NCBI GenBank assembly: GCA_044870765.1
Contig: JBIOZG010000035.1
Location: 19,382-83,381, forward strand
Direction of reading: 5' to 3'
Length of the DNA: 64,000 bases
Source: Nitrososphaeraceae archaeon
Lineage (GTDB): Archaea; Thermoproteota; Nitrososphaeria; Nitrososphaerales; Nitrososphaeraceae
A program made the translations under genes and the position numbers. Position 1 is the first letter of the stretch. Each line of letters opens with the position of its first letter. The notes beneath the pieces were generated by a model. The model ran no database searches. It was not told the origin of the DNA and saw only the letters and a program-made list of their open reading frames with translations. Shown here one piece after another: positions 1-64,000 of the stretch.

Positions 1-1
1 G

Positions 2-352
2 TTACGAGCAAGGGATATCCCTCATTCAGCTATTAGCTCATCTCGGATTGAAAATCCATATCTTGCTGGAATAATGTTCACAAGTCTTAATCCCTTCTTC
101 ATAGTTTGGTGGACCACTGTAGGCGTTAAACTAATATCCGATTCAATTTCACTACTAGGAAATCTGGCCGGAATAGCCTTTCTATTTTTTGTGCATATAT
201 GGATGGATTATGCCTGGCTAGGATTGTCTTCATACCTAGCCTCCAAGGGTTTCAACATTATACGATCAGAATATCACAAATACATAACTATATTGTTAAC
301 AGTTCCTCTTTTTTACTATGGTATTTATTTTGTTTTAGGTTCTTTTAACTAA
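2..352 (+). CDS. LysE-family translocator, C-terminal part (5' end outside window)
   Basis: Frame open from position 2; GIMFTSLNPFFIVWWTTVG matches the LysE 'NP..ivWW' motif; hydrophobic. Confidence 0.75.
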   Translation, partial: LRARDIPHSAISSSRIENPYLAGIMFTSLNPFFIVWWTTVGVKLISDSISLLGNLAGIAFLFFVHIWMDYAWLGLSSYLASKGFNIIRSEYHKYITILLTVPLFYYGIYFVLGSFN

Positions 353-625
353 TGCATGACTACTATATTGTGTATATAATATCTTGCTTCAACCAGATAT
401 CTGGGATCTAAAAATTACAAATTTCTGAAAATTCTAATGGGATGTATATGCTAGTAAAATTAATTATTAATTTTGATTTGACTCGACAAATCCAGAAAAA
501 CCACAAGATCTAAAGAAGTCAAGTTTGAATACATCGAGATTATTGAGATGAAAAAAGCAAAATGTCAAAGGAAAAAACATAACTATTAGCGAGGAATCCT
601 ATGACTAGAGTGACTCTGAATACAT

Positions 626-1141
626 ATGATCCATATTCATAAGATAATTGGCAACATACATTCCGATTCAGACCTGAATGACAAATACCAGGAAATGATC
701 AAAACGGGACTTGTTGAGAAAATAGAAATCACCCGTTTAGAGTCTGACAGGGCCAGAATCAGAAAGATATCTGATAAGGGGACAGATTTAGCTCTTACAT
801 TGATTCCGGGATCCCATATTAATAATGGTGACGTTGTCATGTTATCAGAAGAGAAAATGGTCATAGCTAATCGGACACCAGAAAATGTCGCTATGATATC
901 TTTAAAGGGTCTTATGTCGCAAGATCAATTATTCGAAACGGCAATCAAGATTGGTCACACTATTGGTAACATGCACCGACCAATAAAAGTTGTAAGTGAT
1001 AAAATATATTTTCCCATACAGTCACAATCTGAAGTCGAACTATTTCAAACACTTCTCTCTAATTTGATAAATAATATAGTTATTAAAAGTGAGAACATAA
1101 TTTTTGAACCTGAATCCGGTTATGATGTACATGAACATTGA
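626..1141 (+). CDS. ureE: Urease accessory protein UreE
   Basis: GHTIGNMHRP Ni-binding motif, FEPE..HEH C-terminus, first of ureEFGD. Confidence 0.92.
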   Translation: MIHIHKIIGNIHSDSDLNDKYQEMIKTGLVEKIEITRLESDRARIRKISDKGTDLALTLIPGSHINNGDVVMLSEEKMVIANRTPENVAMISLKGLMSQDQLFETAIKIGHTIGNMHRPIKVVSDKIYFPIQSQSEVELFQTLLSNLINNIVIKSENIIFEPESGYDVHEH

Positions 1142-1829
1142 GATCGGTAATGAAGATGTAAGTTTATTACAAATGTCCGATTCATTTTTCCCAACAGGAA
1201 TGTATGCAACATCGAGTGGACTGGAGGCGCTATCGAAAATAAAGAAGTTAACTAAGAAAGACATCTTTTATTATATTTCTACATACATAAAACAGGTAGT
1301 AGGGCCAACTGATTGTACGGCTTTGGGTAATGCATACGAATCATGCATGAAAAAAGATCTTTCGACCCTACTTAATGTAGACGAATCATTATACTCTATG
1401 AGGTTAATAGAGGAGACAAGAAGTGCGTCTATTAGATCCGGTAATCAATTATTAAAATGTGTTAGCATTTTTGTTAAACACAAAAAAATGTTGAGGGATT
1501 ATCAAAATGCTATCGGCAATGGTAACGCAACAGGAATATACCCTGTTTCCTTTGGGGTAGTCAGCTGGTCTCTTGGCATTCCTAAGAACAAGGCTGGATT
1601 GATACTACTTTATGGATTCACTGTGAGCGTTGTAGGAGCTGCTTTGAGATTGGGAATAATTCAACATTTTGATGGACAAAAAATAATTCATGAGCTAAGG
1701 CCGGTCATTTTGAAATCAGTCCTGGATAATATAGATAGACCGATTTCAAGTATGTGGCAATTTGCTCCTGGTCTTGATATTTTGCAAATGAAACACGAAG
1801 CCATGAGTTCAAAAATGTTTATTACATGA
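1131..1829 (+). CDS. ureF: Urease accessory protein UreF
   Basis: LLQMSDSFFPTGMYATSSGLE motif; C-terminal KHE...MFIT; start chosen at ATG overlapping ureE end. Confidence 0.92.
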   Translation: MNIEIGNEDVSLLQMSDSFFPTGMYATSSGLEALSKIKKLTKKDIFYYISTYIKQVVGPTDCTALGNAYESCMKKDLSTLLNVDESLYSMRLIEETRSASIRSGNQLLKCVSIFVKHKKMLRDYQNAIGNGNATGIYPVSFGVVSWSLGIPKNKAGLILLYGFTVSVVGAALRLGIIQHFDGQKIIHELRPVILKSVLDNIDRPISSMWQFAPGLDILQMKHEAMSSKMFIT

Positions 1830-1841
1830 AAAAAGACTAAG

Positions 1842-2507
1842 ATGCTTATGGCTCCATTGCGAATTCCTAGAGTTGGAATAGGGGGCCCTGTGGGTTCAGG
1901 TAAAACAATGTTGATTGAACAGATTGTTCCAATACTTTCCGCAAATGGATATAAAGTAAGCATAATTTCTAACGACGTAATATCAAAAGAAGATGCAGAA
2001 AGGATGAGACAAAATCTTGCAACCGACAAAGGTCTTTTGCCTGAGGAGTTAGTAATCGGGGTTGCTACTGGCGGATGCCCTCATACCGCGGTCAGAGAAG
2101 ATCCATCGATAAATCTTTCAGTAGTTGAAGAATTGGAATTAAAATACGACTTTCTTGATTTGATATTGATAGAAAGCGGCGGAGACAATATAACAACAAC
2201 TTTTAGTCCCGCTCTTGCGGATTATTTCATTTACATAATAGATGTAACAGGCGGTGACAAGTATCCAAGAAAAAGAGGACTGGGAATCGAGAATTGTGAT
2301 CTTTTGGTAATAAACAAGATAGATATAGCTCCGTATGTGGGAGCAGATCTAAAGATAATGGAACGTGATGCAAAGATTGTTAGAAGAAGTAAGCCTACGG
2401 TTTTTGTCAACTCTAAAACAGGTCAAGGTGTAGACGCAGTTGTATCTTTTATCATAAAAGACGTTCTATTTGACACTTTACCAAAGGCTAGTAAAAACAT
2501 AAATTGA
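1842..2507 (+). CDS. ureG: Urease accessory GTPase UreG
   Basis: GGPVGSGKT P-loop, GGCPHT, ESGGDN, NKID. Confidence 0.97.
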   Translation: MLMAPLRIPRVGIGGPVGSGKTMLIEQIVPILSANGYKVSIISNDVISKEDAERMRQNLATDKGLLPEELVIGVATGGCPHTAVREDPSINLSVVEELELKYDFLDLILIESGGDNITTTFSPALADYFIYIIDVTGGDKYPRKRGLGIENCDLLVINKIDIAPYVGADLKIMERDAKIVRRSKPTVFVNSKTGQGVDAVVSFIIKDVLFDTLPKASKNIN

Positions 2508-2612
2508 CTGATATAATTAGCTTAATCAAACAATGTGGAAAGTATCCAGATGAATACAAGAATTGGAAACTGTATACATGCTTGGAAATTTAGTTTAGTA
2601 AGAGGACTTGGC

Positions 2613-3545
2613 TTGTCCGTCGATATATATACGCCCAGAAATATTCCACCGGAGATTAAGGCCTATTTCCCGGGATCCCAACATGAAGTTGGCAAGCCAG
2701 GAAAGGTCGGTATTTTGCGTTTAAAGCTTGAAAGGGATTCTGAAACAGGAAAAACTGTTATAAGAGAACAATATAGTCAAGTACCGCTCTTCACACAACG
2801 TGCGATGTATCTGGAAGAAAGTTTGCCTGCAATGGCTTATGTATATATCATATCGCCTTCTGGTGGGATACTGCAAGGAGACAGATATCGGATTGATATT
2901 ACATTAGGTAATAAAACCTTAGCTCATGTTACCACACAAGGAGCGACCAGAATTTACAAGATGGAAAAAAATTATGCAAGCCAGATAGTTAATATCACGG
3001 TGGGGGAGGGAAGTTTTTTTGAATATATTCCAGATCAAATAATACCCTTTCGTAATTCCAGATTCTACCAACAAGTAGAACTGAATGTACACGATAATGC
3101 CACAATGATATATTCAGAAGTCATAGTTCCTGGTAGAGTAGCAAGTGGAGAAGCATTCGAATATGATATTTGTTACATAAAGACAGTAGTGAAGAATCAT
3201 TTGGGTAGGCCCAGATTTATGGACACGGTCAAGTTAGAGCCAAAGAATGAAAACCCAAAGACCGAAGGTATATTAGGGAATTTTAAAGTAGTTGGCACAA
3301 CCTACATCGTTACCAAAGAATCCTTCGTAAAAGATCTCCAATATGAGATCAGTGAACAGATAAAAAGTGTCGAGGGTAAGGGCAAGATATTGGGAGGCAA
3401 TTCAGTTCTTCCAGCTAAACAAGGAATAATAATTAGGATATTAGGTAATTCCGTTGAAGACGTGAAGAAAATCATATTCGATGTATTACGGATCGCAAGA
3501 AAACAGATTGTTGGTGCCTCATTCAGTGGAACTAGAAAAGCATGA
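2613..3545 (+). CDS. ureD: Urease accessory protein UreD
   Basis: SPSGGILQGD, TTQGATRIYKM, PGRVASGE motifs; TTG start after GAGGA chosen over 2535. Confidence 0.92.
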   Translation: MSVDIYTPRNIPPEIKAYFPGSQHEVGKPGKVGILRLKLERDSETGKTVIREQYSQVPLFTQRAMYLEESLPAMAYVYIISPSGGILQGDRYRIDITLGNKTLAHVTTQGATRIYKMEKNYASQIVNITVGEGSFFEYIPDQIIPFRNSRFYQQVELNVHDNATMIYSEVIVPGRVASGEAFEYDICYIKTVVKNHLGRPRFMDTVKLEPKNENPKTEGILGNFKVVGTTYIVTKESFVKDLQYEISEQIKSVEGKGKILGGNSVLPAKQGIIIRILGNSVEDVKKIIFDVLRIARKQIVGASFSGTRKA

Positions 3546-3927
3546 TCAATCTTTTTTTGTAAGTCAACTAATTTTCAAGGACCTGAACGCTTATTTTCCT
3601 TAAGAATTAGTTAGCTTCTCTATTATTCTTAGACATAGATATACATACAAAAATCTAGTATTGTCCATCCGTTACATCTATTGATTTGTAACTGAATGGC
3701 TCGATGAATTATTGTCGAAGTTTTATTAATATAATTAAAAAAAAGATGGGAAACAGGAACAATCTTGTATAACAAAAATCCATAAAATTATCTATAAAAT
3801 TCAGATATTATCATCTAGAACAAGACATAGACAGAATATTTTATGTGAGCGAATTATTGGTAATTTTCTCACTAATATTGTAAAGAACCACTTAAAATGA
3901 TAATTAATCAAAACTAATTAGATTAGG

Positions 3928-5517
3928 TTGATTCAAATTCAAAATACTCATGCAAAATTATTCTTCTCGGTATTTTCATTATTGTTACTTGTAATAGTAA
4001 CAGTAACTTATACACCAGCGTCCTCCCAAAAAGTACTTGCTGCGTCTGGCACAACCATGGCTGCAGCCGGAGATTGGGGCTGTTCAGACAACACTGAAAA
4101 AACGGTGCAGAATGTAAGGAACTTAAATCCTAAATTATTATTGGCTCTGGGAGATTTCTCATATGATAAAACTTCGACTTGTTGGTTGAGTGTTATGAAG
4201 CCTATAGAATCGATTACGAAAATAAGTATCGGGAATCATGAGGATAGCGATATCCTGCTAAATTCATACCTTAATCAATTTAGACTTTCAAAACAATACT
4301 ATTCCTTTGATACTAATAATGTACATGTATTAATAATGTCAACGGAAGAAGAATTTGAACCAAACTCAGACCAATACAATTTTGCAGTAAATGATCTTAG
4401 GAATGCAGCGAATAACCCAGACATCAAATGGATAATAGTAAACATGCATAATCCTTTTTACTCCTCTCCAAACGAATGTGAGGCTTCGGGTTGCGAAGGG
4501 GATAAAGATTTTAGAGAATCATTTCATCCTCTGTTTGATAAATATGGGGTGGACCTAGTTCTAGAAGGCCACGTCCATAACTATCAAAGAAGCTTTCCTT
4601 TAGCATTCAATCAACAGAAATCTGGAGAACCAATAGTAACAAGTGCTAGCAAAACAGATTATAACAATCCCAGCGGTGCAATTTTCGCAATAGTTGGAAC
4701 TGGTGGAGTAAACCTACATGGGCTTTCTGATAAAGCTCCATTCATGGCATTTCAACAGGATTCCAAATTTGGCGTCTTATATATGCATTTTTCTAACGAT
4801 AAAATAGATGCTAAATTCGTTACCAATGAGGGTGAAACATTAGATCATTTTAGTATATCCAAGACAGCAAAGAAGAAAATAATTGAACGTATTAGTGATA
4901 ATATAGTTACTGACTCTAATGTCAAAGTAGTGTCTGATGAAAAGAAAAGTAAAGCCAAACCGGTAATAGAAACGGATCAGAACGGAAAACCGACTATTAC
5001 ATTCAAAGATGAAAATGCAGTTACAGATAAAACAAAAACAATGACAGATGAAAAAGTACAAGAGGACAAACCAGCTGTTACATTCAAAGATGAAAATGCA
5101 GCTGCACTTGCAGATAAAACGGAGCCTGAGACAGATGAGCTAAAAGTACAAGAGGACAAACCAGTCATTACAACAAAACTTAGTAATGATCTACCAAAAG
5201 ACGACAAATCTATGCTGGTATCAAAAGAAAAAATAGAACAAGCTGACAGCAATAACAACAAACCAGCCATTACAACAAAGCCTAGTAATGATCCACCCAC
5301 AGATGACAAACCAATATCTCAAAATAGCAAAGATAAATCAGAATCTTCTGATCAGGGTAAAGCCACCAATGACGAACCACCTGTTGGAGGATTTGATCAA
5401 CAATTAGGGTTAGGGAATACTGATCAATCGGACAATAATGAATTTGTGGACCCCGATACTGACACAGGAACGAACATTAATACCAATGAGAAGGATCCGT
5501 TCGCCCCCCTGAAATAG
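3928..5517 (+). CDS. Secreted metallophosphoesterase (purple acid phosphatase-like) with long low-complexity C-terminal tail
   Basis: Signal peptide; GDWG, GDFSY, GNHE, GHVHNYQR motifs; D/K/E-rich repeat tail. Confidence 0.88.
   Translation: MIQIQNTHAKLFFSVFSLLLLVIVTVTYTPASSQKVLAASGTTMAAAGDWGCSDNTEKTVQNVRNLNPKLLLALGDFSYDKTSTCWLSVMKPIESITKISIGNHEDSDILLNSYLNQFRLSKQYYSFDTNNVHVLIMSTEEEFEPNSDQYNFAVNDLRNAANNPDIKWIIVNMHNPFYSSPNECEASGCEGDKDFRESFHPLFDKYGVDLVLEGHVHNYQRSFPLAFNQQKSGEPIVTSASKTDYNNPSGAIFAIVGTGGVNLHGLSDKAPFMAFQQDSKFGVLYMHFSNDKIDAKFVTNEGETLDHFSISKTAKKKIIERISDNIVTDSNVKVVSDEKKSKAKPVIETDQNGKPTITFKDENAVTDKTKTMTDEKVQEDKPAVTFKDENAAALADKTEPETDELKVQEDKPVITTKLSNDLPKDDKSMLVSKEKIEQADSNNNKPAITTKPSNDPPTDDKPISQNSKDKSESSDQGKATNDEPPVGGFDQQLGLGNTDQSDNNEFVDPDTDTGTNINTNEKDPFAPLK
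4997..5164 (+). repeat. Intragenic imperfect direct repeats (TFKDENA and KVQEDKP twice each)
   Basis: ttacattcaaagatgaaaatgcag and aaaagtacaagaggacaaaccag each occur twice. Confidence 0.8.
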
Positions 5518-5684
5518 ACAGTGATAAGAAAGAAAAAAAGTCTTTGAATTTTTTTACTTTTAATCTATTTTTTTTCTCTAATAGCCAATGTCAAACCAGC
5601 TAATGAAGCAATATGTATAGTTGGAAGTAGGTATTAATTCAAAAAAAAGTTTAAAAATTCAGTTACTGCCAAGAATATCAAAGC

Positions 5685-6188
5685 TCAGACTATAAAAGAT
5701 CTCAACATCCATGCCATTTTTTCATGTTGTTCCATTTTATCTGTTAGAAAGTTAGCTGTTCCCTCGTCATTTAATTCTTGACATTCCTTGATGTTTTTCC
5801 TAAGTGTCTTTATTATAGTTTCATGGTCAGACAAAAGATTCGATAGCATTGTATCTGCATTGGGGAATGAACCTATGTCCTCTTGTATTTGAGAAGAATT
5901 GATGAATTCTTTTAATGTAGCTCTTGTCTTGCTTCCCAAAGCCCTTACTCTTTCGGCGATTTCATCGATAGATGCATCTATAAGTTCATATTGTTCTTCA
6001 AAAAATTTGTGTAAATCATTGAATCTTGGGTCCTCAACATTCCAATGGTAATCCCTCGTTTTTGTCAAAAGTACGTACTCATCTGCCAAATCATCATTCA
6101 GGATATTGGCAATCTTTTGTAAATTCTCACGGGAAATTCCTGTGTCTATATCTATAATATTGACTGTCTTTGATTTGGACTTGTTCAT
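5685..6188 (-). CDS. dps: Dps family DNA protection/ferritin-like protein
   Basis: HWNV..F.DLHKFFEEQY, DEIAERVRALG, HEKMAWML. Confidence 0.95.
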   Translation of the reverse strand: MNKSKSKTVNIIDIDTGISRENLQKIANILNDDLADEYVLLTKTRDYHWNVEDPRFNDLHKFFEEQYELIDASIDEIAERVRALGSKTRATLKEFINSSQIQEDIGSFPNADTMLSNLLSDHETIIKTLRKNIKECQELNDEGTANFLTDKMEQHEKMAWMLRSFIV

Positions 6189-6220
6189 GTCATTAATTGG
6201 TTTACAAAGTATAAATCGGT

Positions 6221-6260
6221 TAAATGGGTTTGACCGACCGTCCGACCGTCAACCATTTAT
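6221..6260. promoter_or_regulatory. Candidate operator in dps / membrane-gene divergent promoter
   Basis: Imperfect inverted repeat taaatgggtttgac...gtcaaccattta enclosing ccgaccgt x2, between two TATA-like boxes. Confidence 0.45.
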
Positions 6261-6290
6261 TAAAGTCAATATACACGATCTGACATATCT

Positions 6291-6629
6291 ATGGCATTTG
6301 AAAACCTTGATGCTGCTTCAATTATTCGTTTCCTTGTCGGACTACTAATTTCTACTGTTGTAATTTACGTAGTTACGTTTTTTATGAGACGAAGAAGCCT
6401 GAAATTAGCTTTTTTTGCCGCGATTATAGGTTCAATAGTGTACTATATTTCCTATATTGTACTCGGATATGGTTTTCTTTCGGCGGCCCTGGGAGGAATA
6501 GCCTGGCTATTGGCTTTAAAAGCAATCTATCGAATGGGATGGCTAAAAGCATTGATAGTTGCGGTTGCCATTTGGATCATAACTACTTTTGTAGGCGAGT
6601 GGCTCCCTACAGCGCTAGGGCCTCTATAA
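6291..6629 (+). CDS. Small multi-pass membrane protein, unknown function
   Basis: About 4 hydrophobic segments; TATA-like tttattaa about 27 nt upstream. Confidence 0.8.
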   Translation: MAFENLDAASIIRFLVGLLISTVVIYVVTFFMRRRSLKLAFFAAIIGSIVYYISYIVLGYGFLSAALGGIAWLLALKAIYRMGWLKALIVAVAIWIITTFVGEWLPTALGPL

Positions 6630-6697
6630 TAAGAATGCCTTTTATTGCAATATAAATTATAGAATTGTTATTTCTTCTTTTGAGGCACTAATTTCCA

Positions 6698-7861
6698 TTA
6701 TTTTTTTATTTCCTTTTCAATTGTAAATTGGTCTCTTATTTCGTTACCCTTGTTGTCATAAAATGTTCCTGTTAATTTTGTATGCGGATTCCCATTACTA
6801 AAGTCTATATTTAGAAATCCAAATCTGTCAAATTGAGTGGCGGTGTAAGATGCTTGCCCATCTAAAGGATAGAAACCTTCTCCACCCGTGCCTATTATTG
6901 CAAAAACTATGCCATCTGTTTGACTGTTATAACCCGTAGAAAATTGATTGTTTACTGTTGGTTTAGAACTATCTCCGGTGTTAAATGATATTGGAAACGT
7001 TCTCTGATAGTTGTGATTATGTGCCTGCAAGACTAAATCAACATCATATTTTTCGAACAGTGGATGATATATATCCCTTAGATCCTTTTCCGCTGTATGT
7101 TTAGATGGGGAAGTGTAAAACGGTCCATAACTGGTTACTATCACCCAATTAACGTCTTTGTTTTTTGATGTCTCTTCAAGATCCCGCACTACAAATTTAT
7201 ATTGCTCAGAACCTTTTTCAAATTTCGATTCTGAAGCCATTACTATAAAATGTACTTTTCCATAGTCGAATGAATAGTACGGTTTATTTAACTCAAAGCT
7301 TTTATAATATTGATCTATTTTTGCTTGTCCATCATTGACATCATGGTACCCTAATGTTGTGAATATTTTATTTTTAAGTGGTGACATCAGATCAAACCAA
7401 CAGTTGGCACTTTTTTGATATGAAAGGTCTCCTAATGGTAATACCAACTCAGGTTCATTTTTCTGAATATTTTCAACTGTTTTTTCAGCGTTACTTGAAC
7501 ATCCAAAATCTCCAACCGCAGCTAAATTAAAGCTTTTACTAACGTTATCACCGTCAATATCAAAAGCAAATCCCTTGTAAATGTCTGTTTCGACCTGTAT
7601 CTTATTTTGTTCATCTTTTGGTTCATCTTTTGGTTCATCTTTTGGTTCATGTTTTTGCTGATCATCTCCTGAATCATTATTCTTATTTTTTCCGTGTCCT
7701 TTCCCGGGATTATCTTTTCCTGGCTTTGCCAGGACGCCACCTTCATGATACATAATGAAATTTGAGGAGATGACTAGAAATATTCCTGACAAAACAATTA
7801 AAATTGCTATGGTCCTAAATAAAAAAAGCAAACAAATTCTGGATTCGAATTCACTAGCCAT
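6698..7861 (-). CDS. Secreted/membrane-anchored metallophosphoesterase, paralog of 3928..5517
   Basis: GDFG, GDLSY, GYHD, AHNHNYQR; N-terminal TM segment. Confidence 0.88.
   Translation of the reverse strand: MASEFESRICLLFLFRTIAILIVLSGIFLVISSNFIMYHEGGVLAKPGKDNPGKGHGKNKNNDSGDDQQKHEPKDEPKDEPKDEQNKIQVETDIYKGFAFDIDGDNVSKSFNLAAVGDFGCSSNAEKTVENIQKNEPELVLPLGDLSYQKSANCWFDLMSPLKNKIFTTLGYHDVNDGQAKIDQYYKSFELNKPYYSFDYGKVHFIVMASESKFEKGSEQYKFVVRDLEETSKNKDVNWVIVTSYGPFYTSPSKHTAEKDLRDIYHPLFEKYDVDLVLQAHNHNYQRTFPISFNTGDSSKPTVNNQFSTGYNSQTDGIVFAIIGTGGEGFYPLDGQASYTATQFDRFGFLNIDFSNGNPHTKLTGTFYDNKGNEIRDQFTIEKEIKK
7609..7650. repeat. 12-bp tandem repeat (about 3.5 copies) encoding EPKD
   Basis: gttcatcttttg repeated. 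Confidence 0.9.
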
Positions 7862-8036
7862 ATATAAAAGAATTTTGTAATTCCTTTCCGTTGAATAAGG
7901 ATTACGCTAACGTCCAATTCATTTCGATGTTCTTAATAACCAGTATTTTTCAATTTTAAGTCACAAAGGTTATACCTGTATAAGAAATGTATATATATTG
8001 TAATATACATTACATAATGTAAGGTGAAAAGTTAGA

Positions 8037-8570
8037 TTGTGGAAAGATCCGTGGGGATTTAGAGATAGATTTTTTGAACAGATAGACAGGGAATTTTCAG
8101 AAGCTGAAGACATGCTGAACAGAGTCTTTAGAACCGTAAGAGAATCTGGTGATACATCGTCAGAGACGTTACCATACTACTATGGATACCAAATTACAGT
8201 AGGACCGGAGGGAAAGCCTCACGTAAGAGAATTTGGGAATGTAAGACCTTCAGCCAAAGGATTGGTAGAACAAAGTACCGCCCGCCAGCCACTTGTAGAT
8301 ACGTCAATCAACGAAAAAGAGAATACAATGATAATTACAGCGGAGATGCCTGGAATAACAAAAGAAGATGTAAAGGTAATAATGGACGAAGGATTGGTAA
8401 CGATACACGCTGAAAAAGGCAACAAGAAATATCATACACAGCTTCCAGTAAATAAACAATTAGACTCTGACTCTACAAAGGCAAGTTACATCAACGGGAT
8501 ACTAGAATTAAGGATACAGCTCAAAAAACCTATAATATCAAATTCCAAAGAAATAAAAATTGATGACTAG
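8037..8570 (+). CDS. hsp20: Small heat shock protein Hsp20
   Basis: YYYGYQITVGPEGKPHVREFGN, AEMPG, ASYINGILE alpha-crystallin motifs. Confidence 0.95.
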   Translation: MWKDPWGFRDRFFEQIDREFSEAEDMLNRVFRTVRESGDTSSETLPYYYGYQITVGPEGKPHVREFGNVRPSAKGLVEQSTARQPLVDTSINEKENTMIITAEMPGITKEDVKVIMDEGLVTIHAEKGNKKYHTQLPVNKQLDSDSTKASYINGILELRIQLKKPIISNSKEIKIDD

Positions 8571-8624
8571 TTGAACTAGTTAACTAAATTATTTTTTTTA
8601 TTTCATGTTATGAGGGGATTTTAA

Positions 8625-8945
8625 ATGGTATTATTCAAGAGTAACGATTTATCTCAGGTTGAAGAGGACAATTCCAACTCAAAACTACTGGGAGGTTCAC
8701 TTTATGATACGAAACTTGCAGTTTCTAAGGACCATAACTCTTTAGCCCCAAGCCTGCTTAAGACTGATGGAAGAAAAGTTCAGACAAAACGGATACCTAG
8801 CAGGATTGATTACAAATTTTACAATTATTGCTCTACGTGCGAGCTGAAATATCCAAAACTAGTCTTACGTTGTAAGGAGTGCAAACAGAAAGTTAGAACA
8901 AGACCATGGCATCGGTCGAAGATTGTCGACCGCAGGAGAATTTAA
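8625..8945 (+). CDS. Hypothetical protein with C-terminal zinc ribbon
   Basis: CSTC...CKEC followed by basic tail. Confidence 0.7.
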   Translation: MVLFKSNDLSQVEEDNSNSKLLGGSLYDTKLAVSKDHNSLAPSLLKTDGRKVQTKRIPSRIDYKFYNYCSTCELKYPKLVLRCKECKQKVRTRPWHRSKIVDRRRI

Positions 8946-8970
8946 TATATATGCAAGTTCTGTAGAAACA

Positions 8971-9366
8971 ATGAAGAAACATATTAGAGTCATTTTTCAG
9001 GATGTTGAGGGAGAGATTTTAGTAGAACTGGATGATTCGCATTCTCCAAAAACCGTTCAGAAAATAATTAAAAATCTACCTATTGAAGTTAGCATCCATA
9101 GATGGGGTGATGAGCTATATACAGAAAAGACTCAAATTGCAGAAGAACCCGAAAATGCTAAAATAAAAGTAAATTTATTCGATGTTGCATATTGGCCGGA
9201 AGGAGGAGCCTTATGTCTCTTTTTTGGACCCACACCGATTAGTAAGTCCGGAGAAATACTCGCCTATTCTCCTGTAAATATAGTGGGAAAAATTATAGGG
9301 CATAGTACCGAAGAAGAGAATTTTTTGAATAAAATCAGCGATGGTGCTAGAGTCGTCTTCAAGTGA
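8971..9366 (+). CDS. Cyclophilin-like fold protein (DUF369 type)
   Basis: RWGDELY, DVAYWPEGGALCLFFGPTP. Confidence 0.88.
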   Translation: MKKHIRVIFQDVEGEILVELDDSHSPKTVQKIIKNLPIEVSIHRWGDELYTEKTQIAEEPENAKIKVNLFDVAYWPEGGALCLFFGPTPISKSGEILAYSPVNIVGKIIGHSTEEENFLNKISDGARVVFK

Positions 9367-9449
9367 AGAGAAACTATTTGATATATCTCATACTTCTTAG
9401 TTTTAACGACGAATAATTCTAATCTAAAGGAACGCCAAAAACGTCTTTA

Positions 9450-10415
9450 TTATTCTAGATGTAATATCTGAAGTCTGGAATTCCTTGTATCAGTGATGTA
9501 AATATCGCCTTGATTATTGACAGCAATATCCTCTGGCTTGTGTAGTTGTTGAGGACCATTGCCATCAGATCCCCAATTGGATAAATAGTTGCCTATGTTG
9601 TCATACATTAGGACTCGAGATTTTATTTTATCAACGACATACACATGATTATTGTTATCAATCGCGATGCCCGGAACTGTTTCAGATAATTGGCCTGCTC
9701 CAATTCCCGAAGACCCCCATTGTCTTACAAATGAATCTTTATAATCAAAAACCTGAATTCTATAATTCTTCATATCAGTTACGTAAAAATTATCTTTAGC
9801 ATCGATTGCAATTCCATGGGGGCCATTAAATTTTCCAGGATCCGTTCCTGCTGATCCAATGGTTCCTATAAAAGTACCATTATCATAATACTTTAAAATC
9901 TGGTTACCATTTGGATCTGTCAAGTAGACATTCCCTACAGAATTTACCGCTATTTGATGCGGCGCTCTCATCGAGTCGCGACCACCTGTCCCGTTATATC
10001 CCCATTTTGTGATAAAGCTCCCACTAGTATCAAATTTTTGAACTCGATGATTTTTGAGCTCAACAGAATATACGAACTTCCCTTCAGGATCTACCGCAAG
10101 ATCATGCAAACCCGAAAATTGTCCGTCATTACTTCCTACAGAACCCCAACTCAAAATAAATGTACCATTTGGAGAAAATTTTTGAATTCGTTTATTGCCT
10201 GTGTCATCTACGTAAATGTTACCAAAATTGTCAACTGCTAGACTATGCGGATTAGTAAACTGTCCTTGTTCAATGCCCTTCGTTCCTAATTGTTTTGTAT
10301 ATTTGAGATCAGCTTCCTGAGAATAAACAATAGCACAGCAAAAAGAATTTTGATATACTAGAGCAAACAATCCAACAATGAGCAAATAAGTTACAAATTG
10401 TTTTACTCTAAACAT
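9450..10415 (-). CDS. Secreted NHL-repeat beta-propeller protein
   Basis: Signal peptide; repeated GQF..P.GIAVD..GNIYV.D..N.RIQ.F units. Confidence 0.92.
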   Translation of the reverse strand: MFRVKQFVTYLLIVGLFALVYQNSFCCAIVYSQEADLKYTKQLGTKGIEQGQFTNPHSLAVDNFGNIYVDDTGNKRIQKFSPNGTFILSWGSVGSNDGQFSGLHDLAVDPEGKFVYSVELKNHRVQKFDTSGSFITKWGYNGTGGRDSMRAPHQIAVNSVGNVYLTDPNGNQILKYYDNGTFIGTIGSAGTDPGKFNGPHGIAIDAKDNFYVTDMKNYRIQVFDYKDSFVRQWGSSGIGAGQLSETVPGIAIDNNNHVYVVDKIKSRVLMYDNIGNYLSNWGSDGNGPQQLHKPEDIAVNNQGDIYITDTRNSRLQILHLE

Positions 10416-10511
10416 TTAAACAAAGATTGTATTGTGTTACTTTAAAATAAATGTTGTATGTAGAGCAGAGATTTTCTTATTCATTCGAAATTTTTTAGTT
10501 TCTATTCGTAA

Positions 10512-10733
10512 TCATAGTTTAACAAATTGATTGGATGATGTATACAGTGGTAAATGACATTCTTCGCACTGATAGTACAGAAAATCAAAACCAGAGAATA
10601 AAGTCATAACATCATGGCATCTTGGACATTCTATTTCATTATCAAGATTATCTGTAATTGATATATCCTGTGTATTTTGTTCAAATAGATGATATTGCAT
10701 CAACGTTGAACTTGATTCGGCCATCGTGGTCAC
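10512..10733 (-). CDS. Small zinc-ribbon protein
   Basis: CPRC...CEEC; TATA-like tttataat upstream. Confidence 0.75.
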   Translation of the reverse strand: MTTMAESSSTLMQYHLFEQNTQDISITDNLDNEIECPRCHDVMTLFSGFDFLYYQCEECHLPLYTSSNQFVKL

Positions 10734-11001
10734 TACAATTTATATACGCAATATATTATAAAAGGGATACAAGTTTCTTAAATTATTTTCAATTAATTAG
10801 ATTTTCTATCTGGGAGACTTTTAGCTTTGAATATTAAGATCTCAATAAAAGTATCATAATTGATATTAAAATCTGCAATAAGTTAACTAATTGCGGGAGC
10901 CTGAACCCCCCACACTAGTGTGAATACGATTTTATTTAATTCATGCGGATCAAAATACTTAAATACTTGATCGACGTATATATAAATAATTAACCGTTAT
11001 A

Positions 11002-11907
11002 ATGTCAAAGCTAATTACGTGTTCGACGTGCAATATCAAAGAAAATAAGATGGTCACAGATACAGTATCTGGAGAACTAGTGTGTAGTAACTGCGGAACA
11101 GTAGTTCGGGATAGTATAGAAGAAATTGGTAAAGAGTGGACGAACTTCAAGGACCGCGAAAGTGACAAGAGTAGGACTGGATTGCCTTTTTCTCTTGCAG
11201 TTCATGATATGAATCTGTCAACAGTCATTGGCAAAACAAACAAAGATTCTACCGGCCAATACATTGATTCAGGTATGCAAGCTAGAATGAATAGACTAAG
11301 GATATGGGATGCAAGGACTATGTATCGCGATAGCTCTTCTCGTAATTTTACAACTGCCTTCTTATTATTGAACAGATTGAAGGATAAGTTGGGCCTTACA
11401 CCTTCCGTAGTTGAAAAAACTGCATATACATATAGAAAGGTCCAGGAAGCTGGATTGATAAGAGGTAGAACCATAAACGCTGTCCTTGTGGCATGTCTTT
11501 ATATAACATGTAGAGAACTGGGTGTGTCAAGAACAATTGATGAACTTGCAGAAACCAGTAATTTAAGAAGGAAGACTATTGCTAAAATTTACAGGGAAAT
11601 TGTATTTCACTTGCAGAGAAAAATACCGCAGGTAAATTGTTTCCAATGTATAGACAAGATAGCAAATAAAATTGAGTTGAGTGAAAGAACAACAAGACAT
11701 GCTAGAGACCTTATGAAAAAAGTTCTCGAGCAAGAATTTTCTGCTGGAAAGGATCCCATGGGATTTGCCGGAGCGGTATTATATGTATCACTTCAACTGG
11801 ATGGGAAAACAATAAGGCAGATTGACATTGCAGAAGCAGCAGGAGTTACAGAAGTGACAATTAGAAACCGGGCAAAGGATCTTAAAAGCCAGCTTCATTT
11901 GATATAA
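11002..11907 (+). CDS. tfb: Transcription initiation factor IIB paralog
   Basis: N-terminal Zn ribbon CSTC/CSNCG, two cyclin repeats, AGVTEVTIRNR. Confidence 0.95.
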   Translation: MSKLITCSTCNIKENKMVTDTVSGELVCSNCGTVVRDSIEEIGKEWTNFKDRESDKSRTGLPFSLAVHDMNLSTVIGKTNKDSTGQYIDSGMQARMNRLRIWDARTMYRDSSSRNFTTAFLLLNRLKDKLGLTPSVVEKTAYTYRKVQEAGLIRGRTINAVLVACLYITCRELGVSRTIDELAETSNLRRKTIAKIYREIVFHLQRKIPQVNCFQCIDKIANKIELSERTTRHARDLMKKVLEQEFSAGKDPMGFAGAVLYVSLQLDGKTIRQIDIAEAAGVTEVTIRNRAKDLKSQLHLI

Positions 11908-12065
11908 TTAATAATAAATTAATGGCCAGTCTTACTTCTTCAAGTACTTAAGATCCAGCAGACGTAGCAGTAGTTCGCATTCAATACTTTCGTAGTTTGA
12001 GTCGGATGGAAAGTATTCGTATACAAGTAATGAAAAACATTTAATTCATTATTTCCTATTAACTA

Positions 12066-12440
12066 TTGTTGGCAGTTAGAGAGGTAGATACCCTATTTTC
12101 ACTCTACGAGGTTTATGATCGAAACAGAGATTCTATTCTTTGGTTTTTAGAAGACTTTAGTGCAAAAAGCTACGAAGAATATAAACAAAAATATCAGGGT
12201 GCATCTAGGGAGAGATGCCATTTTACTCGTGTTTGTGGTTTTTTTGAACTGTCAGGTACTTTGGTAAAAAGACAAATGATTGATACTAATCTTTATTTTG
12301 ATGTCTTTAACCCAAGCCCTTTTTGGCAGAGGGCAAAATCAGTAATAGAAGGAATGAGAGAAACAAGACCATTTATTTATGAAAACTTTGAGCTTTTGGA
12401 TCAATTGAAAGTGAAATGGGCCAAGAAAAGAAGAAAATAA
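12066..12440 (+). CDS. Hypothetical protein (DUF4760-like)
   Basis: VCGFFELSGTLVK and YENFE motifs. Confidence 0.65.
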   Translation: MLAVREVDTLFSLYEVYDRNRDSILWFLEDFSAKSYEEYKQKYQGASRERCHFTRVCGFFELSGTLVKRQMIDTNLYFDVFNPSPFWQRAKSVIEGMRETRPFIYENFELLDQLKVKWAKKRRK

Positions 12441-12653
12441 AATACAACTTGGTAATTAAAATGCGCAATATTTTATGATATTTTTATTGTTAGTTATACT
12501 GATTGTAATAAAAAATTTTTCTTTAATATATACTGCTGCTTCTGCGCTTAGAGTTACTCCACCGACCCTCTTGCAAAAACTGACAGATTGAAATAATCGT
12601 TCTAGATATTGGTACTAAAAGTAAACAAATCTGATACATAATTTAATATAAAA

Positions 12654-14894
12654 TTATAATTCATTTGTCAACTTTAGTCCAAATGGTTCTGTGACAGAAT
12701 TACAGGTTTTTACCAATAACTCAGAATATCTTTTTGCATCATACACGGTCTTTGAATTTATCAATTCAACCGGGATGCTTCTTTTTCTCGAATTTTTCCG
12801 ATAATAATCGGTTAATACATATTTCAAAATCTGTCCTGATTTAAGCGATTTGCCTGCATGCTTTAATTGGAGTAATGCATCCAGTTCCACCGTATTCCTA
12901 TTTTTATACTCATCTACATCTTTAGATATCCTCTTTGTTAGAACCAAATCATTTATGGGAACCTTCTTATATCTTAAAAGTTCTAGATGCAATTGAAAAA
13001 ACTTTCTGACTTTTGGCATCAAATCTCTGACTTCTTTAATTGAATTAGCTTCTGACATTATGTTCAGGATTCCTTGTTGAACATTTGAAAAGAATTCGGC
13101 AGTGTCGTGTCTTCTTGCTTCAATTCCCCTCATTTTCACAGTTCCATCTTCAAAGACACCAAAGTAACGATTAGAAACTGGCAGAATAGTATTACTCTTT
13201 GAAGGAACAAATACAATCCACTTGTATATGCCTTCTAATGAAATTGGAAATCCTGTCTTGTTTTCTATTTCAGTTTTTAAACTTTTATAATCATTGTTTA
13301 CAACATTTTTCTTTTGTATCCATATGGAGTCTACTATGGCGTGAAGGATTTTAAATCCCTGTGATTCTGCTATCCTTACTGTTTGTAATATAATCTGTCT
13401 ATCAAAAGCGCATACTGCAATATGCGCATCTATTCTACCAAATTTGGCATTATTAAAACCTAGATAGCCAAAACTTGTAACTAAAACCCATTTGAGAGCA
13501 GTTTGTCTCGCATCATAAATCCTTTTTAATTCGGGATCTGTGGTTGAATTTCTCTTGTCTTTATAATGTGCTCTCTTTTTAAGTAATATTTCTAATGATA
13601 AAGGGACTATCCCTCTTCTTTTTTCACATATATGATAATTTAGTAATTCTGGAACACGTAACTTAGAATGAGAACAACAATTACAAATTACAGTCTCAGC
13701 AGATATATTTTTTTTAAACATTATAGTAGGATAAAGAGAAACAAAATCAAATTCAGCAACTTTTTCATGTGCGCCCATAATCGGTTCAAATATCAAACCA
13801 CCGCGATCGGCAATTAAAAGATCTCCAAGTGACTTTGGATGTTCTGCCAATGTGGGCTTCCATGGAATAAGTATATTGTTTCTCACGGCATTATAGAATT
13901 GTAGACTACTCATACACTTCCCAATAGAAGCTCTGGATGCTGAATGTAATGGCAATCTACAAATTCTGGCAAGTTCGTACAATCCTTGAAGACCAGACTC
14001 ATTTAGAACAAATGAATTATCTGTGTCAATATGTATTCTTCCAAGTAACTTTGTAGCTAATGGTTTAAAATACATCCTGCCATAAGAGAAATATGAGGTC
14101 CCATCTTTCTTAGGTTTGCATAAAGGTATACCCTCTCTATCTAGGACTAAATTTACCTGATTGATTTCCGATCTATGTGTCAGATAAGGAAATGTAAACG
14201 AATCTCCATATTCTGTGAGAATAAAGTCGGAATTAATTTTTTCTACTTCTTTAACAAGTTGATATAAAATATCTATTTCAGAACCCTGAATGTAAATAGT
14301 GTCTTTACTTGTGTCACCCTTTTGTATAGATACTAATGCAATTACATCTGTAAATCTATGTATCCTTCCTTCCTTTGTTTTTGGATATACTTTTAGGTGT
14401 ATGTTATTGAATAATGGTAACTCATATTCTGTAGACCACACATCATCTTCATTATCTATCCAATTGAGTGTTGAATTAGATACATGAACTTTACATTTCA
14501 TGAGGGGAAAAACATCATGTTCATAAAAATAGGATTGTTCTGGTAATATGTCTACATTATATAGTCGGCTTTGTCCAAATCTTCCCATTTTCTCAATTTT
14601 TTTTGCTAATTTTAACGCGTAGGTAGGATCTTTTAACTCCAGTTCAAGAACTTGGGATTTCTTCGTATCTGTTATCAATTCATATTTCGAGATAAAATGA
14701 TATTCTTTTACCATCGAAAGTATTTCATTATTCTCAATGACAGATTTTAATAAAGATTTTTCAGAAGCAACATAGATTTTATGATTCCAGCTTTTATCTT
14801 CCACTCTTATAGTTGTAGATGAATTATCTTTTTTTATCCAGAAAATCATGCTACCATTTAAAGCATATGCATCAAATAACCAACCAGATATCAT
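12654..14894 (-). CDS. polB2: Family B DNA polymerase, PolB2 group
   Basis: DFVSLYP (A), LKWVLVTSFGYLG (B), motif C altered to HAIVDS, CNCC...C insert, degenerate exonuclease region. Confidence 0.9.
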   Translation of the reverse strand: MISGWLFDAYALNGSMIFWIKKDNSSTTIRVEDKSWNHKIYVASEKSLLKSVIENNEILSMVKEYHFISKYELITDTKKSQVLELELKDPTYALKLAKKIEKMGRFGQSRLYNVDILPEQSYFYEHDVFPLMKCKVHVSNSTLNWIDNEDDVWSTEYELPLFNNIHLKVYPKTKEGRIHRFTDVIALVSIQKGDTSKDTIYIQGSEIDILYQLVKEVEKINSDFILTEYGDSFTFPYLTHRSEINQVNLVLDREGIPLCKPKKDGTSYFSYGRMYFKPLATKLLGRIHIDTDNSFVLNESGLQGLYELARICRLPLHSASRASIGKCMSSLQFYNAVRNNILIPWKPTLAEHPKSLGDLLIADRGGLIFEPIMGAHEKVAEFDFVSLYPTIMFKKNISAETVICNCCSHSKLRVPELLNYHICEKRRGIVPLSLEILLKKRAHYKDKRNSTTDPELKRIYDARQTALKWVLVTSFGYLGFNNAKFGRIDAHIAVCAFDRQIILQTVRIAESQGFKILHAIVDSIWIQKKNVVNNDYKSLKTEIENKTGFPISLEGIYKWIVFVPSKSNTILPVSNRYFGVFEDGTVKMRGIEARRHDTAEFFSNVQQGILNIMSEANSIKEVRDLMPKVRKFFQLHLELLRYKKVPINDLVLTKRISKDVDEYKNRNTVELDALLQLKHAGKSLKSGQILKYVLTDYYRKNSRKRSIPVELINSKTVYDAKRYSELLVKTCNSVTEPFGLKLTNEL

Positions 14895-15013
14895 TTTATT
14901 ATAATTAGTTTGGACACAAATTTATCACGAGTACTGCGACACAAAATTAGCTTGTCGTTGTAATTCTCTATTGTGGATTTTTTTATAAACTGATGAATAG
15001 TTAGACCCTGCAT
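14891..15013 (-). CDS. 40-aa leader ORF coupled to polB2 (MQGLTIHQFIKK...KLIIIK), possibly a relic
   Basis: Stop overlaps polB2 start (ATGA); TTATATA 25 nt upstream of its ATG. Confidence 0.5.
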   Translation of the reverse strand: MQGLTIHQFIKKSTIENYNDKLILCRSTRDKFVSKLIIIK

Positions 15014-15038
15014 AATCTCATTCTTACCTATTCTGAAC

Positions 15039-15074
15039 TATATAATAAGAAGAGATTCTATTAGGAGGGGAGGG
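15039..15074 (-). promoter_or_regulatory. Promoter CCCTCCCC-N14-CTTCTT-N1-TTATATA upstream of polB2 unit
   Basis: Same elements and similar spacing at 33499..33534. Confidence 0.55.
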
Positions 15075-15176
15075 CCAGAGCGGGACGAGATTATAAATAC
15101 GTGTTTAGAATATTACATAATTACATCGCCAAAAAGAGAACAAAATAAGAAACTAAAATAAAAGCGTCCCTCTTGT

Positions 15177-16103
15177 TTAGAATTCAATCTTTCCTATTTT
15201 ACCATTCCGATAATCTTCCAAAGTTTTATCTATCTCTTCCCTGGTGTTCATAACAAATGGTCCGTACTGTACTATCGGTTCATTGAAAGGCATTCCAGCA
15301 ACAAGCAATACATCCAAAGGATTTTTATTATCAGATCTGATGGAAATGTATTTGCCGTCATTTTTGAATACTATCAAGTTCTTTTCTTGGACCGCTGTCT
15401 TATCTCTACCAAAAAGACCATTGCCACTAATAACATACGCAAAGGCATTAAAATTTTTAGGAACTGGCTGAAAAACCTCTGAATCTGGTTTTAGAGTAAA
15501 ATGCAAATACAAAATAGGAGTTAAAGTGTTAATTACCGCTTTTGTATCATGATAATTTCCTGCGATAACTTTAACTGATACTTTACCATCTGGTGTTCTT
15601 ATTAGAGGGATTTTTGCGGAAGGAACATCCTGGTAATCCGGTTTGATCCACTTGTCAATTTTGCGAAGATTTATCCATAATTGGAATCCATGTAACCTTC
15701 CTCCATTTTTGGCAAACTCTTTTTCAGGCATTTCTGAATGAACCAATCCAGAACCTGCTGTCATCCATTGCACGTCACCAGGTCCTAGCTTTCCCGAATT
15801 TCTCTGTGAATCTTTGTGTTCAAATCTTCCTTCGAGAATATATGTAACAGTCACAAAACCTCGATGGGGATGTTCCGGAAAACCTTTAGTCTCATATGGT
15901 AACAGATCTAGAGGACCCATCTCATCTAAAAGTAAAAAAGGGTCTAAATTCCGGATGGATTGTGAAGGGAAGCACCTGTGTACTACAAAACCATCACCTT
16001 CTGGAGTTTCGTTACTCTTTGTCACCAGTTTAATCGAGCGACTCTCGGTGCTAGTATCATTAGAACTTTGAGTGATGTCGATTTCTTTTCCAGTTTTTCT
16101 CAT
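15177..16103 (-). CDS. Pirin family protein
   Basis: DPFLLLDE, HPHRGF, WMTAGSGLVHSE, GPFVMNT. Confidence 0.95.
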   Translation of the reverse strand: MRKTGKEIDITQSSNDTSTESRSIKLVTKSNETPEGDGFVVHRCFPSQSIRNLDPFLLLDEMGPLDLLPYETKGFPEHPHRGFVTVTYILEGRFEHKDSQRNSGKLGPGDVQWMTAGSGLVHSEMPEKEFAKNGGRLHGFQLWINLRKIDKWIKPDYQDVPSAKIPLIRTPDGKVSVKVIAGNYHDTKAVINTLTPILYLHFTLKPDSEVFQPVPKNFNAFAYVISGNGLFGRDKTAVQEKNLIVFKNDGKYISIRSDNKNPLDVLLVAGMPFNEPIVQYGPFVMNTREEIDKTLEDYRNGKIGKIEF

Positions 16104-16270
16104 ATGTAGTATTAAATAATATAATATTTAAAAATGGTAGTAAGCTCAACCTGATTCCTACTAATATTTACCATTTCTGATAAAATTTCAAATAATCTTG
16201 ACATGTATTTTTGTACTAAATTTTCCTAACCGATTATAATGATAGTCAATCAAGTACTTATTTTGCATTC

Positions 16271-16648
16271 TTATTCTAGTGTTAGCGATATGACTAAAGG
16301 TCTGGTACTCCTAATCTTGTTGAATAGTCTAATGAAAGTCGTTAGTAAACCATATTTTTTGTTAATCAGGGAATACGCTATTGTCGACTCAGCCGAACCG
16401 GAAAACTTTGCTTTTCCGTCATACCAATCACCCTCCACATTTCCGCCAATATTGCAAGGAGCAATCTTAACATGCGGATTATTCCTAATCCTTTTGACCT
16501 TGCCTGACTTGGCATCGGTCCTAAAATAGATCAACCCTTGATTAACCACAAACCAAACGGGAGTTCTTACTCCAGTACCATTCTTCCTATACGTTTCAAT
16601 GCTAATGTACTTGTGTTTTGATAATTGAAATAGCTTATCCTCAGACAT
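16271..16648 (-). CDS. PPOX-class F420-dependent oxidoreductase
   Basis: ETYRKNGTGVRTPVWF, SGKVKRIRNNP. Confidence 0.9.
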   Translation of the reverse strand: MSEDKLFQLSKHKYISIETYRKNGTGVRTPVWFVVNQGLIYFRTDAKSGKVKRIRNNPHVKIAPCNIGGNVEGDWYDGKAKFSGSAESTIAYSLINKKYGLLTTFIRLFNKIRSTRPLVISLTLE

Positions 16649-17132
16649 GTATATCACTAAATATAGAGTACTTATTAGTGAATCTTTTTATTAATCAACT
16701 TCAAATCATCGCACTGACCGGGTGTGCAGGAATGAAGAGTCACAGTACTAAAATACAATCTGCATATTGCCGCGAGGTAGGCATAAAGGTTAGGCATTAG
16801 TAATATTAATCATCTAAGCCTAAACTTAGTATTACTCTTTTGACTTTATATTTCTGAAATTAAAATACAATGCCAAATCATAAATAATCTTGATTACACC
16901 ACCTAGCACAAATGACCTCAGAATTCTTGCTGCAAGTAACAACTTTCCATCTCTTGAAAGCCAGTTGAGGAAAAAACTCATAGAATAGACTTATGGTGGT
17001 GACTGATCTGATACCAATACTAGTACAGGGATTAATCTCCTGCTAAAAATTATGAATGAAGATGCTCTATGTTTCAGCATAGTCGTCATTAATGGTACTT
17101 TAAATAGAATTGATAAATTCTATCTTTTAAGT

Positions 17133-17423
17133 TTAACCCATATGTTCCAGCGCTTTTTTTAGATCCTCTAATACCATTACAGGATGAAATTCAACCTTGG
17201 CTCCAAAATCCTGAAATAATGGTTCAGCTACTGATGGTATCATATCAGATCTTTCCAAATTGACTATAAAGGCAAAAGTTCTATCTCCTCCAGCTTCAAA
17301 AAAATATGAAGCCTCGGCGTTTACTTTCTTGATGTAATCTTCAAGATTTTGCATGAATTGTGGATTCTTTATCATTTTATTCCCAGCGTCGGTGGAAATT
17401 TGCGCTCTTACTAAAAATCTCAT
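17133..17423 (-). CDS. Small dimeric alpha/beta-barrel protein (DUF3303/GYD-like)
   Basis: EASYF...RT, AEPLF...AKVEFHPVM..EDL. Confidence 0.75.
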   Translation of the reverse strand: MRFLVRAQISTDAGNKMIKNPQFMQNLEDYIKKVNAEASYFFEAGGDRTFAFIVNLERSDMIPSVAEPLFQDFGAKVEFHPVMVLEDLKKALEHMG

Positions 17424-17838
17424 GGGTAATTATCATCACGGTACAATAAAAATTTCACTGCCTTATGCAGTCAGTTCTGGCTTATTAGCGAGCCTTATTA
17501 ACGAACTTCGTGAATAAAAATCAAGATAGATGAATTAACAGGCCATGGAATTAGAGTATATTATTACATCCATTCTCCATACAAGCTACAATTGTCTACA
17601 ACCATTATTGTGTTTGAAAACTCGAATTTTCATTATCTTCTCACTTATTCCTGTTCTAGGAACGCGAGCCATGAGAAATTTGAATCAAGTTGCAACTGAC
17701 ATCCTCATACGTGTTGGTCTATCTTAATGCAATCAGGAATATTGAATACGTAAACATATGCGCAATAAATAACGTCTCGTTCGACTCGTAGCTTTACATA
17801 TCGCAAATTCAATATAAGCAAATTTGTATAGACATTGT

Positions 17839-18825
17839 ATGCTTGATGATCTGGTCAAAGACAGGGTAGATAATAAGAATCCGCGTCAGGAAGGATTAAC
17901 GCTTACAGTGGACAAACTCGAATCCTTTGATAGAGAGAATTTTGAGATCCTATCAAGATTCATTGATCAAATCAAGATATACAACACTTATCCTTTGTTA
18001 ATAACTGATAATCTTCTTCAGAAGAGGATATCTTACTACCATCAGCTTGATATAGACGTATCCACCGGCAGTACGCTCACAGAGTACGCAATATCAGAAA
18101 ATTCCCTTGACAAGTTCATAACAGAATGTAGCAGAATCGGCTTTGACATAATTGAAATTGGTGAAAACAGTATTGATCTAGATATTGATAAAAAGAAAAG
18201 AATATCTGATTCCATACTTTCTGCAGACTTAAAACTTAACTGGAAGATTGGTAAAAAAGATCCTAGACATCAGATTGGTATTGATACCACACTTTTGAAG
18301 ATTGATGATGCAATAAAACTGGGTTCAAAAAAAGTTATCCTTGAGGCCAACGAGGGTATCAATGTTGGTATTTATGATCAAAACGGTTCTATAATTTGGA
18401 ATTACGTTGCAGCGCTTACTGCAAAATATCCACCCAATACTTTTATTTTTGAAGCGCCATTAGCATCGCAACAATCTGCATTGTTAGCAGAATTTGGTCA
18501 AAGAGTGAACCTTGCTGAAATTACAATTGAAAATGTTGCTTCAGTAGAATCTCAACGGCGTGGATTTCTCTCCAAATCATCTTTTGGTATGACTTTCTCA
18601 CAAAAGGAAATAGGTGGAAGTCCTGCATCGAAGTTTATCTATTATCTAATTAAAACAAAGCATCCAATAGAGCAAAGTGATTTAATTGGTATTACCCGTT
18701 TGCCCAGAAGGACAGTACAAAGTGCAATAGAAGACTTAAGGAATCAGGGTTTTATTATTGAACGAAATAGCTTGGATGACAGTAGAAGAAAGGTGTATTA
18801 TCCCGTCAAATCAGAATGGTTATGA
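17839..18825 (+). CDS. ComA (phosphosulfolactate synthase)-like domain fused to C-terminal winged HTH
   Basis: GSTLTE, IGKKD, FEAP..QQ, VNLAEI, ESQRRG; C-terminal SPASKFIY...LPRRTVQSAIEDL...DSRRKVY. Confidence 0.85.
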   Translation: MLDDLVKDRVDNKNPRQEGLTLTVDKLESFDRENFEILSRFIDQIKIYNTYPLLITDNLLQKRISYYHQLDIDVSTGSTLTEYAISENSLDKFITECSRIGFDIIEIGENSIDLDIDKKKRISDSILSADLKLNWKIGKKDPRHQIGIDTTLLKIDDAIKLGSKKVILEANEGINVGIYDQNGSIIWNYVAALTAKYPPNTFIFEAPLASQQSALLAEFGQRVNLAEITIENVASVESQRRGFLSKSSFGMTFSQKEIGGSPASKFIYYLIKTKHPIEQSDLIGITRLPRRTVQSAIEDLRNQGFIIERNSLDDSRRKVYYPVKSEWL

Positions 18826-19076
18826 ACATTCAAAAGTTTCTAAACAGATAATATTTATCTAGATACTTTTGAGAGTAACATGTTTTGCTTGTCTGCTTAA
18901 TACTAGCGATTTAATCGAAATTGAAATAACACCTAGGATAGGAAAATTTCAGTTTTGCAATATTTGCTTATGTCCTTCAAATCTGTCTATCTCATAAATT
19001 GTGCATTTTATGCATATTTTATTAAAATTATGCACATTTGCAAGTATTCAAATATGCTTTGATTTAGGTAGAAAAC

Positions 19077-20222
19077 ATGAAAAATAGATTAAGAATCACG
19101 GCAGTGATGACTATATTACTTATAGCCGGATTTATTATAACACCATTGCTCTCAAATCTGGCATATGCACAGTTATCTCAAAAAAAGGTATTTAGACTAG
19201 GATACTTTCCGAACATTAATCACGCGCAAGCATTAATCGGAGTAGGAAATGGAGACTATCAGAAAGTTTTAGGAAATAATATAGAGTTGAAGACTTTAAC
19301 GTTTAATGCTGGCCCCTCGGCTACAGAAGCCCTGTTGGCAAATCAAATCGATGCAGCGTACATAGGTCCAAACCCCACGGTCAATGGTTATGTAGTTTCT
19401 GAAGGTAAGGCTCTCAGAGTTATATCTGGAGTAGCAAGTGGCGGCGCTGTCTTTATAGTAAGAAATGATTCTGGTATTCAGTCTACAAAAGACTTTGCCG
19501 GTAAAAAATTCGCATCACCACAAATAGGAAACACCCAGGACGTAGCATTGAGGAAATATTTACTTGATAACGGATTCAAAACAAAGGACAAAGGTGGAAA
19601 CGTTGAGGTTCTGCCCATAAAGAATCCTGATATTTTGACACTGTTCTTAAAGAAAGAAATCGATGGAGCTTGGGTCCCTGAACCTTGGGGTGAAAAACTC
19701 ATCAAGGAAGGCAATGGTAGATTATTTTTGGATGAACGAAGTCTATGGCCTGCAGATAAATTTGTTACTGCAAACATAATCGTTAATCCCGAATATCTTA
19801 AAAATAATCCTGATGTAATAAAGAAGTTTTTGGAAGCACATGTAAATGAGACACAGTGGATAAATGGGCATAAAGAAGAAGCCTTGAAGACTTTCAATTT
19901 TGAACTAAAAAAACTTACAGGTCAAACTATTCCAGATGATCAACTAAAGGAAGCTTTCTCAAGGCTCGAGCTAACCTACGATCCCTTGCAAGAAACACTC
20001 ATCAAATCTGCAAACGATGCATTTGAAATAGGATATCTCGGAAAAACGAAACCTAACCTTAGTGGACTTTACGACCTGAAAATTCTCAATGAAATACTGA
20101 AAGAAAAAGGACTTCAAGGCATCACGGGCCCAGAAAATCAAACCACTGTTGGTAGTAACGCTTCTTCAGGAAACACGATACCCACATTGACAGCCAACTC
20201 GAGATATACAATCGTAGCATAG
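19077..20222 (+). CDS. Aliphatic sulfonate/nitrate-type ABC substrate-binding protein (SsuA-like)
   Basis: RLGYFPNINHA, FNAGP, YIGPNP, GNTQDVALR, WVPEPW; signal peptide. Confidence 0.9.
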   Translation: MKNRLRITAVMTILLIAGFIITPLLSNLAYAQLSQKKVFRLGYFPNINHAQALIGVGNGDYQKVLGNNIELKTLTFNAGPSATEALLANQIDAAYIGPNPTVNGYVVSEGKALRVISGVASGGAVFIVRNDSGIQSTKDFAGKKFASPQIGNTQDVALRKYLLDNGFKTKDKGGNVEVLPIKNPDILTLFLKKEIDGAWVPEPWGEKLIKEGNGRLFLDERSLWPADKFVTANIIVNPEYLKNNPDVIKKFLEAHVNETQWINGHKEEALKTFNFELKKLTGQTIPDDQLKEAFSRLELTYDPLQETLIKSANDAFEIGYLGKTKPNLSGLYDLKILNEILKEKGLQGITGPENQTTVGSNASSGNTIPTLTANSRYTIVA

Positions 20223-20422
20223 TGAGTGTAATTGAGCGAGGCGGCACACATCATAATTCCCTGTTCATCATATGTCATTTAGGAAAAATTAAATTGATCC
20301 TGTGAGTTGGAACATCTATATAGTATTAAAGAATATTTGATTTTGAGCTATAAATATATCAAATAAAAAATAAATTCAATTCGGCACTGTTATACATAAA
20401 GTTTTGATCGGTGAATTTATTA

Positions 20423-21685
20423 TTATTTTGGTTCTATGGATACGGCACACGAATTGGGGCCAGCCTCTAAATCGGGCATTTGCATATTGTCAAATGTTAG
20501 AATCCTCTTATTGATATCTATAATTGTCTTGTAGTTCATTGGTCTCGCTGGCAAGGTGTCAGTAACTAAATGTACAAATTCATCCTTGTTCATGGAAAGA
20601 AGCGTTACTTTTTTCTTTAGTGAACCGATCGTGTCAGTTATTGGGACAGCGTGCTTTAAACTAATTGAGCTTCCATTAAAGTGTGCAGGAAGTATCATGG
20701 TATTGTCTGGGAATTGAACTATCGTTTGGTGATAACTCTCGTATAGCATTTCTGCGTATTTTTTTGCTTCTTCCGTAAGGTCAGGTCGCCCTACACCATC
20801 TACGAATAGAGTATCTCCGGTGAATAAATACGAATACTGAGTATGGTTATCAGTGCTGTTCATTCCATCAGATTTATCAGAACCGGAATCAGAACCAGAA
20901 TGCTCTATCAAGAAAGAAAAACTACCATTCGTATGCCCTGGAGTGTGAATAGCTTTTAACCAAATTTTCTTTGATATTTCAATTTGTTCTCCATTTTTAA
21001 TGTACTTGATATTGATTTCAGTATTTTCACTATTGTATTCTTCAAGCGAACTGAAATATGCCTTTACTTCCTCATGTGCCTGTGCATTTATTGATTTAGC
21101 CAACTTTGCTACTCCAGATACATGATCTGCATGCTGGTGAGTATCAATTATTTTTATTATTTTCAATCCATTTTCCTTCGCAACATTTAGAAAAGCCTCA
21201 TAATTTTCACGACTTGGATCTATTACTACTGCCGTACTATCGTCTTTAGAAGATATAATGTATCCCATACATCCTTTGGATATTCTTCTGATTTGCCATA
21301 TTCTAAATGGAGCGTCATTAGGAACCACAATTTCTGCATCATCGTAGACTTTATTCCAACCCGCCATTCCTCCTCTGACACTTTTTACGTTATATCCTAA
21401 TTGATTGAGTAGCCTTGCTGCCATCATGGACCTGTTTCCGTGAGCACATAGTGTGACAATCTCTTTATCTTTTGGTATCTCTTTGAGCAAGTTAGAATCG
21501 TTCGTAAACAAGCGATCAACCGGAATCAATTTAGGATTTTGATGATTATCATATGATAACTTCCAAGATTCATATTCTTGAGGTGTCCTAACATCTAGAA
21601 TGAAAATATCTTCGTTATTATCTATTTTCTTTTTTAATTCAGTGGGGTCAATTTCTTGATTATTGCCTGTCCTTTGGCCATTCAT
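20423..21685 (-). CDS. Rhodanese + metallo-beta-lactamase (persulfide dioxygenase/glyoxalase II-like) fusion
   Basis: LDVRTPQEY, CAHGNRS; THQHADH, HTPGHT, FTGDTLF, GRPDL, GPNSC. Confidence 0.9.
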   Translation of the reverse strand: MNGQRTGNNQEIDPTELKKKIDNNEDIFILDVRTPQEYESWKLSYDNHQNPKLIPVDRLFTNDSNLLKEIPKDKEIVTLCAHGNRSMMAARLLNQLGYNVKSVRGGMAGWNKVYDDAEIVVPNDAPFRIWQIRRISKGCMGYIISSKDDSTAVVIDPSRENYEAFLNVAKENGLKIIKIIDTHQHADHVSGVAKLAKSINAQAHEEVKAYFSSLEEYNSENTEINIKYIKNGEQIEISKKIWLKAIHTPGHTNGSFSFLIEHSGSDSGSDKSDGMNSTDNHTQYSYLFTGDTLFVDGVGRPDLTEEAKKYAEMLYESYHQTIVQFPDNTMILPAHFNGSSISLKHAVPITDTIGSLKKKVTLLSMNKDEFVHLVTDTLPARPMNYKTIIDINKRILTFDNMQMPDLEAGPNSCAVSIEPK

Positions 21686-22046
21686 ATATTAGTATAGAAA
21701 TCGACTAACCACTTAAATAGATATTTATTATTACCCCTAAGTAACCAAAAACTTGCAACGCAGGAAGTTGTATAGATTCAAGGCTATCGCATTTAGACCA
21801 ACATTTTGAAAGTCAAACGCTACCAAAAAAGATATTGAGAATACTTACAAGTTTAAATTAAGATTTTAATATCAAATCAAATTCCCTCTAACTTACAAGG
21901 TCAGTATTAGTAAGTAGAGTATAATTTGGGATGCAAAATTAAATAAATATAAAGAACCTGATCGTGGCTAATCCATGCGCTATTCTTTGATATACCGTAT
22001 CACTATTGTCGCATTTTTGAATCATTTATCTTTTCGCAAATTCTGA

Positions 22047-22619
22047 ATGGTCTTGAATGCAACAAAAAACCTCAAGCAAGATCACGTTCTAGTAAATCGA
22101 CTTGGTAGAATAGCAAAGAAATGTTCTGATCTCTTATATGACAACTCAGATATTCCTATAGAAGATATCAAAATAATATCAATGCTTATTCAGGAATTTG
22201 TTGATAAATTACATCATGGTAAGGAAGAAAAGGCATATTTCCCACAAATGAACGAAAAAAATAACTTTTCTGAGGAGATACGAAAATTCTTAATAGAACA
22301 TGAACTGGGCAGAAGAATAGCAAAGATGTTAGTTCAAAGTTTAGTATCTTGGGAAGACGGACCTAATTCTAGGGAAAGAGTAGCTAGATTCTTGAAGGCA
22401 TATTCGGTATTCATAAGTACACATACTGAAAAAGAGGATTTATTCTTTGATCTTATTGAGGAAAATGGTATTCTCTCTGAAGAAGAACATTCTCAATTAA
22501 TAGGACGTTATAAATATTGTAATAGCGAGGTTGGAGGTAAAGTTAGAGTTGAACAAATGATAAAACTAATTGGATATCTTGAAGATAGAGTATGGATGAA
22601 AACTGATACTAATATATAG
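22047..22619 (+). CDS. Hemerythrin/HHE domain protein
   Basis: DH, HHGKEE, EHELGR, HTEKED. Confidence 0.9.
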   Translation: MVLNATKNLKQDHVLVNRLGRIAKKCSDLLYDNSDIPIEDIKIISMLIQEFVDKLHHGKEEKAYFPQMNEKNNFSEEIRKFLIEHELGRRIAKMLVQSLVSWEDGPNSRERVARFLKAYSVFISTHTEKEDLFFDLIEENGILSEEEHSQLIGRYKYCNSEVGGKVRVEQMIKLIGYLEDRVWMKTDTNI

Positions 22620-22804
22620 AGATTAATGCATAATTTTCATTATCCGGATCTATTCTCATGGCAGGTATTTCCATTAACAAAATAGCCTTTTTTGTGATTC
22701 ATTTATGTTTCAAAATGATATTTATTGATTCCAACCAAGTTCGAGAAGGGTTACTTTTCAACGACGATCCTACTAGTGAATAATAGTCATTAGATTCAAT
22801 TTGC

Positions 22805-22897
22805 ATGGACAGATTGAAAAAAGGAGTTAAAGTTTTAGATATTGGATGTGGAAGAGGATCGAAAGACTTCTTGGGTTCGTTCCCCCACATTCGCTAG
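22805..22897 (+). pseudogene. Class I SAM methyltransferase fragment
   Basis: MDRLKKGVKVLDIGCGRG (motif I) then stop 12 codons later. Confidence 0.65.
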
Positions 22898-23058
22898 TGT
22901 TTAAGGACGTGTTTGTGACCGTATCCAATTTAGGAACTGTTATAAATAGGCGGTACTACGCACGACGGGTGTAGACAGTGGTAAGTCGTTTATCTCTTCT
23001 CTCCAATTAGATGGATATTGAGGTTCTAACATCAACTTCATCTTAGCCGTTATACATA

Positions 23059-23175
23059 TCAGGTGCTTTCCTTTAGCTCAGTGTTTTTCAATCCACATGA
23101 CAAACACCTATATGATTTGAGCTTTTCAGTTTCCTTCTCACATACTAGATGCTCTCCACAACAAGGACATATCAT
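23059..23175 (-). CDS. 38-aa CPxCG-type zinc-finger micro-protein
   Basis: MICPCCGEHLVCEKETEKLKSYRCLSCGLKNTELKEST; below ORF-track cutoff. Confidence 0.75.
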   Translation of the reverse strand: MICPCCGEHLVCEKETEKLKSYRCLSCGLKNTELKEST

Positions 23176-23254
23176 AATTATATGATATTAAGAATTGCCG
23201 TACTTTATGAATTGTGCAGCAGATAAATGCTAATTTAGACAAGATAAAAAACGA

Positions 23255-23752
23255 TTATGTCAATTTGGCATTTATTTCATTAATTAATCTCGAAATTCGT
23301 TTCATATGACTGCCTGCCCAATAAATCTTGTTACATTTTGTGCATTTGTAGAATATTTTATGGGATTGCAATAACTGGTCTGAAAGTTTGTTATTGATCA
23401 AACTATTATCAGAAATTTTATCTATTTTACCATTACAACTAGTACATAAATAAGGGACTGTTGGCGAATTAATATATTTGATATTTAGAGTTCTAAAGAT
23501 AGTAACTAAGTTTTCTATTTCTGTTTCTTTGTAAGTAAGAATGGCAGCTATTCGTTTTTTCTTACATCTGTTAAACAATTCCTTGTCGCTTGTTAGTACT
23601 ATTCTTCCTAAGTAGTTTGATGAATTCAAAATATTTTCATCATCCAAATTAGAGTCATAAACTGTATCAAAACCAAATATTCTCAATTTCCTAGCAATTT
23701 TACCGAGCATGGCATCAGCAAGAAATGAAAATTCTTTGGTATTTCTTTCCAT
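23255..23752 (-). CDS. Mut7-C RNase domain protein
   Basis: FLADAMLGKIARKLRIFGFDT, CTSCN, CTKCNKIYWAGSH. Confidence 0.93.
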   Translation of the reverse strand: MERNTKEFSFLADAMLGKIARKLRIFGFDTVYDSNLDDENILNSSNYLGRIVLTSDKELFNRCKKKRIAAILTYKETEIENLVTIFRTLNIKYINSPTVPYLCTSCNGKIDKISDNSLINNKLSDQLLQSHKIFYKCTKCNKIYWAGSHMKRISRLINEINAKLT

Positions 23753-23888
23753 TGCTTTGTAATCTTATCCAAGGAAATATTAAATAAAATTATGCACCTT
23801 TAGGATTACGTCCGTATAGCAAATCATGCTATTTTCCAATTTATGCTCATTATTCGAAACGGACTGGTAAACTTGATCGAAGGACTTT

Positions 23889-24440
23889 TTAATTATTTGG
23901 TGTCCTTGCAACGGCATCAACAGTATAAGTAACGGTAAATGGTTCGCCACTTGTTTTATGAAAAACTAGAGCACTTCCAGTAAATTGTAATGAACCTGTA
24001 CTTATAGGCGTATCAGTTACTTTAACAGGGGTGTCAGTAAACAACGTCATTGTAGAAATGGCAACAGTCTTATTGTTAGGTAATGTTGCATGATACGGCT
24101 CGCCGTGTTCAGCATCTACGGCTGATTGAGGATTGTAACCATGTAATACCTCTATTTCTATGGGTTTACTTGCAGTAAATGTTACCGTACCAGTCCAGAT
24201 CTTACTATCATTTCTCAATGGTAGAGCAAAAATAATCTGATGTGGAACTTTGCCATGAGGTGTGACCGTTGGAGAGGCTGGATTTGACATTTCTGTCTTC
24301 TGTCCAACATACCTTTCATCAGATATTGTAGCATTGGACACAAAAGCTGCAGATAGCTGAGATTGAACCGATGATCCCACAGCAGCCATAATGACCAAAA
24401 TTATGAGAATTGATTGAACTCCTAATTGTAACTTGTTCAT
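23889..24440 (-). CDS. Secreted hypothetical protein
   Basis: Signal peptide; several His (PHGKVPHQ, EHGEPYH). Confidence 0.8.
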   Translation of the reverse strand: MNKLQLGVQSILIILVIMAAVGSSVQSQLSAAFVSNATISDERYVGQKTEMSNPASPTVTPHGKVPHQIIFALPLRNDSKIWTGTVTFTASKPIEIEVLHGYNPQSAVDAEHGEPYHATLPNNKTVAISTMTLFTDTPVKVTDTPISTGSLQFTGSALVFHKTSGEPFTVTYTVDAVARTPNN

Positions 24441-24545
24441 GCGAATCGAAAGAATTAATGAAATAATTAATTGTTTCTATAAGAAATGCCAAACTTTGTT
24501 CGGCCTAGGGTCAAATTACTACCATAGAATAACCCCGGTTATCTG

Positions 24546-24965
24546 TTAGAACCAAATATTATCCAAGTCCGTCCTCTTTCGTATCGCAATATGAGTAAAG
24601 TCTTCTTTATTATTCATGCATCCATGCCAATGCAAAATAAAAGCCGGAACGCAGATTACATCACCCTTTTCCATCATGATGGTACTTTCAACTTCTATCT
24701 CTGTTTTAGTAATTTGATCTGGATCGATCTTTATTCTTTTTGCGAATACTACTACACCCTTTCCCTCAGTGGCAATCAATATCTGTTCTGAAGCATGTAT
24801 GTGCGGCCTAGTTCTACAGCCAGCCTTAAAAGTCACATTATACATTTCCTGTTCGCTTGAATCGTCTTTATCTAATACACTCTTGATTACAAAATCTCCT
24901 GTGAATTTATCTTTGTATTTTTCTGTTGGCTCTACTTTTATAGATACAATGCTTTTTTTGTGCAT
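24546..24965 (-). CDS. Cupin domain protein
   Basis: RTRPHIH..EQIL, HWHG, FTHIAI. Confidence 0.9.
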   Translation of the reverse strand: MHKKSIVSIKVEPTEKYKDKFTGDFVIKSVLDKDDSSEQEMYNVTFKAGCRTRPHIHASEQILIATEGKGVVVFAKRIKIDPDQITKTEIEVESTIMMEKGDVICVPAFILHWHGCMNNKEDFTHIAIRKRTDLDNIWF

Positions 24966-25179
24966 TATTACTTCATGTCATACCCAATTATAAAAACTAG
25001 TTTGGAAGGTAATTGAGAGTAAATTGTTTTTGCCAAGAGTACTGCTACGAACTATAGAATTCAGAAAAATTTCGACAATTCTGACATTTTCAACTTTATA
25101 TACAAACGACATCAGGAGCAAGAGTAGCATTCCATATGATAAGACCACAACTCCTTTTGGTTTGCTTTCGCATGATTGA

Positions 25180-26055
25180 TCATGCGCTAGTATACTTCTT
25201 AAGAAATGACAATGTCTTTTGCCATGCGTCTTGAGTTTCCTTCGGAGCGTAATTATCGCCTGATGGATTTGCAAATGCGTGATCAACTCCTTTGTAAATA
25301 TAGATCTCATTTGGTGTGCCATTTGATTTTAAAGCTGATTCAAACGCCTTTACTGTGTCAACTTGTATAGACATATCCTGATCTCCGAATATACCCAATA
25401 CAGGCCACTTTATACTTGCGAGGGTTGCATTATCTGTTACCAAACGGCCGTAATAGATAATAGTTGCAGCCAATGGATGATCCTGGCTGTTTAGGGCAAG
25501 CTGTAAAGATTGCCCTCCTCCAAAACACCACCCTAATGATACTATCTTCTCCGGATTTACATTCGGAAGTGAAGACAGGTATTTAACCGCTGATTTTAAA
25601 TTAGAGGTCGCTATATCTTGATTATCCCTAATCTGTTGGGTTAACTCAGATGAACGGTTTCGATCAGTGGTAACCTCACCTTTAAATAAATCTACGGCCA
25701 GTACAACATATCCATTTTTAGCCAAAAGATTTGCCATATTTTTGATATTCTCATTTAGTCCTTTGTTTTCATGGATCATGACGACTCCAGGAAGCTTCAT
25801 GTTGCTATTAATTTCACTATTGTTAGCGTTTAGTTTACTTGGAAATACGAGATACCCATGTGCCTGATTAAAATAATCAATAGTTTTATTTTCTAATTGA
25901 ATATCAGCGCCAGAAAGATCGGATTTTGTGAGATCAGTAACATTTGTTACTATATTAGAAGTCTGACCGCTTATTAGTTTCACTGAGCTTCCCGATACTA
26001 AAACTGAACTAACTAGAACAACCAGAAACAAAATTCTTAGATATATTTTATTCAC
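25180..26055 (-). CDS. Dienelactone hydrolase family protein with signal peptide
   Basis: IHE..GLN, GWCFGG, HAFANPSG. Confidence 0.93.
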   Translation of the reverse strand: MNKIYLRILFLVVLVSSVLVSGSSVKLISGQTSNIVTNVTDLTKSDLSGADIQLENKTIDYFNQAHGYLVFPSKLNANNSEINSNMKLPGVVMIHENKGLNENIKNMANLLAKNGYVVLAVDLFKGEVTTDRNRSSELTQQIRDNQDIATSNLKSAVKYLSSLPNVNPEKIVSLGWCFGGGQSLQLALNSQDHPLAATIIYYGRLVTDNATLASIKWPVLGIFGDQDMSIQVDTVKAFESALKSNGTPNEIYIYKGVDHAFANPSGDNYAPKETQDAWQKTLSFLKKYTSA

Positions 26056-26374
26056 ACATGATTATACTAGATATTGTTTATATTTTTTATGCAATCCTAT
26101 TACATTTATGAACACAAATAGTCAATCATACTGCGTATATTTAGAATATCGAGATTTCAAAACTAAAATATTGTGCAGTTGGAGGTCAGGGTAATACACG
26201 GGAAAATACTAGTAAAAGATAATGTTATAACGGAACAGAATATAGTTAATAATTGTTGGTAACAATAAAATACTTGAAACCAACATCTTTAATATCGTAA
26301 AGATTTTTTTATCGCAAAGTAAGAACAAAGGACCGATTCTTTTTTATAACACGTTAAATAAATCTATTACAAAA

Positions 26375-26752
26375 ATGAGAGAAAAATTTAGTCTATTAAG
26401 GTATGGTGCTGCCGGTAGTACTTTTATTGCAGGCATATTGCATCTGTCTTTGGTTGCAAATTCTATTGACAGAAACTTTAATACAGGTTTACTATTCTTA
26501 ATCGGAGGACTGGCTCAAATATTTTGGGTTCTTCCTACTATGAGAGGATGGAATAAAGCCTGGTATTACGTTGGTATCGCAGGAACTCTGACTTTTATAA
26601 TTATTTGGGCTATTACAAGGTTTCCGGGAAATCCAATTAATGGTAGAGGGGGATCAATAGGTGAAACCGCAATTGTAATAGAAATATTTCAAGTAGCATT
26701 TGTCATCTTGAGCATAATAATCCTGGCTAGGGATCCAAAGCTTCGTAACTAG
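26375..26752 (+). CDS. Membrane protein, unknown function
   Basis: Four hydrophobic segments, AGILH and TRFPGNPI motifs. Confidence 0.8.
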   Translation: MREKFSLLRYGAAGSTFIAGILHLSLVANSIDRNFNTGLLFLIGGLAQIFWVLPTMRGWNKAWYYVGIAGTLTFIIIWAITRFPGNPINGRGGSIGETAIVIEIFQVAFVILSIIILARDPKLRN

Positions 26753-26898
26753 GTATATTCGCATAGGCAATATACCTAATCATACTAGATACCTTTTACC
26801 ATACTATTAAAAGATGAAAATAAATATCGATTCTTCTTCACAGTAACAACAGAACTACAAACCGATAATTAAGATTCGATGGTGGTAACTATTTTGTC

Positions 26899-27081
26899 TT
26901 AGGATTTGTGTATATGCGCTTTGATTTTTTCCTGCATTTCGGGTTTTAGCACGTCCTCACGTGTATAACCATGATCCTTTATTGCATGTTCTATCAAATT
27001 ATCCATTAGTTCATTTTCAGTTTCGCCCTTTCCTACATAATCGCAGTCGACTCCCACTTCTCTACATGATACCGATAACAT
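26899..27081 (-). CDS. DUF1059 small metal-binding protein
   Basis: CREVGVDCDYV..GETENELM...EHA..DHG. Confidence 0.9.
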   Translation of the reverse strand: MLSVSCREVGVDCDYVGKGETENELMDNLIEHAIKDHGYTREDVLKPEMQEKIKAHIHKS

Positions 27082-27504
27082 TGTAAAATTATAATTGGAA
27101 ATACTATTTAAGTATGTAATATGCAAACAATGTAGTTCCCGTTCTGGAGAATTACTATTTGAATTTTCTAGTTTAGTTACATTATATTAAACATCCAATT
27201 AAACGCCTGATTAATTTATTAGAATTTACAAATTATAAACCGAAACCAAGTAGAAGATTTTATTAGAATATCGCCAATTCAAGTTCAACAATAAATGCAA
27301 GAGCGTGCTTTTGCACATATGGCTGTAACTATTTTTTCATTATTTTCCATAATAGATGACTCGTATCAAAAATAAAAGTTAGAATTATACAAGCGTCAGG
27401 CTTAAACTAGTCAGTAAAGAAATAAAGAGCCGAAAGCAGTAAGCTGTTAGAGGAGAAGTGAAAGAAAAGTTAACCGATATCTCCGCTAAAAAGGTTCAAT
27501 ATTG

Positions 27505-28059
27505 TTAATTTTGAAATGAAGGTCTGTTCCCCAATAGCGAACTTACTGTTGGCGTATCTTTGAGATCGAGATTGACGGTAAGTATGTTTGACAATGCTCT
27601 AGACTTTGTTAAGTCGGTGAATGTGATATTGGCAACCACACTTTCTATCGACTTGTCTTGGAAATTAGTCTTAAGTAATTGTACCCCACCATCACTCTCT
27701 GCAGTAAAACCATTAGGAAATGAAGTAGTCTTCAGAAATGATCCATTTGGGGCAAACACTGCCATTACTGCGTTTATCATTTTATTTTTTAGCGATTCAT
27801 CTTCAACTGTATATTTCACATTTACTCTAACTTGGTTTGCGTCCGTATTTGTTAGTGGTACAAAGCTGGAATTGCCTAACGAGATAGCTATTCCCTGGCT
27901 ATTTTGTGCGAATGAGGAATGTGTCAAAACCATTGTATCACACAGGACAAAAATTGACAAGACCAAGCCTAACAGAACCATATATTTAGTTAAATTGAAC
28001 ATTGTTTTTATCAGTCCAAGATACTTTATCCTACCTAAATAAAAAATCTTTCTTAACAA
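27505..28059 (-). CDS. Secreted hypothetical protein (start may be about 28002)
   Basis: Signal-like segment ending SSFAQ; beta-rich domain. Confidence 0.75.
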   Translation of the reverse strand: MLRKIFYLGRIKYLGLIKTMFNLTKYMVLLGLVLSIFVLCDTMVLTHSSFAQNSQGIAISLGNSSFVPLTNTDANQVRVNVKYTVEDESLKNKMINAVMAVFAPNGSFLKTTSFPNGFTAESDGGVQLLKTNFQDKSIESVVANITFTDLTKSRALSNILTVNLDLKDTPTVSSLLGNRPSFQN

Positions 28060-28082
28060 TATCCGTTTAGAATTTTCTTAAA

Positions 28083-29057
28083 TTATTTTTTTGAGACTGC
28101 ATGGTCGGATACAAATGCCTTAACAACCCTGTTCCACGCCATCGCCAAATTCTGTGTGTTGTAGCCTCCTCCACCAAGGCCAATAATTCTACAATGAGAT
28201 CTCTCGTGCGCGAAGTTATGCATAAATCGAGCAGCATATTCATGTGATTTCTCAGTATATTTCAAATGTGTTAAGGGATCCCCAGATAAGCCGTCTGCCC
28301 CGCATTGCATTATTATGAGCTCAAAATTCATAGAATTAATGAAATTTTCAATTTTCATAAATGCCGAAATAAAGTCATTATCTGTAGCACCAGGGGGCAG
28401 TGATAAGTTTAGCTTTGTACCCTTTCCTGCTCCTGAACCATTTTCTGATTCAAATCCTGTTCCAGGATATAAGTATGAACCGTCCTCGTGAATATCGGCT
28501 ATGAACAAATCAGGATCTTGCTCAAATTCGTAGTACACGCCATCTCCATGATGAGCATCAATATCAATATACAGTATTTTCCTCAAATCATATTTCTTTC
28601 TGGCATACATTATGGCAACTCCTATGTCATTAAATACACAGAAACCTCCTGCTGCATTCCTTCGTGCATGATGCAGACCTCCGATTGGATTAAATGCATG
28701 GATAATCCCGTCGGTATTATTAATTACAGTATCAAGGGCTAATAATGTAGATCCTACTACATACAAAGAAGCATCAAATACTCCCTTGAAGGAAGGTGTA
28801 TCACCGGAGTCAAGATATCCTATTCCCTCTATTGAGGATTTTTTTACAAAATTGATATAGTCTTTGTCATGAAAATAAGATATTATACGTTCATCTGTTA
28901 TGGCAGGGGAAATTACTTTCAGATTATCAGAGCTAATGTCCGGTGATTGAGTGATTTTTGACCAAAAGGCATCCAGTCTACGAGAATTAAATGGATGTTT
29001 CTCACCAAAGGTATAATTTGAAAGCTCCTTACCTAACACAACGGCAGTATTACACAT
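28083..29057 (-). CDS. Histone deacetylase/AcuC family deacetylase
   Basis: GGLHHA, GFCVFND, DIDAHHGDG, GADGLSGDPL, GGGGY. Confidence 0.95.
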   Translation of the reverse strand: MCNTAVVLGKELSNYTFGEKHPFNSRRLDAFWSKITQSPDISSDNLKVISPAITDERIISYFHDKDYINFVKKSSIEGIGYLDSGDTPSFKGVFDASLYVVGSTLLALDTVINNTDGIIHAFNPIGGLHHARRNAAGGFCVFNDIGVAIMYARKKYDLRKILYIDIDAHHGDGVYYEFEQDPDLFIADIHEDGSYLYPGTGFESENGSGAGKGTKLNLSLPPGATDNDFISAFMKIENFINSMNFELIIMQCGADGLSGDPLTHLKYTEKSHEYAARFMHNFAHERSHCRIIGLGGGGYNTQNLAMAWNRVVKAFVSDHAVSKK

Positions 29058-29191
29058 TATCTTTTTTTTGGGGTCGAAGTATTAGTAGATTATCCGCAAA
29101 GTAACGGCAGCAGTATGGTTGAGGTCATGGAACTAATTTTGGCCTTTCAAAAATGCTTTATAGTACAATTACCCATTCATACAAGATCAAA

Positions 29192-29305
29192 ATGTGCTAT
29201 GAATTTGAAATCCCGGAGAATGTAAAACTAACAAACAAAAAAGCACTGGAAAAGGAAGATAATGAAGCCGAACTCGAGCTAGAGCCAATTAAGGTATCAA
29301 ATTAG
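29192..29305 (+). CDS. 37-aa acidic micro-protein (MCYEFEIPEN...EPIKVSN)
   Basis: tttatagt about 30 nt upstream, T-rich tract downstream; below ORF-track cutoff. Confidence 0.5.
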   Translation: MCYEFEIPENVKLTNKKALEKEDNEAELELEPIKVSN

Positions 29306-29402
29306 ACTTTCCTTTTCTTTTATTTAACCAATAATGATGGTGCCTTTTGTACTGACAGAGGTGCGGTATGGATTATAGCACGCAGCATTTTGGCGAATTT
29401 TA

Positions 29403-29915
29403 TTATCGTATGTAAGTCTGATTCGAGTTATCAAAGTTCTTAATTAGTTCAAATTTGTTTTCAAATTTATCGAATCTTACTAGTCCTATTTGAGGAAAAA
29501 TTTTCAGTGGATCTTCAGCCATGACAGTTACTGCCTGGATCTCACCAAAGAATTTTTGGCATAGTTCTAGGCTCATATTTCTAACTGTGTTTTCATCTAA
29601 AATTCCAAAACTATGAAGATACTCGTGCAAAAGTACGGTAAATAAATAAGAGTTGTATTCATAATTGGAAGTTGAATGTTTTCTTACCAGGTCTAACAGG
29701 ATACTATTGATGGCAATGACGTTTGAGCCCAAAACGTGATAAGCTCCTACTCTGGTAGGCATTCCATGAAGCATCAGGCTCAAACCAGCTCGCTTCATCT
29801 CGTATACTGAATTCACAGAAGACTTTACAAACTCAAACACGTCGTTAAAGTCTTTCAAATCTAATAGCTTGTTATTATTGTCGATTTTGTCTTCGGCCGT
29901 TATGATTTTTGTCAC
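29403..29915 (-). CDS. Minimal zincin-like (HEXXH) protein
   Basis: LLHEYLHSFG..DE. Confidence 0.8.
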   Translation of the reverse strand: MTKIITAEDKIDNNNKLLDLKDFNDVFEFVKSSVNSVYEMKRAGLSLMLHGMPTRVGAYHVLGSNVIAINSILLDLVRKHSTSNYEYNSYLFTVLLHEYLHSFGILDENTVRNMSLELCQKFFGEIQAVTVMAEDPLKIFPQIGLVRFDKFENKFELIKNFDNSNQTYIR

Positions 29916-30061
29916 TTAATCTGATTCTTATATTCTCGTTTTACACCTATAAATCATAGCCTCTTCTTTCAGTCAATTACATGTTAATCGTATGATTGAG
30001 ACAAGAACAATGCATTAGATTAATTAATTAAGTAAACGTGCAATATTCTAATACATAATTT

Positions 30062-30946
30062 ATGGATACACGATGGAAGGCAGACTTTGGTCTGAATGCT
30101 AGGATGGTCTTGAGTTTCGTTATCTTGGGTATACTCTATATCATATTCTTGAGTATACTTCACTATCTTGGAGTAGGATACATCCCACTAACGATAATAG
30201 CATCTATAATGATTTTAGCGCAGTGGTATTTCTCGGACAAAATAGTTCTATGGAGTTCTGGTGCCACCATCGTATCAAAAGAACAGTATCCTAGACTGCA
30301 TGAAATTGTGGAAAGACTTTCAGCTGACAACGGAATCCCGAAACCCAAAGTTGCAATAGTTGATTCCACGGTCCCTAATGCTTTTGCCACAGGTAAAAGT
30401 CCTAAAAGCTCTCTGGTTGCAGTAACTTCAGGGATTTTAGATCTCTTGGATGATGATGAGCTTGAGGCAGTAATAGGACACGAATTGAGTCATGTTAGAA
30501 GTAGGGACGTTTTAGTTCTAACATTGGCCAGTGTATTTTCTATGGTAGCCTGGTATCTTGTGCAATTTGGATTTTTTGGTGGATTGCAAGGAAGAGGTCG
30601 AAACTCTTCGGGAGGTACGGCAATTGTGATTTTAGTTGCATTGATAACGTGGGTTGTAAGCTTCTTGATTATCAGAGCTATTTCAAGATACAGGGAATAT
30701 TCAGCAGATAGAAGTGGAGCAATCATGACTGGAAAACCGGATAAATTGGCTAGTGCTCTTCTTAAAATAAGTGGCAAAATGGGAAATATTCCAACAAAGG
30801 AATTAGAAAACGTTCAAAAATTGAATGCATTCTTTATAATCCCTGCTCTTTCTGGAAGTTCTATTGCCAACCTATTCTCTACTCACCCTCCTGTAGAAAA
30901 GCGAGTTCAAAAACTAAGGGAAATGAAAAGTGGCGGAAATAAATAG
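30062..30946 (+). CDS. htpX: Zinc metalloprotease HtpX
   Basis: PNAFATG, GHELSH, SRYREYSAD, FSTHPP. Confidence 0.95.
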   Translation: MDTRWKADFGLNARMVLSFVILGILYIIFLSILHYLGVGYIPLTIIASIMILAQWYFSDKIVLWSSGATIVSKEQYPRLHEIVERLSADNGIPKPKVAIVDSTVPNAFATGKSPKSSLVAVTSGILDLLDDDELEAVIGHELSHVRSRDVLVLTLASVFSMVAWYLVQFGFFGGLQGRGRNSSGGTAIVILVALITWVVSFLIIRAISRYREYSADRSGAIMTGKPDKLASALLKISGKMGNIPTKELENVQKLNAFFIIPALSGSSIANLFSTHPPVEKRVQKLREMKSGGNK

Positions 30947-31068
30947 TAAAAAGAATTGAATTAGTCCATGAGTGTTACTCTAAATGCAATCTAAGGCCTT
31001 TAGTTTTTGATTTTCTGATCACGTGCACTATGTGGACAGATTAATTCAGGCCGTACTTGTACCTGACA

Positions 31069-31506
31069 CTAGGTGGGTCCAACGGGAACTGTAGGTTGTT
31101 GGTTCATCACATGAACTGTAACTATATCATCGTCTTCTCTATCAACCTCATCTTTAACTTTTAATTTGAACTCATATGTAACTTCCCCGGCTGCCACCTC
31201 TGGAGCCTTGAACGAAGCTTCAGGTTTATCGTCATTATCTATTGCAATGGGTTGATTATTTTGTACTTTGGCGCCATTTACCCTGACTAATTCCCAATCA
31301 TAGTCAACGAATTTTTTAAATCCGCCTTTGCTATCAGAACCATCAAGCTTCACCTCTTGATTTTCAAAGACCTTGAAGTCATTACCTGCGTCGGCTCTAA
31401 TTCTCGGATATTTCCCAGCTTCTGCTGTACTCCATGTTAAAAGTTGCATCGCAGTAAACGCGACGGCAAAAACCAGCATAACATATACGTATTTGTTCAT
31501 CCTCAT
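31069..31506 (-). CDS. Secreted PKD-like domain protein
   Basis: Signal peptide; ADAG.D, LDGSDS, YDW, FKLKVKD. Confidence 0.85.
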   Translation of the reverse strand: MRMNKYVYVMLVFAVAFTAMQLLTWSTAEAGKYPRIRADAGNDFKVFENQEVKLDGSDSKGGFKKFVDYDWELVRVNGAKVQNNQPIAIDNDDKPEASFKAPEVAAGEVTYEFKLKVKDEVDREDDDIVTVHVMNQQPTVPVGPT

Positions 31507-31763
31507 AAAGTGCTCTATCTCTTGTAAATAATCTTTTCGATTAGATATTTGGTCAATTTTGTAAACTTTTTTAGACTACTTGATCCAGCGCCACAAGAGA
31601 ATTAGTATCAAAAATAGAAAATCGTTCTCGATACTTAAATGAAGAACATGTGATCACTAGTACTGCGAATTTCTAAGAGTACTCTTTGATTAGTATCGAA
31701 ATTCTATCCAAAATAGAATTTAATATAAGAATATTTTAACAAATGCGCAATCTGAATAGTACA

Positions 31764-32015
31764 TTACTGAAAATCATGTAATGGCTTGTCCTTGTGTAGT
31801 TCTATTTTCCTCCTTATCTCTGCTTTGTGTTTATTCAGGATGTGTTCATTGGCACAATTGTCATGCATAATACCAATTTCGCAGAATTCACACGATGTAA
31901 CAAAGTCTTGATTCCTTAACTTTTTGTTACAGAATTTGCAAACTTTTGTTTCAATATCGTAGATCGAGAGAGGTTTCAACCAAGCCTCTCGCCAAAGTAC
32001 ACTGATGCTCACCAT
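31764..32015 (-). CDS. Small Cys/His-rich zinc-binding protein
   Basis: CKFC...CEFC....HDNC...H. Confidence 0.75.
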   Translation of the reverse strand: MVSISVLWREAWLKPLSIYDIETKVCKFCNKKLRNQDFVTSCEFCEIGIMHDNCANEHILNKHKAEIRRKIELHKDKPLHDFQ

Positions 32016-32157
32016 TAACAGAGATCTTTGATATATTATATTTATTCTAAAGTGATATTAGAATGTAAAACTCTTGCCTTCATATTATTTAGATTTCCTT
32101 TTCTCAGTAATGATATTTAGATTTCAAAAAGAAATAAAGGAACGGTTTTATGTTGGA

Positions 32158-32415
32158 TTACCTTAATTTCTTATATTGATATTTTATTAACCAATTAATC
32201 ATTTTATGTTGTATGAATACCAGAGTCATCAATAAAGCTTCAGCTGGGAATGGCTCTCCCTTGGCATTTATTGCATTACTATATCTATGACAGTCATTTA
32301 ACATTTGTAAAAATAATCTTCTGTCCTCTGAATATAACATGTCAGCAAAACCCTTCCATGATTCGATTTCTCGTATTAGAATATCATCTTCTGGAAATAA
32401 GATCATATATATCAC
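32158..32415 (-). CDS. Small helical protein, PolB2-associated family (arCOG07300-like)
   Basis: W..F...L..EDR..F..M pattern shared with 32415..32678. Confidence 0.75.
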   Translation of the reverse strand: MIYMILFPEDDILIREIESWKGFADMLYSEDRRLFLQMLNDCHRYSNAINAKGEPFPAEALLMTLVFIQHKMINWLIKYQYKKLR

Positions 32416-32678
32416 TAAGTTAGATCCATTGCAAATTTTATATTGGATTTAGATAATTGAAACAGTTTTTTATAATTAGGAAATACAATGGACATTAAAA
32501 TAGCTTGTATTCTGACAGGTCTAACACATTGATAGGATGCAGTATTATATAGTCGTGTAAGTAAAAACATTTCATCAAATATCTTCTTGTCTGTTTTATC
32601 AAGGAGATTTCGGAATGGTTTCCATTTTCGCTCTTCAATTGTACTTGAGATTCTGAATGATGGAGTTGTTCTGCCCAT
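32415..32678 (-). CDS. PolB2-associated small protein (arCOG07300-like)
   Basis: MGRTTPSFR start, WKPFRNLLDKTDKKIFDEMF. Confidence 0.8.
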   Translation of the reverse strand: MGRTTPSFRISSTIEERKWKPFRNLLDKTDKKIFDEMFLLTRLYNTASYQCVRPVRIQAILMSIVFPNYKKLFQLSKSNIKFAMDLT

Positions 32679-32686
32679 TTTATCAT

Positions 32687-33475
32687 CTACTTATTTGAAA
32701 CTATTAGTAAGTCGCTCTTGGATATTAAATATTTCCTATTCATGGTAACATAATTAGTAACATATTTGCAGGATTTTTCATTTATTTTCACGTTAAATCG
32801 CTCACTGAATTTGTTTTGAATAATTTCTATATTTTTATTAAACAAAGGAAGTAGCGTATTGCAATATAAATCTGAAATAGAAAGAAGTTTATTTAATAGT
32901 ATTGAAATTATAAATAAGATATTATTTTTACGAGATAATATCAATATGGCATCCATAATTTCTTTTATTAATGATTTAGCTTCTTTGATATCGATTTCAT
33001 CTTGAATAAACATATCAAACAAATCTGGAATTAATATTAATTTAGCATTGAATTTATGAATCATATTGGGTAGCTTATAGACTATTAAATGTACAAGTTG
33101 ATATAATGTAAAAACCCTTGTTACCACTACTCTTTGTAAGACTTGTTTGGTATTCAATCCATACTGTCGTCCAAATTCTACATACTGATATACATCTGTG
33201 CTGTTCCCTGCATCTATAACTAATACATTTGAATGAGATGTACAATTGGATATAAAACCACAAGACCTTCTAGGAAGTAAGCAGCATACGCCAATTCTTG
33301 TTAAAAGTATATTTGTAAGTTCTGAAATTCCTACCACACACACAATATCGTGAATTTCAAGTTCTATTGCAGACGTTAATCCTCTAATTTCAAGTTTAAC
33401 ATTATCAAGATATTCATAAGCATTTTGGAATTTTGGTTCATAATCATTTTGATTAAATGTAGTAAGATGAGACAT
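32687..33475 (-). CDS. Inactivated RecA/RadA-fold protein (PolB2-associated)
   Basis: VLVIDAGN..D.Y, VVVTRVFTLYQL; Walker A absent (VVGISELT). Confidence 0.8.
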   Translation of the reverse strand: MSHLTTFNQNDYEPKFQNAYEYLDNVKLEIRGLTSAIELEIHDIVCVVGISELTNILLTRIGVCCLLPRRSCGFISNCTSHSNVLVIDAGNSTDVYQYVEFGRQYGLNTKQVLQRVVVTRVFTLYQLVHLIVYKLPNMIHKFNAKLILIPDLFDMFIQDEIDIKEAKSLIKEIMDAILILSRKNNILFIISILLNKLLSISDLYCNTLLPLFNKNIEIIQNKFSERFNVKINEKSCKYVTNYVTMNRKYLISKSDLLIVSNK

Positions 33476-33498
33476 GAGTTCTTTTTAGAATGTTGGAA

Positions 33499-33534
33499 TA
33501 TTTAACAAAAGAAGCTCCTGTGAGATGGGGAGGG
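33499..33534 (-). promoter_or_regulatory. Promoter CCCTCCCC-N12-CTTCTT-N3-TTAAATA upstream of RadA-like operon
   Basis: Matches 15039..15074. Confidence 0.55.
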
Positions 33535-33744
33535 GGATTTGAAAGAAGTGATAATCTAATGGTTCAAAAATACTGGCTATAAGACACATTATATTAGGTA
33601 TACCGGCGTGCAAGATATTCGGCAGTTAATTTCTTAGCAGTTTTCACGAGTTGTATTTACAGAGTATAATATTTGGGTTAGGAATCAGGCGATAAATGGA
33701 AGTCTGATGTACAGATAAATATCTAAAAATATACCATCATTATC

Positions 33745-34938
33745 ATGAAAATTCCTCCATACCAAGTTTTTATAATTACATTACTCATAATAGGATCATC
33801 CACAGTTGCTGAGGGAAGTGATATAGATAATAAAGAAAAGAAAAAAATCTCCGAAAGTCTAAATTATAGTGAAATAAAGAATCTAACTCAGAACGAAGAT
33901 GACTCTGTATATCCCCAGATAAGTTCATCATCAAATAGTGTATATGTGATCTGGCAAGAGTCTGTAGGGAATTACGCAAGCAAAAATTATGATATATTCT
34001 TTATGAAGAGTAACGATGGAGGAGACACTTTTGGAGACCCGGTAAACCTTAGTAATAACCCTGGGTTTTCGGAACATCCACAAATCGCATCTGTTGGAGA
34101 TAATATCTATATTGCATGGGTGGACGACTCCTCTGGCGAAAGAAAAGTAATGTTTTCCAAGAGTCCCGACAGTGGCAAGACATTCTCTGAAAATATTATG
34201 GTAGCTCAGAACACAATAGGTCCACATCATGCCGAGCTTGCCGCAAAAGGGAAAAATGTATACATAGTATGGAATGGATTTAACACAGAAATTAACAATA
34301 AGGTATTGTTTAGTAAAAGTGACGATGAGGGTGAAACTTTCGGAGAACTAAGAGAGATTGGCAAAGCTGATGCAGAAACCTATCCCAAGATAGCCGCAAA
34401 TGCAGATGGTTATTACATAACATGGGATAAAAAGATGGATAAAGATACAGAAATCTTGTTTATTAAAGGTCAAGAATACAACAGCGCATATAATGATACT
34501 AATCCTAGAAAACTAAATACCCAAGGAATAGATGGGGGCGAATCTCAAGTGGCTGCATTTACCGATCGTGCACTAGTTTCATGGACTAGCAATTTGCCAG
34601 TAGATAAAAAATATGTTTACACTAAAAGCAGCGAAAACAATGGTAACGATTTTGGGAGTACAATTCTCATATCTTCTATTAACTCGTCAAATGTGGAAAA
34701 TATGATTGTTAATGACACGATATACGTCGCGTGGCAAGATGATATAAATGGTAATCAAGATATCTACCTGACCACGAGTAAAATCAATGAAACTAGTAAG
34801 GATATGCCAGTAAATGTTAGCGACAACACTGGAGTCTCAGAATGTCCTTCTATTACAGTATCGCGAAATGGAATTCACATGGTATGGGAAGATAATACAA
34901 CAGGAAATCATGAAGTTTTGTATAAACGCTTAACTTAA
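33745..34938 (+). CDS. Secreted BNR/Asp-box (sialidase-like) repeat protein
   Basis: Repeated KS.DGG.TF and VYV.WQ units; signal peptide. Confidence 0.88.
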   Translation: MKIPPYQVFIITLLIIGSSTVAEGSDIDNKEKKKISESLNYSEIKNLTQNEDDSVYPQISSSSNSVYVIWQESVGNYASKNYDIFFMKSNDGGDTFGDPVNLSNNPGFSEHPQIASVGDNIYIAWVDDSSGERKVMFSKSPDSGKTFSENIMVAQNTIGPHHAELAAKGKNVYIVWNGFNTEINNKVLFSKSDDEGETFGELREIGKADAETYPKIAANADGYYITWDKKMDKDTEILFIKGQEYNSAYNDTNPRKLNTQGIDGGESQVAAFTDRALVSWTSNLPVDKKYVYTKSSENNGNDFGSTILISSINSSNVENMIVNDTIYVAWQDDINGNQDIYLTTSKINETSKDMPVNVSDNTGVSECPSITVSRNGIHMVWEDNTTGNHEVLYKRLT

Positions 34939-34982
34939 CCCATTGATGTTATGTCTGTTTATTAGTAAACCCAAAAACCCAA

Positions 34983-35534
34983 TTATCTGTCCCGACCGGC
35001 TCCAAATAAACTCAAAATACTAGTTACCATCATGCCAACAGTATACGAAGATTGATATTCTTGCAAATACGGAATAAAATGCGCAGTAAGTAGGGTTCCT
35101 AATGCAACTATCGAACCGTATTCAGTTACCTTTTTTAGGATAGTATGTTCCTTGTTAAAAGGAGCGAGAAGCATACCCAATATCCATATACCAAATAACC
35201 AAAACATCACTTTCGATGCAATAAATGAAGTTGCAGAGAAGGAAGCACCGAAATACATTGCAGTAACTATAAAATCGCCCATCATTAAATTCGGAAATAT
35301 TGAATCAAATGATCTAAGCTTTGTGATATAGTATCCAAAAATAGCACCAGCGATAGCAACAGCTGCTATACTCCCCCCAACAAAAGGAACATTGTCAATA
35401 CAATGGAAAAAAAGGACGTATGGGCTAATACTACCACAAAAAACGTAACTAGAAACTATTGACATCATAAACGATTTTACAATTACACTAGCCAAAAAAA
35501 GTAGAACTTTATGAGATCGTTCCAATTTATTCAA
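34983..35534 (-). CDS. Multi-pass membrane protein, unknown function
   Basis: 183-aa hydrophobic ORF. Confidence 0.7.
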   Translation of the reverse strand: MNKLERSHKVLLFLASVIVKSFMMSIVSSYVFCGSISPYVLFFHCIDNVPFVGGSIAAVAIAGAIFGYYITKLRSFDSIFPNLMMGDFIVTAMYFGASFSATSFIASKVMFWLFGIWILGMLLAPFNKEHTILKKVTEYGSIVALGTLLTAHFIPYLQEYQSSYTVGMMVTSILSLFGAGRDR

Positions 35535-35750
35535 AAAATAGTGTTCCTAGGAAATATTCCATACCAAACTTAATACTTGCATAAATAAAACCTTATTTGA
35601 TTAGTGAGATTCTAATTTTATAATTCCAAATTAACATACGGGTGGAAAGTGAATTTTTTGAAATCGATGTAGGAGTGAAGAAACACTAAGAACAGTGCTT
35701 CTGTTTGAAATATTATGTTAACAGCTTTAATAATAAAAAAATAATATTTA

Positions 35751-36152
35751 CTAATTGAGAGACAGTCTATTTAATAAGGGCTCACGCAGAGGTTCAGGTA
35801 CTATATCATCGAAAGTTTGATTGGTCAATTTTTGTCTAATTTGAGCAAGTTCCTCTCCAGTGATACTTTGCAAGACTTTAGTCAACGTGAAATTGTCCAA
35901 GAGTTTGAGGCTTTGCTCAATTACTGTTGATTCCTGATTGACCAACCCATAAGTAGCAATGTTAGTTGGCGAAAGAGAGGATAGGTCATTAGCAATACTG
36001 CACGCAGTAGATGAATAATTCCCGCTATCGCACTTTACAACAAGATCGTTGGGCGGTTGTGGATTTGGTACTGTTGCATATTTAGCAGCGTCTACTTCCC
36101 AAATTGGGAGAATTAACAAAAGAACCAAGACGAGAAAAATTCTCAACATCAC
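35751..36152 (-). CDS. Secreted hypothetical protein
   Basis: Signal peptide ending VDA; helical C-terminus. Confidence 0.7.
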   Translation of the reverse strand: MMLRIFLVLVLLLILPIWEVDAAKYATVPNPQPPNDLVVKCDSGNYSSTACSIANDLSSLSPTNIATYGLVNQESTVIEQSLKLLDNFTLTKVLQSITGEELAQIRQKLTNQTFDDIVPEPLREPLLNRLSLN

Positions 36153-36285
36153 ATATTTTAACGGACAAGATATATACTTTATTGATCAAAACAAAGCACT
36201 CAAAACATTAGAACAATTGGAGTAGATGGACGCTAGGCAAAGATACTGGGATTAAATTTAGTCATGGTCATGTAAGCTTCGCTAT

Positions 36286-36582
36286 TTATGAATCTAAATA
36301 TGAAATCAACTGTGCTCTAGCGTATCCCTTTCCTATCTTGGTAATCTTAATTTTTACTCTATCATCCGGTTTTGTCCCTCCGACGAAAGTGACCAGACCT
36401 CTTATTCGTGTAACGCCAGAATCGCCATTCCTGCTCATATCCTGGATAATTACGTCATACTCCTCTCCAATCTTTACTGGATGTTGAAAAGATGATTCAC
36501 GGAATGATCCTTGTTTAGGTAAATAAGTATTCCGCTCTTTGTTCTTATTTACATCACGCAGGGAATCGTCTAAAGTATCCAA
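36286..36582 (-). CDS. Single TRAM domain RNA-binding protein
   Basis: PVKIGEEYDV.I.D..R.GDSGV.RI.GLV.FV. Confidence 0.9.
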   Translation of the reverse strand: MDTLDDSLRDVNKNKERNTYLPKQGSFRESSFQHPVKIGEEYDVIIQDMSRNGDSGVTRIRGLVTFVGGTKPDDRVKIKITKIGKGYARAQLISYLDS

Positions 36583-36718
36583 TCTTGTCTTAATTTGGAC
36601 CTACACATATTTCAATATTAATTCTTGTATTTTTAGTACAATTGTCACCTCGATTAATTTGTCACAAATTCATCGATATTACAATATAATATATGCTCTG
36701 TATTGGTTGGATACCTTC

Positions 36719-36856
36719 TCAAAGCTCATCCATTGTAAATTTGTTATAACACATATTGCATCTAAATTTCTCATTTCCAGGATTACTTGAAATTACTTCA
36801 AGTTGACTTTTAGTCCTACATTTTGGACATTTACCGTAAACAGTTTTTCTGGTTAT
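36719..36856 (-). CDS. 45-aa zinc-ribbon micro-protein with ATA at the expected start (non-canonical start or pseudogene)
   Basis: (I)TRKTVYGKCPKC...FRCNMCYNKFTMDEL; TATA-like box about 22 nt upstream; no in-frame ATG/GTG/TTG before the first CxxC. Confidence 0.55.
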   Translation of the reverse strand: MTRKTVYGKCPKCRTKSQLEVISSNPGNEKFRCNMCYNKFTMDEL

Positions 36857-37109
36857 GAAAATGATAGTATTATAATGAATATAAATATTCTACTATGATG
36901 ATTTCAGACGAATTGTCACTGGTTTACCATGATGCATTATGCCTTTACTATCTCTAGATATAATAGATCAAAGAGCCATTAAATCCAGACAAAGAATTAC
37001 GTGCTCACCTTCAATCAATGGCAATAATTAGTAATTTGAGATTAATTGATATCAAAACTTGAGTTTTTTTACGAAAATTATCGCCACAGTTAGAGTTTGA
37101 CAGCGGCAA

Positions 37110-37461
37110 TGGATCTTAGAAGGCAATATTTTTTCAAATTTGTCAGGATCAAACTGCTGTCATAAAACCTCAATTATTGACCCAAGAATCGCCCAAAACA
37201 TTACGATTGTTTAACCACTGAAAACTCAAAAAGTATCAATCAGATTCAACTATATCGATATCTGGTCTGGTTTAGCGGCATGACGAGATAGGTTACTGTC
37301 ATGATAGTTCCATATATTGTGCCGAAAATCATAGCTTTTCTGGAAGCTTTTTGATTTAGTTTTTTGGCGAAGGTAGCAACTGCAAGTGCGCTAACTCCGG
37401 AAATAAAAAGAAACGCGGCAAATAATCCCTGGCGACAATAAATCGTGTCAGAAGTAATAAC
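37110..37461 (-). pseudogene. cbtA: CbtA-family cobalt transporter relic (C-terminal part)
   Basis: DTIYCRQGLFAAFLFISG...YLVMP, frameshift, then PDQISI*LNLIDTF*VFSG*TIVMFWAILG with internal stops. Confidence 0.7.
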
Positions 37462-37494
37462 TCATTTAAGTGTCCAGAATAGATAAAAGATCAA

Positions 37495-37815
37495 ATGGTA
37501 TCAAATAAGAATTCACTATTTGGAGTATTTGCAGTACATAGTCCAGAATCATGCCCGCTAAATAATGAGAAAAGCAAAGGAATTTTTAAAGAAATGAAAC
37601 GTAATCTTGAAAGTAATATTTCAAAATTTAATGTAAAAAAAATCGTTGCCTTTTACATGTCAGTTCTGGAACATGAGTGGGTCATAATTTTAGAAGCAGA
37701 AAACGCACATGATATTGAGGAGCTGAGTATAGCGGTGGGAATTTCTTCATTCAATACCGTAAAGATAGTACCTCTAAGATATTTTGATGATGTTATCAAA
37801 AAGCTTGAAAGTTAG
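37495..37815 (+). CDS. Hypothetical protein (GYD/DUF3303-like)
   Basis: HSPESCP, EH...ILEA, KIVPL. Confidence 0.75.
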   Translation: MVSNKNSLFGVFAVHSPESCPLNNEKSKGIFKEMKRNLESNISKFNVKKIVAFYMSVLEHEWVIILEAENAHDIEELSIAVGISSFNTVKIVPLRYFDDVIKKLES

Positions 37816-37856
37816 TGTTATCTTGCATCCTGTAACAGATCAAACTCTAAATTTTT

Positions 37857-38852
37857 TCATCTAATTGAATAGATTGGCTTTATTAAATCAGCAATATCTG
37901 TCCAACACCTTGCTATTTCGTCCATTGTGTAGACTATGTGTATTATCTTTAATACAGATTGATAATCACCTTCTAGCTTGATATAATCATTCTTTAAGAA
38001 GGCGGATATTGTATTAAACTTATTGAAAAGAGTTACTACATGAGCGGACTTTTCCGTATCCTTGGTTATGAATCCCAATATTGATTTTTCTTGCATTTCC
38101 AGAATCAAGTAATTTGCGTCAATTATTTTTTCATATTTAATTTCATCGAAGAATCCTGATAATTGGGAGGATAATTTAGAAATAAGATCTCCTGCATTTT
38201 CCAAATGATTTGCCGCAATTCTATAATCTAAAATATCGATATTACTCAGATCCAGACTCGAAGCCAATCTGCGATCCATCATTGCCGTTCTAATTAATCG
38301 TACGATTAGAAAATATTGCCTATTCACTTCATCATCTCTTCCCCTCACAAGTAGATCGATATCGGTATCTCTTGTTTTCATAGCGTTAACTATATCCCGG
38401 TGCATGCCACTGACAATAGAGCTCATTTGTTTCAATATTTTTGAGATATTCATAGAATGAGCGTCCAAGAGGAACTGGATGGTCATATTCAGCCCGTCTT
38501 CGTCAACTATTTCAAGACCAATCAAATTTCGCATCGCTTTTTTAACGATTTCTCGATTGTTAAAATCGATTTGAGTTTTGCTGACTATCTTTATGAAGTC
38601 ATAACCTAACAGATATGCTCCATATATCTGATTTATCAATTTGTCATGAGAAAGATCTGATAGGTGTATAGCTATTTCCTTGGTTTGACTATTTTTATCA
38701 CTAGCGGGAAAGATCGTGATAGAATTATCATCGTTATTTTCGATAGATAGTATGTCTCCCTTTTTTAGACCTAGCGTCTTTATCCATTCGGCTGGTAATG
38801 ACATCAAGACACTACTTCCAATTTTCTGTAAGCGTCGTTCGTTCTGAAACAT
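37857..38852 (-). CDS. AbrB-PhoU phosphate uptake regulator
   Basis: RRLQKIGSS...SLP.EW N-terminus; RDDEVNRQYFL, LENAGD PhoU repeats. Confidence 0.9.
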   Translation of the reverse strand: MFQNERRLQKIGSSVLMSLPAEWIKTLGLKKGDILSIENNDDNSITIFPASDKNSQTKEIAIHLSDLSHDKLINQIYGAYLLGYDFIKIVSKTQIDFNNREIVKKAMRNLIGLEIVDEDGLNMTIQFLLDAHSMNISKILKQMSSIVSGMHRDIVNAMKTRDTDIDLLVRGRDDEVNRQYFLIVRLIRTAMMDRRLASSLDLSNIDILDYRIAANHLENAGDLISKLSSQLSGFFDEIKYEKIIDANYLILEMQEKSILGFITKDTEKSAHVVTLFNKFNTISAFLKNDYIKLEGDYQSVLKIIHIVYTMDEIARCWTDIADLIKPIYSIR

Positions 38853-38915
38853 ACTAATTTAAATGCATATAAATTAATTAAACATTATTCTTATATTTTT
38901 CAAAATATTATATTA

Positions 38916-39851
38916 TTGCATAGAATGACCTTAGAGATAAATCCACCCATTTCTATCGCCAAGGCGTATAGCCCAAGCCACATTACCGGATTCTATAGTG
39001 AGGTCAAAGGCGAATCTATTTTGAAACAAGGTTCTCTCGGGACAGGGATCTCCATTAGCAAAGGAGTAAGAACCACAGTCGAGCTCTATGATAGTGAAAC
39101 GAACAATTTCATTATTCAAATCAACGGTGCCGTTTCGAGAGATGCTCTCGTTTCAAGATATATAATAAAGGAATTCCTGAATAAAGTAAACAAAAAGTAC
39201 TTTCTAAAAGTAAATCATGAAGTTGATGTACCAATAGGATATGGAATTGGAACAAGTGGATCTGGAGCACTGAGTTTGTCGTATGCACTCAACGAAGCAC
39301 TTTCATCGGGTCTATCCGATATAGAATCGGCTCAGATAGCTCATAAGGCTGAGATAGAGTGCAAAACAGGTTTGGGTACGGTACTTTCAGAATTTTACGG
39401 AGGACTGTGTCTTCGGACAAAAGCAGGGGCGCCTGGTATTGGAAAAACAAGCGTGATAAAAATAAATAATTACAAAATCGCAATTTTCTGTTTTTCACCC
39501 ATTTTTACCCGATATTTTATCGACAGAATCAGAAAGATATCAAACCATGATTGTAACAAGATGATTATGAAAGTCCTAAAGACAAAAAAGATCTCGGACT
39601 TCCTGGAACTATCATACCAGTTTTCAAAATCTTTGGAGTATGCAAATACAAGTTGTAATAGTCTGATTGATATGTTAGTACGGAACGGTTTTTCTGGAAG
39701 TACGGCTCTGTTTGGGCAAACGGTTTTCACAATAGTGAAAGAAAACGAACTAAGCACAATTGGCAAGATTTCAAAAAATTTCCCTGCAAGATTATTTATT
39801 TCTGATATTGAAAATGAGGGCGCCAAAATTATTAGAAAAAATGACACATAA
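38916..39851 (+). CDS. pok: Pantoate kinase (GHMP family)
   Basis: PSHITGF, PIGYGIGTSG, AHKAEI..KTGLGTV, GAPG; CoA operon context. Confidence 0.92.
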   Translation: MHRMTLEINPPISIAKAYSPSHITGFYSEVKGESILKQGSLGTGISISKGVRTTVELYDSETNNFIIQINGAVSRDALVSRYIIKEFLNKVNKKYFLKVNHEVDVPIGYGIGTSGSGALSLSYALNEALSSGLSDIESAQIAHKAEIECKTGLGTVLSEFYGGLCLRTKAGAPGIGKTSVIKINNYKIAIFCFSPIFTRYFIDRIRKISNHDCNKMIMKVLKTKKISDFLELSYQFSKSLEYANTSCNSLIDMLVRNGFSGSTALFGQTVFTIVKENELSTIGKISKNFPARLFISDIENEGAKIIRKNDT

Positions 39852-40587
39852 AATCCCATCAAATCATCCGAGAGCAAGTTCACTCATCATAAGAGAAAAA
39901 CTGGTTGACGGATTCAATGGAGGAATCGTCGTTCCACAAGGACTAATTGCTCATGGTAGAGGTGAAGCGTTTGATTATTTGCTGGGCGAGAAAACCACAA
40001 AATACGCATACGACGCTGAAAAAGTCGCAGTATGTATACTATTATTATCAGATAAATCAGCTATATCCATAAATGGTAATACTGCAGCATTATGTGCTAA
40101 AGATTTAGTCAAACTAAGTTATGTTACTAAATCAAGAATCGAAGTAAATCTTTTTCATAGGAGTGTGGCAAGATCCAATGCAATAGCGCGGATATTGAGA
40201 AAAGAAGGTTCACGCGAGGTACTGGGAGTGGACACTAAGGCAAAGTCCATAATCTATGGCATATCAAGTAATCGCAAGTTTGTAGCTAAAGAAGGAATAA
40301 TGGACTCTGATACTGTCTTAGTTACATTAGAAGATGGCGATAGAACAGAAAGTCTAGTAAGGATGGGTAAGAAAGTCATTTCTGTCGATCTGAATCCGCT
40401 ATCTAGAACTGCGATAGCATCTAACGTTGCTATCATTGATAACATTGTGCGTGCAATACCGAATATGATAAGGTTATCAGAACAACTTGTCAAGAAGCAA
40501 AAGACATATTTACAGAGTCTGATTAAGAATTTTGATAACAAAGAAAATATACGCAACTCATTACTAGTAATCAAAAAGGGAATATGA
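39841..40587 (+). CDS. pps: Phosphopantothenate synthetase
   Basis: HPRASSL, GLIAHGRGEAFDYLLGE, LEDGDR, DLNPLSRT. Confidence 0.95.
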   Translation: MTHKIPSNHPRASSLIIREKLVDGFNGGIVVPQGLIAHGRGEAFDYLLGEKTTKYAYDAEKVAVCILLLSDKSAISINGNTAALCAKDLVKLSYVTKSRIEVNLFHRSVARSNAIARILRKEGSREVLGVDTKAKSIIYGISSNRKFVAKEGIMDSDTVLVTLEDGDRTESLVRMGKKVISVDLNPLSRTAIASNVAIIDNIVRAIPNMIRLSEQLVKKQKTYLQSLIKNFDNKENIRNSLLVIKKGI

Positions 40588-40588
40588 A

Positions 40589-41449
40589 ATGAGCGGTCAA
40601 AAAAAATCAAAAGTTACAATTTCTGAAATTTTGGACAAGAAAAGGAACAAGGAAAAGATAACAATGCTAACATCTTATGATTATTCTATATCTCGTATTT
40701 GTAATGAGACTAATTTGGACATAGTCCTGATAGGCGATAGTGCAGCGACCGTCATGCTGGGATATGATTCGACAAGGAAGATCGGAATGACGGAAATGTT
40801 GACTTTTTGCAAAGGGGTATCTAATGCAATAACAAGACCATTAATAGTTGCTGACATGCCATTTGGATCCTATCAAACAGGTTTAACGAATGCGATTAAA
40901 AATGCCCTTAAATTTCTGAGATGCGGTTGTGATGCAGTTAAGGTAGAAGGTGGAACCGAAATTGTCGATATAATCAAGAATTTGACAGCCATTGGTGTTC
41001 CTGTAATGGGACATATAGGATTACAGCCTCAGACTACTCCGCTATACCATGGCTACAGCTCACAGGGAAAAACGGCCGAAGATGCATTAAAGCTAATTGG
41101 CGAAGCAAGGGCACTAGAAGAAGCTGGTGTTTTCAGCATTGTTCTTGAAAAGGTTACCAACGAAGTATCATCAATCATAGCTCAATCTGTTAAAGTACCA
41201 ATAATAGGGATAGGATGTGGTCCCAATGTGGATGGACAAGTTTTGGTAATTCATGATATGTTGGGCCTGTATAAAGATATGGAGCCTAAGTTTGTAAAAA
41301 GGTATCTTGATTTGTCTGGACAAATATTTGATGCAATAAAAGAATACGAAAATGAAGTTAAATCTGGAAAGTTCCCGCAAGAAGAACATACATATCATAT
41401 GAACGAAGAAGAGTTTACAAAACTTGAAGAAATGCTCAAAAGGGTCTAG
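40589..41449 (+). CDS. panB: Ketopantoate hydroxymethyltransferase
   Basis: LIGDS, ADMPFGSY, VKVEGG, GHIGLQPQ, DGQVLV. Confidence 0.97.
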   Translation: MSGQKKSKVTISEILDKKRNKEKITMLTSYDYSISRICNETNLDIVLIGDSAATVMLGYDSTRKIGMTEMLTFCKGVSNAITRPLIVADMPFGSYQTGLTNAIKNALKFLRCGCDAVKVEGGTEIVDIIKNLTAIGVPVMGHIGLQPQTTPLYHGYSSQGKTAEDALKLIGEARALEEAGVFSIVLEKVTNEVSSIIAQSVKVPIIGIGCGPNVDGQVLVIHDMLGLYKDMEPKFVKRYLDLSGQIFDAIKEYENEVKSGKFPQEEHTYHMNEEEFTKLEEMLKRV

Positions 41450-41451
41450 GT

Positions 41452-42747
41452 ATGATTAATTCAGAGAATTCTCGAAATCAAAAACATGTTTCGAAGGAAA
41501 TCATAGGTCAAGAGAGCAATGTCCTGAAAGGAATGAATATCGTCCTTTGCATTACTGCAAGTGTTGCTGCCTACAAAGCAATAGATCTTAGTAGAATGCT
41601 GATGCGATATGGAGCAGAAGTCCACCCGGTGATGTCAAAATCAACCAATTCCAAGTTACTGACCGCAGAAATAATGAATTGGGCTACAGGAAACAAAACT
41701 ATAACGGAATTAACATCAGAGCTTGAACATATCACCCTTGCCAATTATGGAAAATCGGATCTAATTCTTGTATATCCTTGCACTGCCAACACTCTGGGTA
41801 AATTTGCCAATGGAATAGAAGACAATCCAGTGACCACTGTTCTGAGTGTAGCATTCGGTTCAAAAATACCCATTGTTATTGCCCCTGCAATGCACGAGGC
41901 CATGTATGAAAATGTCATTATCAGAGATAACATAAAGAAATTAAAGTCATTAGGAGTATCGGTATTAGAACCATCGATTTCAGAAGATAAAGCCAAAGTC
42001 GTTTCTGCAGATAAGGTATTGCAATTTGTTATTAGTAAAATTGCAAATAAGAAAGGAAAAATTGAGCCGACAGTGAATGTATTGGTAACGGCAGGTTCGA
42101 CTATTGAATATGTTGATTCGATTAGAATTTTGACCAACTTAAGCTCTGGAAAAATGGGTTTGAATATAGCACAACATTGTGCAGATAAAGGTTACAATGT
42201 AACTTTTGTTTACGGTCATGGTTCCTTGAATATGCAAGATGATTCAAGAATGAATATCATAAGAGTTAAGACTACTGAAGAAATGCTAAAGGTCTTGAGA
42301 GAAAGAATTTCCAAAGAAAAGCAACATATTGTCTTTCATGCTGCCGCAGTCGCTGATTTCATCGTGGCACATTCCGGAAAAAAATCTCCCAACAAAATGG
42401 ATACTCGAAAAGGAACTACAGCTATTAAACTTATTCCAACTCCGAAAATTATCGACAGAATAAAGGATTTTGATAAGAAAATTTTCTTGGTGGCATTTAA
42501 AGCGGAATATGATGTTTCAGAAGGGATATTGGTGAAAAAAGCTGTTGCTAAGCTTAAGGAGTGTAATGGTGATTTAATCGTAGCCAATGATGTTTCAAGA
42601 AAAGGATGCCACTTCGGTTCTGATACAAACGAGATCTACATAATAGATAAAGAAAAAAACATAATTCACATTCCACTTGCATCAAAGAAGGAAATAGCAA
42701 AAAAATTAGTAACGATAATTTCAAAAAAAATTAACATTGGGCATTAA
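41452..42747 (+). CDS. coaBC: Bifunctional phosphopantothenoylcysteine decarboxylase/synthetase
   Basis: PCTANT, APAMH, NLSSGKMG, AAAVADF, FKAE, VANDV. Confidence 0.96.
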   Translation: MINSENSRNQKHVSKEIIGQESNVLKGMNIVLCITASVAAYKAIDLSRMLMRYGAEVHPVMSKSTNSKLLTAEIMNWATGNKTITELTSELEHITLANYGKSDLILVYPCTANTLGKFANGIEDNPVTTVLSVAFGSKIPIVIAPAMHEAMYENVIIRDNIKKLKSLGVSVLEPSISEDKAKVVSADKVLQFVISKIANKKGKIEPTVNVLVTAGSTIEYVDSIRILTNLSSGKMGLNIAQHCADKGYNVTFVYGHGSLNMQDDSRMNIIRVKTTEEMLKVLRERISKEKQHIVFHAAAVADFIVAHSGKKSPNKMDTRKGTTAIKLIPTPKIIDRIKDFDKKIFLVAFKAEYDVSEGILVKKAVAKLKECNGDLIVANDVSRKGCHFGSDTNEIYIIDKEKNIIHIPLASKKEIAKKLVTIISKKINIGH

Positions 42748-42758
42748 GAGATTTTTGA

Positions 42759-43835
42759 TTACAGAATTAGTAACTCCTTGGTAAACTTAGTTAGGGCTAA
42801 ATCTTTGACACTGTCATTAACTATTACTGTGTCTTCAATTCTTACTCCAAACTTGGAATTTATGTAAACACCAGGCTCAACTGTAACAACCATGCCTCTG
42901 GATAGTTTCTTTGGTTCATTTTGACGTATCCATGGTTGTTCGTGAACTTCCAAACCCACTCCATGTCCAGTAGAATGAATGAAATTGTCTCCATACCCTT
43001 CGTCTGATATTATTTTACGGCAGGCCTCGTCAACTTTTCCACACTCAATTCCTTCCTTTATATTTTCGAGCCCCTGCTGTTGAGATTTCCTGACAAGATC
43101 GTACACCTGGGACATTATAGGATCCGTCTTGTTTAAGGCAAATGTACGAGTGGCATCAGAAATATACCCCTTATATCTCAGTGTTAAGTCTATAACTACC
43201 AAGTCTCCATTGGCAAATTCCCTGTTTGATGTTTCGAAATGAGGTAGAGCACTATTTGGTCCACCAGCAATTATGAATGGATTTAAAGTATAAGGATAGC
43301 ATGTAGAAGTTGCTTCCAGATTCATTGCTTCAAAGAGTAATTTTGACTGCAATTGTTTTTCGGTAAGTCCTGTTTTTATCTCCTCTTTGCATATTTCATA
43401 TAGCTTGTCTATTATATGCGACGCCTCCTTGATTTTTTCAATTTCGTATTCATCTTTGATAATCCTTGAATCTCGAAATGGACCTTCATCCAAGACAAAC
43501 TTACTGTTATCAGTTTGTGGTAAAATAGCTTGAATTGTTTCATAATCACTACAGTCAGAATAAAATCTTTGTTTTGTTAAGTAGGGCATTATTGATTTAA
43601 TCAATCCTACGCCGCGCTCAGTAGTAATAATTTCAGAATATTTGGACTCATTTGATGCTCTGCTGCTTTCTAACTTGGGAACGAAGAGTTTGGTTTCATC
43701 AGGGGTGCATATGGCCACAGATTCCCCCCAAAAACCCGTCAAATAGAAAATATTTTCTGGTTTGAAAACCATCAATGCATTAATTCCGCTTCCAACAATT
43801 GAATCAAGGATTCTTTTGGCACGTTCGTTAGGCAT
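42759..43835 (-). CDS. Xaa-Pro aminopeptidase (M24)
   Basis: SALPH, DATRT, HSTGHGVGLEVHE, EPG, GVRIED. Confidence 0.95.
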   Translation of the reverse strand: MPNERAKRILDSIVGSGINALMVFKPENIFYLTGFWGESVAICTPDETKLFVPKLESSRASNESKYSEIITTERGVGLIKSIMPYLTKQRFYSDCSDYETIQAILPQTDNSKFVLDEGPFRDSRIIKDEYEIEKIKEASHIIDKLYEICKEEIKTGLTEKQLQSKLLFEAMNLEATSTCYPYTLNPFIIAGGPNSALPHFETSNREFANGDLVVIDLTLRYKGYISDATRTFALNKTDPIMSQVYDLVRKSQQQGLENIKEGIECGKVDEACRKIISDEGYGDNFIHSTGHGVGLEVHEQPWIRQNEPKKLSRGMVVTVEPGVYINSKFGVRIEDTVIVNDSVKDLALTKFTKELLIL

Positions 43836-43921
43836 AATTCAAGGCTAAATAAAATCATTTATGTCTTTTTCCAATTTTTACGTAATTATAAATATTGGCT
43901 ATAATCTTTTCATGACTGTAA

Positions 43922-45067
43922 TTGGAATACCTTGTAATGCTTCCCGGCCCAACTAACGTTCCTAATAGAGTTATTAACGCAATGCTTACTCCGATGATAA
44001 ACCATCGAAGTGATGATTTTAGAAAATTATACAAAGATATCGTAAGTAAGACACAAAAAGTATTTGAGACCGAAAATGATATTGTAGTACTTACAACATC
44101 AGGTACCGGGGCCGTCGAAACTTCTGTTGTAAATCTAATAAAAAAGGATGATGTGGTGATCATACCAGTAAATGGAGAATTTAGTACCAGACTAGCAGAT
44201 CTGATCGATAACTATGGTGGAAAAACTATCAGGATAAATTCACCTTATGGGCAAAATCCACCAATAGGAAAAATACAAGAGGCTTTTGAAAAAAACTCCA
44301 ATTCCAAAGTCAAGGCGCTATACGTTGTTTATAATGAAACATCCACAGGCACTACTTTGAGATATTTATCCAAATTAGGTGATATCTGTAAGGCCCACGG
44401 AGCATTTTTTGTAGTTGATGCAGTCTCAATTCTCGGTGGCGATGAATTACCTGTGGATAAGTGGAATGTGGACATTTGTTTCACCGCAACTCAGAAAGCA
44501 CTAGCTGCACCCCCTGGAATAGCCCCTATTTCTATAAGCAAGGAAGCAAAAAAATACATGTTAGAGAATCCTCCGGCAAGTCAATATTTGAACTTGAAGC
44601 GATATTTCAAATACTACAATGACAGCTTTGAAACTCCTTTCACACCTGCCATTAGCCTTTTCTATGCTTATCAAGAGGCATTAAATATTATTCTCGAAGA
44701 AGGAATTCAAAATAGAATTGAGAGACACAGAAAATGTGCTAATGCATTCTATTCAGGACTGGAAGCCTTGGGTTTTACTCCATTTGCCGATGCAAATTCT
44801 AGAAGCAATGTTGTAATTGCAGTAAATTATCTTCCTGGTATTGATGATAAAAAATTTCGAGAGTTGATTTCATCTAAGTTTAAGGTATTGTTAGCAGGGG
44901 GATTCGGAGAGCTTAAGGGAAAGGTTTTTAGAGTAGGATGCATGGGTGAAGTAAGCAGTTACCACGTTATGAGAACTCTTTCTGCAATCTCATCTTCAAT
45001 GTCAATTCTGGGTGTGCCTCCCGTTAAGGATGGATTATCAGTTGCAAACAATATGCTGAGTCAATGA
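43922..45067 (+). CDS. Class V PLP aminotransferase (alanine/serine-glyoxylate type)
   Basis: LPGPT, NETSTG, VDAVS, TQKAL..PPG. Confidence 0.95.
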   Translation: MEYLVMLPGPTNVPNRVINAMLTPMINHRSDDFRKLYKDIVSKTQKVFETENDIVVLTTSGTGAVETSVVNLIKKDDVVIIPVNGEFSTRLADLIDNYGGKTIRINSPYGQNPPIGKIQEAFEKNSNSKVKALYVVYNETSTGTTLRYLSKLGDICKAHGAFFVVDAVSILGGDELPVDKWNVDICFTATQKALAAPPGIAPISISKEAKKYMLENPPASQYLNLKRYFKYYNDSFETPFTPAISLFYAYQEALNIILEEGIQNRIERHRKCANAFYSGLEALGFTPFADANSRSNVVIAVNYLPGIDDKKFRELISSKFKVLLAGGFGELKGKVFRVGCMGEVSSYHVMRTLSAISSSMSILGVPPVKDGLSVANNMLSQ

Positions 45068-45114
45068 TGGCAAGTTGTTAAGCTTAATATTATGGTAAAC
45101 CGACAGCAAATTTC

Positions 45115-45897
45115 GTGACAATGGAAAAAGGATCGCTTATTCTTATAGACTATACTGCTAAAGTTAAGGATTCAGATGAAATTTTTGAGACCACTGTAGA
45201 GGAAAATGCAAAAAAATCTAATCTCTATGATCCGAGCATAAAATATGAACCCAGGTTAGTGTCAATAGGTGAAGGATGGATATTAAAGGGCCTAGATGAA
45301 ATTCTATCAACGGCAAAACTCGGTGATGCTTTGGATGTTGATATACCTCCTGACAAGGCGTTTGGCATGAGAGATCCAAATAAGGTTAGAATGATACCAC
45401 AAAGAAAATTCGGTGACAAAGCTGATGAAATTAAGGCTGGAGATGTAGTCGACATAGATGACAGACGAGGATTTGTCAGGTTCATCGGATCCGGACGAGT
45501 TCAGGTTGATTTCAACCACAGGTTAGCAGGAAAAACGCTAAATTATAACGTCAACATTCTAAAGATCTTACAAACTAACGAAGAGAAAGCATCTTCTCTT
45601 GTCAAAAGAAGACTCCTTGTTGATGGTGATAAAATTTCAATATCTTTTGATAAATCCGAAATGACCATTACCTTACCCGAGGAATCCTTTTTAACAGAGG
45701 GACTGCAGGTCATAAAAAAGGCAATATCAGCCGATTTGTTTAAGTTCATTCCGGCTATTGAGAGCATAAAATTTTTGGAAATTTACAATAAATCCAAGAC
45801 TACATCAAAACCAAAGGAAGAAGCAAAACCAAAGGAAGAAGCAAAACCAAAGGAAGAACCAATACCAAAGGAAGAAGCAAAGTCACAAAAGAAATAG
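45115..45897 (+). CDS. Long FKBP-type peptidyl-prolyl isomerase
   Basis: GRVQVDFNHRLAGKTL, PPDKAFG. Confidence 0.95.
   Translation: MTMEKGSLILIDYTAKVKDSDEIFETTVEENAKKSNLYDPSIKYEPRLVSIGEGWILKGLDEILSTAKLGDALDVDIPPDKAFGMRDPNKVRMIPQRKFGDKADEIKAGDVVDIDDRRGFVRFIGSGRVQVDFNHRLAGKTLNYNVNILKILQTNEEKASSLVKRRLLVDGDKISISFDKSEMTITLPEESFLTEGLQVIKKAISADLFKFIPAIESIKFLEIYNKSKTTSKPKEEAKPKEEAKPKEEPIPKEEAKSQKK
45806..45881. repeat. 18-bp tandem repeat (about 4 copies) encoding KPKEEA
   Basis: caaaaccaaaggaagaag repeated with minor variants. Confidence 0.9.
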
Positions 45898-45959
45898 GAT
45901 CTCTTACTATGGGTGTCTCCTAGGACATCGTAATCTAGATCCACCACTCTCTTACTTAT

Positions 45960-47018
45960 TTAGATGACACTGACCGATTTTGCTATTTCTCTAGCCGATC
46001 CTTTATCCATTTTGATTTTGTTAAGGATAGTATACCTTTCAGGTCTGAGTGATTGAGCAATTAATAATGATTGTATGATTTGGTCTTCGGTTACATCAAT
46101 CTCCTTTGCAGTAGTTGGAGCCTTAATATTCTGCAGTGTCTTGATGATGACAGCATGGTCCAAACCGTGAATTTTTGACATCATTATTGTACCAATTCCA
46201 ACTCTCTCTCCATGCAAACCACAGTTGGTCTTTGCTACATATTCTAGTGCATGGCTAAACAGGTGTTCGGAACCGGAACATGGTCTGCTACTACCAGCAA
46301 TACAGGAGGCAACTCCGGCACTTATTAGTGCCTCTACAATTGTCCTTATGTTGGCACGAAAGGACAATTTGCTAGAATTTTCAATTATTATCTTTGCACT
46401 CATATTTGCAAGATTTGCGGCGTAACTTCCAAAATATTCGTTATTATCATCTCTTGCGAGTTCCCAATCTTTAACCGCAGTGATTTTGCCAATAAGATCA
46501 CCACATCCGCTAGCCTGGAGTCTATAAGGTGCTTCTGAAATGAGTTTAATATCTGCTATTACTCCGATTGGGGCATGGGCCTTAAGTGAGTAAGGCTTAT
46601 CTCTACCACGGATAGAGACAAAGGGACTTGAAATTCCGTCATGTGACGCTGAAGTGGGTACGCTAATAAATGGAATGTTGAGATTAAAAGAAATCATTTT
46701 TGCAACATCGACTGATCTTCCACCTCCCACGCCTACAATAAAATTGGGTTGCTCTTTTCTAACAAGTGATTGAGCAGAAATTATATCATTCATGGATGCA
46801 TTTGGAGTCTCAATCCATTTATGCTTCAAAGATGAGCTGTCCAGAGCTTCCACACATTCTTTTCCCACTCTTGCTTTTACAGTATTTCCAGAGATGACGG
46901 CGACTATTGAGGTTTTATCATTTAAATCTCTTATGAATGATCCAAGTTGATAGATTACATCGTTACCAATTAGTATCTTTCTTGGTAATTCCATTAAATG
47001 ATTGGGATCCGATGTCAA
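45960..47018 (-). CDS. egsA: Glycerol-1-phosphate dehydrogenase
   Basis: GGGRSVD, PTSASHDG, SRPCSGSEHLFSH, LHGE. Confidence 0.96.
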   Translation of the reverse strand: MTSDPNHLMELPRKILIGNDVIYQLGSFIRDLNDKTSIVAVISGNTVKARVGKECVEALDSSSLKHKWIETPNASMNDIISAQSLVRKEQPNFIVGVGGGRSVDVAKMISFNLNIPFISVPTSASHDGISSPFVSIRGRDKPYSLKAHAPIGVIADIKLISEAPYRLQASGCGDLIGKITAVKDWELARDDNNEYFGSYAANLANMSAKIIIENSSKLSFRANIRTIVEALISAGVASCIAGSSRPCSGSEHLFSHALEYVAKTNCGLHGERVGIGTIMMSKIHGLDHAVIIKTLQNIKAPTTAKEIDVTEDQIIQSLLIAQSLRPERYTILNKIKMDKGSAREIAKSVSVI

Positions 47019-47236
47019 TTAGTCTTGCTATATCATTGTTATATTTCATTTTATTTCTATCGCTTTGCAGTAGAATCAATCGAGCCTTTAGTAGTTAGTT
47101 GTAACAGCTGGAAATATCCTAGATGTACACAGTGGGTTGCAAGATGCATGATGTTTAAGAACCTTTATTTAGCTCATCATACATTCCAATGTACAAACTT
47201 CTGAATGAAGATAATATAATTTAGTGAAATATTGAT

Positions 47237-49111
47237 ATGTATGATAGAGTACAGGATGAAGATCGCAATCAAAACATTGTTGCCGCTATTCTAAATAACC
47301 TTCCGTCGGAATCCGAAATAACCAAAATAGAATACGAGGGACCATTTATTGTATTATATTCAAGAAAACCTACAACCCTTTTGGAAAATCAAGAAATCAT
47401 TTCTAAAATGGTGAATACAATAAAAAAGAGAATAGTTATCAGGACAGATACCTCAATCAGGTCTTCTGAGGATTCGGTCAAACAAATAATTCGTTCTAGC
47501 ACATCTTATCCAAACACTATCTCTGAAATTTTTTTTGATCCTGCTCTCGGGGAGGCAACCATTTTTGTAAAGGATTTTAGAACTCTAACAGAACTCAGCC
47601 AATTAGAAATTCCACTAGTTGAAAAAACAGGTTGGAAATTAATTTATAGATATGTCCGAAGTGACTTGAAGCCCATTAGATTCATGAATCAAATACTACA
47701 CAATTCGTCCGAAGAAAGAATGTATTTTTATAAACGAGTTGGTGAAAAAATATTTAGACAAAAGCTTGCTGGTTCTGAAGAAGCAAGTATTGTTTGTTTG
47801 GGCGGATTTTCAGAAATTGGTAGAAGCGCAATGCTGATCGTTACTCATGAAAGTAAGATAATCCTGGATTTTGGTATTAAGAGTTATCATCACGAAGACA
47901 ATGACATTTTGCCACGATTAGATATTTATGGGATTGGAATGAATGAAATCGACGCGGTTATTATTTCCCACGCACATCTTGACCACTGTGGAGCTGTACC
48001 TATTTTATGCAAATATGGATATGATGGTCCGGTATATTGCACTGAACCTACTTTTCCAATTATGATATCAATACTACAGGACTATGCTTCAAAGACCAAA
48101 GAGGCTTTATACTCGTCAAGGGATATTGAAAGATTAATTACTCAAGTAATTCCTCTTAATTTTGGAGCGGTCACCGATATCTCTCCAGACGTTAGAATAA
48201 CTTTTGCAAATTCAGGACATATGATTGGTTCTGCCTCTACACACATGCATATTGGAAATGGTGATTACAATATACTGTATACCGGAGATTTAAAATTTGG
48301 TAGACTAAATACTGTGGACAACGCTTTTTGGAATTTCCCAAGAGCAGAAACGCTAGTAATAGAAAGTACGAACGGAAATAGAGATGATAGATTTGTTACT
48401 AGAGAAGTAGCGGAAGAAAACCTAGTCAAAAGTATCAATTCGACCATTCAGGATGGTGGACGAATATTGATTCCTATCCCTGTCCTCGGTTTATCACAGG
48501 AAATTTGTGTCACGTTAGGAATGTTAAGGAGCATCAATAAAATAAATCCTGAAAATATTTTTGTGGACCAAAAAATATTGGATATATTCTTTTTTTACGA
48601 GATGTATTCGGAATATCTATCAAAGATACTAAAGCAGCGAATAAGTGAGCGAACTGAAGACCCTCTTTATATCAACAGTCTTGTCAGTTTAGAACCATCT
48701 GTGAACTGGAATGGATCAATAATATTGTGTCCATCTTCAATGCTTACGGATGGTCCATCAATTACATATCTGAATCAAATAGCAAGCGATCATCTGAGTA
48801 AGGTTATTCTATTATCCGAACAATTTCAGTCTACACCAGGAAGACTGCTACAAGAAGGACAGCGTAATATTGCTATAGGCGGAAATAATCTTGAAGTTAA
48901 GTGCAATATTGATGTGATACCAGGGTTTAGTATGCACAGTGATTACAATCAATTATTGGCTTACGTAAATCGATTGAAACCAAAGCTAAAAAAGGTAATT
49001 ACTAATCATGGGGAAGGAAAGAAATGTCAAAACTTGTCAAATTCGATAAACAAGATATTCAAGGTACAAAGTTTTCATCCACTCGTTCAAGAATCAATCA
49101 AAGTATTGTGA
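47237..49111 (+). CDS. KH-domain beta-CASP ribonuclease, divergent aCPSF1/FttA homolog
   Basis: EYEGP N-terminus, LGGFSEIGRS, HAHLDH, GHMIGS, YTGD, HSD, NHGE. Confidence 0.9.
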   Translation: MYDRVQDEDRNQNIVAAILNNLPSESEITKIEYEGPFIVLYSRKPTTLLENQEIISKMVNTIKKRIVIRTDTSIRSSEDSVKQIIRSSTSYPNTISEIFFDPALGEATIFVKDFRTLTELSQLEIPLVEKTGWKLIYRYVRSDLKPIRFMNQILHNSSEERMYFYKRVGEKIFRQKLAGSEEASIVCLGGFSEIGRSAMLIVTHESKIILDFGIKSYHHEDNDILPRLDIYGIGMNEIDAVIISHAHLDHCGAVPILCKYGYDGPVYCTEPTFPIMISILQDYASKTKEALYSSRDIERLITQVIPLNFGAVTDISPDVRITFANSGHMIGSASTHMHIGNGDYNILYTGDLKFGRLNTVDNAFWNFPRAETLVIESTNGNRDDRFVTREVAEENLVKSINSTIQDGGRILIPIPVLGLSQEICVTLGMLRSINKINPENIFVDQKILDIFFFYEMYSEYLSKILKQRISERTEDPLYINSLVSLEPSVNWNGSIILCPSSMLTDGPSITYLNQIASDHLSKVILLSEQFQSTPGRLLQEGQRNIAIGGNNLEVKCNIDVIPGFSMHSDYNQLLAYVNRLKPKLKKVITNHGEGKKCQNLSNSINKIFKVQSFHPLVQESIKVL

Positions 49112-49124
49112 GCTTGTAGCAGGA

Positions 49125-49397
49125 TTATTTAAGATCCTGTACTCCTTTCCAAATCTTTACATCTGGGGGTGTAATTACTACTCGTTCTTCACCCAATCTT
49201 GCAATGTCTCCTCCCGCTGATTTAACAAAACTATACAAATCATCTATGGCCTTTCGTAGGGTTTCTATATCCTTCTGGGCCATGGGTGTTATTCGTACTA
49301 TCAGAATCATGTGCTTTTTAGCATCATCTTTAATCGAATCAACATCGCTAATATCTTTTAGAGTTATGGCCTTAAGGTAAATGGGTTGATTTTGCAA
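49125..49397 (-). CDS. sepF: SepF/DUF552 family protein
   Basis: GGDIARLGEERVVITP. Confidence 0.85.
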   Translation of the reverse strand: MQNQPIYLKAITLKDISDVDSIKDDAKKHMILIVRITPMAQKDIETLRKAIDDLYSFVKSAGGDIARLGEERVVITPPDVKIWKGVQDLK

Positions 49398-49742
49398 GGT
49401 AGCATATCCTCTTCTTGATAGCTTGAGAGGTAAAAAGTCAAATAGTTATTCTGGTCAAATATTTTTAACTTGTAGCTTTATTTTTTGCAATTAAAGCTAT
49501 GAAAAAACATAAGTAATTTCAAAAGAAAAAGGTGTTATACTGCTTTTTTATTAATTTTTAGTCTAAATAATTGGAATAATGTTCATTATTTGGTAAATAT
49601 TCTATCTTCATCATAGACACTCGGTAGGAAAATTTAAGGTGATAGGCTACTTAAGATTTAATAGTTTGTGTAATTGGCTGTGGTTGAACAATCGATCTCT
49701 AAATGACGTTGTTTATTGGAACAAAAAAGCATTCTGCTATAT

Positions 49743-50063
49743 CTAGTTCTCCAATTCAATTAATAGACGATTTATTGTTGAATAAACACCGTTCAAATTT
49801 GTAATACAATGCGCTATGCCTTCAATATTATTTTCACTCATTTGAATGCCTTTGTTGTATTTTGTCTCAATCTTGTTCTTATCGGTTTCCAGATGCATAG
49901 TATAGATTGTATGATATCTTTGAAGGGAACAATGATGAGTATATTGTCTGATCTCAAAGTTCTTTATGTTTATCCCATCTATAACGCTTTTTTTCAATAT
50001 TATGATTTTCTTAATAGGATCACCTTCCCAATGGTCAAGATCGTCATCGCGTTTGAATGTCAT
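49743..50063 (-). CDS. Hypothetical protein coupled to PurF-like gene
   Basis: 106-aa ORF, ATGA overlap with upstream gene. Confidence 0.7.
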   Translation of the reverse strand: MTFKRDDDLDHWEGDPIKKIIILKKSVIDGINIKNFEIRQYTHHCSLQRYHTIYTMHLETDKNKIETKYNKGIQMSENNIEGIAHCITNLNGVYSTINRLLIELEN

Positions 50064-51445
50064 TTCTTTTCATATTCTAAAAATCTTACCCATTCTGGAA
50101 ACCATAAATTATATTCTGAAATCCCGATACCCTTGGAGAGAATGGAAGGAGAATTATAAAATACCTTATTTGCGCCCAACTCTTTAGAAATCCTGGTATT
50201 TAGTTCCTCAAGTGAGGGCACTTGTCCAATATATTTATGAGCAATCAATTCTCTGTTGTGGGTATAGAGACCAACTTGTCGTCCGTCGACGGTTGGGACA
50301 TAGCTGACGATAATAGAGACTGATTTGACGCCCACCTTTCTTAAATAATAAATAGTTTCCTTGGCAGTGATTCCAGTCTGAATTGTTCCTTGAATTAGAC
50401 CAATATTTTTTTGGCTAATTTTGTGTTTGAGAATATATTTTAATGATTTTCCGGAAGTTATCATCTTATTCTTGCTAATATTCTCAGAAAAATCTATCAT
50501 TCTATCGGAATCATCGTACCTATCATTTATTATAGCCTCACCTAAGTCAAATTTTGGAATATGATTCCTGTATTCTGCACTAAAGCCAAGAGTCATTGGT
50601 CTAGGATAATCGGGTTCTGCATATGCTGCATCAATATCGATGTTAGAGTGTGTAGAAAGAAAATCTGCCTGCACTTTTCCAATCCTCTTTCTGGTTTCAT
50701 AAATTCCTTTTCCATTAATAGTAGCAGTAACATGAGACTCTCGGATGAATTCAAAGGGGTCTATCATTGTTCTAGTAGTGGGAAGGGATAGTATCTTTTG
50801 TTGACCATTTTCAACATCCATTTTGATTAATTGTCCTGGTCTTACATCTTCAAAATTCATGTTTGGAAAAGGGATGCGGAGTGAATTTTCTGAAGCTATT
50901 ATGGAGACTGAATTGTTCTTGTCCGTACCACTTACAAGTGGTTTAAAGCCAGTAGAATCTCGATATGAATAGATCTTTTCATCATGCATCATAGTTAGAT
51001 TGCCCCTCAAATGTCTGTCCAAAAATTCACAAGCTTTTTCAGCATTCCCCTGATCTATTAATAATTTTTTAAAAATACCGTAAATCTTGTAAAGTGAATC
51101 GGCATTAGCCGCATCGCCCACAAGTGGATGCAGATGCAATTTTTCAATGTCAACAAAGAATCCGTCAAGTACTACACTAATCTTATTCATGCTTCTAAAT
51201 CTAGGAGTTCTTTTGGATAAATAACCTACTCCGATCATATACCTAAGGTTACTATTATCATTAACGCTTTTTGGAATTGAACTCTCTGCAGGAAATGGAC
51301 CAATACCGCTAGAAACCAAATTATCTATAATTATCTTCCAATAAGCTTTTCCTCTATGTTGAAGCATTTGCAATGAATTAATGAAATACGAAGCTAGGAT
51401 TTCTCTATCTGCTGTATAATTTGTAATTGCAAAGATGCCGGCCAA
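50060..51445 (-). CDS. Amidophosphoribosyltransferase (PurF)-like protein, catalytic motifs degenerate
   Basis: LQHRG, RD..GFKPL, IASE, FEFI, R..IG, I..ELGA; N-terminus MAGIF; PRPP loop reads LIQGTIQTGIT. Confidence 0.85.
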   Translation of the reverse strand: MAGIFAITNYTADREILASYFINSLQMLQHRGKAYWKIIIDNLVSSGIGPFPAESSIPKSVNDNSNLRYMIGVGYLSKRTPRFRSMNKISVVLDGFFVDIEKLHLHPLVGDAANADSLYKIYGIFKKLLIDQGNAEKACEFLDRHLRGNLTMMHDEKIYSYRDSTGFKPLVSGTDKNNSVSIIASENSLRIPFPNMNFEDVRPGQLIKMDVENGQQKILSLPTTRTMIDPFEFIRESHVTATINGKGIYETRKRIGKVQADFLSTHSNIDIDAAYAEPDYPRPMTLGFSAEYRNHIPKFDLGEAIINDRYDDSDRMIDFSENISKNKMITSGKSLKYILKHKISQKNIGLIQGTIQTGITAKETIYYLRKVGVKSVSIIVSYVPTVDGRQVGLYTHNRELIAHKYIGQVPSLEELNTRISKELGANKVFYNSPSILSKGIGISEYNLWFPEWVRFLEYEKK

Positions 51446-51504
51446 TGATCAATACTAGATCTATAGAGAAATTAAATATTTTGTTTGGACCGATCCAGTT
51501 TTTG

Positions 51505-51606
51505 ATGACGCAGAATAGTTTAGAGGAAGAAAAGCAATGTGAAAGAATGTCAAAATGGCAAAAGCAACAGCAATTAATACGACAGGAGCTGGGTCTGAAA
51601 CTGTAG
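51505..51606 (+). CDS. Possible 33-aa micro-protein (MTQNSLEEEKQCERMSKW...)
   Basis: ttaaatat about 27 nt upstream; divergent from purF-like gene. Confidence 0.35.
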   Translation: MTQNSLEEEKQCERMSKWQKQQQLIRQELGLKL

Positions 51607-52230
51607 AGCGGTTTGAGAGAAAGAATGGTCATGGAATCCTTTGTCTTATAAAAGGATGACTTTCAAAAAATAATTCAGTAATTAAAATTAGATGGTAATT
51701 TTGGCATAGTTGTCAAAACTAATGAAAAAATCAAACAAGCGTCATTATAATTCATATAATATACGAACGAAAACAACAGAATTTATTATATGCATTGTTT
51801 ATTTGGGAAATAATTAACGCAAGAAAATTAGGCAAAGCAATTCAATGAAAAAAATTAAAAAAGTATGAGTAAATGAATCGTAGTCAAGAGGAGTAATTTT
51901 AAACTTTAATTCATATCTTATTGTTAGTTTCTAGTCCTAATGAGGGACTATTATTCTAGCTCGAGTCTGCATGTTTAGTATTTCTGTGAAAAAACTAATT
52001 CCGAACCATTCATAAATATTATCCAAAAGCTCGACGACATGTACGGAGGATCACGTAGCTGTGTACAGCTTTTTATGAAAAAAGGGATCGAGAAAATAAG
52101 GGTATTGAAAGAGTTCCGCTAAATAACTTTTTATTCCCACTTTCATATGATACTACCGCGAGTATCCAAATAGATTTTCTTATCGTATATTTGTAAATCG
52201 CTTAAATAAGACTTAATTGTATAATGAGTA

Positions 52231-53142
52231 TTGTTTAATCCTCCCAATTTAAAAATAGATCATGTCCACCTTAATGTATCTGATTTAAAAAAGTCGCTTC
52301 AGTTTTATGAATCGATTCTTGGATTTAATATAGTAAGAAAAGAACACAAAACAGCATTGTTATCCGCATCATTAGACGATAGTAATTCGCGGTCATTTTT
52401 GGTTGCATTATCAGAATCTGACAACAAGGTCCTTTCCATAACTCGAAATAGACACAAAGCAGGAATGTATCATTTTGCAGTATTGTTACCCGGAAGAAAA
52501 TTTCTATCGCTTTTTCTTAGGCATTTACAAGAAAAGCTTAATCCTGAATACTATGAAGGAATGGCCGATCATGGTGTATCAGAATCTATTTACATTCATG
52601 ATCCAGATTTAAACGGAATTGAAGTTTATACAGACAGATCGCCTTTGAGATGGAAATGGGCTGATGGTAGAGTACAAATTGTTACTGAGCCTTTAGACAC
52701 ACAAAATCTATTGAAAGAATCAATTGCAGTAGACGTAGAATGGAATCATCTTCCTCCAACAACGTCAATAGGTCATGTCCATTTACATGTTTCTAATCTT
52801 GGTAAAGCAAAGACATTCTATAATGAAATTTTAGGTCTAAATCATACTGCTACTTACCCTGGCGCATATTTCTTCGCGTCAAATAGGTATCATCACCATG
52901 TTGCCACCAACACGTGGCTCGGTGAGAACATTACTTCTGCGCACAATAATGATATAGGATTAGATCATTATGCAATAAATTTGAATGACCATAGTGATTT
53001 AAGATTGCTCAAAAATCATTTTTCAGAGTTTAATATCAACATTGATGAACAATTAGTCGAAAGTGATATGCAGTTTGCTTCATCATTTTATGCTTATGAT
53101 TCTGATGGAATTCAAATACAATTTTTGCATAATAATTCATAG
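52231..53142 (+). CDS. VOC family protein (CatE/catechol 2,3-dioxygenase-like)
   Basis: HVHL.VSDL, GMYHFA, DHGVSESIY..DPD.NGIEVY, YHHHVATNTW. Confidence 0.92.
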   Translation: MFNPPNLKIDHVHLNVSDLKKSLQFYESILGFNIVRKEHKTALLSASLDDSNSRSFLVALSESDNKVLSITRNRHKAGMYHFAVLLPGRKFLSLFLRHLQEKLNPEYYEGMADHGVSESIYIHDPDLNGIEVYTDRSPLRWKWADGRVQIVTEPLDTQNLLKESIAVDVEWNHLPPTTSIGHVHLHVSNLGKAKTFYNEILGLNHTATYPGAYFFASNRYHHHVATNTWLGENITSAHNNDIGLDHYAINLNDHSDLRLLKNHFSEFNINIDEQLVESDMQFASSFYAYDSDGIQIQFLHNNS

Positions 53143-53217
53143 AATAAAAAACGAAGAGATTAATCAAAGAAGGTCTAACATTGTGATTTTTTTAGGTCGC
53201 ATTGAGATATTCAGAAA

Positions 53218-53661
53218 ATGACTGGAAAAGAAGTGACTCAACTTTATCCCATCTTGCTAGTTAATTTTATAGGTACACTTGGATTTAGTATCGTTCTGCC
53301 TGCCTTTCCTTGTCTTTTTAGTGAGGAATTTTGGAGGGAATGCTATAATTTATGGTGTGTTGGGAGCAACATATTCTGCTTTCCAACTTATTGGGACTCC
53401 ACTTCTCGGAAAATGGTCTGACGTATATGGCAGGAAAAAAGTTCTTCTGTTAAGTAATGCTGGAACTCTAGTTGGTTGGATATTATTTTTTATTGCGCTA
53501 CTTTTGCCTGATCAAAAATTCAGGCTTGATACTCTTCTTATCGGACTTTTACGATGAGTCTCCCATTACTTGTGTTATTCCTAGCTCGAGCCATAGATGG
53601 AATTACTGGAGGCAATATTTCTGTAGCCAACGCCTATCTTGAGGATTTAACAAAAAGTTGA
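53218..53661 (+). pseudogene. MFS (TetA/DHA1-like) transporter, frameshifted and truncated
   Basis: LGFSIVLP / GKWSDVYGRKKVLL / ARAIDGITGGNISVANAY in successive different frames, then stop. Confidence 0.9.
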
Positions 53662-53702
53662 TAATGAACACTTTAAATTATGAATTATGACAATCATATC
53701 AA

Positions 53703-54911
53703 TTGCTCATAGGCTTAATTGGTAAGGCAAACGTTGGTAAGTCCACCTTTTTTTCTGCATCAACAGACAATGTTGTGAACATTGCAAATTATCCGTTTAC
53801 GACAGTCAAGCCTAACCTAGGAATTTGTCACGCCAGAGTAAAATGTGTATGTACGGAATTTGGAGTCAAAGATAATCCAGTTCATTCCATTTGTATAGAT
53901 GGAGTGAGATTTATTCCAATTGAAATAGTAGATGTAGCCGGTTTAGTCCCTGGTGCTCATGAGGGCAAGGGACTGGGAAACAAATTCTTAGACGATGCAA
54001 GACAAGCAGACGCCCTTATTCATATTATAGACCTCTCTGGTTCTACTGATTCAGAGGGAAGGCCAATAGCAACAGGTACAGGTGACCCGGTGGAGGATAT
54101 TAAATTTGTTGAAGAAGAATTTGATCTTTGGCTTGTATCGATTATTAAAAGGGATTGGGACAAAATAAGGGAGCTTGACTCATCGGGCCTAAATACAACT
54201 CAGATTTTAAAAAAGAGATTGTCTGGACTCGGAGTAACTGAATCAGCTATAGATAAAGTCCTGAACAGCTTGAATTTACATAATAAGAAAATTAAAGATT
54301 GGACAGAACAAGAAACGTTAGATTTTTGTCATAATACAAGAAGAATCGTAAAGCCTGTAGTCATTGCAGCAAATAAAGCTGACATTTCAGACATTTCAAC
54401 TTCCCATAATTTCCTGCAACAAATTGTAGAAAAGTACCCTCACGTAATACCCTGTACGTCAGAATTAGAAATCTTGTTACGAAAAGCAGCAAAGAATGGA
54501 TTTGTTCATTACCTTCCAGGAGATAACTCATTTGAAATTAAAGAAAGTATGCAATTAAGCGAAAAACAGAAGGATGCTCTCCATATTGTTTCAGAATTCA
54601 TTAAAAAACATGGTACAACAGGTGTTCAAGAGATAATAAATATCGCTTGTTTTAATCTATTGAAGAAAATAGTAGTATATCCAGTTGAAGATGAATCAAA
54701 ATTAACGGATAAGAAGGGGAACATTCTTCCAGAAGCTTATTTACTAAATGAAGGATCAACTGCAAAGGACCTGGCAATTGCAGTCCATCAGGAACTGGGA
54801 AAAGGTTTTCTTTTTGCTATTGATGTTAGAACAAAGAGAAGATTGGGTGCAGACCACAAATTAAAAAATAATGACGTGATTAAGATTGTATCTGCGATGA
54901 GTAGAAAGTGA
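53703..54911 (+). CDS. ychF: Obg-family translation-associated GTPase/ATPase (YchF-like) with TGS domain
   Basis: GKANVGKST, YPFTT, DVAGLVPGA, ANKAD. Confidence 0.93.
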   Translation: MLIGLIGKANVGKSTFFSASTDNVVNIANYPFTTVKPNLGICHARVKCVCTEFGVKDNPVHSICIDGVRFIPIEIVDVAGLVPGAHEGKGLGNKFLDDARQADALIHIIDLSGSTDSEGRPIATGTGDPVEDIKFVEEEFDLWLVSIIKRDWDKIRELDSSGLNTTQILKKRLSGLGVTESAIDKVLNSLNLHNKKIKDWTEQETLDFCHNTRRIVKPVVIAANKADISDISTSHNFLQQIVEKYPHVIPCTSELEILLRKAAKNGFVHYLPGDNSFEIKESMQLSEKQKDALHIVSEFIKKHGTTGVQEIINIACFNLLKKIVVYPVEDESKLTDKKGNILPEAYLLNEGSTAKDLAIAVHQELGKGFLFAIDVRTKRRLGADHKLKNNDVIKIVSAMSRK

Positions 54912-55933
54912 TAACTATGTTGTGTCTAGGAATTGAAAGTACAGCACATACTTTTGCTTGTTCTGTAGTCAAGTATTCAGATTCTGATGCTGATAAATCG
55001 CCCAATATTCTTTCAGACGTTAGAAATATCTTCAAAGCTCCCGATGGAGCGGGAATCCATCCAAGGGAAGCAGCTCGCCATCATGCATCAGTAGCAATAG
55101 AGGCTCTTAAGCAATCTTTAGAATCTTCTAAAATAAAGTACAAGGATTTAGATGTTGTGGCTTACTCTGCTGGTCCTGGACTTGGTCCCTGCCTGAGGAT
55201 TGGAGCTGTCATTGCTCGTTCCATATCTTCATTTTATGATATTAAATTGGTCCCCGTCAATCACGCACTAGGACATATTGAACTTGGAATGAGTCTTACT
55301 GGAGGTAATGATTCTCTAGTACTATTGGTTTCTGGTGGACATACTATGATACTGGTATTTAATAACAAAAGATGGCGGGTAATAGGAGAAACATTAGATA
55401 TTACTTTAGGTCAACTTATAGATCAATTTGGACGTCACCTAGGGTTGGCTTCGCCATGTGGATCAGAGATAGAAAGATTGGCAAATAAGTCACCCAAAAA
55501 TTATGTCTCGTTACCATATTCAATCAAAGGGAACGACATTACTTTTTCGGGAATACTATCTGCTGCAAAGAGATTAATTTCGACTGGTAAATACACAAAT
55601 GAAGACATATGTTATTCGATTCAAGAGACTGCATTTGCAATTATTACAGAGGCAGTTGAGAGAGCTCTCTCCGCTACTGAAAAAAGAGAACTACTGGTTG
55701 TTGGAGGTGTATCTGCGAACAAAGATCTTTCTCGTATGCTTAACCTTGCTTGTCTTAGACACAAGGCAAAATTCAATCCCTGTCCAATTTCATTTGCAGG
55801 AGATAACGGAGTACAAATTGCCTGGACCGGGATATTATCTTATTTGAAAACAAAAAATTTTGTAGATATATCTGATTCCTTTGTTAACCAAACATGGCGA
55901 ATTGATACTGTGGATGTATTGTGGAGAGAATAA
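54908..55933 (+). CDS. kae1: KEOPS t6A synthase Kae1
   Basis: GIESTAHT, HPREAARHH, GPGLGPCL, VNHALGHIE, SGGHT, DNG. Confidence 0.97.
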   Translation: MITMLCLGIESTAHTFACSVVKYSDSDADKSPNILSDVRNIFKAPDGAGIHPREAARHHASVAIEALKQSLESSKIKYKDLDVVAYSAGPGLGPCLRIGAVIARSISSFYDIKLVPVNHALGHIELGMSLTGGNDSLVLLVSGGHTMILVFNNKRWRVIGETLDITLGQLIDQFGRHLGLASPCGSEIERLANKSPKNYVSLPYSIKGNDITFSGILSAAKRLISTGKYTNEDICYSIQETAFAIITEAVERALSATEKRELLVVGGVSANKDLSRMLNLACLRHKAKFNPCPISFAGDNGVQIAWTGILSYLKTKNFVDISDSFVNQTWRIDTVDVLWRE

Positions 55934-56061
55934 ATTTAAAACTATCAGAGACAAGAAGCATTAACATGGGTTCAAATTGTCACAAATTTCATTACTAGAT
56001 GGGCTTTTTCCGGTAGCTTTTAATAATTTATTGGTCTATTTACTGTATGGTGAATGAATAA

Positions 56062-56664
56062 TTGGTTCAAAAATCTGTATTATTATTTGCGGCATTAGGA
56101 CTTGTAATGGCAGCATTAATTGCAGCAGTAGCCACGTCTACAAATACTAGCGAAGCATTTCCGAAAGGGAAAGATCACAAGGAAATAGTGTTTGGTGCTA
56201 TTTCAAGCATTCAAAATAATGAAGAAGGGAAGCCTGCATGGGTTCTTTCTGGCCACTGGTTAACAAATATTGTAAATAAAACAAAGGATAGTTTCAACCA
56301 GACAAACGCAGCAAAATTTGATTCATGGATGTATATGGCCATGTTGGACGGATCGGCGATGCATAAACATGTTATCTCGAATTTTTCACTTAATGATATT
56401 AGCAATCAAGGCAACGTTACCTCTTATAAAGGAACAGTCACTGTGACAATGAAAGATGGACCCGTTGAACAAGTGCCAGTTGAAATAAAAGTAATGAACA
56501 ATCATGTAATCGACATATCACTAGATGCAACTAAAACTAATAACCACTTTGGTGATACACCAATATATGGTCTTATCCCTCCCAAAGCGGATATTATGAA
56601 AATGAAATCTCATATGGGTAACAAGACAAATATGACTATGCACACGAATATGAGCCAATGGTAA
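56062..56664 (+). CDS. Secreted hypothetical protein with Met-rich tail
   Basis: Signal peptide; LDGSAMHKH, NHFGDTPIYG. Confidence 0.8.
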   Translation: MVQKSVLLFAALGLVMAALIAAVATSTNTSEAFPKGKDHKEIVFGAISSIQNNEEGKPAWVLSGHWLTNIVNKTKDSFNQTNAAKFDSWMYMAMLDGSAMHKHVISNFSLNDISNQGNVTSYKGTVTVTMKDGPVEQVPVEIKVMNNHVIDISLDATKTNNHFGDTPIYGLIPPKADIMKMKSHMGNKTNMTMHTNMSQW

Positions 56665-56770
56665 AAGCAATAGTACGGTCAAATATCGTATAGGGTTTCT
56701 ATTTAACAAGTAAAATAGAATTCTCTCCACTTTTATTTTGTTCTAGTACAATTGCAAATCGTGTCAGAAA

Positions 56771-57127
56771 CTAATTTTGGTCCTTCATGAATAATCTTTT
56801 TTGATTGTCTATTTCTTTAGCCCATTTCTTACTGTTAAATACACTAAATTTGTATTTTGAACCGCCTATCTCTACAACGACCTTGGTGAGTATGAACCCT
56901 TCAGGATGGACACTACCTACTTTATCTAAAGTCTCATTCAACAAGGCGCTTCCTGTTTTTTTATTTAGGGTTGTCAGACTTCCTTCTGTTTTCTCAAAAA
57001 TAATCCTCTGACTGGTTAAACTTAGAATCCCACTGCCAAGTTTTACTTCCGAGCAATCTTCTTCAAGAATTAATTTTTCTCCCGGATTTGGGTCGACTTG
57101 TGGTGCCACATTTTTATTTCCAAACAT
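56771..57127 (-). CDS. Small PH/GRAM-like domain protein
   Basis: GILSLTSQRIIFE, terminal W-containing helix. Confidence 0.7.
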   Translation of the reverse strand: MFGNKNVAPQVDPNPGEKLILEEDCSEVKLGSGILSLTSQRIIFEKTEGSLTTLNKKTGSALLNETLDKVGSVHPEGFILTKVVVEIGGSKYKFSVFNSKKWAKEIDNQKRLFMKDQN

Positions 57128-57141
57128 TGGTTATATTATCA

Positions 57142-57756
57142 TTGCAGCGTTACGTTAAACTACTGTTCAAGGGTGCCGAATCGAATATTTACTTGACTAA
57201 ATGGTATAATAAGAAGGCAATTTCAAAAATTAGAATACCGAAATCATACCGTCAGAGAAAGCTAGATGATGAATTGAGAAGAAGGAGAACCATTAGTGAA
57301 TCCAGGATGATTACGATGGCCAAAGAACTTGGATTAAGGACGCCTTATATCTATTTCGTAGATCCCTATCGAGCTGAGATAGTTATGGAATTTGTTTCAG
57401 GAAAAAGGGCAAGCGGTGTTTTAACGTCTTCATTATGTTTCGAAATAGGAAAGTTCGTCTCCACTCTTCATTTGAATAACTTGATACATGGTGATCTGAC
57501 ACCATCAAATTTCATTGTAAATAGTAAAGTCACTATGATAGATATGGGACTCTCATTTTATTCAACTAGGGAAGAAGACAAGGCGATGGATATAAGATTA
57601 TTTAAGGAGATTTTGACCAGTACCTTCCATAACTCGTTCACCGAATTTTTTGAGTATTTCTTAAAGGGGTATAGACATGTTAACTCAGAAGAATTGGAAA
57701 AAATTCTACAAAGAATAGAGGATATAGAATCAAGGAAAAGATATGCTATTTCGTAA
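57142..57756 (+). CDS. bud32: KEOPS kinase Bud32 (start uncertain)
   Basis: KGAES, K.RIPKSYR, IHGDLTPSN, IDMGLS, EDKAMD. Confidence 0.93.
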   Translation: MQRYVKLLFKGAESNIYLTKWYNKKAISKIRIPKSYRQRKLDDELRRRRTISESRMITMAKELGLRTPYIYFVDPYRAEIVMEFVSGKRASGVLTSSLCFEIGKFVSTLHLNNLIHGDLTPSNFIVNSKVTMIDMGLSFYSTREEDKAMDIRLFKEILTSTFHNSFTEFFEYFLKGYRHVNSEELEKILQRIEDIESRKRYAIS

Positions 57757-57905
57757 ATATCTCAAATTATTTAGTTGAACCGAGGATTAATCAATAGAAT
57801 TGATACCAATACCATTTTTAGTATATAGCAAAGACGTTTTTCGGTATTGAATTTAGTAACAATTAACAATTTATGTTTAGCAAATTTTTTTATTTTGCTA
57901 AACAT

Positions 57906-58130
57906 ATGCTATGTTTATAAGATCCAAAATCTATTCTGAAGTTTCCAGCAATTCAGTTATTCCTGAACTCAATACGATCACCGGAAACAAAGAATAATTA
58001 TAAGATATATTTCAATAAATATCTAAATTTCATGGGAGAACAGGATCTATTCTGCAGCAATAATCCTCGTCAGATTGAGCGTCATATGATTGATTTCATT
58101 GTCTCTTTAAAAGAAAAATTCTCAGGATAA
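57906..58130 (+). pseudogene. Tyrosine recombinase/integrase N-terminal relic
   Basis: MLCL*DPKSILKFPAIQLFLNSIRSPETKNNYKIYFNKYLNFMGEQDLF...IERHMIDFIVSLKEK; resembles SAM-like N-domain, no catalytic domain. Confidence 0.6.
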
Positions 58131-58333
58131 ATTCAAACCGAACACCGCTGTAGTTAGTATTGCGAATATTGTATACGATTCTAGTAGACAAAACTAATTC
58201 ACATCGATGGGAAAAGAGGGATCTCAACCCATCAATGTTAACCGTATTAGCACAGCCTAGTATAAAATGTTATAATTAAAACCGATAGAACCAACAGGGA
58301 CAAGGTAATATAGAGTAATGTTTCAATTAGATC

Positions 58334-58477
58334 ATGAAAATAGAATTACAGAATAAGGAAATAACCGGTCCAAGAGGAAAAATAACGACTGTATGTGCAT
58401 CTTGTGTTTATGGACGACATGAAGAATGTGATAAAATGATAACTTGTATCTGTGCGTCGAGCAACCACAGTCTGTAA
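58334..58477 (+). CDS. 47-aa Cys/His-rich micro-protein
   Basis: MKIELQNKEITGPRGKITTVCASCVYGRHEECDKMITCICASSNHSL. Confidence 0.7.
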   Translation: MKIELQNKEITGPRGKITTVCASCVYGRHEECDKMITCICASSNHSL

Positions 58478-58505
58478 CTATCCTTTTAATTGTTCTAATC
58501 TATTT

Positions 58506-58748
58506 TCAGTCCAAGTTTTTACTATTATGCATAACATATAATGCGTGAGGACTTAAAACAATCTTGTTTCTAGCCACTTTTTTTATCATACCCGTATTAG
58601 ACAACTCATAGACTATTTTATCCGTTTGTTTGCTGCTTAATTCCAGTCCTTCACCGACCTCATATTGATTAATAATACGTAATTCACCACTTGTCAAGTC
58701 ATATATTTTTTTTAGAAACTGTACAAAATCCGGTCTCAATGGATGCAA
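58506..58748 (-). CDS. Small winged-HTH-like protein
   Basis: YEVGEGLELSSKQTDKIVYELSNTGMIK. Confidence 0.7.
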   Translation of the reverse strand: MHPLRPDFVQFLKKIYDLTSGELRIINQYEVGEGLELSSKQTDKIVYELSNTGMIKKVARNKIVLSPHALYVMHNSKNLD

Positions 58749-58893
58749 TCATAAGTTATCGCATTTAAGTCTTGGTAGAACGCGTTAGACTATAAGATTC
58801 CTTTAACACCAGCGGACGGTAAATAATTTTTTACTTCTAAATGATGGATATGGAGGCTAAATTTTTTATTTCGGTGTTTAGTCTTTTCTAAAA

Positions 58894-59460
58894 TTGAGAA
58901 GAATAATATTCGCAAGTACCAACAAAAGCAAATTTAATGAAATTTTTACCCACATGAGGACTTACAACATAGAAATGGAATTTGTAAAATTTGAGAGTAT
59001 TGAGATTCAGTCCAACAGCCTGGATGAAATTGCGAAGCAGAAGGCTAGCGATGCGTATCGAAAAATAGGTAGGCCATTAATAGTCGAGGATACCGGACTT
59101 TTTATCGATTCACTTCGCGGGTTCCCTGGTCCTTATTCTTCTTATGTTCTTGGAACCATAGGAAATCAAGGGATTTTAGATTTGCTATTGAACAGGACAA
59201 GCAGAGTTGCATTATTTAGATCAATCGTAGCATATATGGACGAGAATTGCAACATGGTATTTTCCGGTGAAACGAGGGGAACGATAGGCGATCGAATTAC
59301 AATAGGCGGTTGGGGTTACGACCCAATATTCATTCCAGATGATGCCTCAGTTACCTATGGGCAAATGGGCATAACAAACAAGATCGCAATCTCACACAGG
59401 ACAAAAGCACTGAATAATTTTGCAAAATGGTACTGTGAAAATTATTTAGGAGTACATTGA
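58894..59460 (+). CDS. rdgB: Non-canonical purine NTP pyrophosphatase (RdgB/HAM1)
   Basis: STNKSK, EDTGL, GFPGPYS, GWGYDPIF, SHR. Confidence 0.96.
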   Translation: MRRIIFASTNKSKFNEIFTHMRTYNIEMEFVKFESIEIQSNSLDEIAKQKASDAYRKIGRPLIVEDTGLFIDSLRGFPGPYSSYVLGTIGNQGILDLLLNRTSRVALFRSIVAYMDENCNMVFSGETRGTIGDRITIGGWGYDPIFIPDDASVTYGQMGITNKIAISHRTKALNNFAKWYCENYLGVH

Positions 59461-59484
59461 TGAAGTACAGGGGAGAATCGTGAT

Positions 59485-60525
59485 TCAATGAATAATTGGC
59501 TTTTCATATCCCTCAATCCATCTTTCAGTATACCTCTTGAGATTTTGGAGAACTACTATTCTTGAAATTTCACTTTCGTCCATAATAGAGAATGTGCCTA
59601 AACTATTGCGCATTAAATCTGAAAAGCTCCTTATTTCGTCCATTTCCAGCATATCCGACTTCTCTAATCTTTGAGTGGACATTCCAATATGCATATACGA
59701 TTTAATTTCAATGAAATGAGGATTACCTCTTTTCACTAGATCAGCAAATTCATTTACGGAATTTGTTGAATCGTTAAAATTCCGTATCATAGTCATTCTC
59801 AATACTATTCTCGTATCCATTTCCGACAACAATTCAAGACTCTTTTGCCATCTGTCCCACGCGTCCTTATATTTAGGTCTGTTCACCATTGTATACATTT
59901 TTTTATTTGCAGCATTAGTAGATAGATAGAGCTGCGTTGGCAGAGCTTGTTCATCTACCAATCTTTGGAGCATTTCTGGTTCCTGTCCATTTGTGACCAA
60001 AAAGATTGATTTTGTATTTTTTATGGTTTTAAGATACTTGATAAGGCTCGGTAATTTTGGATACATAGTAGGTTCTCCAGAAAGTGATATTGCATAATGT
60101 TGGGGGAATAGAGATTCATCAATTTTTAATTTGTCGCTTTTTTTGTTACCATAATGTCCTACGATGAGTTTTCTACGTTCTTCCAGTAAATTATTAATTA
60201 TCATATCCGGTTCATCAACCAAATGTTCAGGCATTTCCAGAGTATCATAAAATTCGGTAGGCCGCCAACAGTAAATACATCTGTTTTCACAGTTCATTGC
60301 AGTAGGTGTCATTTCCATGCATCTATGAGTTGAAATTCCGTAGAATTTGTGTTTGTAGCAGGTTCCTTCATTGGAGAAAGATTTTTTAGTCCAATGACAG
60401 AGTTCGACTGCAGAATGATTGTAAACACCATATTTGGCCTTCTTTAATTTGGCTTTTGTGAGTGGTGAAATTTGAATAAGATTCTGCGTGTCGGTGTGTG
60501 ATATATATTCGTCAGAACAACTCAT
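59485..60525 (-). CDS. taw1: 4-demethylwyosine synthase (radical SAM)
   Basis: CHWTK, CYKHKFYGI, CENRCIYCWR, SLSGEP. Confidence 0.96.
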   Translation of the reverse strand: MSCSDEYISHTDTQNLIQISPLTKAKLKKAKYGVYNHSAVELCHWTKKSFSNEGTCYKHKFYGISTHRCMEMTPTAMNCENRCIYCWRPTEFYDTLEMPEHLVDEPDMIINNLLEERRKLIVGHYGNKKSDKLKIDESLFPQHYAISLSGEPTMYPKLPSLIKYLKTIKNTKSIFLVTNGQEPEMLQRLVDEQALPTQLYLSTNAANKKMYTMVNRPKYKDAWDRWQKSLELLSEMDTRIVLRMTMIRNFNDSTNSVNEFADLVKRGNPHFIEIKSYMHIGMSTQRLEKSDMLEMDEIRSFSDLMRNSLGTFSIMDESEISRIVVLQNLKRYTERWIEGYEKPIIH

Positions 60526-60730
60526 AGTACAAAAACGAATTGCACAATGACATTTAAATGTTAAAATTAATTTTATTTCTTAATTCGTCGTAAAATTATA
60601 AAAGATATGCATTTAACAAATCTCATTTTCAGAATAATACTTGTGGTTATAAACTAATTTGAATTCCTTCAATTAGTGAATCCAAAACTTCTTTATAGTA
60701 TTATGAATCTAAAAAGAAGGAAATCCAAGA

Positions 60731-61543
60731 ATGTTAGATACTAATGAGATTTTGGAAATATCACTTGATATGGTTCAATGGAACTCAGTTCCTGCCGATA
60801 CTGCGGTTCACGTTCATGGTAAGAACATTAAGAAGATAATGTTAATGATAGACGTAACAACTGCAGATCTAATGCTTGCAAAGAATCTAGGCTGTGATGC
60901 AGTAGTAACCCATCATCCTATTGGTGTAACTGCCATCAATTTTTACAAAGTTATTGATAGACACTTAGATTATATGAAAGATAATGGCATTCCTGAAAAT
61001 ATTGCAAAAAAATCTGTTTTGGATCTAAAGAAGAGAATAGAGCTCAGGAATCATACTCAGATCTACTCCTCTGTTATTGATTCTGCAAAGATTTTGAACA
61101 TGCCATTAGTAAACATTCATCAACCATGTGATGAGTATGCAAGGAGAGTGATCTCTCAAAAGATTCAAGACGAAAATCCAAATCTAGTGTCAGACTTGGT
61201 TACAACTTTAGAAGATATCCCAGAATTCAAAAATGCAGTGACAAAGATTCAAGTTTCATACGGACAGCCTAATTCTAATGTAGACAAGTGGGTCGCAGTA
61301 ATAGCCGCAGGTACTAATGGTGGATTTCAAATAGCAAAAAATTATTTTGATAATGGAATCTCGACGGTTCTCTACTTTCATATTGACTACAATGATTTGG
61401 TCAAACTAATTGAAAGTAACATTCAAGGCAACCTGATAATATTAGGACACTTGGCCGGAGACTCAATTGGTCTAAATGCATTGGCAAATAATCTGGAAAA
61501 TGAGGGAATACAGGTAGTTCGAAAAGATATCATTAAAGTATGA
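60731..61543 (+). CDS. Nif3-like dinuclear metal protein
   Basis: VTHHP, IHQPCD, GHLAGDS. Confidence 0.85.
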   Translation: MLDTNEILEISLDMVQWNSVPADTAVHVHGKNIKKIMLMIDVTTADLMLAKNLGCDAVVTHHPIGVTAINFYKVIDRHLDYMKDNGIPENIAKKSVLDLKKRIELRNHTQIYSSVIDSAKILNMPLVNIHQPCDEYARRVISQKIQDENPNLVSDLVTTLEDIPEFKNAVTKIQVSYGQPNSNVDKWVAVIAAGTNGGFQIAKNYFDNGISTVLYFHIDYNDLVKLIESNIQGNLIILGHLAGDSIGLNALANNLENEGIQVVRKDIIKV

Positions 61544-61596
61544 AAATAATTTATCTAACAGTTATATACTGTAGGCTTATCAAACCAATGATGATC

Positions 61597-61707
61597 GGCC
61601 TTCGTAGTATAGCCTGGTCAGTATAGGCGGCTGTGGACAACAACATTCAATATTGACTCGTTGCTGGAAGAAACCGCTCGAGGAGGGTTCAAATCCCTCC
61701 GAAGGCC
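61597..61707 (+). tRNA. tRNA-His(GUG) with 36-nt intron at 37/38 (61637..61672), G-1 genomically encoded
   Basis: GCCTTCG/CGAAGGC acceptor stem, GGCGG-CT-GTG-G...A-CCGCT anticodon arm, GAGGG-TTCAAAT-CCCTC T arm. Confidence 0.93.
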
Positions 61708-61766
61708 CCTCACAAGAATTAAAAACACTTTAAGGTGGAAGCAAATGCCTTCATCGTTCTTAATTT

Positions 61767-62804
61767 TTATACCATTTCCATAACAATTTTGGCGGCAGTC
61801 TTGGCCCCATTGTTTGCAAGAATACCTCTGCCAGTTTGAATTTTTTCGATTATTAAAGTTTCCAATCTTGATATATCCTCATACGCGTAACCAAGCTTCC
61901 TTGCATTTTGTTCTTGTTCGAAGTGATTCTTAATAGGTATGAATATCCCTGGGGTTCCGTAAACACGAGACTCGTCAATTGTTGATCTTCCAGCCAAAGA
62001 AAGAACAAGATCTGACGCATAAATATATTCATGCAAATTACTTACAAATCCAATGTTCCTATATGTAGGATTATTACTTTCAAGTTTGGCAAGTGATGGA
62101 CCTAGAGCAACAAATAGATCTAAATCCATTTTAGTTCTTAAATTCTTGTACGCGTTCAATGTTTTATCAACAAAGTATCGTCCACCACTGGTTCCACCAA
62201 TACTAACCAGTATTGTTTTCTTGTCTATACCCAATTTTTTGCGCAAAAGGTCCCTGTTTGTTATACTTAACCTTCTTACAATTGGTCCTACATAAGAGAT
62301 ATTATCAACGTCATTCCCATAGTCAGGAATAATAACACGATCACATTTTTTTAACATGCTTTGCATGGATTTGTTCATTTGGGACTCTATAGTTGAAAAT
62401 ATACCTTTAACAAAATGTGTTTCTAAGAGATCAGTAATTAGTATTCGTTTGAGATTCTTTTTTTCCCCAACAGCAACTGACGCAAAGTCTTCGTCACTCA
62501 CAATCAGGCTACCTTCATTACTTTCTACAAGGTCTTTGGCAATTTTTTTGCAATTTCGATAATACATGAAGTACTTAAACAGCCACTTCAATGGTGAGCG
62601 CAGTTGCATTAAATTATCTATATCGAATTTTTCAGGAATATACACATTCTCAGCAGAATATCCATAATTGGAAAAAATATCATATGCTGGTCGACCAGTA
62701 ACGATTAAGATCCTCTCCTTAGTCATCAATTTTATCTCCTCGCAGATAGCGATATCCCTAGTAGCATGTCCTAATCCGATTGGACTGGCAAAAAATATTA
62801 TCAT
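61767..62804 (-). CDS. GT-B glycosyltransferase (GT28/MurG-like)
   Basis: GLGHATR, VGPI, GGTSGG, AGRST..E, HFEQEQNA. Confidence 0.9.
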   Translation of the reverse strand: MIIFFASPIGLGHATRDIAICEEIKLMTKERILIVTGRPAYDIFSNYGYSAENVYIPEKFDIDNLMQLRSPLKWLFKYFMYYRNCKKIAKDLVESNEGSLIVSDEDFASVAVGEKKNLKRILITDLLETHFVKGIFSTIESQMNKSMQSMLKKCDRVIIPDYGNDVDNISYVGPIVRRLSITNRDLLRKKLGIDKKTILVSIGGTSGGRYFVDKTLNAYKNLRTKMDLDLFVALGPSLAKLESNNPTYRNIGFVSNLHEYIYASDLVLSLAGRSTIDESRVYGTPGIFIPIKNHFEQEQNARKLGYAYEDISRLETLIIEKIQTGRGILANNGAKTAAKIVMEMV

Positions 62805-62997
62805 TTACCGTATCTTCATCCTTGGATTATGAAAAAAGACTTATCCATTACTTCATACGACCTAATTCTAGGCTATAAAGAAAAACCCAATTGCAAGTGT
62901 ACACCAATGTCAACATTACTCCCTCAAACCAAAAATAAGCATTATGTTTCCAAGAGTGAAACCATGGTTAAAATAGCATGGACAATAATCAATAGCA

Positions 62998-63336
62998 ATG
63001 AGCAAATTTGGCATTTACCAGGATAAATCAGATATTTCTTTTGATACGCATTTAGCAGGATTAGAAGAACAAACGAGACAATTATTACTTACACTACGTA
63101 CTTTTATTAAATCACTGGGTGACAATGTCATTGAAGAAACAAGACCGCACAGGATAGCATATGCTAAAACATTGAATTTTAGAACCTTTGTTGACATACA
63201 GCCAAGAAATGATTCTCTAGTAATTTCTGTTAAAAGAGGCAGAAATGAACCTACAAGTACACACGTGGTCAACAGCCCATCAAAATTAGAAGCAATCAAA
63301 AAGCAGATTGCAGACTCCTACAGTACAATCAGATAA
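62998..63336 (+). CDS. DUF5655-like small protein
   Basis: LGDNVIEE...RIAY...FVDIQP. Confidence 0.75.
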   Translation: MSKFGIYQDKSDISFDTHLAGLEEQTRQLLLTLRTFIKSLGDNVIEETRPHRIAYAKTLNFRTFVDIQPRNDSLVISVKRGRNEPTSTHVVNSPSKLEAIKKQIADSYSTIR

Positions 63337-63744
63337 GACTGCTTTGGATAGTGTAACTAGATACAGGTAACAAAACTGACTCCTACCTTTTGTATCAATA
63401 ATTAAGTAGAAGTGAGGCTCAGAAGAAAAACGTATCGATATGAATTGATGTTTCAGAAGATGGTGAGTCTGAGCTGAAGATTATTTTTCCCCTGCAGGAA
63501 AATCATTTACCTCCTTTTGATTTTTCTAATTTATGCAACTGACAATGATTTCGACAAAAACTTTCCAACCTGATAGATATTAGATATCCATAGGGATTAA
63601 CATCAAAACTAAGAGTTTTTGAATTATTATGGACAAAAGGCTGAATAGTTCAAACTAAGGCATAATTCCCTATGATTTTCTTAAAACAGCTCAAGAAAAA
63701 AAAGATATAAAAGCAAATACTTTTCAATCATTCTGCTATTATTT

Positions 63745-64000
63745 ATGATAAGAGGAAAACTCAGTGCATGTTTTGTTGTTATTTTTTTCTTATCGTATAA
63801 CGTAATTATATTTCAAGTTGGCTTCGCTCAGAGTGATCAAGCGACAAATAAGCAACCTCCCTTAGTCGAGGCCCCTCCCTTTATTAATGCAAGAGCTACT
63901 GGCCCTTCCTGGACGCAGGTAAATTTCGCAGTTAATGCTACAAGCTCCAGCTCCGATAAAATATCTGTCTATTGCAATCCAGCTAGTGGAAGCGCTTTTC
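63745..64000 (+). CDS. Secreted HYR-domain protein, N-terminal part (runs off window)
   Basis: Signal peptide, then A.ATGP...V.F.V.A...V.CNPASGSAF. Confidence 0.75.
   Translation, partial: MIRGKLSACFVVIFFLSYNVIIFQVGFAQSDQATNKQPPLVEAPPFINARATGPSWTQVNFAVNATSSSSDKISVYCNPASGSAF

What the first reader, a model, noticed from the sequence alone, without database searches (positions are those of the whole stretch)
17839..18825. Degenerate ComA fused to a winged HTH: candidate sulfite/phosphosulfolactate-sensing transcription factor
Seen: ComA-like barrel then about 65-aa wHTH. Relative to the ComA consensus as I recall it, KFGWGT reads KIYNTY, EVGKK reads KIGKK, EGRESG reads EANEG and RGLRGDT reads RGFLSKS. 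Known: ComA adds sulfite to PEP and is normally a stand-alone enzyme. Inference: an enzyme fold repurposed as ligand sensor of a one-component regulator; I know of no characterised example.
Basis: partly seen in the sequence, partly recalled or inferred. Interest (0 to 1): 0.72.

Follow-up and report, generated by a model that had tools for sequence, protein, structure and literature searches.

The report
ComA-barrel winged-helix regulator beside sulfonate transporter
A soil ammonia-oxidising archaeon carries a gene in which an altered copy of a sulfonate-making enzyme is fused to a DNA-binding domain and sits beside a sulfonate-uptake gene, so it is probably an undescribed sulfur-sensing gene switch that is annotated only as an enzyme.

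Summary
Window 17839-18825 (+) encodes a 328-aa protein: a ComA (phosphosulfolactate synthase) TIM barrel at residues 12-244 (Pfam 206 bits; Foldseek 1qwg TMt 0.86), then a MarR-like winged helix at 262-322 (Foldseek 3bpv TMq 0.85).

The protein differs at 14 of 35 positions conserved in stand-alone ComA, where the median is 2 and the maximum 13. The derived residues are fixed across 52 Nitrososphaeria relatives, so this is a re-tuned pocket, not decay.

It is the only ComA homolog in the genome, and no comB or comC was found. The fusion is not an assembly artefact. It occurs in 32 of 38 sampled genomes of the same family and belongs to an old archaeal ComA-wHTH clade (Thermoplasmata, Korarchaeota) that branches outside stand-alone ComA.

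Its steadiest neighbour is an SsuA-family sulfonate-binding protein gene, present in 36 of 57 loci in four arrangements. Distant family members sit beside ATP sulfurylase/APS kinase, TauE/SafE or SsuABC genes.

Best reading (0.55): a sulfur-compound-sensing one-component regulator. The ligand, DNA binding and loss of catalysis are all untested. My literature searches found no description of it. It is a new variant of a known kind (compare RbkR).

The parts
17839..18825 (+). ComA-wHTH gene (328 aa, P0001)
   Evidence: ORF and translation; homologs 328 aa
17872..18570 (+). ComA-type TIM-barrel domain, residues 12-244; 14 of 35 conserved ComA positions changed
   Evidence: Pfam PF02679 206 bits; NCBIfam arch_ComA 164 bits, below the 280 cut-off; 1qwg TMt 0.86; residue table
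18571..18621 (+). Linker, residues 245-261, low model confidence
   Evidence: pLDDT 60-64 for these blocks
18622..18804 (+). MarR-like winged helix-turn-helix, residues 262-322; LPRRT of the third helix is invariant
   Evidence: Secondary structure; Foldseek 3bpv TMq 0.85, with DNA-bound MepR, FabT and MftR among the hits; conservation
17808..17816 (+). TATA-like box of the ComA-wHTH promoter (TTCAATATA), about 27 nt before the ATG; suggests a leaderless transcript
   Evidence: Sequence; conserved across relatives. Its promoter role is inferred.
19002..19042 (.). Candidate operator: TGCA-N5-TGCA (19002-19014), dyad ATGCATATTTTATTAAAATTATGCAC (19010-19035), TGCA-N4-TGCA (19031-19042), abutting the BRE/TATA of the SBP gene
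   Evidence: Sequence; conserved island in 14 aligned promoters; exact TGCA-N5-TGCA in 10 of 37 SBP upstream regions against about 0.2 expected from the genome's intergenic rate. Binding is not shown.
19036..19055 (+). BRE/TATA-like promoter of the SBP gene (TTTGCAAGTATTCAAATAT), about 25 nt before the ATG
   Evidence: Near-invariant block; its promoter role is inferred
19077..20222 (+). SsuA-family (aliphatic sulfonate type) ABC substrate-binding protein gene, the proposed target
   Evidence: NCBIfam TIGR01728 187.6 bits, above the 163.5 cut-off; Pfam NMT1_2; linked to ComA-wHTH in 36 of 57 loci
18830..18872 (.). 21-nt inverted repeat directly after the stop codon (role unknown)
   Evidence: the repeat finder I4, 81% complementary
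20423..21685 (-). Rhodanese + metallo-beta-lactamase-fold protein; sulfur-related context in close relatives only
   Evidence: Pfam; present in 13 loci

Best explanation
The gene encodes a one-component transcription factor. Its sensor is a ComA-derived TIM barrel, probably a ComA-like trimer, and its output is a MarR-like winged helix. The barrel keeps the family's two conserved lysines and most carboxylates. It has replaced seven otherwise near-invariant residues (G78S, S108G, G110N, E136K, R171N, N227E, R244L), and these are fixed across the ammonia-oxidiser clade. I infer that it no longer works as a phosphosulfolactate synthase in a pathway. Instead it would bind a small sulfur compound: sulfite, or a C2/C3 sulfonate such as sulfolactate. 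Ligand occupancy would then change how the winged helices bind TGCA-containing boxes that abut the BRE/TATA of the neighbouring SsuA-type sulfonate-binding-protein gene, tuning sulfonate uptake. In some relatives the boxes also sit at the regulator's own promoter. Shown: the architecture, the folds, the fixed substitutions, the gene linkage, and the conserved promoter island. Inferred: DNA binding, the ligand, the direction of regulation, and the loss of catalysis.
For: Domains and folds. Sole ComA homolog, with no ComB (PF04029) or ComC/Ldh_2 (PF02615) in a 96.65%-complete genome. The protein deviates at 14 of 35 conserved positions, against a median of 2 and a maximum of 13 in 71 stand-alone representatives. 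Apart from one truncated clade member, none of the other 70 stand-alone proteins shares 2 or more of the 7 derived states. The derived states are fixed in 52 clade sequences: N171 52/52, L244 52/52, G108 51, N110 51, S78 50, K136 46, E227 43. The wHTH is more conserved than the barrel (0.82 vs 0.76). An SsuA-family SBP gene lies within 5 kb in 36 of 57 loci: downstream on the same strand 18, divergent 10, convergent 5, upstream on the same strand 3. By my comparison of the tables, 37 of 49 full-length copies in species-representative genomes have an SBP within 5 kb. ABC permease and ATPase genes join the cluster in L030-35 and L047. In distant family members the adjacent genes, often divergent, are ATP sulfurylase, APS kinase, TauE/SafE and SsuABC. 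A conserved promoter island holds TGCA boxes. Exact TGCA-N5-TGCA occurs in 10 of 37 SBP and 8 of 53 ComA-wHTH upstream regions, while the own genome has only 14 such sites in 432 kb of intergenic DNA. LPRRT in the third helix is conserved across the whole fused family. Precedent: RbkR (abstract of PMC5397151).
Against: Nothing here measures DNA binding or ligand binding. The box motif was derived from the same promoters it is counted in, and the loci are related to one another, so the enrichment is overstated. In the window, the regulator's own promoter has no exact box. The dispersed permease and ATPase orthologs (C54, C48) show no obvious boxes. In 69 metagenome loci of the wider family the box is only weakly enriched: 14 observed, shuffle mean 6.5, sd 2.7, maximum 15. 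The SBP gene is also present in most relatives that lack ComA-wHTH (f2: 169 of 181), so it does not depend on this regulator. 21 of 35 conserved ComA residues remain, so catalysis cannot be excluded. The same type of wHTH is fused to NAD kinase, presumably an active enzyme. A trimeric core is an unusual partner for MarR-type domains, which usually act as dimers.
Confidence: 0.55

Rival explanations
1. Bifunctional enzyme-regulator, as in RbkR or BirA. The barrel still adds sulfite to PEP, or runs a related reaction, and its substrate or product controls DNA binding. The protein would act as a reaction-based sulfite sensor.
For: Kept residues include K46, K140, E169, E172, E205, Q211/Q212 and R240. 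Many fused relatives are near-canonical, with 3-5 deviations, and sit in apparent operons with ATP sulfurylase, APS kinase, an AP-superfamily phosphodiesterase and an SDR. RbkR precedent. The NAD kinase-wHTH fusion shows that this wHTH rides on enzymes.
Against: In this clade, seven near-invariant ComA residues are replaced, including two arginines and a Glu-to-Lys charge reversal. The score falls below NCBIfam's ComA equivalog cut-off, 164 vs 280. No ComB or ComC was found to use the product.
Confidence: 0.2
2. A plain metabolic enzyme (a diverged sulfonate synthase or lyase) whose C-terminal winged helix does not bind DNA. The helix would serve assembly or protein-protein contacts instead.
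For: Every source names it phosphosulfolactate synthase, although those names are automatic. The wHTH Pfam hits for this protein are below threshold. The domain lacks MarR's dimerisation helices.
Against: The best structural matches of the domain are DNA-binding MarR-family proteins, including DNA complexes. The third helix and the wing are the most conserved part of the protein. The divergent layouts with transporter or sulfate-activation genes are typical of a regulator with its target.
Confidence: 0.1
3. A regulator whose signal is not a sulfur compound. The neighbouring NMT1/SsuA-type binding protein would import something else (for example nitrate, bicarbonate or a thiamine pyrimidine), and the barrel would sense a phospho- or carboxy-acid such as PEP.
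For: The NMT1 superfamily spans several substrates; the Pfam hits include NMT1/THI5 and Phosphonate-bd. The barrel's nearest non-ComA folds are PEP mutase and isocitrate lyase-type enzymes.
Against: The SBP passes the SsuA subfamily cut-off. Independent sulfur contexts (Sat, CysC, TauE) occur in distant members. A rhodanese-MBL gene lies next door in close relatives.
Confidence: 0.1

Closest known systems
Phosphosulfolactate synthase ComA (M. jannaschii MJ0255, PDB 1qwg; B. subtilis YitD, 1u83)
   Same: Same Pfam family and TIM-barrel fold. A ComA-like trimer interface is predicted. 21 of 35 conserved residues are kept.
   Different: Carries a C-terminal wHTH. Branches in a clade outside 68 of 71 stand-alone ComA. 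Seven near-invariant residues are replaced. Falls below the NCBIfam equivalog cut-off. No comB or comC partners were found.
RbkR, the archaeal riboflavin kinase-wHTH regulator (PMC5397151, abstract read)
   Same: An enzyme domain fused to a winged helix in archaea, including Thaumarchaeota. The regulated set includes an uptake transporter and the regulator's own gene. In RbkR, a metabolite of the enzyme's own reaction controls DNA binding.
   Different: The enzyme fold and pathway differ. RbkR has demonstrated kinase activity and a solved DNA complex, whereas nothing has been tested for ComA-wHTH. The domain order was not compared here.
MarR/SlyA-family regulators (e.g. 3bpv, 4mnu, MepR-DNA 4lln)
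   Same: The wHTH core superposes at TMq 0.74-0.85. It has a wing with a D-x-R-type motif (SLDDSRRKVYY).
   Different: Only the roughly 65-aa wHTH core is present. The N- and C-terminal dimerisation helices of MarR are missing, so oligomerisation must come from the barrel. Pfam MarR_2 scores 13.5 bits against a cut-off of 27.
ThiR, BirA and NadR-type regulators built on enzyme folds (recalled, not read here)
   Same: An enzyme or ex-enzyme domain used as the effector-binding module of a transcription factor.
   Different: The folds and ligands differ. None of them uses ComA.

Membership tests
ComA / phosphosulfolactate synthase (PF02679, TIGR03849) | Sequence match to the family model | tested here: met
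   Pfam 206 bits vs cut-off 25.2
ComA / phosphosulfolactate synthase (PF02679, TIGR03849) | Reaches the NCBIfam equivalog (same-function) cut-off | tested here: not met
   164.4 bits vs cut-off 280
ComA / phosphosulfolactate synthase (PF02679, TIGR03849) | (beta/alpha)8 barrel superposable on solved ComA | tested here: met
   1qwg E 3.6e-22, TMt 0.86; 1u83 TMt 0.84
ComA / phosphosulfolactate synthase (PF02679, TIGR03849) | Family-conserved residues at the strand ends and C-terminal helix. The exact catalytic residues are recalled from the 1qwg paper, which I could not read. | tested here: inconclusive
   21 of 35 kept, including K140, which aligns with M. jannaschii K137. Lost: S108, G110, E136, R171, N227, R244, T247 and others.
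ComA / phosphosulfolactate synthase (PF02679, TIGR03849) | Pathway partners ComB and ComC in the genome | tested here: not met
   0 matches to PF04029 and to PF02615 in the own genome, 96.65% complete
ComA / phosphosulfolactate synthase (PF02679, TIGR03849) | Sulfite + PEP to phosphosulfolactate activity | not testable with these tools
   Needs an enzyme assay
MarR-type winged-helix DNA-binding domain | H1-H2-H3-strand-wing-strand fold | tested here: met
   Models; 3bpv TMq 0.85, rmsd 1.1 A over 67 columns
MarR-type winged-helix DNA-binding domain | Pfam family threshold | tested here: not met
   MarR_2 13.5 (cut-off 27), HTH_11 18.5 (cut-off 25), TrmB 14 (cut-off 25.6). Relatives carry precomputed PF08279, PF01978 and PF12802 hits.
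MarR-type winged-helix DNA-binding domain | Flanking helices that form the MarR dimer | tested here: not met
   The domain is about 65 aa, with no helices after residue 322
Enzyme-domain one-component regulators (RbkR-like design) | Enzyme-fold domain and wHTH in one chain, conserved across species | tested here: met
Enzyme-domain one-component regulators (RbkR-like design) | Conserved operator at target genes and at the regulator's own gene | tested here: inconclusive
   Conserved island and TGCA-N5-TGCA enrichment. However, the motif is self-derived, it is absent from the window's own promoter, and it is weak in distant loci.
Enzyme-domain one-component regulators (RbkR-like design) | Ligand-modulated DNA binding | not testable with these tools
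   Needs EMSA or footprinting with ligands
SsuA family (the neighbouring gene) | NCBIfam TIGR01728 subfamily cut-off | tested here: met
   187.6 bits vs cut-off 163.5

The most novel reading that the evidence does not exclude
ComA-wHTH proteins are a pan-archaeal class of sulfur-status regulators that sense sulfite through chemistry. The barrel would trap sulfite on PEP as phosphosulfolactate, and this bound product would switch a trimeric, three-winged-helix transcription factor on phased TGCA boxes. That would control sulfate activation (Sat/CysC), sulfite export (TauE) or sulfonate import (SsuABC). The ammonia-oxidiser branch would then have lost turnover and become a pure sensor of environmental sulfonate.
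Probability: 0.15. Interest if true: 0.8.

Novelty: new variant of a known kind. Interest (0 to 1): 0.62.

Why it matters
As far as I know, little is established about how archaea regulate sulfur acquisition, and I found no paper on it for ammonia-oxidising archaea. This family gives a concrete candidate. It comprises more than a thousand sequences, all labelled 'phosphosulfolactate synthase', so pipelines may wrongly infer coenzyme-M or sulfolactate biosynthesis in Nitrososphaeria, Thermoplasmata and Korarchaeota. The family spans near-canonical to strongly altered barrels on the same DNA-binding domain. That makes it a natural series for studying how an enzyme turns into a sensor. The proposed target, an SsuA-type binding protein, bears on how soil nitrifiers use organosulfur. 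The claim can be tested directly with one purified protein and a 70-bp promoter fragment.

Tried and rejected
Regulon search in the own genome. Only 3 of 1785 upstream-120 regions hold two or more TGC[AG][TC]AT boxes. These are the SBP gene, a ParA-like ATPase gene and a CoA-transferase gene. Only 5 of the 14 intergenic TGCA-N5-TGCA sites lie within 200 nt upstream of an ORF. Four of those are the SBP gene, a PsbP-like protein, a succinyl-CoA-ligase-like protein and a PhoU_div protein. So no sulfur regulon emerges beyond the SBP gene.

The dispersed permease (C54) and ATPase (C48) orthologs have no obvious boxes upstream.

The motif did not generalise convincingly to 69 metagenome loci.

The genome-wide excess of TGCA-N5-TGCA (81 sites, against 36 for N4 and 37 for N6) is mostly coding (67 of 81). 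I attribute it to codon periodicity.

RNA evidence. Contigs from RNA libraries X15-X18 (3 studies) lie on both genes at 95-99% likeness. In X17 and X18 no contig covered the intergenic parts. Such libraries can hold DNA, and holes in coverage prove nothing, so I draw no conclusion on transcription units.

Complex prediction with three copies: score 0.81, best of 3 controls 0.00. The mark was reached by 20 of 30 proteins solved as pairs of one chain and by 1 of 23 solved as single chains. These counts hold only roughly here, because I used my own alignment and three copies rather than two. The runs agree in at least 70% of contacts, and the partner's pLDDT is at least 81. ComA is recalled to be a solved trimer (1qwg) and is the building block of a designed icosahedral particle (9cm1), so the pass may come from memory. 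It shows likeness to ComA, not that this protein trimerises.

The apparent absence of the gene in two same-genus genomes (G230, G289) was rejected as evidence of loss. Their SBP genes lie 583 and 466 nt from contig ends.

Literature. Searches found no paper on a ComA-HTH fusion or on ComA in ammonia oxidisers. One search (1QWG) found only scaffold and design uses. One search was a badly chosen query and returned noise. I did not ask for supplementary files. Proteome or transcriptome tables of Nitrososphaera studies, and the RbkR supplements, may bear on expression and on whether this family has been listed before.
Full report
WHAT IS THERE. The window (about 35% G+C) comes from a soil Nitrososphaeraceae genome: the closest records are Nitrososphaeraceae MAGs. 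Positions 17839-18825 (+) encode a 328-aa protein. Pfam places a ComA (phosphosulfolactate synthase) domain at residues 12-244 (206 bits). It gives only sub-threshold helix-turn-helix hits at 265-324. NCBIfam's ComA equivalog model scores 164 bits, below its 280-bit cut-off.

An AlphaFold2 model built on 50 sequences (pLDDT 90.3) shows a TIM barrel, a floppy linker at 245-261, and a three-helix, two-strand winged helix at 262-322. Foldseek matches the barrel to M. jannaschii ComA (1qwg, TMt 0.86) and B. subtilis PSL synthase (1u83, TMt 0.84). The C-terminal domain folded alone (pLDDT 89.1) matches MarR-family DNA-binding domains best (3bpv TMq 0.85, rmsd 1.1 A). DNA-bound MepR, FabT and MftR are among the hits.

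HOW DEGENERATE IS THE BARREL. I aligned the protein with 92 full-length representatives from the 50%-identity library: 71 stand-alone and 21 fused. I took the 35 columns most conserved in the stand-alone group, where the commonest residue is shared by 54-71 of 71.

- The window protein deviates at 14 of 35. Stand-alone proteins deviate at a median of 2 and a maximum of 13.
- Kept residues include R16, D25, D43, K46, T79, E82, E106, K140, E169, E172, E205, Q211, Q212, N224 and R240. K140 aligns with M. jannaschii K137, which I recall, unverified, as the proposed general acid.
- Lost residues include G50, T51, G78, S108, G110, E136 (to K), R171 (to N), N227 (to E), R244 (to L) and T247.
- Apart from one truncated member of this clade (P0123), none of the other 70 stand-alone proteins shares even two of the seven derived states S78, G108, N110, K136, N171, E227 and L244.
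- In 52 full-length Nitrososphaeria sequences from the fetched loci (54-100% identical to the window protein), the derived states are fixed: N171 52/52, L244 52/52, G108 51, N110 51, S78 50, K136 46, E227 43. Clade-specific motifs such as KDPRHQ are also conserved.

This is the signature of a pocket re-tuned under purifying selection, not of decay.

The full-length trimer prediction passed: score 0.81, best of 3 controls 0.00. The mark was reached by 20 of 30 proteins solved as pairs of one chain and by 1 of 23 solved as single chains. These counts hold only roughly here, because I used my own alignment and three copies. The runs agree in at least 70% of contacts, and the partner's pLDDT is at least 81. 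The predicted interface is residues 26-32, 49-60 and 79-100 of one subunit against 230-246 and 29-41 of its neighbour, so the substituted positions 27, 50, 51, 243 and 244 lie at the subunit interface. Because ComA has been solved (1qwg) and is recalled to be a trimer, this pass may be from memory. It shows likeness only.

NOT AN ARTEFACT, AND NOT ALONE. The word-indexed search found 1155 relatives. The top 120 are almost all 328 aa, 85-98% identical, and are named 'phosphosulfolactate synthase' wherever a source gives a name. In GTDB species genomes the patterns matched 166 stretches, of which 60 loci encode a relative. All but one of them are titled as Nitrososphaerota or Thermoproteota MAGs, and some MAGs hold two or three paralogs.

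In a sample of 301 genomes of the class, full-length copies (E below 1e-100) occur in:
- 32 of 38 genomes of the same family;
- 6 of 181 genomes of the sister family f2, one of them broken;
- 1 of 9 in f3;
- 1 of 4 in f5.

Two 'missing' same-genus cases have their SBP gene at a contig end, so those absences are unreliable.

Fused forms reach much further. Representatives at 26-41% identity are also 304-340 aa and align through the wHTH. Relatives of one near-canonical member (P0138) are named Korarchaeota and Thermoplasmata where named, and carry precomputed TrmB or MarR_2 hits.

In a quick maximum-likelihood tree of the barrel (114 rows, LG+G4), 68 of 71 stand-alone ComA form one clade (SH-aLRT 99). 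All fused forms fall outside it, and the Nitrososphaeria branch has 98 support. The tree is rooted at the midpoint for drawing only, so the order of fusion and split is not established. The motif LPRRT(V/I) in the third helix is conserved across the whole fused family, which argues for one origin of the fusion. Within the family the barrel ranges from 3 deviations (P0138, P0160) to 22 (P0132).

NO PATHWAY FOR AN ENZYME. The own genome (2.0 Mb, 59 contigs, 96.65% complete) holds one ComA match, this gene. It holds no ComB (PF04029) and no ComC/Ldh_2 (PF02615). The positive controls rang in 7 and 5 of the 14 named genomes.

CONTEXT. The gene downstream (19077-20222) is an ABC substrate-binding protein that passes NCBIfam's SsuA (aliphatic sulfonate) subfamily cut-off, 187.6 bits against 163.5. 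Next, on the opposite strand, is a rhodanese + metallo-beta-lactamase-fold protein.

I clustered the ORFs within 5 kb of the ComA-wHTH gene in 57 loci. The SBP is by far the commonest neighbour, in 36 loci; the next cluster is present in 14. It occurs in four arrangements: downstream on the same strand (18), divergent (10), convergent (5), and upstream on the same strand (3). Several of the 21 loci without it are cut by contig ends: L011 and L014 show a partial SBP, and L023-26 and L030 have under 550 nt upstream. Comparing the place tables, 37 of 49 full-length copies have an SBP match within 5 kb on the same contig.

In L030-35 and L047, ABC permease and ATPase genes complete the cluster. 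In the own genome their orthologs are dispersed on C54 and C48. In G290 a ComA-wHTH copy broken by a stop codon lies beside an SBP copy that is also broken.

I then scanned metagenome contigs with an alignment of non-Nitrososphaeria fused proteins and kept 80 loci, 74 of which I analysed as fused-type. ORF calling in the G+C-rich loci was crude: the ComA ORF clustered in only 44 of the 74. The recurrent neighbours were:
- an AP-superfamily phosphodiesterase (14 loci);
- an SDR directly downstream (11 loci);
- ATP sulfurylase (9 loci);
- APS kinase (6 loci);
- a TauE/SafE exporter (3 loci);
- an SsuABC-like set (3 loci).

The layouts are often divergent: Sat-PDE-CysC opposite ComA-wHTH in L119, L122, L128 and L130; TauE opposite it in L117; SBP-ATPase-permease opposite it in L115 and L142. 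So in three or more distant lineages the fusion sits beside genes for sulfate activation, sulfite or sulfonate export, or sulfonate import.

CANDIDATE OPERATOR. Both genes appear leaderless, with a TATA-like box about 25-27 nt before each ATG. In 14 aligned SBP promoters from different arrangements, conservation is confined to an island from about -85 to -20. That island holds the BRE/TATA block TTTG(C/A)AAG...TCAAATAT and, abutting it, boxes of the type TGC(A/G)(T/C)AT about 20 bp apart. In the window these are TGCA-N5-TGCA at 19002-19014, the dyad at 19010-35, and TGCA-N4-TGCA at 19031-42.

Exact TGCA-N5-TGCA occurs in 10 of 37 SBP upstream-150 regions. It occurs in 8 of 53 ComA-wHTH upstream regions, there at -24 to -30, that is, at or just after the TATA. 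The own genome has 14 such sites in 432 kb of non-ORF DNA, which gives an expectation of about 0.2 for each set.

Caveats:
- The motif was read from these same promoters.
- The loci are related to one another; perhaps four independent lineages contribute to each set.
- The window's own ComA-wHTH promoter has only a degenerate version.
- The transporter's dispersed partners lack the motif.
- In the distant loci, enrichment is marginal: 14 observed against a shuffle mean of 6.5, sd 2.7, maximum 15.

I rate the operator as plausible and not established.

MECHANISM. The most economical reading is a one-component regulator. A ComA-derived barrel binds a small sulfur compound. This sets the DNA affinity or geometry of the attached MarR-like domains at boxes next to the BRE/TATA of the sulfonate-binding-protein gene. 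The position of the boxes would allow either recruitment or occlusion of TBP/TFB. The loss of two arginines and the Glu-to-Lys change suggest that the phosphate or charge pattern of the ligand differs from PEP and phosphosulfolactate. That favours sulfite or an unphosphorylated sulfonate, but this is inference.

The main rival is a bifunctional enzyme-regulator of the RbkR type. RbkR is an archaeal riboflavin kinase fused to a wHTH. [quoted passage not shown] That rival is more attractive for the near-canonical Thermoplasmata and Korarchaeota members than for this clade. A survey paper reports that 5.79% of archaeal transcription factors also carry an enzymatic activity (passages of PMC8253408); my term search found no mention of ComA in its main text.

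A caution against over-reading the wHTH: the same type of domain is fused to NAD kinase in sampled relatives. Two such loci were read. Weak hits to residues 254-326 occur in most sampled f2 and f3 genomes.

EXPRESSION. Contigs from four RNA libraries of three studies lie on both genes at 95-99% likeness. The tool warns that DNA may be present in such libraries, so this is at most a hint.

NOVELTY. The literature searches found no treatment of a ComA-HTH protein or of ComA in ammonia oxidisers. The 1qwg and ComA discovery papers are not held, and supplements were not consulted. The design, an enzyme fold used as sensor plus a wHTH, is known. The use of the ComA fold, the sulfur context and the wide archaeal spread appear to be undescribed. 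Verdict: a real feature and a new variant of a known kind. Interest 0.62. Confidence in the regulator reading 0.55.

Noticed in passing
L062:1077-2213 (G116) and L063:1059-2159 (G210): NAD kinase fused to a C-terminal MarR-type winged helix (Pfam NAD_kinase_C + MarR_2). Its wHTH resembles that of ComA-wHTH, including the wing motif SL.D.R.K.Y. It probably explains the weak hits to residues 254-326 in most sampled f2 and f3 genomes.
   Followed up: partly
G290:C40:13764-15636: A ComA-wHTH copy interrupted by a TAA lies next to a divergent SsuA-like SBP copy that is also interrupted by a TAA. An intact SBP sits elsewhere in the genome. This looks like joint decay of a regulator-target pair.
   Followed up: no
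L119, L122, L128, L130, L076, L082 (metagenome loci): Near-canonical ComA-wHTH genes sit with ATP sulfurylase, APS kinase, an AP-superfamily phosphodiesterase and an SDR. This could be a ComB/ComC-independent route to a sulfonated C3 acid.
   Followed up: partly
window 20423-21685 (-): Rhodanese + metallo-beta-lactamase-fold protein (419 aa), reminiscent of sulfurtransferase/persulfide-dioxygenase fusions. It is conserved next to the SBP gene in 13 close loci.
   Followed up: no
window 18830-18872: A 21-nt inverted repeat (81% complementary, 1-nt spacer) immediately after the ComA-wHTH stop codon. Its role is unknown; it could be a terminator hairpin or a second protein site.
   Followed up: no
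window 17742-17766 vs 19027-19051: A 25-nt stretch upstream of ComA-wHTH is 72% complementary to the SBP promoter block, sharing TTGAATAC. It could be a minus-strand promoter-like element. It is only partly conserved in close relatives.
   Followed up: partly
window 12654-14894 (-), 15177-16103 (-), 16271-16657 (-), 22047-22619 (+): The flanking genes are a large 746-aa ORF whose sequence looks like a family-B DNA polymerase (my reading of the sequence; no family search was run), pirin, a PNPOx-like protein and a hemerythrin-domain protein. They are syntenic in the closest relatives only.
   Followed up: partly
own genome, whole: TGCA-N5-TGCA occurs 81 times, against 36 (N4) and 37 (N6). 67 of the 81 are coding, so I put the excess down to codon periodicity and not to a global regulator.
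   Followed up: yes
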